Positions 1 to 64,000 of a stretch of DNA of 64,000 nt are shown here, one piece after another; within the stretch, counting starts at the first letter, position 1, and each line of letters opens with the position of its first letter. Under the pieces are notes generated by a model. The model was not told the DNA's origin. It was given only the letters and a program-made list of their open reading frames with translations, and did not search any database. The stretch lies in the NCBI GenBank assembly GCA_965112155.1, contig OZ218115.1; one strand, given 5' to 3'. Source of the DNA: Podarcis liolepis. Lineage: Eukaryota. The translations under genes and the position numbers were made by a program.

Positions 1-1061
1 TTTGGCTTCAAGTAACATGCATCTGACAGTGGTAATGGATTCTTGGCAAAAGCACTGAAACATCAGGTAGCTCCACATCCTGCCAAGTTTAGGGCATCAT
101 TGCAAAAACAAACAAAACAAGGGATCATTACTCGGACCATCATAAACATTTAAATATCAATCATATCTACTTAAGCCTCCTTTGCTGTAACACTGTAATA
201 CCGGCACCAAGCAGCCCTGTGAGAGGTCAGGGAAGCTAATGATCAACCTTTTTATGTCCCAAGGGTTATGGAGATCCATTTAAAAGTGGCATGGTGCAGG
301 GAGGGAGGGAGAGAGAGTACTAATATTTAGCATTAATCCAGTGAACTAGGCTAATATTATTACCATTCTCTAGGGATGCACTAATCTGTCAAATTCGGTT
401 TCTCTCCGTTTCTAATTTTTCCAGTTCACTTCTCCAAATTTCAGTGTTCAGTCTTTCCCAGTAAAAAAACCCCATGAAAAATCCATAAGCATGATTAATG
501 TGATTTGTTCACTAATACAAGCATTTTTATACATGTTATTTTAGTAGGAGAACAGTGTCACAAAAGGGGTGAAGGATGTGATTTGGTTTGCATATTTGCT
601 TTGGAACTGTGAATTAGGTAGGTTTGCATTTAAATCTGAACAAGGAAATCTAATTCTATGGACACAGGGGCACTGGTTTCTAAGGGTCGAGCCCTTTTTT
701 GGGGGGCCCTATATTTTCCTATATGTTGTCCCAAAAGTGCAAAGCCAAAGTAGGGTTCACATGGTGGAACTGAGAGAACAAAGTGTTTGGTAATCCTTCC
801 CCCCAATGTGAAGGGATGTGACCTAGCTAAGTCTGGCGGGCAGCTTACTCTGTGGTCTTAACCCCTTATTACATAAGTTAGAGTTAAGCATGTCGGTTAT
901 ATGAGGGTGATGTATCCCACAAATTTATGAGCTAAGTAACAGCTGGACTATCTTTCTCCATTTGTTTTTTATCTCTTCACAATGTGAACATACACCCATC
1001 TCCACCATTTTTCTCCTTTTTCTTTCACCCAAGTTTGCATTATTTTGTTTTATTGTAATCA

Positions 1062-1062
1062 G

Positions 1063-1125
<63 letters not shown>
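1062..1125. repeat. Compound microsatellite (GT)n(GA)n
   Basis: Directly visible dinucleotide runs. Confidence 0.95.
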
Positions 1126-1129
<4 letters not shown>

Positions 1130-1235
1130 TAAAAATTAACAAGGAAGAGGCAGGAGAGCAATGGGAGGTGTTCATGTTGATTTTTAATTGTGTTCTAATG
1201 GTTCCTTTTTATTTCCTACATTGTATTTTATTGTA

Positions 1236-1477
1236 CAGTGGTACCTCGGGTTACATACGCTTCAGGTTACAGACACTTCAGGTTACAGACCCCGCTAACC
1301 CAGAAATAGTACCTCAGGTTAAGAACTTTGCTTCAGGATGAGAACAGAAATCGTGCTCTGGCAGCGCGGCGGCAGCGGGAGGTCCCATTACCTAAAGTGG
1401 TACCTCAGGTTAAGAACAGTTTCAGTTTAAGAACAGACCTCCAGAACGAATTAAGTTCTTAACCCAAGGTATCACTG
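1236..1477. mobile_element. Tc1/mariner-superfamily (pogo/Tigger-like) MITE
   Basis: TA|CAGTGGTACCTCGGGTT ... AACCCAAGGTATCACTG imperfect TIRs; same family at 16147, 33518 and 41910. Confidence 0.85.
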
Positions 1478-2821
1478 CATTACAGTTTGAATTCTATGGA
1501 ATACAGTAGCATATAATAAAATAAAAGAAGAAAGAAAAATACAATTAAAAATCATACGGCACCCAGCACAGCTGGCCCAGACTACCCCAAACTTTCGGTA
1601 TCAAGAGCATTACTTTTTGGTGCAGTATTGATCTGCACATAGGAAATGTTATATAAACCAGAATAGCTCTGTAGACTTCTGCCACTCTTGACATTACACC
1701 AGCTCCACAGTGAAGCAGCACCCATTGCAGTTCTAGAAAAATCAAGATGTGCTTTATGTTTCCAGGATGCACACAAGGCCAATATTCTTGTACTAAATTA
1801 GGTTATAGATAATTAAATAGCAGCTAACGTATATGTGCCTGGGAGACGGTTCTTAAACATCCCGAAAAGCAATGATTTGGGAGAGCTTAATGTTTTGGGG
1901 GCACGAGAGGGAGAGAAATTAGAAACATTTTACAGAGATATGAAAGGCACTTACATCCATTCACGTCACTTATCATCTCCCCTGAGCTTTAACAAGAAGC
2001 AAGGTTAACATTTGGTCATTGTTGTTGTTTTTAATGCAATTTGCCTCATTACATTACCCTGTTAAAATTAGATTCTTATAGCCTCCTTAGTGTGCAGCCC
2101 ACTTAAGGGTTTTCTGTGGGCTTGGAAAGTAAAGGTGATATTAAGGGGAATCGCCAATCAGTATAATTATCCTAAATAATAGGGAAACAACTCATGCAAG
2201 TGATGATCTTTTACTCTGCTCCCTCTTAAATACAGTTCTGGCATTTATCTGCTCATGTTAGGAAAAATAGCTGCAGCTGCTCTGTAGAAGTTGGGCTTGT
2301 TTATTTCTCTTTTTCTGTTAATAGCGTCTTCCCAAGGTATGTGGAGACCACAGGTCAGAGGCAAAGCAGATTATGTTTAATACAATATTTCCCCCCCTAC
2401 ACATTTTATTACTTAAGCTGAGAGTTTTATATAAGAAGAATGTCCCTGGCATTTTCAGAGGCCAAGATAGGGGAAGCAGGACCCTGGTTCAGTCCCTGGC
2501 ATCTTCATGCATTATTCAATATGTGTTGACCCAGTTTGGGAAAGCAATGGGATTTATGTTAGTGAAAGGGGATGAGATAGGAATGACTAACCGTAGCCGG
2601 ATTTGCAGCTTTATGTACATTGCCTGAGCAAAATATGGCATTCCCTGCTTAGTCTGTCCATTTCTGTGAACACCATGCTTCATCCATTCATGTGGGCGTG
2701 CAAAGTCTGTGGTTTTATGTACATTCTCACACCCTTTGATGTTCACGGCAAGCCATCCTACTGCCCTCTTCTTCTGCCTAGAACACTGAAAGCACCTAAG
2801 TTGGCTTTCAACTCTTAAGTG

Positions 2822-3429
2822 CAGTGCTTTTTTCCTTTTAAAAAAATGTTTAGGGGTACTCTCATTTCCCGTTGTTGTTTAGTCATTTAGTCGTGTCCGA
2901 CTCTTCATGACTCCATGGACCAGAGCACGCCAGGCACTTCTGTCTTCCACTGCCTCCTGCAGTTTGGTCAAACTTATGCTGGTAGCTTCGAGAACACTAT
3001 CCAACCATCTCATCCTCTGTCGTCCCCTTCTCCTTGTGCCCTCCATCTTTCCCAACATCAGGGTCGTTTCCAGGGAGTCTTCTCTTCTCATCAGGTGGCC
3101 AAAGTATTGGAGCCTCAGCTTCAGGATCTGTCCTTCCAGTGAGCACTCAGGGCTGATTTCCTTCAGAATGGAGAGGTTTGATCTTCTTGCAGTCCATGGG
3201 ACTCTCAAGAGTCTCCTCCAGCACCATAATTCAAAAGCATCAGTTCTTCGGCAATCAGCCTTCTTTATGGTCCATCTTTCACCTCCATACATCACTACTG
3301 GGAAAACATCACTTCCATACTCATTTCCCTACTCATATTGAAATACTGCCCCTCAATGAGACCAAACTTAGATTAACAAAATGTTTAGGCGTATGCGTAC
3401 TCCTGCGTCCCCCCAGAAAAAAAGCACTG
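2822..3429. mobile_element. Non-autonomous hAT MITE interrupted by a BovB fragment
   Basis: TIRs CAGTGCTTTTTT / AAAAAAGCACTG; 8-bp TSD CTTAAGTG (2814-2821) vs CTTAAGTA (3430-3437). Confidence 0.8.
2871..3319 (-). mobile_element. 5'-truncated BovB (RTE-clade LINE) 3' end
   Basis: ORF 2879-3295 gives the BovB C-terminus (DAFELWCWRRLLRVPWTARRSN...LKLRLQYFGHLMRR); (CAA)n tail; 10-bp TSD CTCATTTCCC at 2861-2870 and 3320-3329. Confidence 0.93.
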
Positions 3430-6400
3430 CTTAAGTAGAAAGAAAAACCCTCAACAGAGGCAGCCACACACAGCACTACTTCTTCACCAGGGCACAGTGA
3501 TGCACTTCTTAGGCTTTTGTCAGACTCCAACAGCACAGTGAGATTTGGGGATCCTTTATCAGAGGGACCGAACAACTGCTCAGGGCCTACTTTCATAATA
3601 ATAGCACTGCAGTTCAATGCCTTCTGCAGGTGAACGATGATAAGTGCTTTTTATTTGTCTTTGTTCTGCTGCCTGTCAGTTTTACTTGTGTGTCCCCTAC
3701 CTCTTGTATTATGAGAAAATATAACTTAAGTTTTCCCTGGTTGCCATTTCTACATCATCCATATGGTTCATAAAATGCATACCCTATCACATATATAAAA
3801 AAGATATAGCTATACAGCAGTGCTTACGACTGAACCGGGAATAAAATGGATTATTATTCTGTGTAAATGTGAGTATTGTAAACTGACCTAGACCCTAGAG
3901 TTCTCCTCTTTCTTTCTTTCTTTTCAGTGGCTGGAATTTTAATGGGTGGAGGATAATGCACTAACAGGAAGGGAAATGAAAAGGGAAAGTATTTGTAAGG
4001 TACAGGAAATTCGTTTTTTGCTGTCATTTATTTGCTTAAGGGACCGTTAGGGTTGAGTTGGCATTTCCTCAAAGACTCTTTTATGTACAGAGAAAGTGTC
4101 GAAATACATTTACAGCAAGGACGGCTCTTGCTTTTAGATTGCAAGCCATTTGTAACCCCTGGGTTTAGTAATTGCTGTTGATAAAAGGAGGTATCAAGGT
4201 AAACAGAGATCATCACCACAGCAGCAGCATCCACACTGCTGCAATTGAGCTGGTGGCAAGCTCTCCCTGTTCAGGGTTGACTACCTGACCTATAGGAGCG
4301 ATGCAGCAGCTGAAACACTCAGTATATTGAAATGCTTGCCCCCGTGTATCATAATCTGAGAAAAAAATTGAATTGTGTAACCAGGAGAGAGGGATATTTT
4401 TCAAGATCACTGGCAGTCATGCATAAGCCTCTTTCTATTGGGGCTATTTAGAACTGGGTTATTTCTACTGCATATAATTGAGTTGTTAATTCTAGTTTCA
4501 TCGTAACTTGGATGCAATTTGATTATTTTGTTTTAATTCTTCACTGCCTTCAATATCCCTGCATTCATTCATTTACACAGAAAGGCGGTCTGCAAATAAA
4601 ACTACATTTTTAAATGTTGTAAATGTATTTAAATAGTCCAGAAGGGAGCCATTCTCCAGTCCTGGGGCCTGAAATGCAGCAGGCAGAAGATAAGAATAGA
4701 AGGCAAGGCTTGTCGTTTTTATATAATGTGGCCAATTTCAGAGTCTTGTAACCCACCTGGATTCACCAAAAGACCCATCTGGTCTTGTTTCCTGCTTCCT
4801 GCAGCAGGTGCATCGAAAAAGCCCATAACTAGGGCAGAAAGGATGCAGTTATTTCTCAGTAGCTGGTAATTCAGAAGCAGAGAGTCTCTGATTCCATCTG
4901 ATATGCAAATATTGAACCCATTCTCCAAGTGTGGATCCTTATGTAGTCAGCAGGCACAAACAAATTTTGCAGAAATTGCATTCTCACAGGGCACAGCATG
5001 ATGGCTGACATTTGGGAATGTGGGGAAAAGAATGCAATGGAGAATTCTGGAAGAAGACATGGCTGTCCTCAGACGCTTTACGTTTCCATCATAGGGAAGG
5101 TGCTCCAAAACTGATAATTTTAGCTGCAACCCTGCCCCTTTGTTTGTTTGTTTGTTTTCCTCCTCTTCTAGCTCTACAGCAACTTTTCCCCTTCGCCTGC
5201 CAATTGCAGAGTCTGATGCTGCATTTTCTTGTTCCATTCTGGGGCCGAAGAATATGTACATGTGATACCAAGCTTGGCCCTAGCTTTAGGTTCTTACCAG
5301 TATTTAAGGTACAAAATAGGTGTATCAGCCATTACTAGCAAAATGTAAATTTATTGTATAGGAGAGGCAGGTAAAGAGGCCCTGGAAAGAGCTCCTGGTC
5401 CTATAACCACAAGAGCTGTCTTTAAACACCTGTGCACACTTGTCTTTCATACTTTCCACGTTTCGTGCAGGAAACAAAAGTGTACACAGTTTATGCAGCA
5501 ATTTCCCACTTATAGAGGATGCCCTCTGGCTATCCTGCATTACTGCACTGCCAACACCAGGTGGTGCTATATAAAGCTATTATGTCACCACAGCCCACAC
5601 ACCACTGTGCCATAGAGCCCCTTGGTTTTTGGAACAGTATTTTAATCTGGTAACCCAACTGAGGCTGGATTTCTAACCCCACGTACCTGGAAGTAAGCCC
5701 CATTGAGTTCTACAGCACTAACTTCTCTGTAGGTGTGGTTGGGACTGCATCCTAATAACTTAGAAATGAAAACAAACAAAACAAAAAAAATGTGTGCAGT
5801 TTTATGTACTGGCATTAAGTTCTGTGTCACGGCAAGTTTAGGATCATTTTTTGCACAGAATTCTAGATCCCATAGCTATAAGCTGCTCCATGAGTGCAGA
5901 CAAAGGACAAGTACTTATTATACTCTGCAGTGTTTAACCAGTTGGGGAAATTGCAATGTGATCGAATTAAAATATATTCCTGTAATAATGAAACATGTGC
6001 CTCACTTTGGGCAAACATCTGTCTTTGTCTTAGGCTGGAACTATACATTATGCTCTCACTCTATTATGCCGTTTGCTGCTATTTGCCGGGGGGAACTTGG
6101 AGAGCACTGAAGCCATGTCAGTTTTTGAATGACCAGATATTACTGGGGAGATGGTGGAAATGAGATGCAGCGCTGCTGTTTTTTTTAAAAAAAAGCAGCC
6201 AAGAATCGTCCACAGTGTCTAGTTCAAGGTGATATATACTATCTGTTGCCTCACTGGCAATGTTTAAAATAGACATGCTACAAATCCCGCTAAAGATTGC
6301 GTCTTGCGATCCTAACCTCTCACCCCCATTGAATCCAACTTTCTTCTGAGTAGATATGGTTAGGATAAGGCTATCAGATTTTTTTTTTAATGAATCTGGG

Positions 6401-9400
6401 GACACTTTTCAACTTCAATGGATTTTGTATGGGGACTGATTTGTAAATCCAGGGACCGTCCGTCTGGTAACGTTAGGTTAGGATTGCATTGTGGCTGACT
6501 GCAAAGTTAGTTTTGTTTGTTTAGATAATAGTAAAAGAAAACCAGTTCCAAATAGAGTTCCATATAGATTCCCCCTCAAGTAGGTGTTAGTTTTAAAATA
6601 TTTATATATAGAAGTGGAAAGTTCATTATTCCTTACGAGTATTGCACAGGTCAACAAGTCTAACGCTGAGTGACTCTCAGTGCGCGAGTGTCAATCTAGT
6701 TCAAAGTACTGTAGGGAATTTGTCGTAAAGTATTCCACTGCGGTGTGAATAGATTAATTACTTAAGCAGAGATTCCCTCTTCACTTCAATTATATCATAG
6801 TGGAACACTTTGTACATCCAGTGTGTATTCAGTGACATGAGCCTGGCTGCTTTCTTACTCTTGAACGACCCTCCAATAAGGATCCACCCGACCACAGATT
6901 TCAGTGGCTGAAATCGTATCTAGAACTCTGCAATCCATATTGGATCTTACAGCATGGTCATTTCAAGAGGGGCTCACAGCCGTGCAGCCAGCCTGCAGCC
7001 AGCCTGCCCAAGATGGACCCCAGTCTTTCTTCCTCCTCCCTCTTCCCAGGACACCCTGCTAAAAACTCTTTTCCTGTCACCTCACACCCAGTTACCCTGG
7101 CAACCTTCCAAACTCCCAGCCTCTGTTCACACCTCAGGACAAGGGGGAGGACAGTTCTGTTGCATTGCCAATGGCTCTCATTGTTGCTGTATTGTTTCTT
7201 AATGGCACTAGCTTGGCCAGGCTGTTTTGCATAGGCTAGCTCAAAAATTCCTCTGCAGCTTGTATTTCTCCCTTCACATCTCAAATAATCAAAATCCTAC
7301 CATTTATTAATTTCTAGGATTTAGAAGGCCCACACCCCAAATCTATAACAATATATTTGTTGTGTAATTTCATTTCTGATAAAATTCCGATGATTAGGGG
7401 TAGAGTGGACTTGTCTATGAAGTAAGCTGATTATGCAGAATATGTTGCTGGTGATTATATATAAATTAATGAATAAAATATGTGTACCGTCCCTTAAAAA
7501 GAAAGCCACCGTAATTTGCTTTTGATGCTGTTGGAACACATTATATCACATGTCTACTAAGAAGTTAGCACCACTGAGTTCATTGTGACTTACTCCCAGG
7601 CAAGCATGCAGAGGACTGCATTTGAAGGCTGCAATTCTGTTTACTCACTTAGCTGGAAGGACGGAAGCCCCATTGAACTCAGTGGGCCCTGCTGCTGAGA
7701 ATGGGATTGCACCAAATGCCCTGGCGCTAAAGAATCTCAAAAATCCATTACCTGAAGATTATCAAGAGCCTGCTGTCTCCTTTTGGCTCTTTCACCTTCA
7801 TCGCTGCTCGTTCTACGATAAGAGCTTGTTCAGAGCTTTCTCTGACAGTGACTGAATCTCTTTCTTTTCAAAATAAAATTACTATACATCTCTATTATTA
7901 GGACTAATGTTGTGCATCTGGTTTTGGCACGTTAAGATTTATAAGAGTTCCCCCCTGTTGAAATAAACATTTGGTTTAAAAAAATATATTCTCAAAAACA
8001 TTATTAAGAGCCTTTGCATCAGAGGCAAAACATGCATTAGCCAGAAATCTTCTATCCCAGAAGGAGAAGGAGGAGAAGGAGTACTTTGCTGGGTCAAACC
8101 AAGTGTTCATCTAGTCAGCATCAGATTTCTGACCATGACCAGCCATGTCTGACCGTGCTGAATTAATAGCTTTTTAAAAAGGTTTGTTTCATTCCATTCT
8201 TTTCATCCCCCTGCAGAAGGAAATAAACATCAGTTGGACATGATAATGTACATTTTCTTTTACCACTTTATGGATATGCTTAGTGTCCAAAAATGTCCCC
8301 TTTATTTAATCAATAACCTTATCAACCCAAATTATCATAGAAATACACGAACATTTCCATCAATGTCTACCAAACATGCAGGTGACAGAGTAGGACCAAA
8401 GAACAGAGGATGGGGGGGGTCCCATTCCATAAAGACACATCTTTCAAATTTTACACCATCCCAACTCTTGTTTCCTGCTGTAATTTTGTCTTAAACAATG
8501 CATATTGGAAGGTGTCCCACTTCAGTAGCTTGTCCCTTGCAGTAGGTACTTACTGTTCCTGACATCCTTGTACCATTAAGTCCACCACTTAAGTCCACTG
8601 TCGATGGGGTACAGCTGCTGTTTTGCAGCCTTTGTTCCCTACAAGACCGTACATTGTTCTTCCCCGGGGCTCATGAGTGCGTGGGCATCAGCCAAAGCTT
8701 TCTGGCTTGCAAAGCTTAGGAGCCATCAAGTGAAGCGCACACCACCAGTTGTGTATTTAGACATGTGAGGTGCTGGGTAGCTTTCCTGCTTCTGCATAAC
8801 CAGTCAATCTGCAGAAACAGGCAGCTTACTGAGCCCATGGTACTATGCCATGCGTGGCTGGTCCGCTGCATTTGGCTGGGCCAGTCACAACAAGTGGTGC
8901 ACATCTCTGGAAGTCTGTTTCCGCCTTGTACGAGAAATTTACAAACCCTAAAGGTGATCAGCAAGAGCCATGGCATCCCATTTTTTATTCTCAAATAGTG
9001 TGTGCCAAGCTCCGCTGTGAGCATTTACGAGAAGAGAAGCAATGGAACGGCGCACTCCCGGCAAACCACTGTGTGGCATGCCTGCCAAGCACTCAGAAGC
9101 GCAGAGTGAGGGAGGAAAGTTGGCCCTTCATTTGCTACAAAGAAGGCTTTAAATGCCGGTGAAGTACATGGCAAGTTGCTTAATAAGCCTATTCGCTCCA
9201 CTTAACACTGTAAAGGCAAATGGGCTTTGTGGGAGCCCCTGTACATTGGATCTGCACTGTAGTGTCTGCTAAGAAAAACAAATAAATTGAAATTCACTGA
9301 GGGGGAAAAACAAACCCACATGAGGTGTTCGAAATTATACAGTGATGCCTATTGTTCCGAAACAACAAGTGGTCTATCTTCCTAGCAGTAGGTACTGCGC

Positions 9401-9747
9401 CAGATTCTCTCATTTACATCCCCACAACCTCATTCAGTCCAACTGGCGCCTAAGCAGGCAAAGACACAGTCTTTCAGGGAGGATGAAAATCTACAGGGAT
9501 GATGGAAATCTACAGTACTGAAATTCTAGCAGAGCCTATTCTGGTTGATTCTGGTTAGGTGTGGTCATATGCAATGCAGCTGTGAGCCAACAGTTTTCAA
9601 CAATGACCCATTTTCCTCACTGGGGCCAGCATTTGTCTGTATGTCACAGGAAGTTCCCCTGATCACAGCGCCTCTGTGATGCCAATGATTCGAGTGTTGC
9701 TTGTGGGTATTGACATGCGCTGGAGGTAGAGGAAAGAGACACTCCTT

Positions 9748-10053
9748 GGTCGGTGGTTCGAATCCCCGCGACAGGGTGAGCTCCCGTTGCTCAGCCCCTG
9801 CTCCTGCCAACCTAGCAGTTTGAAAGCACCCCTAAGTGCAAGTAGATAAATAGGTACCGCTTTATAGCGGGAAGGTAAACGGCGTTTCCGTGTGCTGCGC
9901 TGGTGCTGGCTCGCCAGAGCAGCTTCGTCACGCTGGCCACATGACCCGGAAGTGTCTTCGGACAGCGCTGGCTCCCGGCCTCTTAAGCGAGATGAGCACA
10001 CAACCCCAGAGTCGGTCACGACAGGCCCATACAGGCAAGGGTACCTTTACCTT
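9748..10053 (+). mobile_element. Sauria SINE (5'-truncated)
   Basis: B-box GGTTCGAATCC, body CCTGCTCCTGCCAACCTAGCAGTT, (ACCTTT)n tail; related copies elsewhere in the window. Confidence 0.88.
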
Positions 10054-13000
10054 TATTGATACAAATTGAGAAATATGTACTATGATTCAGTGGAAATAGA
10101 AATGTAGAGTTGTAGAATTGTAGAGTTAGAAGGGACCCAACCCTCTGCAATGCAGGAATGCAAAGTCCCTGACAGATGGCTGTCCATCATCTACTTAAAA
10201 ACCTCCAATGAAGGAGATTGCATCTCACCATAGCAGGGAAGCCTATGACCAGGTAACCTGTGTACCTTCTGCTGCCTGGGTACTGATTGTTGATCAGCGG
10301 CTTCAAAGCCCACTGTTCTCCTTTCTTTTGTTCTTCCATCTTTCATTTGGGCTTAGGTCAGATAGCCTTTCAAATAGAGCAGTGGTTAGGGATTATGGGA
10401 GTCGTAGTCCACAAAATAGTGAGGATCCCATGCTTGGCTACCCCTGAAATAGAGGGTCACCCTCTGTAAAGTAGGACACATGGCCACTCTAGAAGGAGGC
10501 CAAGGTGAGGGTCCAGTATGTGCAGGAAGGCAGTCAATGCCAGGTAAATGTGGAAGAAACAGGCAGTTGAACTGGTGAGATCAGTGGAGTTGAGAAGAAA
10601 TCTGTAGGGCGCACAATAAGTACTGTGGCTTGTTTTGATGAGTCCAGTAGAGGAACAGTGACTCCAATGAGTTTGGTTCCAGCTCAGATTCAGGACCAAG
10701 TCTCTTCTGCCAACAGGTCTTGAGGAAAGGCTGTTTTAAGCAATAGGCTCACTTTGCGTGCTACTACAGAACTCTGGCCACAAACAGGAGCTGCAAGATG
10801 TCCAGCCGGACTATCAAGAATAATTTGCTTTTCTGCATTTGTTTCAGTATTAGTATCCTCCACAACCCTTTGGGCAAATATTTCCTTTTCTTCTTATTAT
10901 CACCCCAAAGGAATGGTCCTCCTCCTCCTCCATGGACTCCATGATCTCTGCTGAAGACAGGATGGTTTTTAACTTTGAACCAGAGATGCTCCTGTTCTTA
11001 TGTTCTCATCCCTTTAATACCTTCTTGTCTTCGATTCCCAAGACCTTCCTCTCTTCCATTTCCTCTGCTTCCTCATTTTCAGGTTGAAAAGATTACATGG
11101 GAGCCTGAATACTGAAATCATAATAAAAGCGGTCGCCAAGTTAATTGTAGAGAAAAACACTTTGTGCATTCTGAATATAGAATTAGGACTCTCTACATCT
11201 CCTTTAAAAAAAAATAATCACAGCCACTGGGCTATGCTTCTTTGTCATTGGCTGCTCCCATTTCTTCCCTCTGTCTAACGCAGAGGGAATCCCTAAGAGA
11301 ATGCTGTCTAGGACAATGTGGCAACTTGACCTTGGTGGATTTCTCTTTTCTCTGTTTAAAGCGCTCTCCAGAGGGTGGGGAGAGGGCTTGCACATATTGT
11401 AGTTGGCAGGGAACTCAAGCAGAACATACTCATTGACATGGATATCATTAAGGCCTGTGGGAGTTTGATCCGCTTGGTCTCAGATCATCAGAGATGCATG
11501 GAGTTTCCTCTGCAGGAAAGGATGTGGAAGTGCTAAGCCTGAGGCTGCGATGCTGTGGAACTGGGAGAAAACTGGAGCAGGGGATAAGATGCAACCCATT
11601 CCCCAACCTGCAAAGCATTGGTGACGATAAAGCGTTGCTCCGTTTCAGAATAGGGGTGGAGGAGAAATCCAAGGGCATTAGTATAAACTGGAAGAGGCAG
11701 GAAGAGCAGCAGAAACATGCCCAGTATTTGGCCTTATATGAAACTAAGAGTTGATTTGGAGTGGGGATCCTTCAAGCTTTCTAACTTTGAAAGTAGATTT
11801 TTAAATCAGAAAAGTCAGTAAAAGAAACAGGAGAAATCCCAAAGTCAAACAACAGTCTTTTCCACCTGCTTTTCCTGTTTCTCAGTGCATTATTGTATAA
11901 GCCCACCATGGGTGATGGTGACTGCAGAGGTTTGAAGTGATGCATTGCAGGTGAACTGGAAGAGGATAAAGCTCAAAAGTAAACAAAGTTGTAGAAGCGC
12001 TTAAAGGACACATTTTGATGTAAAGAGTAATGTGCCCTTCAGAGGCAGCTCTGAATCTATCAGCATAAAAAGACACATTGCTCTTCTTTCCATTTCAATC
12101 TCCTCACTCCTTGTTATTGGCTCAAGAGAAACATCTGCTTGAAAAGTTAAAATTTGGCTAAACGTTTTATGGTGCTCCAAAGGTAGCAACATATGCTGAA
12201 CTGGCATGTAAGACATGAGACATCCTTTTCATTTTTGGCTTATCTTAGAAAGGGCACCTGTTTCCTTTTTCTTTGAATTTGCTTTTCAAGGCCCTTCCCC
12301 TTAATTTGTTCTCTTCCCCATTGTCAAAGCATTTGCGTAGGAACGAAGACCTTTTTCTCTTTTCCTTTCTATCCCTCTCTTTTCCTTTTGAAGCAAGTTC
12401 TTTAATCTTGAGTAAAACTTTGCTTTCGTGTGTGCTTAGGATTTCAGTCATATTCTTATCCTTACTGAGCTTCCAGATAAGGCATGATCTAGTCTCCTTC
12501 CAGATAAACATTTGCATGGAGATGTTCAGTTGCACTGTTGTTACATGCTGCCTTGTCTAGTTGATGAAAATTGACAATAAACAAAATCCTTCTGCCTTAA
12601 TCCAGAATTCTTGTACCTTAAATGGCACTGATGTGCAGTTCTGTTGAGCTGGTCTGAGCTTTGTACTTCCCAGTTTAAAAATGAAAGCTCTTGGCAAAAA
12701 ACATTTTCAGAAAGTCATCTTTTTCCTGACTGTTGCATCCCCCACCTTCCCCACGTGTGTTGGAATACTAGTAAAAAAGAGACTTCATTGCTCTAGCAGG
12801 GTGTTAAGTATTAAGTTGTGGGTGAACATATCAGACGACACAGCGATTCTCCAAACAACTCTTGTTTATTCATAGGTCAGAACAGAACTGAACTGAAGGG
12901 TTCAGCCAGCCTGCTTATATAGAGCTCCAGTACAACGTAACTGTAACAACTTTCTGTAGCTATCCAATCACTGAACGTCACTTTCAATCCCTTATTTGCA

Positions 13001-13299
13001 TATGTGGACCTGAACTATCTACAGCAGTGTTTCCCAACCTTTTTTGGGCAAAGGCACACTTGTTTCATGAAAAAAATCTCGAGGCACACCACCATTACAG
13101 CCCCGTGACGTCAGCGCGCAGCGTCACGCCGGGAGGGACATGAATTGCTAGCAAATTACATAATCACCTCCTTGAGGGCTGGCTCATCTTCTCTGAAGGC
13201 AGAACCCCATTAATTAACAGCACAGACTCACACCATAGCCAAGACGAGGGGGGAAAACCTCAGTCATGCACAGTCATGCACATGTGGGGGCTAAATGAG

Positions 13300-14318
13300 G
13301 ACGAAGACCGGGCAGAGAGCAGGGTTCAAATCACCCCACCTGGCCAGGACAATCCCTGGGTGCTCCCTTGGGCCACTCGCCTGACCCACCTCGCAGGGCT
13401 GTTGTTGCGAGGATAACACGGGGAGAACCACGCGCGCCCCCGGGAACTCCTTGGAGGAGAAAGCGGGCGATGAATGCAATGCACGAAATATATGAGAGGC
13501 GACCAGGTTTTGCAGGTGAGGGGCCCCCGCCAGCCTCCGCTTCCAACACCCGGCGCAACGACGCCGAAGTTTCCCCCCGGGCTCGGCTCGGGGAGCAGCG
13601 CTGCTCCCCCCCACGGCTCCCCTTCGCCCTCCCGGCTCTCTCTGCCGCCCACTGGGGACCCCCCTCACCTGCCAAGTCCGGAGCGCCGGTGGAAGTTGCA
13701 TGCATGCATGCAGGGCGCCGCGTTGCCATTGCATTGCACTGCACTCCATGCAACGCCTGCACGCATGCATTGCCTTGCACGCCCGCCAAGGGGTCTCCCC
13801 GCGGTCCGATGCGTCCCCTCCGGCGTGGATGCAGCATTGCAAAAATAAAAAACCCCCGACGCAGCCCTACCTGGGGGGCAGCCTCCGCCTCCGCCGCTCC
13901 GCCTCCGCGGGGATCCCCGGGCTCCATCCTGCCGCCCGATCTCCGCGGGGGCGCAGGCAGGCTGCGTGGGGTCTGCGCGGAAGAGCCCCTGCCCGCCCGG
14001 CCGCCGCCGCTGCGCTCATTCCATGGCCGGGAGAAGAGCGCTTCAAACAAAACGCCCGTCCCGCCAGGCCACGCTGGGAAACGTAGTTTGCGCACCCCGT
14101 GCGGGCGCGGAGCCCAAGGGCGAGGGGACTACGGATCCCGGCAGCCCCCGCGCCGGGGACGGAGGGGGAGAGGCCGGGTGCAGGGATGGAGGGACGGGTG
14201 AGCGAGCGAGTGAGTGAGTGGCAGCCACCAAGCCTTGGCCGAGAGCCAGGAAGGGCCTCCCCGGAGGAGGAGGAGGAGGGAGGCGCAGAGCGGGAAGGAG
14301 GGAGGGAACCCCAGGGGT
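13300..14318. promoter_or_regulatory. CpG-island-like, promoter-like segment carried inside the hAT element
   Basis: Very high GC and CpG density against AT-rich flanks; two divergent ZNF143/SBS-like motifs (ACTACGTTTCCCAGCGTGGCC on minus, 14067-14088; ACTACGGATCCCGGCAGCCCCCGC on plus, from 14128); TGCGCA at 14089; GC-box-like sequence. Confidence 0.6.
13871..13927 (-). pseudogene. Putative captured first coding exon (MEPGDPRGGGAAEAEAAPQ) followed by a splice donor
   Basis: Strong Kozak AGGATGG, 19 codons, then CAG|GTAGGG donor; ~140 bp downstream of a ZNF143-like motif. Parent gene not identified. Confidence 0.45.
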
Positions 14319-14901
14319 CATCTAGTGACGGCACCCCAATCGAAAATTTGACTTTTTTAAAAAGAAAAAAATCTTTCGAATTTTTTAATTTTTCCCGCGG
14401 CACACCAGGCAACATCTCGCGGCACACTAGTGTGCCGCGGAACAGTGGTTGGGAAACACTGATCTACAGTATCCCCCTGCTGGCCCAGGGTGAGAACTTC
14501 AGTACATAACACAGGGAAAGTTAATTGTTTGGAGACGTGTATATTTTACAAGGACGAATGCATGGAAGTTTTATAAACACAGTGCATAATAATAAAATAA
14601 CAAAAGCAATACATCATGTGGCAATCAATCAGGACACAGGTTGGAAAGACTGACTCACCGAAATGTCTGAATAACGAAAAGGGGTTGACCAGTGTAGTCA
14701 TTCTATATCAGCACAAAAAAGGTGCAGTTAAGTGGAAGGAGCAGCATGGCATTAGTGGAAGACTGGCAGCTCACACACTGAGCACCCACTGGGAAGTAGG
14801 GGAGGAAGCTTCTGTGCTCAGCACCATTGGTAGGAGCTGCATAGCTTCCACATATAGGGCTGGCATGGCAAAGATAAAAAGGCAAAGTAGATTGGTAGGA
14901 A

Positions 14902-15262
14902 GGGACACAGGTGGCACTGTGGTCTAAACCACTGAGCATAGGGCTTGCCAATCGGAAGGTTGGTGGTTCGAATCCCCTCAACGGGGTGAGCTCCTCTTGT
15001 TCGGTCCCTGCTCCTGCCAACCTAGCAGTTCAAAAGCACGCCAGTGCAAGTAGATAAATAGGTACCGCTCCGGCAGGAAGGTAGACGGCGTTTCCGTATG
15101 CTGCTCTGGTTTCACCAGAAGCGGCTTAGTCATGCTGACCTGGAAAAAGTGTCTGCAGAAGCGGACAAACGCCGGCTCCTTCGGCCTGTAAAGCGAGATG
15201 AGCGCCGCAACCCCAGAGTCATTCACAACTGGACTTAACTGCCAGAGGTCCTTTGCCATTTT
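14902..15262 (+). mobile_element. Sauria SINE (near full length)
   Basis: GGGACACAGGTGGCACTGTGG head (A-box-like), GGTTCGAATCC B-box, family body. Confidence 0.9.
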
Positions 15263-16146
15263 TTAGATTGGGGGGGGGCTGCATATTTATTAATGGAAAG
15301 GCACATCTCTGCATCTTTTAAACAGAATGAATTCCATTCATACATGTGTGACTTATGGGAGCAGTGTTGGATTGTGGATTTTTTTAAAAAACAACAACAC
15401 ATACAAGAGACAGTGCTTATAAGGTGCCCAAACTGCTGAAGTACACATGCTAATCTGACGGTGGCCCATCACCCTCAGTGTGTTTTGTTTGCAAGGCAGC
15501 ATAAGAAGCAGATTTTTGCAAGATGTGTTTTGCAGCTCCTAGAGGGGATTAAATCAGGCTCCAAACTGAAACGGAGTCCTGTCATTTTCTTGGAATTGGG
15601 AGGCATTCTGTTTGCTGTCCCTCATATACGAAACAGCATAAGAGCAAAGCGCAGGAACTGCGTCAAGCAAAAGAGAGCTTGGTCAGCAAGAGATTTTCAG
15701 TTGTTCCTTTACTAATCAAGGATTTACTGTCAGAGTACCTTTCCGCTTATCTCTTATACAGGAAAATTTGTGCCTGTTCAGCAGATTAAAGATAAGTCAG
15801 ACTTGGAGAGGAAGGTGTCCTCTGTAGATCCTTGTCAAATACGCAAACACACAAGGTGGAAACCTTTTGCTATATTGACATTTAGTGCTCAATTGCTCTC
15901 ATGTTCCATTTCAAAATACATTAAAGATTTATTCCAGGCGCACACGTAAGTTGTTGAATACAAGAGGCAGCTGCTGCTGATAGAAATGTTTTACAATAAA
16001 TACTTTGGTAGTGATGTTGCCATGTTGAATCCAGGTTTATTTACTGCATTATCATAAGCACACAGTACTCTACAGTATTTCTGAAACCGAATGTAACTGA
16101 CCTGTAGAAAGGAATATATGAATTGAAAACAGAGATGTTGTATGTA

Positions 16147-16380
16147 CAGTGGTACCTCGGGTTAAGTACTTAATTCGGTCCGGAGGTCCATTCTTAACCT
16201 GAAACTGTTCTTAACCTGAAGCACCAATTTAGCTAATGGGGCCTCCTGCCGCCGCCGGAGCACGATTTCTGTTCTCATCCTGAAGCAAAGTTCTTAACCT
16301 GAAGCACTATTTCTGGGTTAGCGGAGTCTGTAAGCTGAAGCGTATGTAACCTGAAGCGTGTGTAACCTGAGGTACCACTG
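16147..16380. mobile_element. pogo/Tigger-like MITE
   Basis: TA|CAGTGGTACCTC ... GAGGTACCACTG|TA; TA target duplication. Confidence 0.9.
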
Positions 16381-16457
16381 TACCCTTCTTAACTATGAGA
16401 ATCCTTTAATAAAAACATTTTTCAACAACAACAACACTGTTCTACTATCACTTAGAT

Positions 16458-16592
16458 CAGAATTTTCCAACTTGTTTCTCCAGCTGTTTTGGGACTACAG
16501 TTCCCATGATCCCTAAGCACTGGTCCTGCTAGCTAAGGATGGTGGGAGTTGTAGTCCAACAACAGCTAGCGAACCAAGTTTGGGAAACCCTG
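16458..16592. mobile_element. Palindromic hAT MITE (GGACTACA...TGTAGTCC family)
   Basis: Internally inverted structure; perfect 8-bp TSD ACTTAGAT at 16450-16457 and 16593-16600; a partial copy follows at about 16668-16753. Confidence 0.85.
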
Positions 16593-16946
16593 ACTTAGAT
16601 CAAAGCATCATGTCCCAATGCAGGGTGTTTCATAAGCAACAATATTTGTCTACACCATTTGTCTACATCATCCCTAGCTAACAGGACCAGTGGTCTGGGA
16701 TGATGGGAGTTGTAGTCCCAATACATCTGGAGGGCCGAGTTTGCCGATGCCTAGTCTACACTTATACCCCCTTCACACCTGCAGGTTGGCTGCTATGTTT
16801 CAGATTATAGCAATAAATAAGGAAAAAGCAGCAGTGAACAAAGTTCCCTGTGACTCAAGTGAAGGGATTAGAATACAACTGTTTCATAGATGCAGCACTT
16901 TCAATTCTGTGATAGAAACTAGAAATCAAAGACTCCTTTTAGGATG

Positions 16947-17055
16947 AATATAAAGAAATTCCTTCCAGTAGCACCTTAAAGACCAACTAAGTTAGTTCTT
17001 GGTATGAGCTTTCGTGTGCATGCACACTTCTTCAGATACACACTTCTTCAGATAC
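16947..17055 (-). mobile_element. Penelope-like element terminal remnant
   Basis: Matches the copy at 40171-40378; 15-bp TSD ACTCCTTTTAGGATG (16932-16946, 17056-17070); contains a hammerhead motif. Confidence 0.75.
17002..17039 (-). ncRNA. Minimal type-I hammerhead ribozyme motif
   Basis: Minus strand GUAU-CUGAAGA-A-GUGUG-CAUG-CACAC-GAAA-GC-UC-AUAC: core CUGANGA/GAAA/UH, 5-bp stem II, stem I GUAU/AUAC, palindromic AGCU mini stem III. Confidence 0.8.
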
Positions 17056-18370
17056 ACTCCTTTTAGGATGGATTCCCTGCCCCACCCCCCAATAAAACCA
17101 TAGATCGTACATATACTGTATTAACTTTCTCACCACCACCTCAATGATTTATCCACTCATCCTCTGCTCTGATGCTGCCTCCCTCCATTTATCACATAAG
17201 ATATCTTGCACCATCAGTGATCATGCAGCAACAGTGATGACATCAAGCCTATGCAGGCACCAGCTGATGATGTCAGCACCAAAAAATCCTTCTATATGTT
17301 GCCTGACTACCACTACTATCATCCCTGAGCATTGGCCATGTTGGCTGGGGATGATGGGAGTCCAACAACATCTGGAGGAAGGCAGGTAACTGTAACTGTT
17401 TAAAGAATAACAAAATTTATGCACCACCTACTACTCAAACCAAAGACCTCTCAGCGGTTTATCCTTGCTCTTGCTAGGGAGCACCCGCAACCATTCCTCC
17501 TCTCTCTCCATCCCACAGGGCCCACAAAAACCCAAAATAATAACAAAATGTGTTGGTGCCCTTGCCCTTGATGTAACCCAAAAGGCTGCTATGACATAAC
17601 TTGTGGGGAAAGCTGTTTGCTTTGATTATTTGCTCCTTGTCAGTGTACATTTCTCTCACAGATGTCAAACATCGGATGACAAAAAAGAAAAGAAAAGAAA
17701 AGTCACTTTCAACTCTCTTTTTTAAGGACATGGTGGCAGGTGTGGGGGTGGGGAGGAATCGGGCCCAGAGGATTCCTCAGTGTCATGCGGTAACTCTCCC
17801 GAGTTCCAATCCATTGCCTGAAGACGATATAAAATTGACTGATAGATGCTAACCCTCTGTCCTACTTGTTTTGCTGATAAGCGTTGTGTGTGTTTAAAAA
17901 TGTGGCTCGCTTTCTTCATCCCCTGAGATTGGCAATGCTCCTGGGTGGCACATAGATAGGGACGATAATGCCTTTTTGTATTAGTAGTGCTGAGTGGCAC
18001 TTTTCACAGCTGCTGTCTTCCTTCGGAGCTGAGGGGAAAACATTTTTATGGCCTGTCATTTGCACAGGGATTTCTTCAACTCCTGCATCGGAAAATGAAG
18101 CCAAATGATGAGAGGATATGAGCAACGATTTTCCTTTCAACGGGAATGATTTGTCAGAGGAATACTTTGCATCAGTGTGCCGTATATACTGAAGGCTGAG
18201 GGGAAGGTACCCACCCTCATGATGAGGGGGAAAGTGCTATGAGACTTCACAGGCAACAGGGGAAGCCCTCTAGGGTGTCATTATGTCCATGGGCACCACT
18301 CTGGCAACTCCAGCTCTAAGCATTGGGGCAGAGTGTTGTTAGTTAGAACACCTGTAGGGGGGTACACCTA

Positions 18371-18842
18371 GGCAGCTAGACTGGTGACTGGGAGTGGCCG
18401 CTGCGACCACATAACACCGGTCCTGAGAGATTTGCATTGGCTCCCAGTACGTTTCCGAGCACAATTCAAAGTGTTGGTGCTGACCTTTAAAGCCCTAAAC
18501 GGCCTCGGTCCAGTATACCTGAAGGAGCGTCTCCACCCCCATCGTTCAGCCCAGACCCTGAGATCCAGCACTGAGGGCCTTCTGGCGCTTCCCTCATTGC
18601 GAGAAGTGAGGTTACAGGGAACCAGACAGAGGGCCTTCTTGGTATTGGCGCCCACCCTGTGGAACGCCCTCCCTTCAGATGTGAAGGAAATAAGCAGCTA
18701 TCTTCTCTTTAAAAGACATCTGATGGCAGCCCTGTTTAGGGAAGTTTTTAATATTTAATGCTGTATTGTTTTTAACACTTGATTGGAAGCCGCCCAGAAT
18801 TGCTGAGGAAACTCAGCCAGATGGGCGGGGTATAAATAATAA

Positions 18843-18897
<55 letters not shown>
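18371..18897 (+). mobile_element. L2-clade LINE 3' fragment with (TTA)n tail
   Basis: ORF 18384-18758 has DHITPVLRDLHWLPVRFRAQFKVLVLTFKALNG, typical of the L2/CR1-group ORF2 C-terminus; long (TTA)n tail. Confidence 0.88.
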
Positions 18898-18898
<1 letters not shown>

Positions 18899-19026
18899 AC
18901 CTGTTCACCTTCACTGATCTGCCTCTGTTTTCATCTACTGGTGAATAACTAGTTTTCACTTAAAATCTGACTGACTTTTGGTTTGTTCATACTGTGTGAT
19001 CTGTGTTGTGTCCTGAGGTTCTGAAA

Positions 19027-19149
19027 CAGCCTTTCCCAACCTGTTGCCCTCCAGATGTTTTTGGACTATAACTACCAACATCTGGCCCTCTGGCGCTGAT
19101 GGGAGTTGCAGTCCAAAACATCTGGAGGGTACCAGGTTGGAAAAGGCTG
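19027..19149. mobile_element. Palindromic hAT-type MITE
   Basis: TIRs CAGCCTTTCCCAACCTG / CAGGTTGGAAAAGGCTG; internal inverted symmetry. Confidence 0.8.
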
Positions 19150-20214
19150 TTCTCTAAAACGATATCCACATATCTCTTCAAATGGTGTCTTATCTGTGCT
19201 GTGAATATGGGGTGGGGGGTGGGGAGTGGGAAGCAGGATGTATTCTCGTTCAGTGCAATGCAATTTACAAAATGGTTTCCAAAGTGCCGAAAACATGTAA
19301 AGCATTTGTTTGGCTAAATCAATATTATCATTCTCTTTTCTTTTTTGCATGTGTATTGTTAGGTAAAAATGTGTGCAGAATTAGTCAGAATATAGTAGCA
19401 GGTGGAACCCCCACAGTGCTTGTTGGTAGTGCAAAAATTGCAAATGGAAAAAGGACTCATTAGCGCCTTATGAAAAAATTACAGTATATGGCCTGGCACA
19501 ATGAAGTCTCTCTCTTTATATATATAAGATTACAAATACCTTTTAATCAGTGCATTGTGAGCTATTCTGTTAAAAAGGCATGTCGCCATCGCTAGGTTTA
19601 TTATACAGTTCTGCTTTTGTCATCAATGTATTAAGGACATGTGTATTTTCCTCAAAATCTGCTTTTGAAATTCGTTGACTACTAGGGAATGGAGACAGGC
19701 ACAGTAGTTTTCTAGTCCCAACGGTGATAATTTATGGAGATGCAGGCCCCCAGATGTCTAAGAACTAAGGAGAGAAGTGGAGCCACGTTGATAGTTTTCA
19801 AATATAGAGCTTGGCATAACATTATTTGAGACTTTGGCATATTTGTGCTTGGCAAAATCGCTCCATGCAGAATGTGTGTTTATGTTATTCAGGTAATCTC
19901 ATGTCTCCAAACCTGGATGTTAAAGTAAATCAGCCGGGAGTAAACTGAATTTATTCAAAGGCAAACAGTGAGCTTAGCAGAGCTGTCTCAGATGACAATG
20001 AGCAATGAAACAAAATTTACAGAAGTTGAATTGTGAGTTGTTTTCTTTTCGTGTTGGGTTAAATAATGGTTTAGATTAATAAATTTCCCATGTGAATCAC
20101 CACCAAACCAAGAAGCATAGGTTATGGCGCATGTACTATATAAGGCAGATATATTTATGTAGCATGGCTATTATTCTACAGTAATGAGCCTAGAAGTATG
20201 CATTCCTAATCAGT

Positions 20215-20360
20215 TAGAATCATAGAACTGTGGGGTTGGAAGGGACCACAAGAGTCATCTAGTCTAACACCCTACAATGTAGGAATCGTTTTCCCAAAGT
20301 GGGGCTCGAACCCACAGCCCTGAGATCAACAGTCTCATGCTCTACCAACTGAGCTATCCC
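20215..20360 (-). mobile_element. tRNA-Lys-derived SINE with CR1-type 3' tail
   Basis: Minus strand GGATAGCTCAGTTGGTAGAGCATGAGACT...GGTTCGAGCCCCAC resembles tRNA-Lys; followed by a CR1-like 3' end with ATTCTA-type repeats. Confidence 0.8.
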
Positions 20361-20565
20361 AGGAATAGGCTCTGAGACGATAGCGAATACCTAAGAGACT
20401 GTTTCTGCTCCTTCCCCCTGCTTTGGGAAAGGTAATTATTGCCGCTTCAGTGCTGATTTCCATTCCTCTTTGCCCCTGTCTCCCTTATTTTTCTGATCAT
20501 GCCCTCTTCCCACACATGGCTGAAAGGCAAGCCATTTACACTTCAATTTGCCTTGTTGCTCTTGG

Positions 20566-20829
20566 TGTTATGTACTGAAGTTTTCACCCTGGGCCAGCAG
20601 GGGGATACTGTAGATAGTTTTCACCCAGGTCCACATATGCAAATAAGGAATTGAAAGTGACGTTCAGTGATTGGATAGTTACAGAAAGTTGTTACTGTTG
20701 CTTTGTAGTTCAGCTCTATATAAGCAAGTTGGCTGAACCCTTCAGTTCAGTTCTGTTCTGGCCTGTGAATAAACAAGAGCTGTTTGAAGAATCGCTGTGC
20801 CGTCTGATATGTTCACCCACAACTTAACA
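20566..20829 (+). mobile_element. Solo LTR (264 bp)
   Basis: TGTTA...TAACA termini; near-TSD CTTGG/CTTTG; octamer ATGCAAAT at 20637, TATATAA at 20717, AATAAA at 20768; second copy at 12802-14511. Confidence 0.88.
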
Positions 20830-23377
20830 CTTTGGCCTGCATTTTGGTCTGTGAGATTCCTGGCATCTTCCCCACCTCCATTTTTCTTTCTTTACTGTTA
20901 TCCATAGAACTAGCCAATCAAGCTGTTGGTCCAGTTAGGCTAGTATCTGAGAAGCCTTTGCATATATAGCTGTATCTGCTAGCTGTTTCTCTGTTTTGTA
21001 AAACATATGCAAACCCAATTGAGTGTCTTTCCATACCTATTTTCCTCTGTAAATTGTGCAAAACAACATCCCCATGGCATTTTGTGACTAAAGGCCCAAT
21101 AGCCTTGAAATCACATGTTTAGAAATTACAGATCTTGATAACACATGGGCATGTGTTAATACTCCTCCCTCTGGAAGGTGGTAAGAACTGCTGCTCTTCC
21201 TCCTTGCCAGTGGCTGTTGGCTTGCTTATCTGTTGGCACTCTGGGCAAAGAGGTGAAGCAGAAAGGAGGAGCTGTAACTGCCGACTCCTGTTCAATTGCT
21301 ATCTCACTAGCAGTTGGACAAACAGACAGCACTCGAGGGGAATCACTGCAGAAGGGGTGAAGGTCCCTGCAAAACCCATTTCCAGTGTTTTACAACCTGT
21401 TTTTGCAGTCCAAGGCAGGCAACAAAATGTCTACTGAGCTATAGCAAGCTGCCCTATATGATTGGTGAGCTGTGTTCAGCATGGTGTGTCACCTGAGTTC
21501 AGACGGGTAGACTCCTAAATGTCATTGCTCATAACGCAGCAAGTTACTAGCATTAAAGAACCTAAAGAAAGCCTAAAGTGTGTTTTGTGGACATTGTTGA
21601 CCCTCATAGTTCTTCATAACCCCACCAATACTAACAACAACAAATGTCAGAAGGCTCAGGGATGTCTCCGTCGTATTTATTACCAGGGACAGAACTTCTG
21701 GCTATATTCTATGCAAGGCTAGTTCACCTTGTACATTGAATACTTGCCACTTATTTAGCAACCAGCAGGGCTTTTGGATACCCCCTCCCTGCCATGGTGT
21801 TACAGTGATTTCAGAACTATAAACTTGAATTACTGTCCTGGCATTTCAAGGAAATTGTGGTGTGTAGCCTAACAGCTTTTAAAAAAATCCCCATACCCCC
21901 GTAATTTTATGGCAATCTGCATTGGTCTGCCAAACAGTGGGTAAAAAAATGTCCGTCCTTGTAATTCTTTGGTGTCTCCCAAAGCGAAGGCACCTTTACC
22001 AGTCTGCTTCTGTGATTTATATAGGTAAGGTCCATGATCAGACTGATGGATGAGAGACATATAAGCCCCCCAGCAGAGGGAGCAATGTCAATGTCACTGC
22101 TTTTGCTTTTATGTGCAATAAGAAAAGGGTAGCTAGGAAGTAGATCTGAGAGTGGGCACAGGGCATCGTTTCACTGCATGAGATCATTAACTGGCCTTAG
22201 GCAGGTCTCACCCACCAAACACACAAACATACACCACAATATATAAATAATAATACTTGCCTCTCTTACAGGGTTATTGTCGGGGTAGCTGGAATACAGT
22301 ATGTAAAGTGATTTAAGTGTTTAAGAAAAGGTGCTATAATATTTTCTTATTTATTCATTTTGCTGCAGAAGATTAAAGTCATACAGTCCCATTTGCAGTC
22401 TAGTTAATAAAACAACCCATGGCAGGGGAAGAGGGGGGCGGCGGAGTGGGAATGAAGGCAAGAAATCAAGAGGAGGAAGAGGAAGCTGTACAAAATTATG
22501 GGAAGGGAAAGCCAATAAACACGTTTTAACTCTGTATATGACAAAACAACTTTTAAAATCACTACAGTGACAAGGACTAAAGTGTGAATGACAACTGATA
22601 ACAAGGCAGTTAAAATACAAGCTCAGCTATATAACTAGGCAGCCATTGCACGGAGATAGCACCTAGCCATGTGTAATTGTAAAACTGCCCTGTGAGGTCT
22701 CAATCCCTTTTTCTCGCTTCTGCCCACTCTTGGGTGGTTTGTGGAGGGTGCAAGGAGGTGATGGCTGTTAAACACATTTGCACCATCTACCGCAGGCAAC
22801 TTGGGCCCAGATCCCCAAACCTTTTAAAATATGATAGTCACACATTGCTTGAGAAGCAGCCCTGACTGCATGCCAGTTTGATCTAGTCAGGTTAAAAAAC
22901 AAGCATTACTTGTGTTGACAGTCTGGCTGTGTGAGCAACACCAATAAGCGACAGCATCTCAGACATGTTGACATTGCTTCCTGAGCCACGTTAAAAGATA
23001 TTACCACTTAACCTGCTGAGCAATGCTACAAGTCATACAATGCAGTAAATGTGCAGGTATGTCAGCAACAATTGCTGGCGGCCGGCTGGGAATAAGACAC
23101 TGTAGTAGACAGAATGCCCCCCCCTCCAAAGGCTATACTAAGCTGTCATTGGCACATGCTTTTGAGGAATATCAGCTGTAGGATTGGCTCCAAGTTTGCT
23201 TCCCTATTGCTAAGTTACGAACAAAGGGTGGTACTCAACTACGTCATGCTCAGAGTAGAAGTCTACTCTACCTCATTTGTCAGACCACGTGATTATGTTA
23301 TTATATCCCTGGAAATTAGCCGTATGAAACTCAAGTGTGTAGACATGCATAGGATTGTGCTGTATGCCTCTGGTCAC

Positions 23378-23668
23378 CTCTGCTCTGTCCCTGCTCCTGC
23401 CAACCTAGCACTTCGAAAGCATGCCAGTGCAAGTAGATAAATAGGTACCGCTGCGGCAGGAAGGTAAACGGTGTTTCCGTGTGCTCTGGTTTTCATCACG
23501 GTGTCCCACTGTTCCAGAAGCGGTTTAGTCATGCTGGCCACATGACCCAGAAAGCTATCTGTGGACAAAGGCCGGGTCCCTTGGCCTGAAAGCGAGATGG
23601 GTGCCACAACCCCATAGTCGCCTTTGACTGGACTTAACCCTGCAGGGGTCCTTTACCTTTTTTACCTT
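23378..23668 (+). mobile_element. Sauria SINE (5'-truncated)
   Basis: Family body and ACCTTT tail. Confidence 0.85.
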
Positions 23669-26224
23669 GTACACATGGACACAGCAATCTTAAATTGGTG
23701 GAACTCACACTAGCTTAAGTTAAGCTCGTGTAAATTAACCCTATTTCAAACTCCATTCAGGAGCAGGGCTATTGGCAGCTGAACCAGCCCATGCCAGACA
23801 GAGACAAAACAAGCCTTTAAAATACAGATTGACTTACACCATTCTTTTGGCCAGCCTATGTTCCACCAGATTGTCGGGTTACATGATTAACCTGAATGAG
23901 GTTTGGAGTAGGTGTAACTCTGTCCTTGCCTCACCACACCCCCAGAACGCCCCTTTTGAGGGTGAGGGGTTATACCAGCTTATGTTCTGCTGACTTAAGT
24001 TCTGTTGTCTGAGCCCTGGCTGAAGCAGAATTGAGGGATTTATACCAGAATATCCCCAGTGAACCAGGCTGCAGGTGTTACAGTGGTGTAGCTCTGGCTG
24101 AACCCTAGCATAGCCAGGACAGCCCAAGATCTACCAATTCCAAACTCACTCATCCCAGCAAATCTTGGGTTTGGATTCTGCTGTGAGCTAACAAATTAGA
24201 TAAGCCAATGTAAATTTCTGGTGTTGTTTTTTTTGGAGGGGTGTACATTTAAGTTTTTTGGGGTGTAGCTTGCTTATTTCTTTATTTAGACATTTTGTAG
24301 CTGCATACCTGTAGTGTGTGCATGTGTAATTTTTTAAAAATAAAACCAAATACAATTTAAAAAACTTCTTATAAAAACACCAAAGATATCACTGAAGCTA
24401 TTTTTATTCATAAGCACCTACACATAGTTGCGCCATGTTCATAGCATTATATCCTACAGAGACTGAAATCCTCATAATTCCTTTTTTTGTAATCAGAATT
24501 TACTTCACTGGGGATTTGCACCAAAGGAATAATCCGATGCCTGGATGTGAGAAAAGGGGTGGGTGAGTGGGGATTTTGTCTAACTTCTCTCTTGACACAG
24601 ATTAAAGGAAAACTGATGCTCTCTTGATGGAGGGTTTCTTAGCTACTTGGAGCATTGTTCAAACAGCCTTTGGACTTGCATCTTGCAGCTTCAATCACAT
24701 AGAAAAGGGAGAGTTTCTGAAATCTTAAATATTGGATTAGCCGTTATTTCATTCTTAGCATGCTGTGAAAAATATATCCGGAGTCATTAACAATACCTTA
24801 GCATAAATGGTTATGCATTAAAATATGAAAGGTACCGCATAGCTTCTTGTGGCATACAGCTGAGAAAATGGTAGTGGCTTAATGCACAGCTTTAACAAAT
24901 AAATAATTCCATGCTGCATAATGAGCTTCGAAATATATATTTCCAGCTCTGTGACTTAAATAGACCCACAGCTAAAGAAAGATTGAGTGAGGTACTATTC
25001 TACCTGCACTTACAATTTATACCCTACCTCACCTTCCATTGCCATGTTGCAAAAACATGTTAGATTTCCATCCCTTACAGCTCAATCCTGGGGCTTACTC
25101 TCCTGTGTGAACAGAACAACCTTTCTGCTTAAGTCTAATTAATTCATGAAGGGGTTAATGCCATAGAGTAAGCTGTACTGTCAGACATAGCTAGGTCATT
25201 CCCCCTCACCTTGAGTGGAAGGTAATCAAACTACCTGAAAAGCTGAGCATGTGAGGAAGCTAAATTACGGTAGTTGCTCCAGCTGAGCCAAATGGCTCTT
25301 ACAAGCCACTCTTGATTTGCTATATGTTCCAATAATTTAGGAACTTTCACCACTGTAACTAAGCCAAGTTTTACTACCCCTACTGCTTTTTCTGAATGTT
25401 GTATGGAAAAGCACATGAATCTGACCTTTGCAGAGTTTGTAGGTAAACCATTTTTAACCTACCCAGTGTGCGGTCTTTTTCTATGCCACCAGAAGATGGA
25501 AACTTTTGAAGGCACTTAGAAGGGCATAGTTTAAATATATTTCCATGCTTTACTTTGCTGCCTATTTTGTGATTTTAAATCTCTGCTGGAGTTCTGTCAC
25601 GAAAGTGTTCCTGCCCCAAACTTGGATCTTGGCATCCAGGAATTCTCCTTTATTTCTGTATTTATTTTTTACTTGAACAAACATATATCATCTGCCCTGT
25701 TGCTTCTATAGACAATAGTTTGAATATTTTATCACTCTCAATGACTGTGTGCTGTAAATCTTTTACATGCAAGGGCATTCCTCTAAAACTCAGCCTGAAA
25801 AAACAAGTCAGCGATTACTGGAGGTGTCAGTCTAAGTTATTATTAGGGTAAGCCTGGGGAATTGAACAAATTCCTAAGAGTGGGCTAAAAAACTGCTGCT
25901 TGGCCACTACTTGGCACTCCATTCAACTTGATGGCAAATAACATCATGATCCATGATAATAAATTGAAGTCCTTCAGGCTTTGCATGGCTGGGCATGATG
26001 ATTGGGAGGGGCTGGATAAATATTGTGGGGAGAGCAACTGTTATGTGAAGTGCCCTGCAATTCACTGTGAAATAAGCATGCCTCAAAGGAGTATAGGCAG
26101 ACCTGGCCTAACCCCAAAACCTACAGGTGCCCAGAAACACAGCCTGAGGAAGGAATAATTTTCCACATCCATGGCACATCAGTTTCCATTTTGCTCCAAG
26201 TTCTGACTTGCTGGTGGTGATTAG

Positions 26225-26602
26225 CAGACCCTCCAAGTGTCCCTATTTTCCAGGGACAGCCAGTGATTTACAGAAGCTGTCCTGGTTTCTGATTCGATCC
26301 TGGAATATCCAGCTTTTCCTTAGGATGCCCCTATTTTCGTTGGAGAGTATGGAGTTATGTGATCCCCAAGCCATGGAGATAAGTAACTACGCAACCTTTA
26401 GAAGACATCTGAAGGCAGCCCTGTATAGGAAATGGTTTTTTAAATGTTTAATATTTTATTATGTTTTTATATATGTTGGAAGCCGCCCAGAGTGGCTGGG
26501 GCAACTCAGTCAGATGGGTGGGGTATAACAACAACTATTACTACTGCTACTACTATGGAATAGCACGTCCCTTTTTTCATTGGAGAAATGTTGGAGGGTA
26601 CG
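26225..26602 (+). mobile_element. Non-autonomous TIR element carrying an internal L2 3' fragment
   Basis: Ends CAGACCCTCCAA / TTGGAGGGTACG; internal L2 tail at about 26372-26555; inverted relative at 35729-36408. No clean TSD seen. Confidence 0.65.
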
Positions 26603-28182
26603 GACTGGGAGTAGTGAGAGTGAAGACCTACCAGCAAATGTCCCAGTAATGGCTCACGTAAAGAAGTTATTTATGTAATTCAGACAATTTATATACCACT
26701 TAATAACAACTCTGTTTAAGTGGTTGTTGGCTCAACCACTTTAAGTGTTGCTTGGCAGGGGGTTGGACTCGATGGCCCTTGTGGTCTCTTCCAACTCTAT
26801 GATTCTATTCTAAGATAGCAGGCCAGTGAAGAAATAGATAGTTCGCTGACTTCCTCTCTTCCCAGCCACAGAATGCTTTCTGCTTTCTAGGTGTTCATGG
26901 TTGCAATTCTCCCTCTCTTCCTTTGCAGTTACAAAAAAAGTGGTGAGGTTTATTTACCCATTTTCAGCATTCTTAGTCTTGTTCCCATTCTCTCCCGAGG
27001 ACCAATAATGAAAAAAAAAAACCCTAAAGGATGAGCTGTTGGTTTTTTTGTGGTTGGTTTTTTTAAAAGCCCCATGAGTTACGTTGAAAACCGTGAGCTA
27101 ATTACATGCATCATCAGAATGAGAATCTCATTTCCGTGAAGGTGGTAGATGTCAAGCCACAGCAGGTGAACAGGCAGTTATTCCTAGCTTGTCTTTGCAC
27201 TGGCTTTTTCCATTGGTTTAAACATGGTATTTAGCACTGTTAAATGGGCATCGCACAGCAGAGTCCACAATCGATAGCTACTAAAACCAATTTAGCTAAT
27301 GCAGTGAAGCTTCATTTTTAGTAGCTAGGAAACGTTTCATCAAACCATAAGGCAGAGCTGTGTGTACTCTGTACTAAATGTACAATTCTGTAACGCTAAC
27401 TTTAATAAGATGCTAAGAAAATCCAGAATCTGTTACATGTGTAAATTATGCAAAACAAGTGAGAAGATTTGCATTCTTGCTTATTTTGCATTATTCATTG
27501 GCTACAGGGGACAGAAACCCTGTCCAATTAAAAACTAAAAACCTTATTTAACCATCCCTGTGACTTCTGAGATTCACACAATTCCAAACGTACCTTTTCA
27601 GCCTTAAGACCAAGAAGCCTGACAGAAAAAAATAATAAAATTAAAACAAAAGGAAGCTGAATTTTGCAGCCAGCAGTGCATTCTGTGGCTTCTTATGTAT
27701 TCCTCTAATATTATACATAGCCAGCTTCTGAGAAATTAAACTACCATCCTGCCATGAAAGAGCTTTCATGGTGGGCTTATTCCTGTATTTATCAACTTGC
27801 CCAGTTGGATGAATGCTTGAAATCAGATCACAGAGTAAAAGTGCATATGTCTAGTGGGGTTTCTTTTTTAAGGCAATAGCTTTCTTGTATTTATTGGGCT
27901 GCTGTGATCTGTTGGAATGCCCCACCATAATCCTGAATATTCACTCTGACTATCTGGTTTCCTTGCAAATCTCTTCCTTTGGAGTGAACATAAGAAAAGC
28001 CTTTCTGGATCAGAGTAAAAGTCCATCTAGTCCAGTATTTTCTTTTCACGGTGGCCTACCAAGATGCTTGTGGTTAGCACAATAGCACTATCCTACTGCT
28101 GTTTCCTAGCAGCTGGTATTCTCAGAGATATGCTGCCTCTGATTCTGCAGGTAATATAGGCATCACTTCTAGTACTAAAGGC

Positions 28183-28183
<1 letters not shown>

Positions 28184-28225
<42 letters not shown>

Positions 28226-28533
28226 ATCATTATCATTATTATTAATACCCCACCCATCTGGGCGGCTTACTGCATACCTTAAAAACACAAAAACATCAAG
28301 CTTTAAAAACCTCCCGAAACAGGGCTGCCTTTAGATGTCTTCTAAAAGTTGTGTATTTCTTTATCTCCTTCGCATCTTATGGGAGGGTGTTCCACAGGGA
28401 GGGCACCACTACTGAGAAGGCTCCCTGCCTGGCTCCCTGTCACTTCGCTTCTCACAGTGAGGGAACCAGCAGAAGACCCTCGGAGGAGGACCTCAGTGTC
28501 TGGGATGAAGGATGGCGGGTTTAGGCGCTCCTG
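28184..28533 (-). mobile_element. L2-clade LINE 3' fragment
   Basis: Reverse-complement similarity to 18371-18897. Confidence 0.8.
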
Positions 28534-29058
28534 ACCCTCCCTTAATTCTTCTAATCTTTTGAAGCCATCCAAGCTGGAGGCCATCACTGCATCTTGTCAG
28601 AGTAAATTCCATACTGTTTAACTATGTGCTGTGTAGTTAAGTATAGTACCTCCTCCTGCCTTTTCTGAAACTTCCAAAATTCATCTTCATTGGATAGCCC
28701 TGAGTTTTAGTGTTACGACAGGGTGTTTAGCCGCTTTCGTCAGACCATGTATACACCTCTGTCACATGTCCCCCTTACCTGCCTTTTGTCTCAACTAAAA
28801 AGCCCCCAATGCTGTAACCTTGCCTCATAAACGTCTTGCTTCAGCCACTTTGATCATTTTGCTTGCTCTATCCTTTCCAGCTCTTCTGCAGTGTCCTTTC
28901 TGAGGAGTATCAAGCAACTACACTGAGCATCCCAAGCTGGGGTCACACCATAGATTTGTATAATGGCCGTATGATATTGGCAATTTTATTTTCAGTTCCT
29001 TACCTTAATGGTCCCCAAATATGGAATTCATATTTTTCACACACTGCCGCACACTGAG
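28534..29058 (-). mobile_element. Degenerate CR1 LINE 3' region
   Basis: Motifs GAAGCCATCCAAGCTGGAGGCCATCACT, TGTCCCCCTTA and AACTAAAAAGCCCCAA resemble the reverse of a CR1 ORF2 C-terminus; decayed. Confidence 0.6.
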
Positions 29059-30255
29059 TAAGGTTTGTACTCTGAGAACATGGCTATCTTCATGACCTAA
29101 CTCTAGGTGATTTATGAACAAGTTAAAAAGCACAGGGCCTTGAGGGGACTCCACTTTCTGTATCCCTCTATAGGGAGGATCGACTTCTTTTTAAAAACAC
29201 CAACAAAAAACAAAGTCAATATGTAAATACACCAAAATGACTAAATTGTGCTAGTAGGAAAAACTGACTTGAGGTCTCTGGATTTGAGGAGCTGCACGAC
29301 AGTGCTTATACTTCAGTTCTCCAGACAAATCAGTTTCTCCAAAGTTTTTGTTCACACATGCACTTGATAATAACAACAATAATAAGTATTATTATTATTT
29401 GTTTACTCAGCATTTGATGACTGAATGTGTGGATTGACTCCATTTAAAAGATCTGCATCCTGAGATAATTTACTGCCAGTAAGGAGACACTGAAGTCTTC
29501 TAAGCTACTAGAAAGAGTAACAAGTAATTGTTGCTTTGTAAGAAACATCGGAAAGCATTGCCTCGATGCAGAGAAAGGCATAGACCTATAATGAAGAGGC
29601 TGCAGTATCTAATTGGGACAAGGTTCCTTTGTTTCACTTGCAAGTAATGAAGCTCCATCCATCTTGTACACATAAAATGCACATCCTTCTTTGTCATCGT
29701 GATATATTTCCATGTGTGAGCACATAAATAGTGATAATATATGGGAGGAAACTCTGGTGTGCAGCTGGCATGTATCCCAGTATACATAAACTTCTGATTT
29801 AAAACAATAGGGACATGAAGAGGATGGCAGGATGGAATTCTGTTGTTTCTAAATATGCTGGTGCAATTCATGGTTAGAGTCAATTAAAATGGAAACACTT
29901 TATTATAGGATTAAGGTAAAGAGTGTTTCTAATTGGGAAGCGCATACTTTGAATACATGCTGGTTCCTTAATTAGAGATATTCTTCTGTCTTTTGGTAAA
30001 CATGCAAATTAGAGACTAGATGGTTCCCCACAACTTTCCAGATTTTTCCCCTTAGTGGTGTTTCTTAGGATGCTTTTTAAGTCATGTCATGTAGATCTGT
30101 CCACTGGTATTAGTGTCTGCAGTACTTAGGCTGTTATGTTCATAGTATTCAAGTTAGAGTCCAAAAAATATGACAATCACAGCTTTACCTTTTAAACTAA
30201 TAATCCGCAGGCATGTAGAAATAAACTCTCTTGAAAACACTGAGTTGAAATATAC

Positions 30256-30394
30256 CTTAGAATTTTAGCATTGGGACCCCAGAGATCATCTGGTTTAACC
30301 CCCTGCAATGCAGTAATACACAGTTGCCCCATACGGGGATTGAACCTGCAACCTTGCCATTATCAGCACCATGCTCTAACCAACTAAGCTATCC
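30256..30394 (-). mobile_element. tRNA-Ile-like SINE head with CR1-type tail
   Basis: Minus strand GGATAGCTTAGTTGGTTAGAGCATGGTGCTGATAA...GGTTCAATCCCCGTATGG resembles tRNA-Ile; CR1-like 3' end. Confidence 0.72.
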
Positions 30395-31734
30395 AAAGAA
30401 CAAGGCAGCTAACAAAACGGAATGTGTAAAAGTTCGATGTGAAACATACAAAGGTTATAAAATAAAATGGTAACAGAAGTAAAATAATGGCAAGGTTTTT
30501 TTATATAAAAATACTACTATTCGTCCCCCCCCCCCCCAAAAAAAAATAAGGCTTTCCTAAGAAGAAATGTTAAAGCATGAGCTTTATGGATGTAAAAGCA
30601 TTCCATGTTTGGGAGTGGGGGACTGGAAAGTTGAATTGAGTATGAGAAACAAAAATATCTCTGGTAAATTGCAGAACAAATGATTCCGGACTGCAGCTAT
30701 GAATGAATGATTAGTGTAATATAACTAAGGCTATAATTGATAAATTGATCCCTTGGGACAGTTAATGGAGGACATAAAGGGGAAGGTTGTTCACTCTTGA
30801 GAAGGATGTCATTACAAGAAAATATGAAAAAATAATTGCTCTTGTGTCATTTTGCAGAATATCTAGTATTATTGAACAGATAGGGTGTTCTGGTGCAGAA
30901 AAGGTGTAGATATGGTATTTAATGATTGTCACATATTGAAAACTCAATAAAGACATTTTATATGTTATACTATATTTCTATCCCACTTTCCCACAGAGTC
31001 CTGAAGGCAGTACTTTACATGCTACAAAATTGTCCCCATCTCTCCATGTTATCCTCACACCAATCTCCTAAATTAAGTTATGGCTGAGGTCATCCATTCA
31101 TGGCTGAGAGGGGACTTGAATCCAAGGTTCCCAACTCCTAGTCTAATCGTAACTTCTACACCGCACCATTTTGTAAAGTATAAGAAACGTCTTAGGGTTG
31201 CAAATATAAAGCTGTGAATAAGAATCATCTGAGTGAGGTCTGCACTGGAGATGACTAAATAGAGCCAGACGTTTACATGTGAGCCAACGTCCCTGAATGA
31301 CATTTTTTAAAAAGGCCCTTATCTGATCGTTCTCAACTCTATCTTATGTCTTGCCTCATATGGCTAAATATAGTTAAAATAGTTGATATTAAAACAGCTC
31401 CTAACATTTCAGTGCAATGAAATAAAGTTATTAACTGCAGTGGGTTTTAATAAGGACTTGAAAATGTCAGGAGTAGTAAAGGATGCAGCCAGAACATTTG
31501 GATCCCAGGAAGGGTTGAGGAAATGCAAAATGGGAACCAAGGCTGACATTTCAGTGGGTTTAGACGAGCTGGGGCCTACGCAGGGGACAAGATTCATAGC
31601 AAGTATCAAAGGCCTACTTTTGGCTATATTGAATTTTAAATATCAAGGTAGGGAAATTGGCGCAATCCAGGAAATGTTAGTCACCACTAAGTCCCCTTGA
31701 ACTCAGTGGAATCTAAGCTAGCTGTGCCTGCAAC

Positions 31735-32462
31735 TGAAGAAAGAAATGATTAGGAGGCAATATGATAGCCATCTTCAAATATTCGATGGGGTGCCACATG
31801 TTGGGAAATTTCCATTCCACCTTTAGTTACAGATATGGGATTGTTACATGTCACATGTCTGTTTACATTCCAGCACTGTTTGCTGGCGTAAGCGGAACTT
31901 CCGCTGTGTTTTAATGCTTTTGCTTTTCTCTCTCGGAAGAGACAGCAAGGAGAGACGACATGTTTCTTTGTCTTGCTTTATGTTTAATAAATCCGTAGTA
32001 TATAGTATGTCTCCACAAGCCTCAAGCCTCTTTCATTTCACAGTTTGCTCTGCTAAGTAAAGTGTGCCCATGTCAGCAGACTTGGGTCACTGATTTATGT
32101 CGCACCAGAGGTTGAAGGATCTTTGCAGCGTGATGGTTGGAAGGAGACGATCCAGCTGGGGGCTAGCCCGCTGGCCATTCAACCCCTGGATGCCGACATC
32201 ACATAATTGATGAGGCAAATTTTCTGCTGCACCGAAGGACAGGACCTAAACATTTGGAAGAATTTCCCAATGCTACAAGCTGTTTGACAGTGGAACAGAC
32301 CACTCTTGGAAGGTGGTGGACTCCTTCATTAAAGATTTTTAAGCAGAACTAGAAGGCTAGCGATCAGGGATGCCATAAGAATGGATTTTACTGCTTCAGT
32401 AGGAGGCCGGACTCCATGATGATCTTTGACCCTTCTTCCGACTCTTAAATTCCATGATTCTA
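31735..32462 (+). mobile_element. Decayed CR1 3' fragment interrupted by a solo LTR
   Basis: Reads roughly GNMIAIFKYSMGCH | IIDEANFSAAPKDRT across the LTR insertion, resembling the CR1 ORF2 C-terminus; CR1-type tail near 32450. Confidence 0.6.
31799..32198 (+). mobile_element. Solo LTR (400 bp), second family
   Basis: TGTTGG...CCGACA termini; near-perfect 5-bp TSD CCACA/TCACA; internal AATAAA at about 31986; cleanly splits the CR1 fragment. Confidence 0.72.
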
Positions 32463-33517
32463 ATTCCCATTCTAAAGCTTTAAGTGGAATTGACTGTGGT
32501 GAACTCTGACAGGACAGTTAGTATGATTACACTTAAGTAAGTAATTGCCTCCTAAACAACCACCACAAGGCAATTTACACATAAGATAATTAAAAATGCA
32601 AACACTGTACAACAAATTTAAAACAAGACTAGTGGATACTCATTGATAAAGACCCATTTATCCAACAAAAATGTCTTCAACTGCTTCGGAAAGTTCCACT
32701 AGTGGGCACCTGCCGTATCTCAACAGGAACACTATTTATTCCACATTATGTGCATTACGTGCAGCCACAGTAAATGCCCTGCTCTGAGTTATCGTGGAGC
32801 AGGCTTCTGAGATATTTGGAACTTGCAGGGGGAACTTTCCCACAGACCACAGTCATCTACTGGGTACACCAGCTATATTTTAAGATTGCTTGTTGTGGCT
32901 ACTTTGTAGACCTCATCATAGCTCCCCCCCCCAAAAAAAAACCAGGTATGCTCCTGAGAAATAATCACATTTGATAGATCACACTTGATTGGACTTGTTT
33001 GCACAGGGACTATTAGAATAAAAGGCAGATACCGCATGCTAATAAACCAGAACAACATTCTGTTCTGTTTGCAGAGGCGGCGTTCTGTTAAGGAGAAATA
33101 TTTTGGGGGATGAATACTAATATACAGAAGCATTTTACCAAATACTTTATTCCCTTAGTGGGCATTTTAATGTATCAATCAATCAATATCCACAAAAACA
33201 ACTTTGCTGCTTTCCAGCACCGTTCCCTCTTCCACTAAAGTCGGCTGGCATCTCAGCCCCATCAGCGGCCACCTAAAATTAAGCACTCTCATATAAATGT
33301 CAGCTCCACAGTCCCCATAACCTAATGCTGAATGAAGACTTTAACAACCTTTTTAGCCAGAACTGAGAGGAAAACATGATGTCTCTCCCTTTGGTACTTC
33401 TTCTCATTAGCTGATTAGTTCTGCTGTAAATCTCAATGGCTAGAATCCAAAGGACTGTGGAACTACTTCCAGGAGCTGCCCCCCCAGAGAGGATTTCTTC
33501 TTTATTGTTTTTAAATA

Positions 33518-33744
33518 CAGTGGTACGTCGGGTTAAGTACTTAATTCGTTCCAGAGGTCTGTTCTTAACCTGAAACTGTTCTTAACCTGAAGCACCACTT
33601 TAGTTAATGGGGCCTCCTGTTGCTGCCGCGCCGCCGGAGCACAATTTCTGTTCTCATCCTGAAGCAAAGTTCTTAACCTGAGGTAATACTTCTGTAACCT
33701 TAAGTGTATGTAACCTGAAGCGTATGCAACCCAGGGTACCACTG
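33518..33744. mobile_element. pogo/Tigger-like MITE
   Basis: TA|CAGTGGTAC ... GTACCACTG|TA; same family as 16147. Confidence 0.88.
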
Positions 33745-34007
33745 TAGTAGTTACCGCAGCCCTCCATGCCATATGGCAAATGGCTTTTGAAACTGAGGGG
33801 GAGATTCAGAATCAGTTTATATGGTAATGGCAGCAAAGGCCGCAGTGCGAAACCTGTGCTCCTCCAGAGGTTGTAATTGGACTCCCATTATTCCCAACCG
33901 GTATGTGTGTGATGGGACTTGTAGTCCAACAACATTAGGAGGGCTACCAGTACTCTATATCGCACGTAGCTGTTCAAGGAAGGGAGGCATTTAAAAAAAG
34001 CAGCTCT

Positions 34008-34480
34008 GCTTTAGGGATTATAGGGACGGAAGTCGCCAAAAAGATGATTACCGTAAGCTGTTTATGTATGTAACGACAGTAGCTGGGATTTCTTTATGCA
34101 CAAAAATGAAAGGAAGAAGTTCCCAGCAAAGAAGAATGCATAAGTAAAGTGATGAACTATGCGAAATTGGCAAAGTTAACAGTCAAAATAAGAGAAGCTA
34201 ATGACGATTGTTTTGTGGAAGAATGGAAGCCTTTTTTGGAATATATATATATTTAAAAATCATATGATGAATTCGTGAGCAGGATTTGAACTACAAGCAA
34301 CAGAAGGAATTAGAGATTATTGTATGGTGGTTGTGATTTGAAAGTGATTGTCAGGGTGCAGTAAGGGGGAAGAATTAATAACACAATGGAAAACAGGAGG
34401 AGAAGTCGATAAAACCAAAGGAAAAACATTATTGTGTTTTGGTGTGTATATGTGAAATTGTTGAAATTTAATAAAAATAT
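34008..34480 (+). mobile_element. Decayed L1-clade LINE ORF2 C-terminus and 3' UTR
   Basis: Frameshifted translation like LFMYVTT..LYAQK.K..VPSKEE..K..NYAKLAKLT.KIRE...EEWKPFLEY, then AATAAA and an A-rich end. Confidence 0.65.
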
Positions 34481-35728
34481 AAACTGTGCATATATATATA
34501 TATCCACTATGCAAGAACAACCCCTTTCCAAGAATCTAAGTACCTCTATAAATCCCAGACAATATTTCTTCTCATTATCTCAAACTATGCTATACTATAA
34601 ATCAGGTCTGCACAACTTTCTACCCAGCCAAACATAGCCCACCAGCTATATATATTGTGACTGGCTCGATGTTTTGACAACTCCCTTGTTTTTGCAGGCA
34701 AGTTTATCTAGGCCTTGGGGTTAGGCTACCATGGTGTGGGCGGCGGTTGGCTCAGAAAGACAGCCTTTTAATCCTCAACCTGATTTACTGAACAGGGCCA
34801 CAAATAATGTGCTTGGCGATTTACAGAGAAATGTAAGCCAAAAAGTGAGGTCCCTGCTCCAACGAAATTTCGTCCTCAGATTCAACAACAAGAGTAGACC
34901 ACAGAGGGAGGAAGACCTGTGGGAAGGGGTTGAGATAGAGGAGCAAGGCTAATGCCGAATAAATGAGAGCAAGTTAATTATTAATTATTTTAAGATTTAT
35001 AAACTGATTTACAGCCTGAGACCAATGTGGTGGGCAACAAGTTAAACATAAGATAAAATCTCCAAAGCACAAATTCTAAAAACAATTGAAACAATTGTCA
35101 CAAACTCTAAAAACAACAAACCTATTCATATACACTGTTTTTTTTTTAAAAAAACAACAACACACAATTGCTACAGATGTACAGTTAATATTTTATAAGT
35201 GACTGGGTCACACCTCAGGGAAAGCCTTTAAAAAAAATAAAAATCAGAAGGTACCTAAACATTATGACGCTTGGTGCCTGATTCATTTCAGCTAGAGGAC
35301 TGGGTCTGCGACATGAAAAGCTCCTAGTACCTATGGGGCATGCCGTATTCTCAGCAGTGCCCCATCTGAGGAGTGCCGTTGCTAGGCAAGAATATATAGG
35401 GGCAAGGCGGTCCCTTAGATAACATGGTCTGAAGTTGTTTAGGGTTTACAGTGCCAGAGGAAAATCTTGAACTCCACCCAGTAGCATATTGGGAATGTGT
35501 TTAGCTCCCACAGCAGAGGTGTTATAGGGCATTAACAGGACAACCTGTTCAACAATCCAGCTGCTGCATTCTGTGCCAGCTGCTGCTTCTGGTTTAAGGT
35601 GACACTTTGCTCCAGATCCCATATTGACCACGCCCAACAGCTTCATATAGGTGTTAAATAGCACTTGGGACAAAATAGTGCCCCAAGGCACCCCATAACA
35701 CAAATGCCATGCCCCAACATTACAACAG

Positions 35729-36408
35729 CATTCTTTCCAACATTTCTCCAGTGAATTATTATACAGTCATACCTCATGTTGCTTCATGTTACGTTCTTGC
35801 AGGTTACGTCCCGCGGCAACCTGGAAGTATCGGAAAGGGTTACTTTTGGGTTTCACTGCTCGCGCATGCGCAGAAGCACAAAATGATGGCACACGCATGC
35901 GCAGAAGCGGCGAATCGCAACCCGCACGTGTGCAGACGTGCTGCTGTGGGTTGCGCTCTTTTCATGTTGCGAACGGGCCTCCGGAACGGATCCCGTTGGC
36001 AACCAGAGGTACCACTGTATGGGGAAAATAATAAGAATAAGAATAAGAATAAACAATTTTATTATTTATACCATGCCATCTGACTTGGTTGCCCCAGCCA
36101 CTCTGTGTGGCTTCCAGCATATTAAAAAAAACATAATAAAACATTAAACATAAAAAAAATCCCTATACAAGTCTGCCTTCAGATGTCTTCTAAAGGTTGT
36201 ATAGTTACTTATCTCCTTGGCTCAGGGGTCACGTAACTTCATACCCTCTGCTGAAAATAGGAACATCCTACCATACCCTCCAATGTTTCTCCAAAGAAAA
36301 TAGGGACACCTAAGGAAAAACAGGAAATTCTGGGATCAAATCAGAAACTGGGACGGCTTCTGTAAATCTGGGGCTGTCCCTGGAAAACAGAGACAGTTGG
36401 AGGGTCTG
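35729..36408 (-). mobile_element. Second copy of the TIR element with L2 cargo, itself interrupted by a Tigger-like MITE
   Basis: Reverse-complement similarity to 26225-26602, including the L2 junction; terminus TTGGAGGGTCTG. Confidence 0.65.
35764..36017. mobile_element. pogo/Tigger-like MITE (GCGCATGCGC subfamily)
   Basis: TA|CAGTCATACCTC ... GAGGTACCACTG|TA. Confidence 0.82.
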
Positions 36409-36485
36409 CTACAGTCTGGAACCAACCCTATAGGTAACATCAGAACCATGGTAAAACAGTGCTCCCCAAACACCCACCCAACATA

Positions 36486-36702
36486 CAGTCATACCTCATG
36501 TTGCTTCAGGTTACATGTTTTTGGGTTGCAGACCATGGGAAACCCGGAAGTACCAGAACAGGTTACTTCTGGGTTTCGCCGCTCGTGCATGTGCAGAAGC
36601 GCCAAATTGCACCGGCGCAGATGTGGTGCTTCAGCTTGCGAACACTGCGGGTTGCGGACGTGCCTCTGTCACGGATTACGTCCGCAACCCGAGGATCCAC
36701 TG
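36486..36702. mobile_element. pogo/Tigger-like MITE
   Basis: TA|CAGTCATACCTC ... GAGGATCCACTG|TA; related to 35764. Confidence 0.8.
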
Positions 36703-37522
36703 TATCCAGTCCAGGAGAATACCATGGTATAGAAAGCCACAGAGAGATTCTATGGATGTACTCATAGAAGTCAAACATATTGAATTCAGTGGGTCTTGAA
36801 GGTAACCATGCAGAGGATTGCAGCCTGAGGCTTTGTTTCGACTTGGAAATGCGTAGTAAGAAGTTAAGCCAAAGGTAATAAGCTCACCTGTACTACATCT
36901 GACCTTGCCAAATTTAGTCAGAAGAATTATAGTTCAAGAGTCCCTAAAACATACTTGTCCATTTTACATCTGGTGCACAAGGGCCATTAGGTGTCCTATG
37001 TACATTGTAAATTGCCTTTGTGGGAGCAATTAATTTACATATTTGGTCTGCAATGATATTTCCTGAACTGCAGTCATAAAGTTTCACTGAATGGCTTCTC
37101 TTTCAATCTCTCCCCCAGCCCTGTGCTCTTTCTCTTGTAATCTATCTTTTCATCATATAATTAGTGCACTTAAAATCCATTTCCTTGCCATTTCTTTCAT
37201 TTATTACAATCACCCACTGCCTATGGAACAACTCCTGTTTAAAGAAGGGGTGTTTAACATTTGATACACGCTTTATATTTTCCATGTTGTATTCAAGAGA
37301 CCTGGAACACAAGCCTGCTGGACTTTTTTTTGCAACAGTAGTAATCCTGCTTGGCATTTCTGCACATCATGACTTTACTGGCCCCTGGTAGCTCTGAGGT
37401 TACATATTTTGGTTTCACTCTGGTGGGCTTGGAGTGACGTGATTTCCTTCCTGCCACTCACCATTGGCCCTGCAACTTGTCACTCAGTGCAATTCCTCCT
37501 CCAAGGACGGAGAGGTGAAATA

Positions 37523-37715
37523 CAGTGGTACCTTGGTTCTCAAATGCCTTGGTACTCAAACACCTTGGTTCTCAAATGCCGAAAACCCAGAAGTAAGTGT
37601 TCTGGTTTTTGAACATTTTTCGGAAGCCAAATGTCCGATGCGGTTGTTGGCTATTGTTTCTGGGCACCTTCACCAATCAGAAGCTGCACCTTGGTTTTTG
37701 AACATTTTGGAAGTC
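37523..37715. mobile_element. Truncated pogo/Tigger-like MITE
   Basis: TA|CAGTGGTACCTTGG left end; right TIR not found. Confidence 0.6.
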
Positions 37716-39409
37716 ACCTTTCTGTTATGGCCACTTCTGTATAATTTCTCTGAGAAAAGTAGCAATTTATGTGTGCAGCTGCCACTCTCAACTAAAATGG
37801 CTACCTCTCAGCCTGGAAGTGAATATTCAGAATGCATAGAGCTTCTAATTGGGATAAGTAACAAATTAAAGGAAAATGCCTAAATGTGCTGCTAGCATTT
37901 TAAAAGCTTAAAGAGGAATCTTCCAGATTCCAGCCACTACATTTTCCTACAAAGTAATGCAAGTCTCATCTGATAAGAGTGGATCGTACTGCACCAAAGC
38001 TTATGCCAGGGGTGAGGAACTGAATCCAGTCAGTCAGTGGGACATGCTTTTTTCCACACACACCCATGGGCCCAGGTGTGACAGGTGTCAATCACCTGAT
38101 GCCACAATGTCAGGTGGCCAATTCCACTTCCAGAGACACTTCCAAAATACTAGCAAGCAGCTTTATATCATAATAGATCTGTTGCCCTATTAGGTGCTGC
38201 AGGATTGCTATAACAGACCCAACACAATTTATCTTCCCAGGAAATTAAGCATCTCATCTCCTGAAACCAATTGTCTCATTGCGTTCATGGTTGTGGGTAG
38301 TTGTGATTCCGAGTCATTCAGTAACACCAGCAGTAAAGCCATCATCTAATTTCATACTGCCTGCCATGACTGAAAGCAGCAAAAGTTAGTATCTGGAACC
38401 CTCCTTTGGGGGGGGGTTGCAAAAGATGAGGAACACTAGACAAGGAGTTTGTCTGTCTAGTTGCTACAAACTGTAACCTGGGCATTCAAAATTCTGTCTG
38501 TGCTCTTGTCCTTTTTTCATGAAAGTCAAATATCCCAAATTGTAAACAAAATGTGGTGATTGACAGAGGAGATTGACAGTGATCAGCAAAGCTCTCTAGT
38601 GCCCTTAAGGCACTCCAGAAACTTTCCTACTAAACAACTGAGAATGTAAGCAACTGATATTGTATCCTCAAAAAGGGAAGCACTTCAAGAAGCAGGTACT
38701 GAGGTTTTCTTAATGACCCCACATACAATAAGAATTTGTCTGCCAGAGTAAATTGTATATTTAATGGACTAGGTGATGTGCTACCAACTGGGAAATCTGA
38801 TGTGTTAAGCGTCTAAAGTCAATGCAAAGAGCACTAGAATGATATGGACTTTTGGAACTAAATGATTACGTTGGTTAAATTTGCATGCTACCACTGTTTA
38901 GAATTACACCATGCAGGAATGTTTTTTTTACTGCGTTTTGAAACCTCGGGATCAGAATTATTTAGCACTTTTATAGCAGAGTGTGGAGAAACCCAGCTGC
39001 TAGCATATATGCAAGCTGCAGTGTGGACAAAGTGTATATCCATGCAAGGTTTAATATGCCCCAAAGTGCTATCCATATTTAATTTTTTTTTAAAAAAAAA
39101 TATATATGTGTACTGGTGCCTTCATTTGCACCTTTAGCAAGGTAATCATAACATTTCAACCCAGATTTGCTTGTGGGGTGTTTATATGTCTTCCTGTTAA
39201 GTCATTCATTCTTCCCACACTTCTCTGTGAATTTCCCTGTCATTTTCTTAATCCCAAAAATGATTTCTTTTTTTACGTAGATTTATTGCTCTGGAGTGAC
39301 AAAGCCCTTTAATCCACTTTAATTTTGCAAACCTCTAATTCCAGTATACTCTTGAATCCTTGCTACAGAATAATGTTATGAATTTGCAGGCGGTAAGCTG
39401 TATGCCAGA

Positions 39410-39748
39410 CATAGGCGCCGACTCCATGGGGCTTGAGGGGGCCCGAGCCCCCTCAAAAATTCGTTTGGGGGGGCTCTGCCCCCCCAATAATCTCCGGCGC
39501 CCCTCCAGCAGAGCGCCATCGCCACCCCTCCCCCAGCCCAAAATGCACAGGGTCGGGCTGCATGCCTCCTGCCCTCCCTCCCGAGCAAAAGCTCCACCTT
39601 CGGAGCTGATTAATAGGAGCAGCACGCTCTCCCCTATTCGCTCACGAGGAGGCGGCGCCACGTTATTTGCATATTCATGAGCTTATTTATTATTCATGAG
39701 CTTTCCCGGGCCCCCCCCCCCAATATTTTTTATAAGTCCGCGTCCCTG
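39410..39748. mobile_element. GC-rich non-autonomous hAT element (Tip100/Ac-like ends)
   Basis: Perfect 8-bp TSD ATGCCAGA (39402-39409, 39749-39756); imperfect TIRs CATAGGCGCCGACT / AGTCCGCGTCCCTG. Confidence 0.82.
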
Positions 39749-40170
39749 ATGCCAGAGCCTGCCTTCTAATATCTGGATACAGCACTATACCCTCCAACAT
39801 TTCTCCGATGAAAATAGGGACGTCCCATTCCATAATGATGATTTTTACATGAATGCAGAAGGAATGTTTGTCGTACATCTTGCCTTGCCAACAAATCAGA
39901 ATGGACATTCAGTAAAGACTGGGTGCAGTCTAACCACTGCATAATCTTGCTGCATGCAAATCAGGGTGAACGTTCCGAAAGCAGAAAAAGCAGTCTTAGG
40001 AGAAAGGGGATTGTGGGAAACTTCATAGAGGGCAAATGGGACTGCTTTCAGGAAGGGAATAGCTGGAAAGCTGGGCTGTGGGAGCAAGGAGACCAGAATG
40101 GAGTTGTGGGAAGAGAAGGATATTAATTTGAACTCATGAAAAAAATATTTGCCTAATCTCTATTTTTTTA

Positions 40171-40378
40171 AAATAAAAAAATTCCTTCCAGTAGCACCTT
40201 AAAGACCAACTAAGTTAGTTCTTGGTATGAGCTTTCGTGTGCATGCACACTTCTTCAGATACACTGAAACAGAAGTTGCCAGATCCTTCTATATAGTGAG
40301 AAGGTGGAGAGGGGTATTACTCAGAAGGGTGGTGGGAATGGGTGATTGGCAGATTGCTGAGATGAGCCTGTTGATGAC
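40171..40378 (-). mobile_element. Penelope-like element terminal remnant
   Basis: Shares about 85 bp with 16957-17040 and extends further; contains a hammerhead motif. Confidence 0.75.
40225..40262 (-). ncRNA. Minimal type-I hammerhead ribozyme motif
   Basis: Identical to 17002-17039. Confidence 0.8.
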
Positions 40379-41909
40379 TCTTTTTTTATTATTACTCTAT
40401 TTTTTTATTATTATTAGCATCATCGTCATCATTATCATCATTAAATAATTATTAAAACTTTATGAGCTGGGAGAAAAAAGGATTCAGGAGAACATTTTCC
40501 CTGCTAATTAAGCCATTTAGAAGTCGTTCATAGAAAATAACCTTGGCAGAATTTTATGTCAAAATTATAGCTCGCGCTATAACACTCAGACCAAGTCCCC
40601 AGTGCATTTATTTCATGTCATTTTTTTCCTTGTTGAATATCTTGCTACATGACCGGAAGAGTGCTCTGGGTCTCATTTAATAGTCCCAGAAAGGCTGGAG
40701 GAGGAAAAGCCACATCTTCTCCCCCCGAAGCGAAAAGAACCTTGATTTTTGTATGGCTGGCTGCTATCTCTCTTGTATACCTTTATGAAAACGGCGTCTC
40801 AGGGGCAGGGAGGCTGCATGTAATTGGCAGGAAAAGTCTACGGAACTGATGTTAACTTTCAAACTCGAACGACGGCTTGCGGGTGGGGAGGGCAGGTTAG
40901 GCCCTGATTAATGGCTCTCCTCTGCAGCGCTCAAGGCTGCGGTTTGGTGGACATCACAGATTTGCCTCTGTGTGTACCTTTGATCATGAAGCATGAAGGT
41001 TATTCCCTTGTGCATCTTGTGCCGTAAGCACATTCGTTTCTAGAACTGTAGATTCTTGCTGCTCCGTCAGCTTTTCAGCAGTGAAATTAGCTGTTACAAA
41101 TGCAGTTGTAGTAGAGGTCATTTCATGTCAAGGGTGGGTTTCGGGAAGGGGGGGGGAGAAAGAGTTGTCATCTGTCTGCTGTGTAAAAGCTAAATGTATC
41201 ATGGGAGAGGGCTTTGACAAGTCCGTGCCTTTTGAAAGTAGTAGCCTAACATTCTGGAGCAAACCCCCGTTGAGTTCCAGGGAGCTTTCATGATCTACAT
41301 CCCTGGAGAGCATGGCATTCAAGTCAGAAAAATAAGTATATAGATAAGAGATTAAGTGTTTCGCCAATGCTGGGCTTGCAGAAATAAATGTAAAACCTAG
41401 GCTTAGCTGTTCATTTCTATTTATAGGCACTCATGCTATTTTATTTATTTATTTATTTGCTAGTACACTCTAATCTATGTGGATTAAAAGTTTATCAAGT
41501 GGTTTATACATTATTATTTTTTAAAAAATTGTGCTGCATCTGGGTTATTTGGGATGCTAGTTCATGAAGCCAAAAGAAAAGGTGCGACCTGTCAGTAGAA
41601 GGTCTGTTATACTAAGTTGAGCCTATCAGAGGTCCCCCCCCCCGACACCCAGTTTCTTATTTATGCTCCTTCAGTCTCATACCCTGCAACTGCACCAATC
41701 CATCCTGTATTCACTGCTTTTGGTCTCATGAGATTAACTATTAAGTTAATAGCTGCTTTAGAAGAAAACGAGGGGTTTGCTCCATGGATAGTGTTATGAC
41801 TGGAGCAGCTTGCCTGCTGGGGCGGAGCCATGCTGAACTTCACCCCTCCAAAAAAGACAAATAAATGCATACAGATGCCTCCCTGCGGTCTTTAGGCTGA
41901 AATTGTGTA

Positions 41910-42333
41910 CAGTGGTACCTCTGGTTACAAACTTAATTCACGTTTCCGAGCACAATTCAAGGTGTTGGTGCTGACCTTTAAAGCCCTAAACGGCCTCGGT
42001 CCAGTATACCTGAAGGAGCGTCTCCACCCCCATCATTCTGCCCGGACGCTGAGGTCCAGCGCCGAGGGCCTTCTGGCGGTTCCCTCATTGCGAGAAGCAA
42101 AGCTACAGGGAACCAGGCAGAGGGCCTTCTTGGTAGTGGCGCCCGCCCTGTGGAACACCCTTCCAGCAGATGTCAAAGCGATAAACAACTACCTGACATT
42201 CAGAAGACATCTTAAGGCAGCCCTGTTCAGGGAAGTTTTTAACGTGTGATATTTTACTGTATTTTTGGTTTTTATGGAAGCCGCCCAGAGTGGCTGGGGA
42301 GGCCCAGCCAGATGGGCGGGGTATAAATAATAA

Positions 42334-42377
<44 letters not shown>

Positions 42378-42560
42378 AGAGGTCCGTTCTTAACCTGAAA
42401 CCATTCTTAACCTGAGGTACCACTTTAGCTAATGGGGCCTCCTGCTGCTGCCGCACAATTTCTGTTCTCATCCTGAGGTAAAGTTCTTAACCCGAGGTAC
42501 TACTTCCAGGTTAGCAGAGTCTGTAACCCAAAGTGTTTGTAACCTGAGGTGTTTGTACTG
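41910..42560. mobile_element. pogo/Tigger-like MITE split by an L2 insertion
   Basis: TA|CAGTGGTACCTC left end; MITE body resumes at about 42377 (GAGGTCCGTTCTTAACC) and ends ...ACTG|TA. Confidence 0.8.
41940..42376 (+). mobile_element. L2-clade LINE 3' fragment with (TTA)n tail
   Basis: RFRAQFKVLVLTFKALNGLGPVYLKERL... plus tail. Confidence 0.88.
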
Positions 42561-42994
42561 TATTTCTGCATCTGTGTTTCTGCATCTGCCGCTTCTTTCT
42601 TGCCAAGCAGTTGTCACAGTGAGTTTTCCTTGAAGGTGATACAGTGCTACTCATTTCCTATTTGCCACCAAGCTTCTCCAGCCAGCGAGAAATGCTGCAA
42701 GGCATAAAGTGAAGGCCCTTGTCAGTTGACTTGTTTTGGAAACCACTGAACCCCTCTTGTCAAATCATTGCTAGTCTTCTCACACACAGCCAAGCCTTTC
42801 GTGTTTTTGTTGAGGAGTCTGAGTCATGGGATATGCATCGCTGGAGCTGCTGAATCCCCACATGCCTCTTGCAGCCAGCCACCTCTATAATGATTTTACT
42901 TGGTAAATAAAACAAATGTGACTGCTTCTCAGTACCGGACAGCTTTGTTTTCAGTCAAAGAAGTGCTTCTGAATAGTTAGCACAGAGTCATATG

Positions 42995-43412
42995 GTACGT
43001 TTCCGGGCAGAATTCAGAGTGTTGGTGCTGACCTTTAAGGCCCTAAACGGCCTTGGTCCAGTATACCTGAAGGAGCGTTTCCACCTCCATCATTCTACCC
43101 GGACACTGAGGTCCAGCACCGAGCGCCTTCTGGCAGTTCCCTCACTGTGAGAAGCCAAGTTACGGGGAACCAGGCAGAGGGCCTTCTCGGTAGTGGCACC
43201 CGCCCTATGGAATGCCCTCCCACCAGATGTCAAAGAGAACAACAGCTACCAGACTTTTAGAAGACATCTGAAGGCAGCCCTGTTTAGGGAAGCTTTTAAT
43301 GTTTGACAGACTATTGTATTTTAATATTTTGTTGGAAGCCACCCCAAGTGGCTGGGGAAACCAAGCCAGATGGGCAGGGTATAAATAATAAATTATTATT
43401 GTTGTTGTTGTT
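42995..43412 (+). mobile_element. L2-clade LINE 3' fragment
   Basis: Same family as 41940. Confidence 0.86.
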
Positions 43413-45638
43413 ATGGGGAACAGGGTCTCTTCCCCCTCCCCATATTTCCAGTGTTAGGGAGGGAAATTTCCACATAAATCACCACAGTTTGAAATTGGTA
43501 TATGGGTAACTGAGAAAAGCAAAGCAAAACCTCAGTCTAACTGGGAGAGTTATCCCCCACCCCACCCAGCTTTTAGTGAAAAATCTTTGGCTGTTGATGG
43601 TCACCGTTTTGGAATATATTAAAAAAAACCAACTTCTGAAATTGAATATTAGATACAGTATTTGTGTATTAAATAATCAGTAGTCTGAGGAAACAATGCT
43701 TTAACATTTAAAACTTCCCCTTCTTCCCCCAGTTAGGGTGACAGATTTGTCATTGATAGTTGGTGGTTTTCCCCCCAGATACTCTGAAATTCAAAACCGG
43801 GATGGAAATTAAGGAAATACAAGTAAGACCTGCGACAAGATATTGCTGTGTGGACTGTGCTCCTGTTCAGGATTTCCTTCTTCAGGATACTATATTCTGT
43901 GCCCTCCACAATTTTCTCTAAGCAGCAGTCAGTCATTTTGTGCCCACATACAGTACCTTGGGTGGTTTATATACAATAAATAAGCAGGGAGTGAAAATCG
44001 ACATCAGGAACAAAGGGGAATAAAGAAAGACCTCAAAATCTGCTGCCCCTGTGGATCTTGCTGCCTGAGGCAGTTGACTCCTCTTCCCTTCCCTGACTCT
44101 GTCTGGCACTGGAAAGACTATAAAGATGGGTGCCAGGTGAGCCGCTTTGGAAGACTATTTCATAACTGGGATTGTGATTGCTGAAAAGGGGGCAAGTTCA
44201 GGAAGTATGAAGTTCTGCAGGCCATAACACATGGTTGTTGGACAGTATTCAGCTCAATAAGTCATTAGCTGGCCTGGTCTATAAAATGAAGCTTTGTCTA
44301 TGCAAGGCTTATGCAATCTACAGGTGCAGTACATATTTTTGTATTCACTTTCCAGTGCCACTGTACTTCATCTTGCCCTGTCCATGCATAAAATATCTAA
44401 CAGCCGAGGGTTCTTTTTCATGCTCAGTTAATGTCATGGGTTTCTTTGAACAAGATTGTATAGAATCCCAGGTTTTCATAGGGTTTCACTTGGATAGGTA
44501 GCTAATCTTGCAAATGGTTTCTTCTTTCTTAAGTTTGGATTTTCCTCCAGTTTTTTCCCAGTTCAGCCCACCAGCTGATTCTGCTGTCCTGAACAAGCAA
44601 CACCTTCTGGTCAGCAGGTGGCACTAGACAAAAAGGTATTTAATAACAAGTGATGGTTCTCATAGCAAAGAAACCTTTAGATTTTTGCTATTGTAGTTCT
44701 TGGTTTCAGCTTTGTCAAAACCTTATTTCAGATGAACTGTGATACCAGAGTCTTGTACATCAATAAGGAGACACCAGGAATTGGGCAACCCTGTCATCTG
44801 CATGGACTAAGTTTCCAGAGAAATGAACATAATAGTTTAAAGCCTGACTTGATCAAAGCAAACAAAACTGTATTCATTGTGTGTTGTGGGTAACTGTTTA
44901 ATCCTAAAATAAAAGAACATAAATGTTATTCATATCAAAACAGAATCTAGGAAAATAGGAGTGTTGCAATCACAGCCACCACTCGTACCCCCCACCCATA
45001 ATGGTTTGTTACACGTTATCTCCAAGTTATCTCAAAAGTATCCAGTTTCCAGAAGCAGGTGATAAGGAAAGCTATCCAGTTGGAGATGAAAGCCTTTATA
45101 TCTTCAAATAGGCTATCTTTGCTAATCATGGCGTGAGGATATTTCTTCACTTTGCATTTTCCAGACAATTATTGCTTGATCCAGACAGTTTTAAGGGATT
45201 AATTCTGGATGTAAAAGCAGCTAAGAAAGATTTTCCCCCTGATTAATGGCCCTGAATACTGATAAAAGGAACTGATAACACTAATAACCTGTCCATAAAG
45301 GAGTTTAATGACAAATCTAACCATGCAGGCAATTATGGAGGTAGGGGTGATTTAAAATGTTTCCCAAACACGTTTATGTGGGTGTTTTGTCTTCCTCACT
45401 ATCCATATAGAAAAGCCAGTTCCCAACATTCTGTCACACTCTAATATAACCAGGAAACAGTAACCAGAATTAGGCTGTGCTGGTGAATGGTTCAGGCATA
45501 TACTCCATGCCTCTCCTGCCCTTAAAGGCTGAGGTCAGGAGCAGTGTTAGAAACTCAGAGATATAAGTTAGGCACCAAATGGCCCCTTAAACCAGGATTA
45601 CAGTCGCAGAACAGAATACCTTGTTGCCATTTGGGAGC

Positions 45639-45704
45639 TAGAATCATAGAATCATAGAGTTGGAAGAGACCACAAGGGCCATCGAGTCCAACCCCCTGCC
45701 AAGC
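45639..45704 (-). mobile_element. CR1 3' tail fragment
   Basis: (TAGAATCA)n octamer tail plus GTTGGAAGAGACCACAAGGGCCATCGAGTCCAACCCC; an opposite-orientation copy lies at about 26750-26810. Confidence 0.8.
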
Positions 45705-47065
45705 CGGAAGACAGCTTCAGTACAATTTTTGGTTCCTGAAATTCATTCTGATAAAATATAATAGACGGCGTTCTACAGGATGTGTGTGTGAAAACAGTCA
45801 AGATCCAAGGATCCCCAGGCATAAACTTCCAGATGGTGGAGACATCAGGTGCCATCCTGGCACTCAAACATCCAAACTTGGTCACAAAGGATTGATAGCG
45901 AGGTGCAAAATGCACCTATTGCCTGGTGAATTTCAAACGCTGGTCAGGAGGGGTGGAGGGCATATTTAGTCTCACGCCAGTAGTGTAACTAAGGCAAGTC
46001 AGGGTCAGCCCTTTCCCTTCTGACATGGGTGAGAACTGACTACAACAGGACAGCTGCATGAAGTAGCGGCTCTGGAACTGCAGCATCTACTCCACTCAAG
46101 GTTGATTTTAATTAAGCGGTATATAAATTGTTGAAATAAAAATAAATAAAAGGGAGGCCTGCCAGAGATGGCAAGTTTATGAACCGTTCACATTTCTGGT
46201 TATGGAAGCTTTATGAAAAAGTAGTTCTGTAATAAATGTATTGGTATTGGGCATAAACATGCTGTAAGTGTCTGTATTTTTATAATTTGGGTACTGTATT
46301 CTGCTCGGTATTAATTATTTTTACATAATTTTCTTGCTATAATGGCCAGCATTAAAATGCAATGATAAACAGATAAATGAAAGGGGTGTAATAAATGAAA
46401 GAGCCGTAGAGGCAGCAACCCCAATACAAAATCTCAGCCTAGGAAATACCAGTGGGTACGCAACCCATTGTAGCTCTTCAGAGCACTTATTAGTTGTAGA
46501 ATTTCTGTCCTGCCCAGAGGCTCTCAAAGTAGCTTACAATAATTATTAAAATGATAAGATCGATTGGGGGGGGGGGAGAGCACAAAGAAACAGAACTCTT
46601 CAGTACCATATGAGGTTAAAACAAGAGTCTAATAATTGTACAATCTGAAAAGGCCTTGGCAGATAAAGTGGTTTTCACTTTGCGCTGGAAAGTCCTCAAA
46701 CTCATTGCCAGACAAGCTTCCCTGGGGAGAGGGTTAAAAAGTATAGCCCAATCTCAGATTAGGAGTGGGGAGAAATTAGGTTTGGTTTTCATTCTAAAGT
46801 GAACCTAACTAATTCACACTTGAAATGCAACCCAAACGTAGCTGTCTTTTGAACCCCACACTTCTTTGATTTTGTGATGCAGTACAAAAAGTGCAGCCTA
46901 CAAAATGTATATATTAGAAGGAAATGTGTATTAAAACGCATGCAAAAAAATTGCATATATTAGTAAAAGCATACAAAATGCATTACTGTATATATGGGGA
47001 AATTGCTTGCAAAAGCATGTACCTTAGGCAAAACTGAACATTAAAATGCTGGCAAATCTTCCTGG

Positions 47066-47085
47066 GGATGGATGGATGGATAGAT

Positions 47086-47136
<51 letters not shown>

Positions 47137-47153
47137 GATAGATAGTGATAGAT
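47066..47153. repeat. (GGAT)n/(GATA)n microsatellite
   Basis: Directly visible. Confidence 0.95.
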
Positions 47154-48246
47154 CAGATTGATGTAGAAATGTCATTGTAACATCTTAATTTAGAAGCCTA
47201 AATTAATCCATCCCTTATCTCAGGTCAACCTGCCTCATCTCCCAAGGTGAACACATTGGTGCAAGGAAAAAATAGGTATAAAAGGAGAATTCCTAGTTTC
47301 CAAGATTTGTGGCAAGAACTCCTTGGGGAGAACCACTCGTATTTGTTAGTGAACAGCTGCTACCACCTGCCCCTTCCCAGAATGCCCTCGACACAGTGTC
47401 ATTCTGGGGGGTTCTGGGAAATGAATGGCAGGTGCCATTCTTTTGTGGCGGCCACCAGACAACTGCTGTAAATATATTTACTGTTCATCCTTGCTGAAAA
47501 CAGGGCCAGGGCCAGGTTTTGGGGAGGCCTGGGGTATCCCCACCCACTCCTCAACATCACTATTGCTACTGCTAGAGAAAGAGGGCACAGTGAGAAAGAT
47601 TTATCACAGCTTCTAATTGCTTGCTCTTCTAATTGCTTGATCACACAGGATCAAACAAGATGTTCAACTTAATGCTAAGAGGGATGTGCATGTGTAGAAA
47701 GAGGTCTGCTCATGCAACTGGGCTTCCCCTCCCCTCCCCCCACTTGCCCTCTAAACACATGCTGGAATTTACACTAACAGCCCCCCCAAGCAGATTTAGG
47801 GGACGCAGAGGGCATGCAGTCCATTGTGTGAGTAGACTTGTTTCTATGCATGCAACATATTAGTTGAGTCCCACCAATTATTTTTAATATGTAGCCTGCA
47901 TCTATATATATGTGTGTGTTCCCCCACCCAACTCTTTTTTAAAAAATCCATTGTTTTTCAATGAAGTTCATCTCAAGGAACATGAAATCCCTGATAATTC
48001 ACCCACATCACAGCTCCATGCTTTGTGCTTCTTCTCAAACTTGCTACAGTTGTTTTCCATTTCGTCTTTCACATGGAAGATTTTCTAGCTACTGCAGGTG
48101 GGGGGTGGGGAATAATCCAAATAACAGTTTTTATTTCCTCAAAGCAGCAGCAAAAGAAAATCAGTCTCCTGGACTGTAATACAATTGCAAAATTTCAGGG
48201 CTTTTCCTCCCTGCTGTTCTCTCTTTGAACTTTTCACTAAATTACT

Positions 48247-48659
48247 ATTGCGCGGACAGGCGGAGTCCCCAGATCCTGCACGGCCCCCCCTGTCATGTGG
48301 AATAACGACTCAAGACAACGTGCTATGGGATTAAATTGGCCACAACTTTATTAAATTTCAAATGTGGGTAGACCTTGGCTCAGGCATTGGGCGTTCTCCC
48401 TCCCTGGTCCCCCGCCGGGGACCTAGGGAGCATCAGGGTTATCCAGTGTGTGTGTGGGGGATGGGCCGGCTCTGGAGAACATATGTTCAAGCAGAGATGG
48501 CCGCCCCCGTAACGCCGCCGCCGCAGGAGAGAGCAATGACGACCTTTCGGTGTACGGCCAAAGCCTCCCTTCAGAAAACCCCTTTAATGGGGAACCCTGG
48601 TATCGCCGCCGCAAGAGGAAGATGGACAAAAGGATTCCGCCCAAGGCCTGATACCGCCA
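48247..48659 (-). repeat. Split direct repeat B2 (413 bp)
   Basis: No difference seen by eye against 49107-49519 (offset 860); minus-strand AATAAA at 48347-48352. Confidence 0.95.
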
Positions 48660-48843
48660 AAGTTGTGACGTTTTGCTACGGGAAAGGCGAAACCTGCCAA
48701 TGCAGGGAAATTCCTTTCCGGCCCTTTAACAGCGACCTTAACGTAGCAGCGCCCGCATACCTGTGAAGAAACGTTAACCTGCAAAACCTGTGAAGAAAAG
48801 TTAACCTGCAAAATAAGACATTAACTGAGGGTGGGTAGGGTGG

Positions 48844-49109
48844 GAGAAGCTCTGGAGCCAAGTGAGGATTCCTAGGTAAGATCCTCCCTCTATTGTGTGG
48901 GCAGGTAATCCCTCCCCTACCTGGCCTGGTCTCCTTGGCAACGCTTCCCCCAGGTGGGATTGGACAACTGACTGAGGTAGGCGGAGACCTCCAGGTATCC
49001 CACCTGAGGGAAGGCAAAGCCAAGCCTATGCTGTTGGGGCGCTCCAGATCTAGGGGCTGCACGCGCCCGCGCAAAGGGCGCCCCCCGTTTTAAGTGGGGA
49101 GCGGTCATT
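48844..49109 (-). repeat. Split direct repeat A2 (266-bp shared part)
   Basis: No difference seen by eye against 53125-53390 (offset 4281). Confidence 0.95.
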
Positions 49110-49519
49110 GCGCGGACAGGCGGAGTCCCCAGATCCTGCACGGCCCCCCCTGTCATGTGGAATAACGACTCAAGACAACGTGCTATGGGATTAAATTGGC
49201 CACAACTTTATTAAATTTCAAATGTGGGTAGACCTTGGCTCAGGCATTGGGCGTTCTCCCTCCCTGGTCCCCCGCCGGGGACCTAGGGAGCATCAGGGTT
49301 ATCCAGTGTGTGTGTGGGGGATGGGCCGGCTCTGGAGAACATATGTTCAAGCAGAGATGGCCGCCCCCGTAACGCCGCCGCCGCAGGAGAGAGCAATGAC
49401 GACCTTTCGGTGTACGGCCAAAGCCTCCCTTCAGAAAACCCCTTTAATGGGGAACCCTGGTATCGCCGCCGCAAGAGGAAGATGGACAAAAGGATTCCGC
49501 CCAAGGCCTGATACCGCCA
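49107..49519 (-). repeat. Split direct repeat B1 with polyadenylation signal
   Basis: Copy of B2; minus-strand AATAAA at 49207-49212. Confidence 0.95.
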
Positions 49520-49559
49520 CCCGAGACCGCAAAGATTGCGGTCTCGCCGCCAAGACTAC

Positions 49560-50157
49560 CTACATCTGAAAAACGCCTTTGCCATCCTCCAACCAGTCCA
49601 TCAGGCCATGCCTGATGTCGCTTAGCCAACGCTCATTGCCAAGGTCCGATAGGTGCACGCCATCCGGCCGAAATAGCTCCTGCATGTAAACTTTAATGTT
49701 GGGGTGTTTCACGACCCGACCTCCCATGCGAGTGGTTGCAGAGCGCACTGCCCTATTGATTTTTTTCCACAGTGTAATTGAGTCTAGTGGGTTTGATGTT
49801 GCCACGCCAATGCAAGCGTGGTAAAAGTTCGGACCAGAAAATCGTGATACTGGGGTGAGTGGCGTGTACGCTTTCCAGGTCTGCGATCGCTGTTTTGATC
49901 AGAATTATGCTTTTTTGCACGACCAAGTCATTTTCGCCGAGGTGGAGCACAACCGCGCTTGGCGGGTGGCGGAACGCAAGTTCGTGACGCAACCGAGGGA
50001 GCAGGGCATCCCACCGCATTCCACGTTGTCCGAACCAGGTAATGGAGATCTTTGGCTGCAGACCCAGATGTTCACCGCCTGGACCAGCAATGGCGTGGAT
50101 GGCCGCCCAATGCACTATTCTGTGGCCGAAGATCCACACATGTTTGGGGGTTGAGTC
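49560..50157 (-). pseudogene. SGNH/GDSL-type hydrolase (esterase) ORF of the Ngaro element, frameshifted in this copy
   Basis: Block I-like WIFGH(R)IV with R at the usual Ser position, block II G (GQRGMRW), block III LHLGENDL, block V DGVHLS; split over ORFs 49753-50139 and 49560-49805, probably at an A7 run near 49760-49766. Confidence 0.82.
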
Positions 50158-50169
50158 TGAAAGAAAGGA

Positions 50170-51078
50170 TTATATGGTATCTGTCAGTGCCTGCTGGTTG
50201 TGTCTAATGTAGCCTTTGAAGGCAGCTGAACGCCACCGCCCCATTGTTTTTATGTGTTCGGCCGGGAGGCCGCTCGCAGCTGCCGTGGTTGCTGCACCAA
50301 TGCGAAAAGAATGCCCGGAAAATTGTGCCGGGTCGCCTCCACAGGCATGTATGGCCTTACGCAATATTGAGACAAATTGGCAACGGGTCATGGGGCGGCC
50401 TGATGCATGAATGAGGAGGGGGCCTGGTCCCGGAGGGCGTACCTTCAGGAATTTTCGTGTGTCCGCGACGGGGCATGGTCCAGTGTGTGGGGAGGAGGCT
50501 AGACTTAGCGTGGAACCCCTGCCCAGTTGATCGGTTTTGGAGCTTCGGATTTTGACCTGTATCATGTGCTTGTCAAGGTTGATATCAGCCACAGACAAGC
50601 CCCTGCGATGAGGTGACAGTGTGCCCCCAACGCACTCTCCGATACGGAGCGCACCAAAGAAGGCCAGGGAGAAGGCCGCCCTGAAGAGCCTAACCTCATA
50701 GTTGGACCAGCAAATGCTGGGGAGCGCATCCCATATCGTCTGGAGGATCTCAATGGTTACTGGCCTCCTCTTATCTGGAATGGGCGGGTGGGAGCGACGC
50801 CACCCTGCAATAAGCTTCCTTACGTGGAAAGTGTTACAGGGGTCTGGGAACCAAAAACAGTTGCTGAAGTATGAGATAGCGGCCTTGTGCAGGCTGATGG
50901 TCTTAAGGGCCATGCCTCTACGCTTTAGGTGAACCAAATATTTTAGAACATCATGCTCCTTAGCAGCACGTCTGCGTCGTAAACCAAACTTATCTCTGAA
51001 CCCCTCGAATTGGGACCATGCTCTGGTAGAGGACTGCAATGTTGATGGTGCAAGGGCGCTCAGTACTCCTGCTGTCAC
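50170..51078 (-). CDS. Tyrosine recombinase (YR) of the Ngaro element
   Basis: Catalytic residues in FFGALRIGE (R), SKTDQ (K), GHSFRIGAAT (HxxR), MGRWRSAAFKGYIR (W, Y); frame stays open upstream of the GTG to at least 51165. Confidence 0.93.
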   Translation of the reverse strand: MTAGVLSALAPSTLQSSTRAWSQFEGFRDKFGLRRRRAAKEHDVLKYLVHLKRRGMALKTISLHKAAISYFSNCFWFPDPCNTFHVRKLIAGWRRSHPPIPDKRRPVTIEILQTIWDALPSICWSNYEVRLFRAAFSLAFFGALRIGECVGGTLSPHRRGLSVADINLDKHMIQVKIRSSKTDQLGRGSTLSLASSPHTGPCPVADTRKFLKVRPPGPGPLLIHASGRPMTRCQFVSILRKAIHACGGDPAQFSGHSFRIGAATTAAASGLPAEHIKTMGRWRSAAFKGYIRHNQQALTDTI

Positions 51079-52697
51079 TTCTCTCGTCCAAGTTCCCAGA
51101 GGTCCTCCGGAAAGGCTTCTGGGAGTTGATCGGCCTCGGGTGCTAGGTCGCGAAAACGCTCCATCTGAAAGCGAGACAGGGCATCTGCAATGTCGTTATT
51201 GAGGCCGGGGATGAACCGCGCGGAAAAGGAGATGTTACCTTTCAGACATTCCAGCACGAAGAGGCGGAGCACGCGAATTACCCTGTTGGATTTTGCAGAT
51301 TGCTTCGCGATGATTCTTACCACCGCCTGGTTGTCCGACCAGAAGCACACCCTGGTGTCCTTGAGGAGGTGCCCCCAAACCCGGAGAGCCACTAGGATTG
51401 GGAAGAACTCAAGAAAAGTTAAATCGCGTGTAATGCCCTCCGCGTGCCAAGCTGTCGGCCACGGCTGCGCACACCAGTGACCCCTGAAGTAGACACCAAA
51501 GCCAAAGCGACCAGAGGCATCGGAGTGCACCTGTAGCTGTTCCTTAGGCAGCAGCCAATCTTGCCAAAAGGACACCCCATTGTAACTTTCCAGGAAGGTC
51601 AGCCATATTTTGAGGTCCTCCCTTATGGTGTGTGTGACCCTAATGTGGTGATGGGGGGCACCACCGCCAGCCGTGAGGCGGGCTAGGCGTGCGCAAAAGG
51701 CGCGACCGGGCGAGATAACCCTGCATGCAAAATTGAGGTGTCCTAGGAGTGTCTGGACCTGACGCAATGTGGTCTTCTTCTGGGCCATCATGGTAGTTAT
51801 CAATTCCCGCAGCGTGGCGAGTTTGGCCGGGGGCAGGCGAGAGGTTTGACTGACAGAATCCAGTTCAATACCCAGATATGAGATGACAGTGGTTGGACCT
51901 TCGGTCTTGTCTGCTGCCAGTGGAATGCCTAGTTCAGCCGCCAGCTGAATGAAGCATGCCAGCGCCCTAGCGCATGCGTCTGAGCCCGCTGGCTGCACGA
52001 AAAAGTAGTCATCCAGGTAATGGGAAATGCAGTGGGACCCCGACCTGCGTTTCATGGCCCATTCCACGAATGTGCTGAAGGTTTCAAATGCAGCGCATGC
52101 GATGGAACAGCCCATGGGCATAGCTTTGTCAAAGTACCATTGGTCCTGGAATTTGAAACCTAGCAACCAGAAGTCCCTGGGGTGGACTGGTAACAGACGG
52201 AAGGCTGATTCGATGTCACATTTTGCCATGAGTGCGCCCGGGCCACACTCCCTAACCAGCCTGATTGCCTGATCAAGAGATGCATATTTGACTGAGCATT
52301 GTTCTTCGGGAATGGCATCATTTACTGACCCACCCTTTGGGTAAGAAAGGTTATGTATTAATCGAAACTCGGCTGGTGCCTTCTTAGGGACAATACCCAG
52401 TGGGGACACTATGAGGTTAGGAAATGGAGGTTCTGTGAAGGGACCTGCCACTCGCCCCAGCAAGCATTCTTTGGTGATCTTCTTCTCGGCAATGTGTGGC
52501 ATATCTCGGACAGACTTTTGGTTGGGAGGATTGGTGCATGAGGGGGTGCCTACCACTGGGATGCGGAAACCTTCCTTAAAACCCTCCTCAATGTATTTTG
52601 CTGCCTCTTTATTGGGGTACTGGTGTAACAATGGCAGCATTGCTGATAGAGATATGGGTGAGGGGGCTAGGGAAAGGAGAGCACTATTTGCGGGCAT
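51075..52697 (-). CDS. Reverse transcriptase-RNase H of the Ngaro element
   Basis: SPLGIVPKK, KCDIESAFRLLP, MPMG, YLDD; RNase H motifs SDASG, FLEFFP, SDNQAVV, NDIADALSR; uninterrupted 540 aa. Confidence 0.96.
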   Translation of the reverse strand: MPANSALLSLAPSPISLSAMLPLLHQYPNKEAAKYIEEGFKEGFRIPVVGTPSCTNPPNQKSVRDMPHIAEKKITKECLLGRVAGPFTEPPFPNLIVSPLGIVPKKAPAEFRLIHNLSYPKGGSVNDAIPEEQCSVKYASLDQAIRLVRECGPGALMAKCDIESAFRLLPVHPRDFWLLGFKFQDQWYFDKAMPMGCSIACAAFETFSTFVEWAMKRRSGSHCISHYLDDYFFVQPAGSDACARALACFIQLAAELGIPLAADKTEGPTTVISYLGIELDSVSQTSRLPPAKLATLRELITTMMAQKKTTLRQVQTLLGHLNFACRVISPGRAFCARLARLTAGGGAPHHHIRVTHTIREDLKIWLTFLESYNGVSFWQDWLLPKEQLQVHSDASGRFGFGVYFRGHWCAQPWPTAWHAEGITRDLTFLEFFPILVALRVWGHLLKDTRVCFWSDNQAVVRIIAKQSAKSNRVIRVLRLFVLECLKGNISFSARFIPGLNNDIADALSRFQMERFRDLAPEADQLPEAFPEDLWELGREK

Positions 52698-53124
52698 TGT
52701 TCTTGCTTTGCTGAGCGCCAGAGGGGCCTGTAGAGGCTCCGGCCTCTCTTTTGTCTTGAGATGTGCCTGCGCCTGATCCGCGGGGGCCTCGAAAAAGCTT
52801 CTTCCCCCGAAAACATTTCATGGTGGGGTGAGATCCACCACAGCGCTCGCATTCATGAGCAAAGCGACATTTTTCTCTGAGGCAGGAGCCGTTGTTATAC
52901 TCCCAGCAAGATCTCTTGGGGGCCTTGGATTGATATTTGGACTGTTTCACATTGTCGGGCCCTTTCTTGAAGAACGGGGCAACCAACTCAGACCACACAT
53001 CATCATCTTTGATATCCCATCTAACTGTGTCGTCCTCTGCCGCCCGTTCCCTGAATGCCTGGTCATAGGCGAGTGCCGCCTCCCCCCCAGACATGGCTTC
53101 AGCCTTTAGGATGATGAGTAGGTA
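52684..53124 (-). CDS. gag-like ORF1, C-terminal part only (probably 5'-deleted)
   Basis: YDQAFRERAA...WDIKDDDVW motif and tandem zinc fingers CWEYNNGSCLREKCRFAH / CERCGGSHPTMKC. The in-frame upstream portion up to 53355 is just repeat A1. Confidence 0.8.
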   Translation of the reverse strand, partial: YLLIILKAEAMSGGEAALAYDQAFRERAAEDDTVRWDIKDDDVWSELVAPFFKKGPDNVKQSKYQSKAPKRSCWEYNNGSCLREKCRFAHECERCGGSHPTMKCFRGKKLFRGPRGSGAGTSQDKREAGASTGPSGAQQSKNNARK

Positions 53125-53390
53125 GAGAAGCTCTGGAGCCAAGTGAGGATTCCTAGGTAAGATCCTCCCTCTATTGTGTGGGCAGGTAATCCCTCCCCTA
53201 CCTGGCCTGGTCTCCTTGGCAACGCTTCCCCCAGGTGGGATTGGACAACTGACTGAGGTAGGCGGAGACCTCCAGGTATCCCACCTGAGGGAAGGCAAAG
53301 CCAAGCCTATGCTGTTGGGGCGCTCCAGATCTAGGGGCTGCACGCGCCCGCGCAAAGGGCGCCCCCCGTTTTAAGTGGGGAGCGGTCATT
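53125..53390 (-). repeat. Split direct repeat A1 (5' terminus of the element)
   Basis: Copy of 48844-49109. Confidence 0.95.
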
Positions 53391-53603
53391 TTCAGATCTC
53401 TGGGGGAAAGATCTGGCAAGTTACGATGACATCTCTTGGCAAGCACTGTCTTCGGAAGCGTGTACCTGTCAAAATATGTGATGAATTCAAATGGCCTCAA
53501 TGGAAGGAAATGTCATTCGATTGTCATCATGACAAATTATATCTCTGCATGTAATGGATAAAACTTTATCCCAAGAATCAAGAAACTTTATATATGTGTG
53601 TGT

Positions 53604-53648
<45 letters not shown>

Positions 53649-53776
53649 TTATCCCCCCAGGGGTTGGCATTTGCAGGGCTGGGGCGGGGGTACTGTCTTT
53701 GAAATTACTCTCCATTCCTCTGACATGGCCAGACTTCTTTCTCTGCTGCTGCTTCTCAGCTGATTTCTGTATCCTG

Positions 53777-53889
53777 TAACAGTGTTCGGTTCTCTATTTA
53801 TTTATTTACTTGTTTGTTTGTTATTATATATAATATAATAACAAACAAACAAATTCACAAGTAAATAAATAGAGAACCAAACACTGTTA
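53777..53889. repeat. AT-rich fold-back inverted repeat (~55-bp arms, ~3-nt loop)
   Basis: TAACAGTGTTCGGTTCTCTATTTATTTA...TTGTTTGTTATTATAT pairs with ATATAATAACAAACAA...TAAATAAATAGAGAACCAAACACTGTTA. Confidence 0.85.
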
Positions 53890-54093
53890 TTACAGAACCC
53901 TATTTTTTGTAAAGTTAATTATTATTTCCATTTTATAATGTACATAAAGCAGAGAGAACGATTCTAACAATGGACAAAAATTGAAATATGAAACACAAAA
54001 CTATAAAATAGGCATTTAGAATGAGTAGTTGCACATGAGTTAAAATAATAGAGTTCAAGTCATGAAGTTATCAGGTCATCAAATATAGTTCCA

Positions 54094-54870
54094 GAAGTAC
54101 TGTTTCGGGGCGGGAAGGTGGGGGGGACTCCCCGAATGGAGTAATTGTGCCCCTAAAGGACCAGGTGTGCAGCTTGGGAGTCATTTTGGACTCACAGATG
54201 TCCATGGTGGCACAGGTCAGTTTTGTGTCTGGGACAGCTGTCTACCAGCTCCATCTGGTATGCTGGCTGAGACTCTACCTGCCTGCGCATTGTCTCACCA
54301 GAGTGGTGCATGCTCTGGTTATCTCCTGCTGGGACTGCTGCAATGCGCTCTGTGTGAAGGTGACCCAGAAACTACAACTAATCCAGAATGCAGCAGGTAG
54401 ACTGGTGACTGGGAGTGGCCACCAAGGCCACATAACACCGGTCTTGAAAGACCTACATTGGCTCCAAGTACGTTTCCGAGCACAATTCAAAGTGTTGATG
54501 CTGACCTTTAAAGCCCTAAACTGCCTTGGCCCAGTATACCTGAAGGAGCATCTCCACCCCCATTGTTCAACCTGGGCACTGAGGTCCAGCTCTGATGGCC
54601 TTCAGGTGGTTCCCTTACTTTGAGAAGTGAAGTTACAGGGAAGCAGGCAGAGGACCTTCTTGGTAGTGGCTCCTGCCCTGTGGAAAGCCCTCCCATCAGA
54701 TGTCAAGGAAATAAACAACTATACAACTTTTAGAAGACATCTGAAGGCAGCCCTGTTCAGGGAAGTTTTTAGTGTGTGCTGTTGCATTGTGCTTTTATAT
54801 TAATTATGCTGGGACCTGCCCTGGTTGCCTGCAGTAACCCAGTCAGCAGCATATAAAATTATTATTATTA
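54094..54870 (+). mobile_element. L2-clade LINE 3' fragment
   Basis: ORF 54147-54623: SLGVILDSQMSM...LQLIQNAAGRLVTG...HITPVLKDLHWL. Confidence 0.88.
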
Positions 54871-54871
54871 G

Positions 54872-55044
54872 GATGACATCAGCGAGGCCAAGAGAGCGGT
54901 CATGTTGCCTGGGCAGCCCAGGGCCTCCATGCACACTGACTAGGCTTGCACTTGGGGAGTTCACTTCAGTGCCAATAACACAGCAGTTTGACTTTCTCCC
55001 CAGAGGCACTCTTTGTTTTCTCTCGAGACAGATGGATGCCAACC
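54872..55044 (+). mobile_element. SINE-like or non-autonomous element with an RTE-type 3' end
   Basis: 3' end CAGTTTGACTT...GAGACAGATGGATGCCAACC shared with 61159-61306, while the upstream sequence differs. Confidence 0.5.
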
Positions 55045-55368
55045 ACAGATATCTTTTCAAGTGGTTTCATAGAATCATAAATTAAATTAAGCAATAAAGA
55101 GTACAATTTAGAAACTAATCTCCCCCCTACCTATTAGGCTTAATAAATTTCCAAATTGTGTTAAAATGGAACCCTATTATAATATTATAATAACATAATA
55201 ATAAACAAGGATATAAGAAAACAAAAGAGATCAGCAGTAACATCAAGCAATAAAGCATCATAATACCAATGTATTAAAGTCCCATCAAAAACATCATGAA
55301 ACAGCAGGTTACTGACTAAATGCTAGCCTAAATATTTATTTATTTGAAATCTTTATATACTGTCCTTC

Positions 55369-55411
<43 letters not shown>

Positions 55412-56250
55412 CTCCCCCAGGGTGATATACACAAAGAATGAAAACAACAATATTTTACTATGTAGCAAATTATCCACATTAGAAACCCATCAGTATTTTC
55501 TTCAAAATATATATAAAAAATAGCATATTATCGGATATCAGAATTGAAAGCCAGCAAATAACTGGGTGAGCAAATGGGGTTTTAAAAAGCTAGATGTATG
55601 TGTATATGTATGAATGGTTGTGAACATTTGCGGGGGGGGGGGGTTGAATATATAGAGAGGTAAAACTTCACAAACAGAAAACTTTCCTGTGACTTTCCTA
55701 CATATTATTAACAAATTATGGATGTGTGTTGTTAGTTTCGTAGCCGAAGTTCTTGCCAGAAGCTAGGAAGACAGGGACTCTTATCTCTTTGTTGAACTAA
55801 ATATAGTTACAGATTATCAAGATGGTTTTTCTTTCTTATTAAAACACTTTAAATAGGAAACTCATATGCATAGATTTACATTTGTTATTTTGTAACATGC
55901 CTTTCATCATCCAACTTCAGAGCATGCTACGAAGCATAAAATCAGCATAATTAAAATGGATATTCATCAGCCTCTAACCAATTATAATAAGTATGCTTCA
56001 TACCTGTTTTAAGGATTCACTGCTATCCACACTGATCCATTGAGTAGTTGGGACATATTGCTGGGTGAACCTTTATGGAACAATAAACTAATTCTTCCCC
56101 ATCTAGAAGGGGAACGATTCTGGGAATCTTTTTATTCCTTCAGGTACTCCTGATCCAAACTGCATAGGCCTATCAACATAACCACCAGCACTTAGAACTG
56201 TCATCAGAAATGTACTGGTGATGTACAGGGAAGATGTTTAAGAACTGGCA

Positions 56251-56628
56251 AGGTAAAAGGCAAAGGTAAAGGATCCCTGGGTGGTTTAAGTCCAGTCAAA
56301 GGTGACTATGGGGTTGCAGCACTCATCTTGCTTTCAGGTTGAGGGAGCTGGCGCTTGTCCACAGACAGCTTTCTGGGTCATGCAGCCAGCATGACTAAAC
56401 CGCTTCTGGCGCAACGGAACACCGTGATGGAAACCACATGGAAACGCCATTTACCTTCCCACCACAGCAGTACCTATTTAGCTACTGGCACTGGTGTGTT
56501 TTTGAACTGCTAGGTAGGCAGGAGCTGGGACAGAACAACGGGAGCTCACCCGGTCGTGTGGATTCGAACTGCCAACCTTCTGATCGGAAAGCCCAAGAGT
56601 CTAAGTGGTTTAGACCACAGCGCCACCC
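56251..56628 (-). mobile_element. Sauria SINE
   Basis: (AAAGGT)n tail, family body; TSD-like AGAAC(T/A)GGCAAGGTA at 56241 and 56630. Confidence 0.88.
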
Positions 56629-58130
56629 TAGAACAGGCAAGGTATGACTCCACTGACTACTCCCCATCAAAAACTTGCAACTATGTTCTGAACTAGCTGA
56701 CAGCCTTCAAAAGCAACCTCACATTCATTGCATGAGTCTAATCTGGCAAAATTCTTCAAACGTGAGATGAACAGCTTCGGCTTGGTATTCTAAATTCTTT
56801 TCATTCAAATGAAAAACTTAGCCCGGGTTAATTTTGTTTATTTTTAACGTGGTAAATTAATTTTTCTCCATGAGAGCTTAGTGAAAAATGAACAAAGAAA
56901 GACAGGCTAGGCATTGTGTTGCCTGTGGCTGCTATCCTAGATGTCACGAAGAAAGTGAAGACCGTTTCCCAGGTGGAAGACTCCATTGTGTTGTGTTTTA
57001 TTGTTGATGATAAACAGAAAGTGGTGTGTGTCACTGAGCACTGCCTGTCACACCGCTGGCATTCTGCAGGTGGGAATTTAATTGACAATACTCAATTTCT
57101 GATTTCAAGGGGAGTGATTTCCTTGGCTGGAGACATACTCCTGTGCCTCTGCTGACATTGTTTTTTAAAATGTGTGTTGGAAGCCGAATTAACAAGATCA
57201 CCTCTTATGATATAGAAAAAGAAGAAGCAACTTGGGGGGGGGGAGGATAAAATGATACCTAATAGCACATAACAATGCAAGTATTTGGTTAGGTGAAGTT
57301 TGGGGATTTTTTTCGTGTATCTGCTTGACTCCACTAATTGCAATTCTCTAAAAGCAAAGGCCAAAATTAGTGTCCTAGCTGGACCTGCAACAAAATTAGC
57401 CAGACAGCCAACCCTGCCTTATTTTAGTGTATTCTATTTCACTCAATCCCAATTATACTTTACTTTTCTTTTTTTACCCTTCCTGACACTTGACATTCTG
57501 TGGCCACTGATCAGTTTTCATCGTGCTGTTTTCGAGTTTGAAAGTTTGTTTTCGTTGGGTTGTTTTCCTAAATATTTTTTTCTACTTCTTCAAAACTTGA
57601 GGTTTCCCCAAGCATATCGATATCTCTCTTTTGTGTTCCTCGTAGCTTTCATAACACATCACTTGAGTTCACTATCACTATATATAAAACTGGGATTTGT
57701 AACAGACCATTGCAGTATGGAATGCTGCTCTTCAGACAATGCATTCCATCCCTCTCCGAACCCTCCCCAGTTTAACATCACCACCAGCAACAATTAATCA
57801 ATTTTTTATGGCCACTGAGTATGAACGGTCCTCACTTGGCAGTTTGGGTATCCCTTTTTTATATTACATTTTTAAAGATTTATTTTGTACTTCTGCAAAT
57901 GCTGGAATTCACCCAAGACTGTTGATGCCTCCCTGTTGTATGTGTCGTGGTGCTGTTTTGCTTATAGAAGCGATGGCGTTCACAGCCTGAACACCAAAAA
58001 CAAAGGGAATTATGATTCAGTGTGGCTCCATTGCAGAAGATATTAGAGGAATACCCATATCTAAGCCATTTTTTTTCCAGCTGGCGGATCTATGCCGGAC
58101 TGAGGCCACAAAATCTGATACTCGAGAACT

Positions 58131-58481
58131 AGGTAAAGGTAAAGGGACCCCTGACCATTAGGTCCAGTCGTGACCGACTCTGGGGTTGCGGCGCTCATCT
58201 TGCTTTATTGGCCGAGAGAACTGGCATACAGCTTCCGGGTCATGTGGCCAGCATGACTAAGCCACTTCTGGCGAACCAGAGCAGTGCACGGAAATGCCAT
58301 TAAATGCCAGAGCAGTATCTATTTATCTACTTGCACTTTGATGTGCTTTCGAACTGCTAGGTTGGCACGAGCAGGGACCAAGCTATAGGAGCTCACCCCG
58401 TCGCAGGGATTCGAACTGCCGACCTTCTGATCAGCAAAGTCCTAGGCTTTGTGGTTTAACCCACAGCGCCACCCGCCTCCC
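58131..58481 (-). mobile_element. Sauria SINE
   Basis: AGGTAAAGGTAAAGGGACCCC tail through CACAGCGCCACCCGCCTCCC head. Confidence 0.9.
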
Positions 58482-59130
58482 ACAGAGCCACCCGTTTTTG
58501 GTACCTGCTAAAAACATTTTTGTTTAGTCAAGCCTACCCAGATGCTTAGGAAAGCTGGTGTGAATTTTAGTCTGTTTTAGTATTTTAACCTATCGTATGT
58601 TTTAATATATTTAATGTTTATTTTAATGTTTATTTTTCCTGATTTAATGGCTTTATCTTTTTGTAAACTGCTTTGAGGTTTTTTTACCGTCTAGTGGTGC
58701 ATAAATTTTATGGGGGGGGGGGAATTGGCCTTAAGACGGTGGAAGTGTCACGTTATGTTATATGACATCAAATCTATATCATATAGATTTGTTATTATTT
58801 TTGAATTCTGTAACATCTGTAAAGCATTTATAACTGCTTACAAATCAATTAAAATATTCTGCCGTAAAATTTTAATTAAAAAGGTCCCCTGTATCTAAGG
58901 GTGTGAGTTGTGCCCCATGAATTTTCTGGAGTTTTTAAAGCAAGCAGCTATCATTCATATTTCGTCCCTGACCATCTATAACAGAATAATGATTATGTAT
59001 TTTAATGAAGCACTGCAAGATTACTGAGTGGCACTTTGAACAATCAAAAAGTGCTGCGCAGAAGCTAAGTATTATGCTCAAGCAAAGATTGCTTTAAATA
59101 TGTCAATTAGTATTAAAATAGTGGGCACTT

Positions 59131-59459
59131 ACGGGGTGGCGCTGTGGGTTAAACCACAGAGCCTAGGGCTTGCTGATCAGAAGGTCAGCGGTTCGAATCC
59201 CCGCGACCAGGCGAGCTCCCATTGCTCAGTCCCTGCTCCTGCCAACCTAGCAGTTCGAAAGCACGTCAAAGTGCAAGTAGATAAATAGGTACCACTCTGG
59301 CGGGAAGGTAAATGGCATTTCTGTGTGCTGCTCTGGTTTTGTCAGAAGCGGCTTAGTCATGCTGGCCACATGACCCGGAAGCTGTACGCCAGCTCCCTCG
59401 GCCAATAAAGCGAGATGAGCGCCACAACCCCAGAGTCGTCCTCGACTGGACCTTTACCT
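59131..59459 (+). mobile_element. Sauria SINE
   Basis: GGGTGGCGCTGTGG head, GGTTCGAATCC B-box, ACCTTTACCT tail. Confidence 0.9.
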
Positions 59460-60708
59460 AAAAAGAATACAGTGAAGGCGCCTGCTTGATATCAATGGGC
59501 AGGGAGTTCCAAAGGGTAGGTGCTGCAGCACTAAACTATTGAGCTCTTACAAATATGGAATAAGTATTATGTAGCACCTGTAGTAGCACCAATTCTACTG
59601 ATCCAAGTGGGCACATATGGGGGAAGGTGATTTCACAGGTACACTCATCCCAAGTTGTTAAGTGCTTGGCCCAGTAGCAAACTGGCAAATAGTGCATATC
59701 AGTGCACAGGTTTTATATGCTGACAAGGCCCCGCTGCTGTCAGCACGCACGTTGCAGCATTCTGCATTAAATGCAGCTTCCGGATCAAGCGCAAACGAAG
59801 CCCCACATAGAGTACATTGTGGTTATCCTACAGAATACTGCACTTAGGGGGTTGGCTTCAGTGTAAGTCCTACTCAAAGTCAACCCATTTAAATTAATAG
59901 GCATGGCTAACTTAGGGCCACAAGTTTCAGTGGGTTTGCAACTTAGTTAAATACAACCCAGAGATACTTTTTTTTTTTACTTTTTCCTCTCCTCAATTGC
60001 ATGGAGTCCAATGACAGTGAAGTCCAAAAGAATGGCAACAAAGCAAACAGGCTTGTCAACTCCCTGACACAGAAATGCTTTGAAATGTTAATCATTTATG
60101 CTTTTGCAAAGTATATAGTGAGTGCTGCCTAGAGGTGTGATGTCAGCACAATGTGTTGTCATTAGCTATGGCACAATAAACACTGTAATATTACTTGTCA
60201 ATATTATCTTAAATGTCAAGGTATAATAGCTACCGTAAGTTTACAACAATGTCTGCTTGTTTGTTCGCCTCCCCAGCCACGCATCATGCACCTTCCCTTG
60301 TTAAATATTTCTTCTGCACATCACTTTTCTGACAGCTAAGCAATAAAGTTGTAATAAACTCAAATTATGTACCTAAGTAATGGGTCTTCTTCACAGACTC
60401 ACTATGGTAGGTGTCAAGTGCTGCGGTCGTTTTGATTTAGCAGGCTATTAATGGCTGCATGTGGCATGACATAATCAAAGCATTAAAGCAGAATTGGATT
60501 CCCAGAGGATTCATTTACAGATTTTTATTTTTTATTTTTTTGGAGGGGGGTTGTTTGCTGAGAAAGTTAATGGAACAGAATTTAGATGACTGAGACTCAG
60601 TGTAGCAGCTCATCACTTCTTTTGCAAAATATATCTGCACCAAACTACCCCATTATTTCCTTCTGCATATAAAACATTTGCTTTGAGGGAGCTTATATGG
60701 AAAATATG

Positions 60709-60826
60709 CTTTTTTCGGCTGGAACTCACTGGAACTCAGTTCCAGCACCTTTCAGGTGGGCACCATTGCCATTATAAGGTGTTCATGGTGAGTTCTGGCA
60801 CCTCTTTTTCTAGAAAAATAGCACTG
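60709..60826. mobile_element. Small hAT MITE with a damaged left TIR
   Basis: 8-bp direct repeat AAAATATG at 60701-60708 and 60827-60834; right end AAAAATAGCACTG resembles the 2822-3429 element. Confidence 0.6.
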
Positions 60827-61158
60827 AAAATATGTGGTTGAGAGCCAGTCTTGCCACAGTTGTTGTAGAGGAAGTTTAACTATTTAGAAAATCGTATTAT
60901 CTAAGAAAAAGTTTGGGAGGAGTGCGATGATTAATGAAGCTAAAACAATTATCAGAAATAGGTAATCAGAATTTTGGGCATTTGGATGTATGCAATAACA
61001 GAGTTGGGGAAACTTTTTCAGTTTGAATCAAGTAGAGCTGGGCTGAACATTCTCCAGTTTTGATTTTCAAGTAGAAACTAGCAACATATGTCTGGCAAGT
61101 TTTCATATTGGCACAGTCTGAATGGTGAAAACAGAAAGGTCATAGGGGGCATTGTTAC

Positions 61159-61306
61159 AGCTTCATCTGCCCCAGCTGCAACAAAACATGTCTCTCCTGT
61201 ATCAGTATGTACAGCCACAGCCGTGCTGCAACCTGCCAACAGTTTGACTTCACCCCAAAGGCTCTCTCCTCCATTGTCTCCCAAGACAGATGGATGCCAA
61301 CCAACC
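61159..61306 (+). mobile_element. RTE-clade (non-BovB) LINE extreme 3' end
   Basis: Encodes FICPSCNKTCLSCISMYSHSR, like the C-terminal zinc-finger motif of RTE-type ORF2 (C..C...C.SRIGL.SH.R); CCAA-repeat tail. Confidence 0.65.
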
Positions 61307-61532
61307 AAGCCAATCAGACATTTGCAAGAGAACAGATAGTGAATACAGACAGTAGGAGTAATTTAAAACAGGACTCTTAGTGGTGTGGTAATGCCTCCAT
61401 AATTTTCAAGGATCAGCTCCAGACTTACAAAATCCAGAAGATTTTATGTTGAGGGCAAATATAACCTGAGAGAACTGAAGTACTGTAGCTAAACATTCAC
61501 TTTACTCAGTCTTGGCCATAGAACTATCTCAT

Positions 61533-62070
61533 GTTGTTGTTGTTGTTGTTGTTTAGTCGTTTAGTCGTGTCTGACTCTTTGTGACCCCATGGACCAGAGC
61601 ACGCCAGGCACTCCTGTCTTCCACTGCCTCCCGCAGTTTGGTCAAACTCATGCTGGTAGCTTCGAGAACACTATCCAACCATCTTGTCCTCTGTCGTCCG
61701 CGTCTCCTTGTGCCCTCCATCTTTCCCAACATCAGGGTCTTTTCCAGGGAGTCTTCTCTTCTCATGAGGTGGCCAAAGTATTGGAGCCTCAGCTTCACGA
61801 TCTGTCCTTCCAGTGCACACTCAGGGCTGATTTCCTTAAGAATGGATAGGTTTGATCTTCTTGCAGTCCATGGGACTCTCAAGAGTCTCCTCCAGCACCA
61901 TAATTCAAAAGCATCAATTCTTCGGCGATCAGCCTTCTTTATGGTCCAGCTCTCACTTCCATATGTCACTACTGGAAAAACTATAGTTTTAACTATACGG
62001 ACCTTTGTTGGCAAGGTGATGTCTCTGCTTTTTAGGATGCTGTCTAGGTTTGTCATTGCTTTCCTCTCAT
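61533..62070 (-). mobile_element. 5'-truncated BovB LINE
   Basis: ORF 61553-62056: MTNLDSILKSRDITLPTKVRIVK...DAFELWCWRRLLRVPWTARRSN; (CAA)n tail; 10-bp TSD ACTATCTCAT at 61523-61532 and 62071-62080. Confidence 0.94.
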
Positions 62071-63032
62071 ACTATCTCATACTTTATGTTAAACATACTG
62101 TAAAGGTAAATTGGAGGTTATAGGCCACCTTTAGTTCCTGTAGAAAGAATAAACAAATGAAATGTTCATCTCGTGCTGTAAGCAACTTCATGATGGTGAA
62201 GGTGAGAGTAGATACGCTAAGAAAAAAAGAGGTAGCCAAGCTAGTCTTAGCATGAGATGATCAAAGAAACAGTGGAAATAGTTGCTGAAAGCATTGGTGC
62301 AGGGAGAAGAATTACTTTTGTGTAATGGAATTGCAGTGCAAGCATAGCCAAAAAAAAGCCGGAACAACCTGGCAGACGTTTTGCAGAGAACATGGGCTTA
62401 ATTTCCCTTTTCCTCCATATCCTTTTTTATAAAAGAAGAATCTGTCTCTTGAATCTGCCTAAATATGACTAAGAAGACATTTCTGTGGAATAACCTTTCT
62501 AGAAGTAACAAAGCGTGATCTTCCTTAATTTGTTGATCCGAGTCTGCTCTCCCAATTAGTGTTTTAATTGCTGGCTTGAAACATTAATATCATTCAGAAA
62601 ATTCCACCATGGCACTTTGCCCCCAAGGTTTTCCGGGGAGAAAGGCATTACATTTAATTTATCTTTTCAAAAACAATTAGTTGTTTTGGAAACCTCAGTT
62701 GCACGCAAAGATTTCAAAGTGAGGTGCAGTCTGTAGAAAGTAGTGAGTTCATATGAATTGTCAAATTACTTTCATTTTTTGTATTCATGAGAAAGGACGG
62801 GGGCATTTTCATGCCTGTGAAATAATTATGACAATCCACATGACGTGGTTTTTTTCCTTTCAAACATGATTTCATCCTTCCATTGAGAAGGTTTGGCTGG
62901 GATTATCTCCATTTGACAAGAAGGGGTGGTACTGCTCCCTGTCACCATTGCTACCTTACTGGAGCACTCCCGAAACAGGAACAGGCACAGTGCTTCCCAA
63001 ACAATGGTGGGCAGGAAGTTGAAGAAGAAGAA

Positions 63033-63112
63033 GAATTTATTTATTTATACCCCACCCATCTGGCTGGGTTTCCCCAGCCAGACTGGGCAGCTCCCAGCAT
63101 AATATTATTATT

Positions 63113-63151
<39 letters not shown>

Positions 63152-63507
63152 GCAATAAAACATCAAACATTAAAATCTTCCCTAAACAGGGCTGCCTTCA
63201 GATGTCTTCTAAAAGTCAGAAAGTTGTTTATTTCTTTGAAATCTGATGGGAGGGTGTTCCACAGGGTGGGCACCATTGCCTGGTTCCCTGTAACCTCACT
63301 TCTCGCAGTGAGGGAACTGCCAAAAGGCCCTCGGTGCTGGATCTCAGTGTCCGGGCTGAACGATGGGAGTGGAGACGCTCCTTCAGGTATACTGAGCCAA
63401 GGCAGTTTAGGGCTTTAAAGGTCAGCACCAACACTTTGAATTGTGTTCGGAAACATACTGGGAGCCAATGTAGGTCTTTCAGGACCAGTGTTATATGGTC
63501 TCAGCGG
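63033..63507 (-). mobile_element. L2-clade LINE 3' fragment
   Basis: Reverse-complement similarity to 18371; ORF 63228-63434 VLTFKALNCLGSVYLKERL. Confidence 0.86.
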
Positions 63508-64000
63508 AATGTCACAAGTGCTTCATCCACTAATACTGGCCATGTTGCTGGCTCCATTGAGTTGAATCACAGACCAGTGAGCCAGTGGAATGGTGGTTTA
63601 CCACCTCTGCCATATAATAAGAACTGGATTTTGGCCACTTCTCAATGTTATAGGAACTCCATTCGTCTCCACCCCCCACCCCCTACAGGGAACCAGAGCC
63701 CTAAGCTGAGTGTATTTCAGGAGAAATGTGTGGCTATTACATTTAATAACAATATTATTAACTTATTTTTTACACTTTCCCTTTTTATCGCTGTGATCTG
63801 GACAGTTTTAAAAGACTCTGAAAAGTAACTGTTGTGTAATAATAAACAAACAAACAAAAGAAATGCCCCACAATTTTTTTCAGCAATTCCCACCCCACCT
63901 TGAAAGGCATCATTTCCTGAAGGAGGTGTTCAGCATATGTCTCCAACAAGCCTTTACCAGCCACAGATGACAAGCTTTTGCCAAGTCTTTAAAACTTCTT

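What the first reader, a model, noticed from the sequence alone, without database searches (positions are those of the whole stretch)
48247..53390. Young Ngaro-type YR retrotransposon with a readable recombination signature
Seen: A1...B1-A2-spacer-B2 architecture with repeat pairs that look identical, plus intact RT/RH and YR frames. The trinucleotide ATT occurs at the left end (48247-48249), the internal B1/A2 junction (49107-49109) and the right end (53388-53390). Known: Ngaro/PAT elements are thought to form a circle whose junction is templated by the internal B1/A2 join and to integrate by YR-mediated recombination without a classical TSD. Inferred: the crossover core is ATT (AAT on the element strand), the empty site is ...AAATTACT-ATT-TTCAGATC..., and the family was recently active in this lizard.
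Basis: partly seen in the sequence, partly recalled or inferred. Interest (0 to 1): 0.7.

Follow-up and report, generated by a model that had tools for sequence, protein, structure and literature searches.

The report
Lizard Ngaro retrotransposon, one-strand insertion footprints
This is a young, partly deleted copy of a known kind of jumping gene (Ngaro) in a lizard; hundreds of sister copies show that it joins the chromosome at one exact point rather than across a shared three-letter match, and they suggest that it likely inserts as a folded single DNA strand, which makes an old open question about these elements testable.

Summary
The architecture is real: split direct repeats of 266 and 413 bp, each pair 100% identical, open RT/RNase H and YR frames, and ATT at three junctions. 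The predicted empty site appears in 4 of 4 public runs. This copy lacks about 3.1-3.2 kb, including most of gag, so it is non-autonomous. ATT is not the family's core: left ends read ATT 88, TTT 82, GTT 5, CTT 1 of 176, while right ends always start with the element's own base. The exceptions map a point crossover at N^TT, and a second Ngaro clade in the genome repeats this (31 copies). The A|B junction folds into a conserved hairpin with the crossover at its stem edge, and a G-quadruplex motif marks the inner edge of A. Most copies are 860-bp solos. 31 of 114 right ends are one-ended A-only pieces, 8 with target duplications starting at the crossover. No permuted copies were found. Best reading (inferred): one-strand, integron-like transfer finished by host repair. 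Rival: a double-stranded circle plus later rearrangement. The scan proposed the hairpin idea earlier on another genome (e1-9809039).

The parts
48247..53390 (-). Ngaro element, internally deleted (non-autonomous) young copy
53125..53390 (-). Repeat A1 (266 bp); right crossover point 53388^53389
53124..53125 (.). Deletion junction: 3.1-3.2 kb absent relative to longer copies; ends exactly at the inner edge of A; unique in the genome
52684..53124 (-). C-terminal remnant of the gag-like ORF1 with a Cys/His-rich motif
   Evidence: no Pfam hit; gag label rests on position, as in PMC9210276
51075..52817 (-). RT/RNase H frame, 580 aa stop to stop, no room for a methyltransferase domain
50170..51195 (-). 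Tyrosine recombinase frame, Cre-like fold
49560..50169 (-). SGNH/GDSL hydrolase-like frame, split by a frameshift near 49760 in this copy
   Evidence: Lipase_GDSL_2 E 6e-7 on an unsplit copy, under the curated cut-off
49522..49546 (.). 11-bp perfect inverted repeat at the inner edge of B1 (role untested)
   Evidence: read directly
49107..49519 (-). Repeat B1 (413 bp); AATAAA on the coding strand at 49207-49212; inner edge ends in ACCGCCA on the + strand
49067..49115 (-). Junction hairpin: arms 49067-49074 and 49108-49115; internal A|B junction with the point equivalent to the crossover at 49107^49108
48844..49109 (-). Repeat A2 (266 bp)
48829..48844 (+). G-quadruplex motif at the spacer|A2 edge, the only such motif in the element
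48660..48843 (-). Spacer between A2 and B2 (184 bp, holds a 27-bp tandem duplication)
48247..48659 (-). Repeat B2 (413 bp); left crossover point 48247^48248; AATAAA on the coding strand at 48347-48352

Best explanation
This is a recently inserted, gag-deleted Ngaro retrotransposon whose family joins target DNA at a single point (N^TT in a YWTTVY-like target), and it likely does so by tyrosine-recombinase transfer of one folded DNA strand, finished by host repair. Shown: the element contributes the base before TT at the right end and the TT at the left end; the target keeps its own bases on both sides. Inferred steps: (1) the transcript ends at the AATAAA about 95 nt inside B2 and is reverse transcribed; (2) coding-sense second-strand synthesis over B1-A2 halts at the G-quadruplex on the spacer|A2 edge, giving a B-A 'strong-stop' piece; (3) its junction folds into an attC-like hairpin that YR cuts at AA^N on the coding strand; (4) one strand is swapped with the target, and replication or repair completes the event. 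Correct pairing of the strong-stop piece with both cDNA ends would give full copies; other pairings would give solos (B-spacer-A), spacerless copies, internal-to-A deletions such as this window's, and A-only pieces.
For: Point crossover: at right ends the middle base is A in 12 of about 346 counted; at left ends in 0 of 460 (Fisher p 3.5e-5). Background T>A in the same context is 4 of 2196. Second clade (RT about 62% identical): left base T12/G10/A8/C1 with TT in 31 of 31; right base equals the element's in 31 of 31, then TT 23, AT 6, CT 2 (p 0.005). No reciprocal heteroduplex products: element bases GGTC precede 0 of 176 left ends, and GCG follows 3 of 178 right ends, about chance. Hairpin: mean z -3.8 on the coding strand, which is the more stable strand in 27 of 30 distinct junctions; an A-T to G-C compensatory pair, 105 versus 26 of 175 copies, with few mixed forms. 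One-ended pieces: A-only 31 of 114 right ends versus B-only 4 of 68 left ends (p 3.5e-4); 23 of 30 start at A2-A25; 8 of 31 carry 8-89-bp duplications starting exactly at W^TT, against 1 of 69 solos. G4 motif at the spacer|A edge in 28 of 31 second-clade copies and in this family. Internal-to-A deletions cluster in A1-A40 although A1 has no adjacent G4 (6 of about 15 events, my hand tally; test). Permuted copies: 0 of 19 and 0 of 40 second-clade regions. DIRS-1 cDNA is linear and single-stranded, and YR specificity was untested (PMC7192593).
Against: All evidence is genomic footprints; no intermediate or enzyme activity was seen. The YR is closer to Cre (Z 22.1, rmsd 3.4, 275 aligned) than to the integron integrase (Z 18.8, rmsd 3.0, 251 aligned), so the protein gives no special support. 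The coding-strand hairpin could work as RNA. Within the second clade covariation is nil (+0.29; one pair with 3 compensated and 5 broken sequences), and a 101-nt fold of the window junction was not significant (z -0.73). A G4 and a 5'-region palindrome (3 further breakpoints) could also break integrated copies later. 23 of 31 A-only pieces have no duplication, two of the 8 duplications are only 8-9 bp, and one A-only piece is just the terminal motif. Seven left ends read ACT; I read these as later T>C changes, but their rate is above background (p 0.012). A pairs were more identical than B pairs in this family (0 versus 12 mismatches), but not clearly so in the second clade.
Confidence: 0.55

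Rival explanations
1. Standard model with later decay. A double-stranded circle integrates by YR at N^TT. Solos and spacerless copies arise afterwards by recombination between A1/A2 or B1/B2, and A-only pieces arise by breaks at the G4, some repaired from the empty homologue.
For: Solo AB repeats were read this way in Cafeteria (PMC8547959). Both recombination products exist: 12 of 30 loci with internal sequence start with a single B, and 8 of 40 second-clade regions are spacerless. Break-triggered annealing would favour A-A because the gap is longer (inference). Deletions that end next to a G4 are known in other systems (recalled, no call).
Against: It predicts permuted integrants from the second, equal junction (0 of 19; 0 of 40). 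It predicts heteroduplex segregation over a 6-8-bp overlap (not seen). It does not explain deletions ending in A1-A40 where no G4 is adjacent. Short G4-only deletions are scarce: 4 of 116 solo-length copies lack all or half of the tract, against 31 A-only pieces.
Confidence: 0.3
2. Point crossover on a double-stranded or cruciform junction. The inverted arms are YR binding sites or an RNA template-switch signal; both strands are exchanged with a very short overlap or strongly biased repair, and the cis-made junction is preferred.
For: Cre-like fold. The outer stem CGCAA/TTGCG is nearly invariant, as expected of a protein binding site. The target's TTVY resembles the element's TTGC arm.
Against: The arms lie about 30 nt apart with variable loops, not the usual 6-8 (recalled for Cre/Xer). 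The inner stems differ wholly between clades yet both pair. The one-ended pieces with duplications need a further cause.
Confidence: 0.12
3. One reading: a 3-bp ATT core shared by element and target is required.
For: True at this locus and at 88 of 176 left ends; it is the published trinucleotide model (PMC7192593, PMC3266345).
Against: 88 of 176 left ends are not ATT; empty sites of TTT copies read TTT; the second clade has a TTT junction with G or A at 18 of 31 left ends.
Confidence: 0.03

Closest known systems
Ngaro retrotransposons with SGNH hydrolase (Xenopus DIRS-53_XT type; PMC9210276, passages read)
   Same: A1-ORFs-B1-A2-B2 split direct repeats, gag/RT-RH/YR/SGNH order, no methyltransferase
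   Different: 184-bp spacer between A2 and B2; this copy is gag-deleted; no crossover map, hairpin, G4 or one-ended pieces in the passages read
Cafeteria Ngaro solo AB repeats (PMC8547959) and SIRE of VIPER (PMC6681497), passages read
   Same: Isolated A-(spacer)-B units and ORF1-deleted copies
   Different: There the origin is left open or put down to recombination; here solos dominate (69 of 114 right ends) and come with A-only pieces
DIRS1-like elements (PMC3266345 section 10; PMC7192593 section 26)
   Same: NTT termini; in their Table 3, 6 of 28 elements differ between start and end at the middle base only, the same asymmetry as here; linear single-stranded cDNA
   Different: Inverted repeats plus ICR and a methyltransferase; NTT reads on the coding strand there and on the opposite strand here
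Integron attC x attI recombination (PMC4792948, passages read)
   Same: Folded single strand, cut after AA at a stem edge, one strand exchange with replicative resolution
   Different: The enzyme is Cre-like; the partner is any YWTTVY-like chromosomal site; the likeness is in mechanism only and is inferred

Membership tests
Ngaro | Split direct repeats A1-[ORFs]-B1-A2-B2, internal repeats downstream of YR | tested here: met
Ngaro | RT/RNase H and tyrosine recombinase on the same strand, no DDE integrase | tested here: met
Ngaro | No methyltransferase domain | tested here: met
   No Dam hit on any frame; the RT frame ends about 35 aa after the last RNase H motif
Ngaro | Optional SGNH hydrolase ORF after YR | tested here: met
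   Lipase_GDSL_2 E 6e-7 on an unsplit copy, just under the cut-off; split in the window copy
Ngaro | RT groups with Ngaro references, apart from DIRS1/PAT | not testable with these tools
   No labelled references could be fetched; a Dam-family search of the genome for DIRS1-like anchors found none
DIRS1-like | Inverted terminal repeats with ICR, and a methyltransferase | tested here: not met
   No terminal inverted repeat among the 25 longest of 26 pairs listed; no MT
PAT-like | Split direct repeats plus methyltransferase | tested here: not met
   Repeats present, MT absent; MT-less PAT derivatives exist (PMC4157794)
Integron integrase / attC system | Integrase with the integron-specific insertion | tested here: inconclusive
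   Collinear with Cre by sequence; Cre ranks first and IntI second by fold; the insertion was not inspected residue by residue
Integron integrase / attC system | Folded single-stranded site cut at a stem edge, one strand exchanged | tested here: inconclusive
   The geometry and footprints fit; cleavage cannot be tested here

The most novel reading that the evidence does not exclude
Ngaro retrotransposons integrate as integron cassettes do. A G-quadruplex-terminated B-A strong-stop DNA folds into an attC-like hairpin, the YR swaps one strand at N^TT, and solos (SIRE-like), spacerless copies, internal deletions and A-only pieces with long target duplications are all by-products made at integration. 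The middle-base asymmetry in published DIRS1 termini suggests that the rule holds across the order.
Probability: 0.45. Interest if true: 0.85.

Novelty: new member of a known kind. Interest (0 to 1): 0.62.

Why it matters
The element itself is an ordinary young Ngaro. Its value is the copy population. The specificity and substrate of DIRS-order recombinases were untested in the paper read (PMC7192593), and the origin of solo A-B units is stated to be open (PMC6681497). The data give an exact cut point, a target motif, a candidate folded substrate and a predicted intermediate, each testable with oligonucleotides and one protein. If true, a eukaryotic retrotransposon has converged on the single-strand route of integrons. 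The textbook rules of an identical trinucleotide and no target duplication would need amending.

Tried and rejected
The deletion as a spliced intron: no GT-AG at the junction. The deletion as a subfamily: 1 match in the genome. ATT as a required core: rejected. An RT tree against DIRS1: no anchor found. Paralogous empty sites for the 18 right-end exception loci: none found; one A-only copy, L170, keeps its AAT target in a short duplication. Paralogue tests of non-duplicated A-only flanks: uninformative. Covariation inside the second clade: no signal. The solo-to-spacerless ratio as a discriminator: rejected, because break-triggered annealing predicts a similar bias. A hint of heterozygosity in run X15 (joint depth 60 against flank 111, contig break at 48249) was not confirmed. 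The ACCGCCA edge of B looks like a tRNA-type primer site (recalled motif); not tested. NCBIfam gave only weak Xer-type hits. Two papers on the original Ngaro and kangaroo models were not held, so prior description of these termini cannot be excluded. Paper searches listed none that, by title or abstract start, describes an Ngaro hairpin, G4 or one-ended pieces; one search returned 0 papers. No supplements were read.
Full report
Observation. The window holds a 5,144-bp element on the minus strand. Repeat B (413 bp) lies at 48247-48659 and 49107-49519, and repeat A (266 bp) at 48844-49109 and 53125-53390; both pairs are identical, and a 184-bp spacer separates A2 and B2. RT/RNase H (51075-52817) and YR (50170-51195) frames are open and hit RVT_1 and Phage_integrase. 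The YR model (pLDDT 93) matches Cre best (Z 22.1), then the integron integrase and XerA (Z 18.8, 18.7). A fourth frame is SGNH-like and is split by a frameshift near 49760 in this copy. There is no methyltransferase. By the structural criteria in PMC4157794 and PMC9210276 (passages) this is a Ngaro element. The best named RT relatives are from lacertid lizards (84% identity).

The copy is not complete. Two longer copies (8.2-8.4 kb) carry 3.1-3.2 kb between 53124 and 53125, with the 5' region and most of a 553-555-aa gag-like frame. The junction occurs once in the genome and ends exactly at the inner edge of A. Of 23 long regions examined, 3 keep four full-length frames, and 14 belong to a subfamily with shared deletions and broken frames; the 10 of these with both repeat pairs show 0-1 mismatches per pair, so defective copies were mobilised in trans (inference). 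Over 4,018 bp the window copy is 99.6-99.7% identical to its nearest copies.

Empty site.

The core is not ATT. Among distinct outer ends in the loci fetched (exception-picked loci left out), left ends read ATT 88, TTT 82, GTT 5, CTT 1 of 176, and right ends ATT 174, AAT 2, ATA 1, ATC 1 of 178. Empty sites of TTT-left copies read TTT: tandem paralogues of L012 and L022, and orthologous contigs of L005 in runs X1 and X4, 2 of the 4 laid. Genome-wide pattern counts locate the exchange. The middle base of right ends deviates 16 times (12 A, 4 C) and the third base twice. The middle base of left ends deviates 7 times, always to C. A at the middle position, 12 of about 346 versus 0 of 460, gives p 3.5e-5 (the denominators omit about a fifth of ends), against a T>A background of 4 of 2196. 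So base 1 comes from the target on the left and from the element on the right, and base 2 the other way round: a point crossover N^TT. The target prefers YWTTVY; a pyrimidine stands two places after the core in 166 of 178. Element bases do not spill into the flanks (GGTC before 0 of 176; GCG after 3 of 178), so no 6-8-bp heteroduplex segregates.

Replication in a second clade. A search with a relative 62% identical in RT found many other young copies. Of 40 regions fetched, 31 gave clear repeat pairs, 8 were spacerless and 1 was standard but partly masked by a tandem array. Their junction base is T (30) or C (1). Left ends are N^TT with N = T12, G10, A8, C1; right ends carry the element's base in 31 of 31, then TT 23, AT 6, CT 2 (p 0.005). 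Table 3 of PMC3266345 (section read) lists 6 of 28 DIRS1-like elements whose end differs from their start at the middle base only, which hints at the same rule.

Conserved signals. The A|B junction folds into a hairpin in both clades: the B start pairs with an arm about 30 nt inside A, and the crossover sits at the stem edge beside an internal loop. The mean z is -3.5 on the + strand and -3.8 on the coding strand, which is more stable in 27 of 30 distinct junctions. In this family an A-T pair (105 of 175 copies) became G-C (26 copies), with few mixed forms. Inner stems differ in sequence between clades. Against this, covariation within the second clade is nil and a longer fold of the window junction was not significant. 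On the coding strand the cut falls at AA^N in the 5' arm, which resembles the attC bottom-strand cut between A and C of AAC (PMC4792948, passages). A four-tract G-quadruplex motif lies at the spacer|A edge in this family and in 28 of 31 second-clade copies. ACCGCCA ends B in 31 of 31, and AATAAA lies 88-101 nt inside B in 31 of 31.

Copy population. Of 114 pattern-picked right ends, 69 are solos (B-spacer-A, about 860 bp), 31 are A-only, 8 are B-to-A deletions and 6 have internal sequence; of 68 left ends, 4 are B-only (p 3.5e-4). These are samples of 328-plus and 460-plus matches, mostly from the first contigs. 23 of 30 A-only pieces start at A2-A25. Eight of the 31 have a duplication of 8-89 bp that begins exactly at W^TT, against 1 of 69 solos; six are 18 bp or longer. 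Deletions from the internal region into A also cluster at A1-A40 (hand tally 6 of about 15, tested), though A1 has no G4 beside it; the window's own deletion is one of them. All 19 internal junctions of this family are preceded by the spacer, and no second-clade region is permuted.

Mechanism. Shown: the point crossover, the target motif, the asymmetry of one-ended pieces, the absence of permuted copies, and the conserved motifs. Inferred: coding-sense second-strand synthesis over B1-A2 stops at the G4; this B-A piece bridges the two cDNA ends, so only the new junction is single-stranded and folds; YR transfers one strand; repair completes it. Other pairings would give solos and spacerless copies, and a free 3' end near the inner edge of A would give internal deletions and A-only pieces with duplications. 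This fits the linear single-stranded cDNA of DIRS-1 (PMC7192593, passages and section 26). I give it 0.55. The main rival (0.3) keeps a double-stranded circle and puts solos and A-only pieces down to later recombination and G4 breaks; it fits the solos well but not the missing permuted copies or the A1-edge deletions.

What is known. Solo AB units and ORF1-deleted copies are reported in Cafeteria (PMC8547959, passages), and SIRE equals A2+B2 of VIPER with its origin left open (PMC6681497, passages). PMC3783388, PMC4350176 and bioRxiv 2025.10.17.683159 (passages) added nothing on termini. Searches (listings only) showed no paper on an Ngaro hairpin, G4 or one-ended pieces, but two key papers were not held and no supplements were read. 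I reached that reading before seeing it, and it is not independent support.

Verdict. Interest 0.62.

Noticed in passing
window 53772-53894: Near-perfect AT-rich palindrome (46-nt arms) about 380 bp right of the element; possibly a small foldback element.
   Followed up: no
window 13000-14600: CpG island (GC 0.61, CpG observed/expected 0.78), probably a host promoter; its longest frame has no Pfam hit.
   Followed up: partly
window 54066-54623, 61553-62123, 2883-3341: Frames that look like LINE RT tails (recalled likeness; the two scanned had no relevant Pfam hit); 54086-54300 is very high-copy in all four runs.
   Followed up: partly
L324-L393: A second, larger Ngaro clade: 1843 RT candidates, 81 scored, most without stops; many young subfamilies.
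   Followed up: partly
L207-L220: Non-autonomous 7-8 kb subfamily with shared RT and gag deletions and, in most copies, a tandem expansion in the SGNH frame, yet near-identical repeat pairs.
   Followed up: partly
L118, L135, L273: Three breakpoints fall at a 16-bp palindrome about 280 nt inside the 5' region, a second stop or break site.
   Followed up: partly
L012, L022, L023: Insertions into tandem satellite arrays on small contigs; neighbouring units give the pre-insertion site directly.
   Followed up: yes
G000: No Dam-type methyltransferase hit in the genome, so DIRS1-like elements may be scarce here; the search is a lower bound.
   Followed up: no

Follow-up and report, generated by a model that had tools for sequence, protein, structure and literature searches.

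Ngaro retrotransposons likely express their recombinase and hydrolase as Gag fusions through alternative splicing

How Ngaro retrotransposons express a tyrosine recombinase (YR) and a hydrolase that lack an ATG was open, the standing suggestion being frameshifting. We find one phase-1 splice donor within gag and two phase-1 splice acceptors, one ahead of the YR and one ahead of the hydrolase, and propose that four proteins are likely made from one transcript, a reading to which we give a probability of about 0.88. The signals are in place, in phase and conserved, and both DNA copies and contigs are joined exactly at them. The YR and the hydrolase are thus likely produced as Gag fusions by alternative splicing, and not by ribosome slippage.

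In the proposed mechanism, RNA left unspliced at the gag donor would yield Gag and, by a +1 frameshift that the reverse transcriptase (RT) would need, a predicted Gag-RT/RNase H (Gag-Pol). If the gag donor is spliced to the YR acceptor, the predicted product is GagN-YR (584 aa in the full-length copy L035); if it is spliced to the hydrolase acceptor, GagN-hydrolase (451 aa in L035). The shared Gag N-terminus, which is basic, Arg/Ser-rich and ~205-280 aa long, would supply the start codon to both enzymes and is probably a targeting or RNA-binding module. The spliced RNAs would retain the terminal repeats and occasionally be copied back into the genome by reverse transcription, which would explain the joined copy L026 described below.

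Knowing the exact junctions and the true N-termini is needed for a transposition assay, for an antibody and for the biochemistry of recombinase and hydrolase. Splicing also accounts for the freezing of an acceptor within RNase H codons, and under it host splicing factors are expected to be able to turn the element on or off in a tissue-dependent way. It further implies that, among the RefSeq genes of lizards and frogs that have several isoforms and are called "uncharacterized", many represent Ngaro copies, and the acceptor offers a route by which Ngaro insertions capture host exons. We lean towards extending the scheme to animal Ngaro elements generally (lizards, frogs, marine invertebrates): their products would be Gag, Gag-Pol made through a PA-X-type +1 shift and, through alternative 3' splicing, GagN-recombinase and GagN-esterase, with Gag N as a shared targeting tag, a YR acceptor hundreds of millions of years old in the ALSRFQ codons, and the trapping of host exons in frame by that acceptor.

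The element in the window

The window, by which we mean the whole 64,000-nt stretch of Podarcis liolepis DNA analyzed here, holds a 5'-deleted Ngaro retrotransposon at 48247-53390 on the minus strand, assigned by its repeats, gene order and domain content (Table 1). Split direct repeats of the form A1 ... B1 A2 B2 define the Ngaro-like YR retrotransposons (PMC9210276, sections consulted). The element has these repeats, the order gag, RT/RNase H, tyrosine recombinase, and, after the YR, an SGNH hydrolase, which is optional in Ngaro-like elements; a methyltransferase domain is absent. A DIRS1-like identity was rejected because the element has direct repeats only and no methyltransferase, whereas DIRS1-like elements have inverted terminal repeats, an internal complementary region and a methyltransferase. 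A PAT-like identity was rejected as well, since PAT-like elements combine split direct repeats with a methyltransferase (PMC7192593, sections consulted).

Table 1. Features of the Ngaro element, in window coordinates
Feature	Position	Strand	Remarks
Split direct repeat A1	53125..53390	-	Ends at internal deletion
gag 3' remnant	52684..53125	-	With a Cys/His finger (presumed label)
RT/RNase H ORF	51075..52817	-	+1 frame relative to gag; without methyltransferase domain
Predicted +1 frameshift site, gag to RT	52789..52797	-	CTT_TTT_CGA
Acceptor-like phase-1 site before RT	52667..52682	-	Not conserved, probably not functional
YR splice acceptor	51165..51182	-	Polypyrimidine-CAG within RNase H ALSRFQ; phase 1
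Tyrosine recombinase exon	50170..51164	-	331 codons from junction codon; PF00589
Hydrolase acceptor	50157..50189	-	Branch-like CACTGAC, YR stop TAA, polypyrimidine-CAG; phase 1
SGNH-type hydrolase exon	49560..50156	-	Broken in window copy
Repeat B1	49107..49519	-	
Repeat A2	48844..49109	-	
Repeat B2	48247..48659	-	Beyond 184-nt spacer

The gag has no Pfam hit and was named from its position and Cys/His motif, and the Pfam match of the hydrolase in L035 (PF13472, E 5.8e-6) falls below the curated cut-off. The window copy is defective: a deletion of ~2.8 kb at 53125, equivalent to L035 458-3275, has taken away the leader together with the start of gag and its splice donor, and the hydrolase has a frameshift in an A-run (49760-49766) and reads GHR in place of GHS. 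An annotated Podarcis muralis protein matches its YR with 98% identity.

A preliminary description of this DNA had proposed an acceptor AG for the YR at 51166-51165 (CCCTGTCTCGCTTTCAG/ATGG; here and below a slash marks the junction) and one for the hydrolase at 50158-50157 (TAATCCTTTCTTTCAG/ACTC). Both are present and in phase 1 to their respective ORFs, and the two sites rank 2nd and 5th by a crude pyrimidine score among the 308 AG dinucleotides of the element. As had been stated, the YR is open from its acceptor on, as far as the TAA at 50172-50170, and it has no suitable ATG: the first in-frame one lies at 50913, 84 codons past the acceptor (codon 95 of the stop-to-stop YR ORF, 55 codons beyond the RT end). 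The placement of the hydrolase in the YR frame behind one TAA is likewise true of the window copy.

Several other observations concern neighboring DNA and related copies. Within the A2-B2 spacer, at window 48760-48830 on the minus strand, acceptor-like motifs are repeated (TTTTGCAG/GTTAAC, TTCACAG/GT). A 1.4-kb GC-rich element at window 13026-14462, with CAGTGTTTCCCAAC as inverted repeats at its bounds and ATCTACAG as a direct duplication of 8 bp, resembles a non-autonomous hAT transposon, and fragments at 54066-54623, 61553-62071 and 63247-63828 read like the RT tails of non-LTR retrotransposons, presumably RTE or L2-like. In the assembly G000 a first look gave 1341 hydrolase candidates, along with numerous Ngaro families that are young and intact, clustered on contig C20. 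An expanded subfamily, represented by thirteen copies (L037-L049) that have a 270-nt RT deletion in common, is probably a non-autonomous lineage: its YR is broken, and its hydrolase contains tandem duplications. Seven copies (L036, L038, L039, L042, L021, L026, L050) end at B1, with no A2-B2; such ends would be expected from recombination of B1 with B2 or from another kind of integration product.

Splice signals and frames across copies and families

In L035, gag is initiated by an ATG, encodes 550 aa and carries the donor CAG/GTAGGT after codon 253, in phase 1. A single upstream phase-1 donor had been predicted, in either the 5' region or gag, and gag is where it was found. Intact copies have it without exception (21/21), 206-280 codons past the first Met. 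We further assembled a set of 60 loci from diverged families, hand-picked among the 150 hydrolase matches listed (40-51% identity), together with 3 copies of the window's family; of the 35 loci that hold the region, 33 have a phase-1 G/GTA donor 44-53 nt ahead of a common gag anchor. The window's family also has a GT-AG leader intron (L035 494-1880). Between A1 and the gag start of L035 there are 17 ATGs, placed within the leader intron by reading, and leader splicing in this family would remove them. Searches of 9 other families found neither a leader donor nor a conserved leader intron. We also considered as a candidate the phase-1 donor at L035 1726, which has ATGs upstream of it; it sits inside the L026 leader intron.

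The preliminary description had proposed cross-element conservation of the acceptors and of their phase as a check, and this is borne out for both. At the hydrolase, YAG occurs at one offset and phase in 61/63 loci, down to 40% protein identity, while the next best offset reaches 11 loci, and the upstream non-coding letters differ among loci. A branch-like motif precedes the acceptor in 56 of the 61 (16 expected from shuffles), and the pyrimidine fraction before it is 0.79 versus 0.50. Such conservation of non-coding signals across families that are 40-50% identical in protein points to selection.

The YR acceptor lies within coding sequence, and synonymous codon choice is informative there. 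Among 11 lizard family representatives (61-90% RT identity), the Gln at the acceptor is CAG in all 11 (background 0.60), and the Ser and Arg of ALSRFQ are TCY and CGY, again in 11/11 (backgrounds 0.47 and 0.40). The pattern extends to a distant set of 80 metagenome loci with YRs 27-45% identical, which, minus 16 without the motif and 11 duplicates, left 53 elements. Gln is found at the YR site in 44 of these, encoded by CAG in 43 (background 0.50), a count that, like the other conservation counts, comes from related families and elements and does not represent independent trials. Moreover, six of the seven distant elements without AG at the YR site (L209, L223, L244, L255, L270, L273) have a CAG two codons later and in the same phase, which is the case in 7 of the 46 others. 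YAG, phase 1 and an open frame are satisfied together in 33/53 distant elements, the remainder including frameshifted copies. The YR frame meets a stop 6-10 codons upstream of the acceptor and is open for 28-39 codons to the RT stop in 20/21 intact copies; control windows were stop-free in 29/177. A candidate third acceptor, likewise in phase 1 and located ahead of RT (window 52666), was discarded, having an AG in only 14 of 37 loci.

The RT lies in the +1 frame of gag, and is open there, in 21/21 intact copies. All 21 carry TTT_CGN, mostly as CCC_TTT_CGN, at a common place 35-39 codons past the first Cys of the gag finger; the motif is in the gag frame in L035 and among L106-L165. We think it probable that the RT is reached by a +1 frameshift at TTT_CGN, a call based on the conservation of the motif, whose PFRG could also be a protein constraint.

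Joined copies, contigs and gene models

The genomic copy L026 shows the exact loss of two segments of L035: 494-1880 (the leader intron, GT-AG) and 2825-6244 (gag donor to hydrolase acceptor). By comparison, 0/8 other distinct deletions in the family have GT..AG ends, the window's own and the 270-nt RT deletion included. L026 is the only joined copy among the 21 candidates that hold the donor region. In a sister family, the donor is joined to the YR acceptor in L168 and L169, which represent one event, duplicated; their parent, L189, has a 2379-nt GT-AG intron at the corresponding place. The proposal that one donor is alternatively spliced to YR or hydrolase thus finds support in the joined copies of L026 and of sister families, although the window copy itself has no donor. 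These joined copies would have arisen by splicing followed by reverse transcription.

Two contigs bear on the YR acceptor, each a single contig whose junction was read from its loose end, from runs only guessed to be RNA. In X6, the loose end before the acceptor corresponds to the gag donor exon of the L110 family, from which, compared by eye, it differs at 4 of 26 letters. In X7, it is a host lipase exon (PF04083) joined to the YR acceptor, with 30 letters on the lipase side (33 with the shared CAG); in G000 this exon ends at a phase-1 GT donor. The 9.9-kb stretches beside five lipase exons hold no YR-bearing copy, only an A-spacer-B remnant. This solo remnant (L203:3571-4420, in the lipase cluster G000:C5) has a lipase exon (L203:1607) in the same orientation 1964 nt upstream of it, which suggests a polymorphic insertion that trapped the host lipase transcript and was reduced by A1 x A2 recombination in the G000 assembly.

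The search for RNA junctions called for in the preliminary description gave a divided answer: the joints tables of 8 of the 24 listed runs (X1, X2, X23, X24, X3, X6, X7, X13) on L035:191-6880 contain no splice joint, whereas the contigs X6 and X7 do join exons to the YR acceptor. Raw RNA reads in the set X1, X2, X23, X24 amounted to only 13 and 6 (19 in total). Several contigs cross both acceptors unspliced, as would genomic RNA, intronic copies or DNA. Junction-pattern searches in G000 were without match in 4/5 cases, and one gave 2.

Among RefSeq proteins, all of them predicted gene models, P0004 is identical in layout to the expected fusion, with a 253-aa GagN and the junction SPSSS/DGAFSRP. 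Two isoforms of a single Zootoca locus, P0006 and P0001, have 207 aa in common, after which one continues into YR and the other into hydrolase. A protein-level junction signature occurs in 15/43 RT-free long YR proteins, 11 being not anchorable; being weak, it was not counted as support. A vomeronasal receptor gene model, P0002, includes part of the hydrolase of the window's family (78% identity), possibly through exon capture or an annotation merge.

Competing explanations and known systems

The YR shares 28-39 codons with the tail of RNase H, in the -1 frame, and could instead be made as Gag-Pol-YR through a -1 frameshift in this RT/YR overlap, the CAG being an accident of conserved RNase H codons. 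According to a quotation in PMC13003380, Poulter and Butler (2015) proposed programmed frameshifting for the Ngaro YR, and the open overlap is compatible with a shift as well. However, the overlap has no canonical X_XXY_YYZ heptamer in 20/21 intact copies, and a shift does not account for the synonymous fixation of CAG and its compensatory same-phase displacement, for the joining of both a host exon and the gag donor to the YR AG, or for the gag donor and the hydrolase acceptor. We consider this explanation improbable for the bulk of the YR, though a minor -1 product may be made. Even less probable is that the hydrolase arises by read-through of the YR stop or from its own ATG by leaky scanning or reinitiation. 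Read-through, which the preliminary description had offered as an alternative, suits the window copy with its single TAA and common frame; it fails as a general route, as only 8/21 intact copies have the hydrolase in frame with the YR and the gap from YR stop to acceptor varies from 13 to 76 nt. As for ATGs, whose presence had been named as a check, 20/61 hydrolase ORFs have one in frame just after the acceptor and some intact copies have upstream ATGs, but the window's family has none ahead of the catalytic motif. Neither route explains why a non-coding acceptor, a branch motif and a phase are all fixed, nor the joined copy L026.

It might also be argued that the joined copies arose as microhomology deletions and that the gene models are ab initio guesses, the sites being real but rarely or aberrantly used. 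Donor and acceptor both end in TCAG, and the second junction of L026, L168/L169 and X6 share 5-7 letters, so that DNA deletion can mimic these three junctions; other deletions in the family overlap by 0-9 letters, and the 8 mapped runs gave no splice joints. Yet the overlap is limited to AG at the leader junction of L026 and to CAG at the lipase junction, two exact GT-AG losses coincide within one copy, and the non-coding signals are conserved over the diverged families. We regard this account, too, as very improbable, and alternative splicing from the gag donor remains our preferred reading.

The closest described relatives are the Xenopus elements DIRS-53_XT and DIRS-54_XT, Ngaro-like with an SGNH hydrolase ORF, which have the same A1...B1 A2 B2 repeats and gene order and no methyltransferase (PMC9210276). 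In the sections consulted, that paper treats the ORFs as overlapping frames and makes no mention of splicing, whereas in our reading the YR and the hydrolase each form an exon that is attached to the front part of gag. The model of Poulter and Butler (2015) agrees with ours in that the YR overlaps the RT/RH end in the -1 frame (quoted in PMC13003380); it differs in that the evidence here favors splicing for the YR and a +1 frameshift for the RT. The candidate +1 site resembles the PA-X cassette of influenza A, UCC_UUU_CGU, with UUU_CGN in the zero frame and the downstream ORF in +1 (PMC5009743). Unlike in PA-X, the 5' codon in Ngaro is mostly CCC, and the frameshift would be the sole route to the RT; the consulted parts of that frameshift review (PMC5009743) mention neither DIRS nor Ngaro. 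We found no report of spliced Ngaro expression, either by literature search or in the consulted parts of PMC9341512, PMC3783388, PMC9210276, PMC6681497, PMC7192593, PMC13003380, PMC4495291, PMC3266345, PMC4157794 and PMC5009743, a set without the two primary Poulter-lab papers (Goodwin and Poulter's of 2004 and that of Poulter and Butler from 2015), and priority is not certain.

The preliminary description had likened the scheme to the expression of retroviral env, and the likeness is partial: one donor is joined to a downstream acceptor, skipping pol, but the downstream ORF does not start at an ATG of its own, and the products would be Gag-N fusions carrying ~205-280 aa of Gag, not free-standing proteins. 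The retroviral env ORF starts at its own ATG, with some retroviruses adding a few Gag codons. Retroviruses and the env of gypsy use spliced subgenomic mRNAs. Spliced gag RNAs are also reported from Ty1/Copia and BARE (PMC5580714, PMC3735527). Retroviruses, gypsy, Ty1/Copia and BARE likewise set protein ratios by splicing part of the genomic RNA; Ngaro would differ from retroviral, gypsy and Copia splicing in that the donor lies inside gag, that two acceptors give N-terminally identical fusions, and that the integrating enzyme is among the products.
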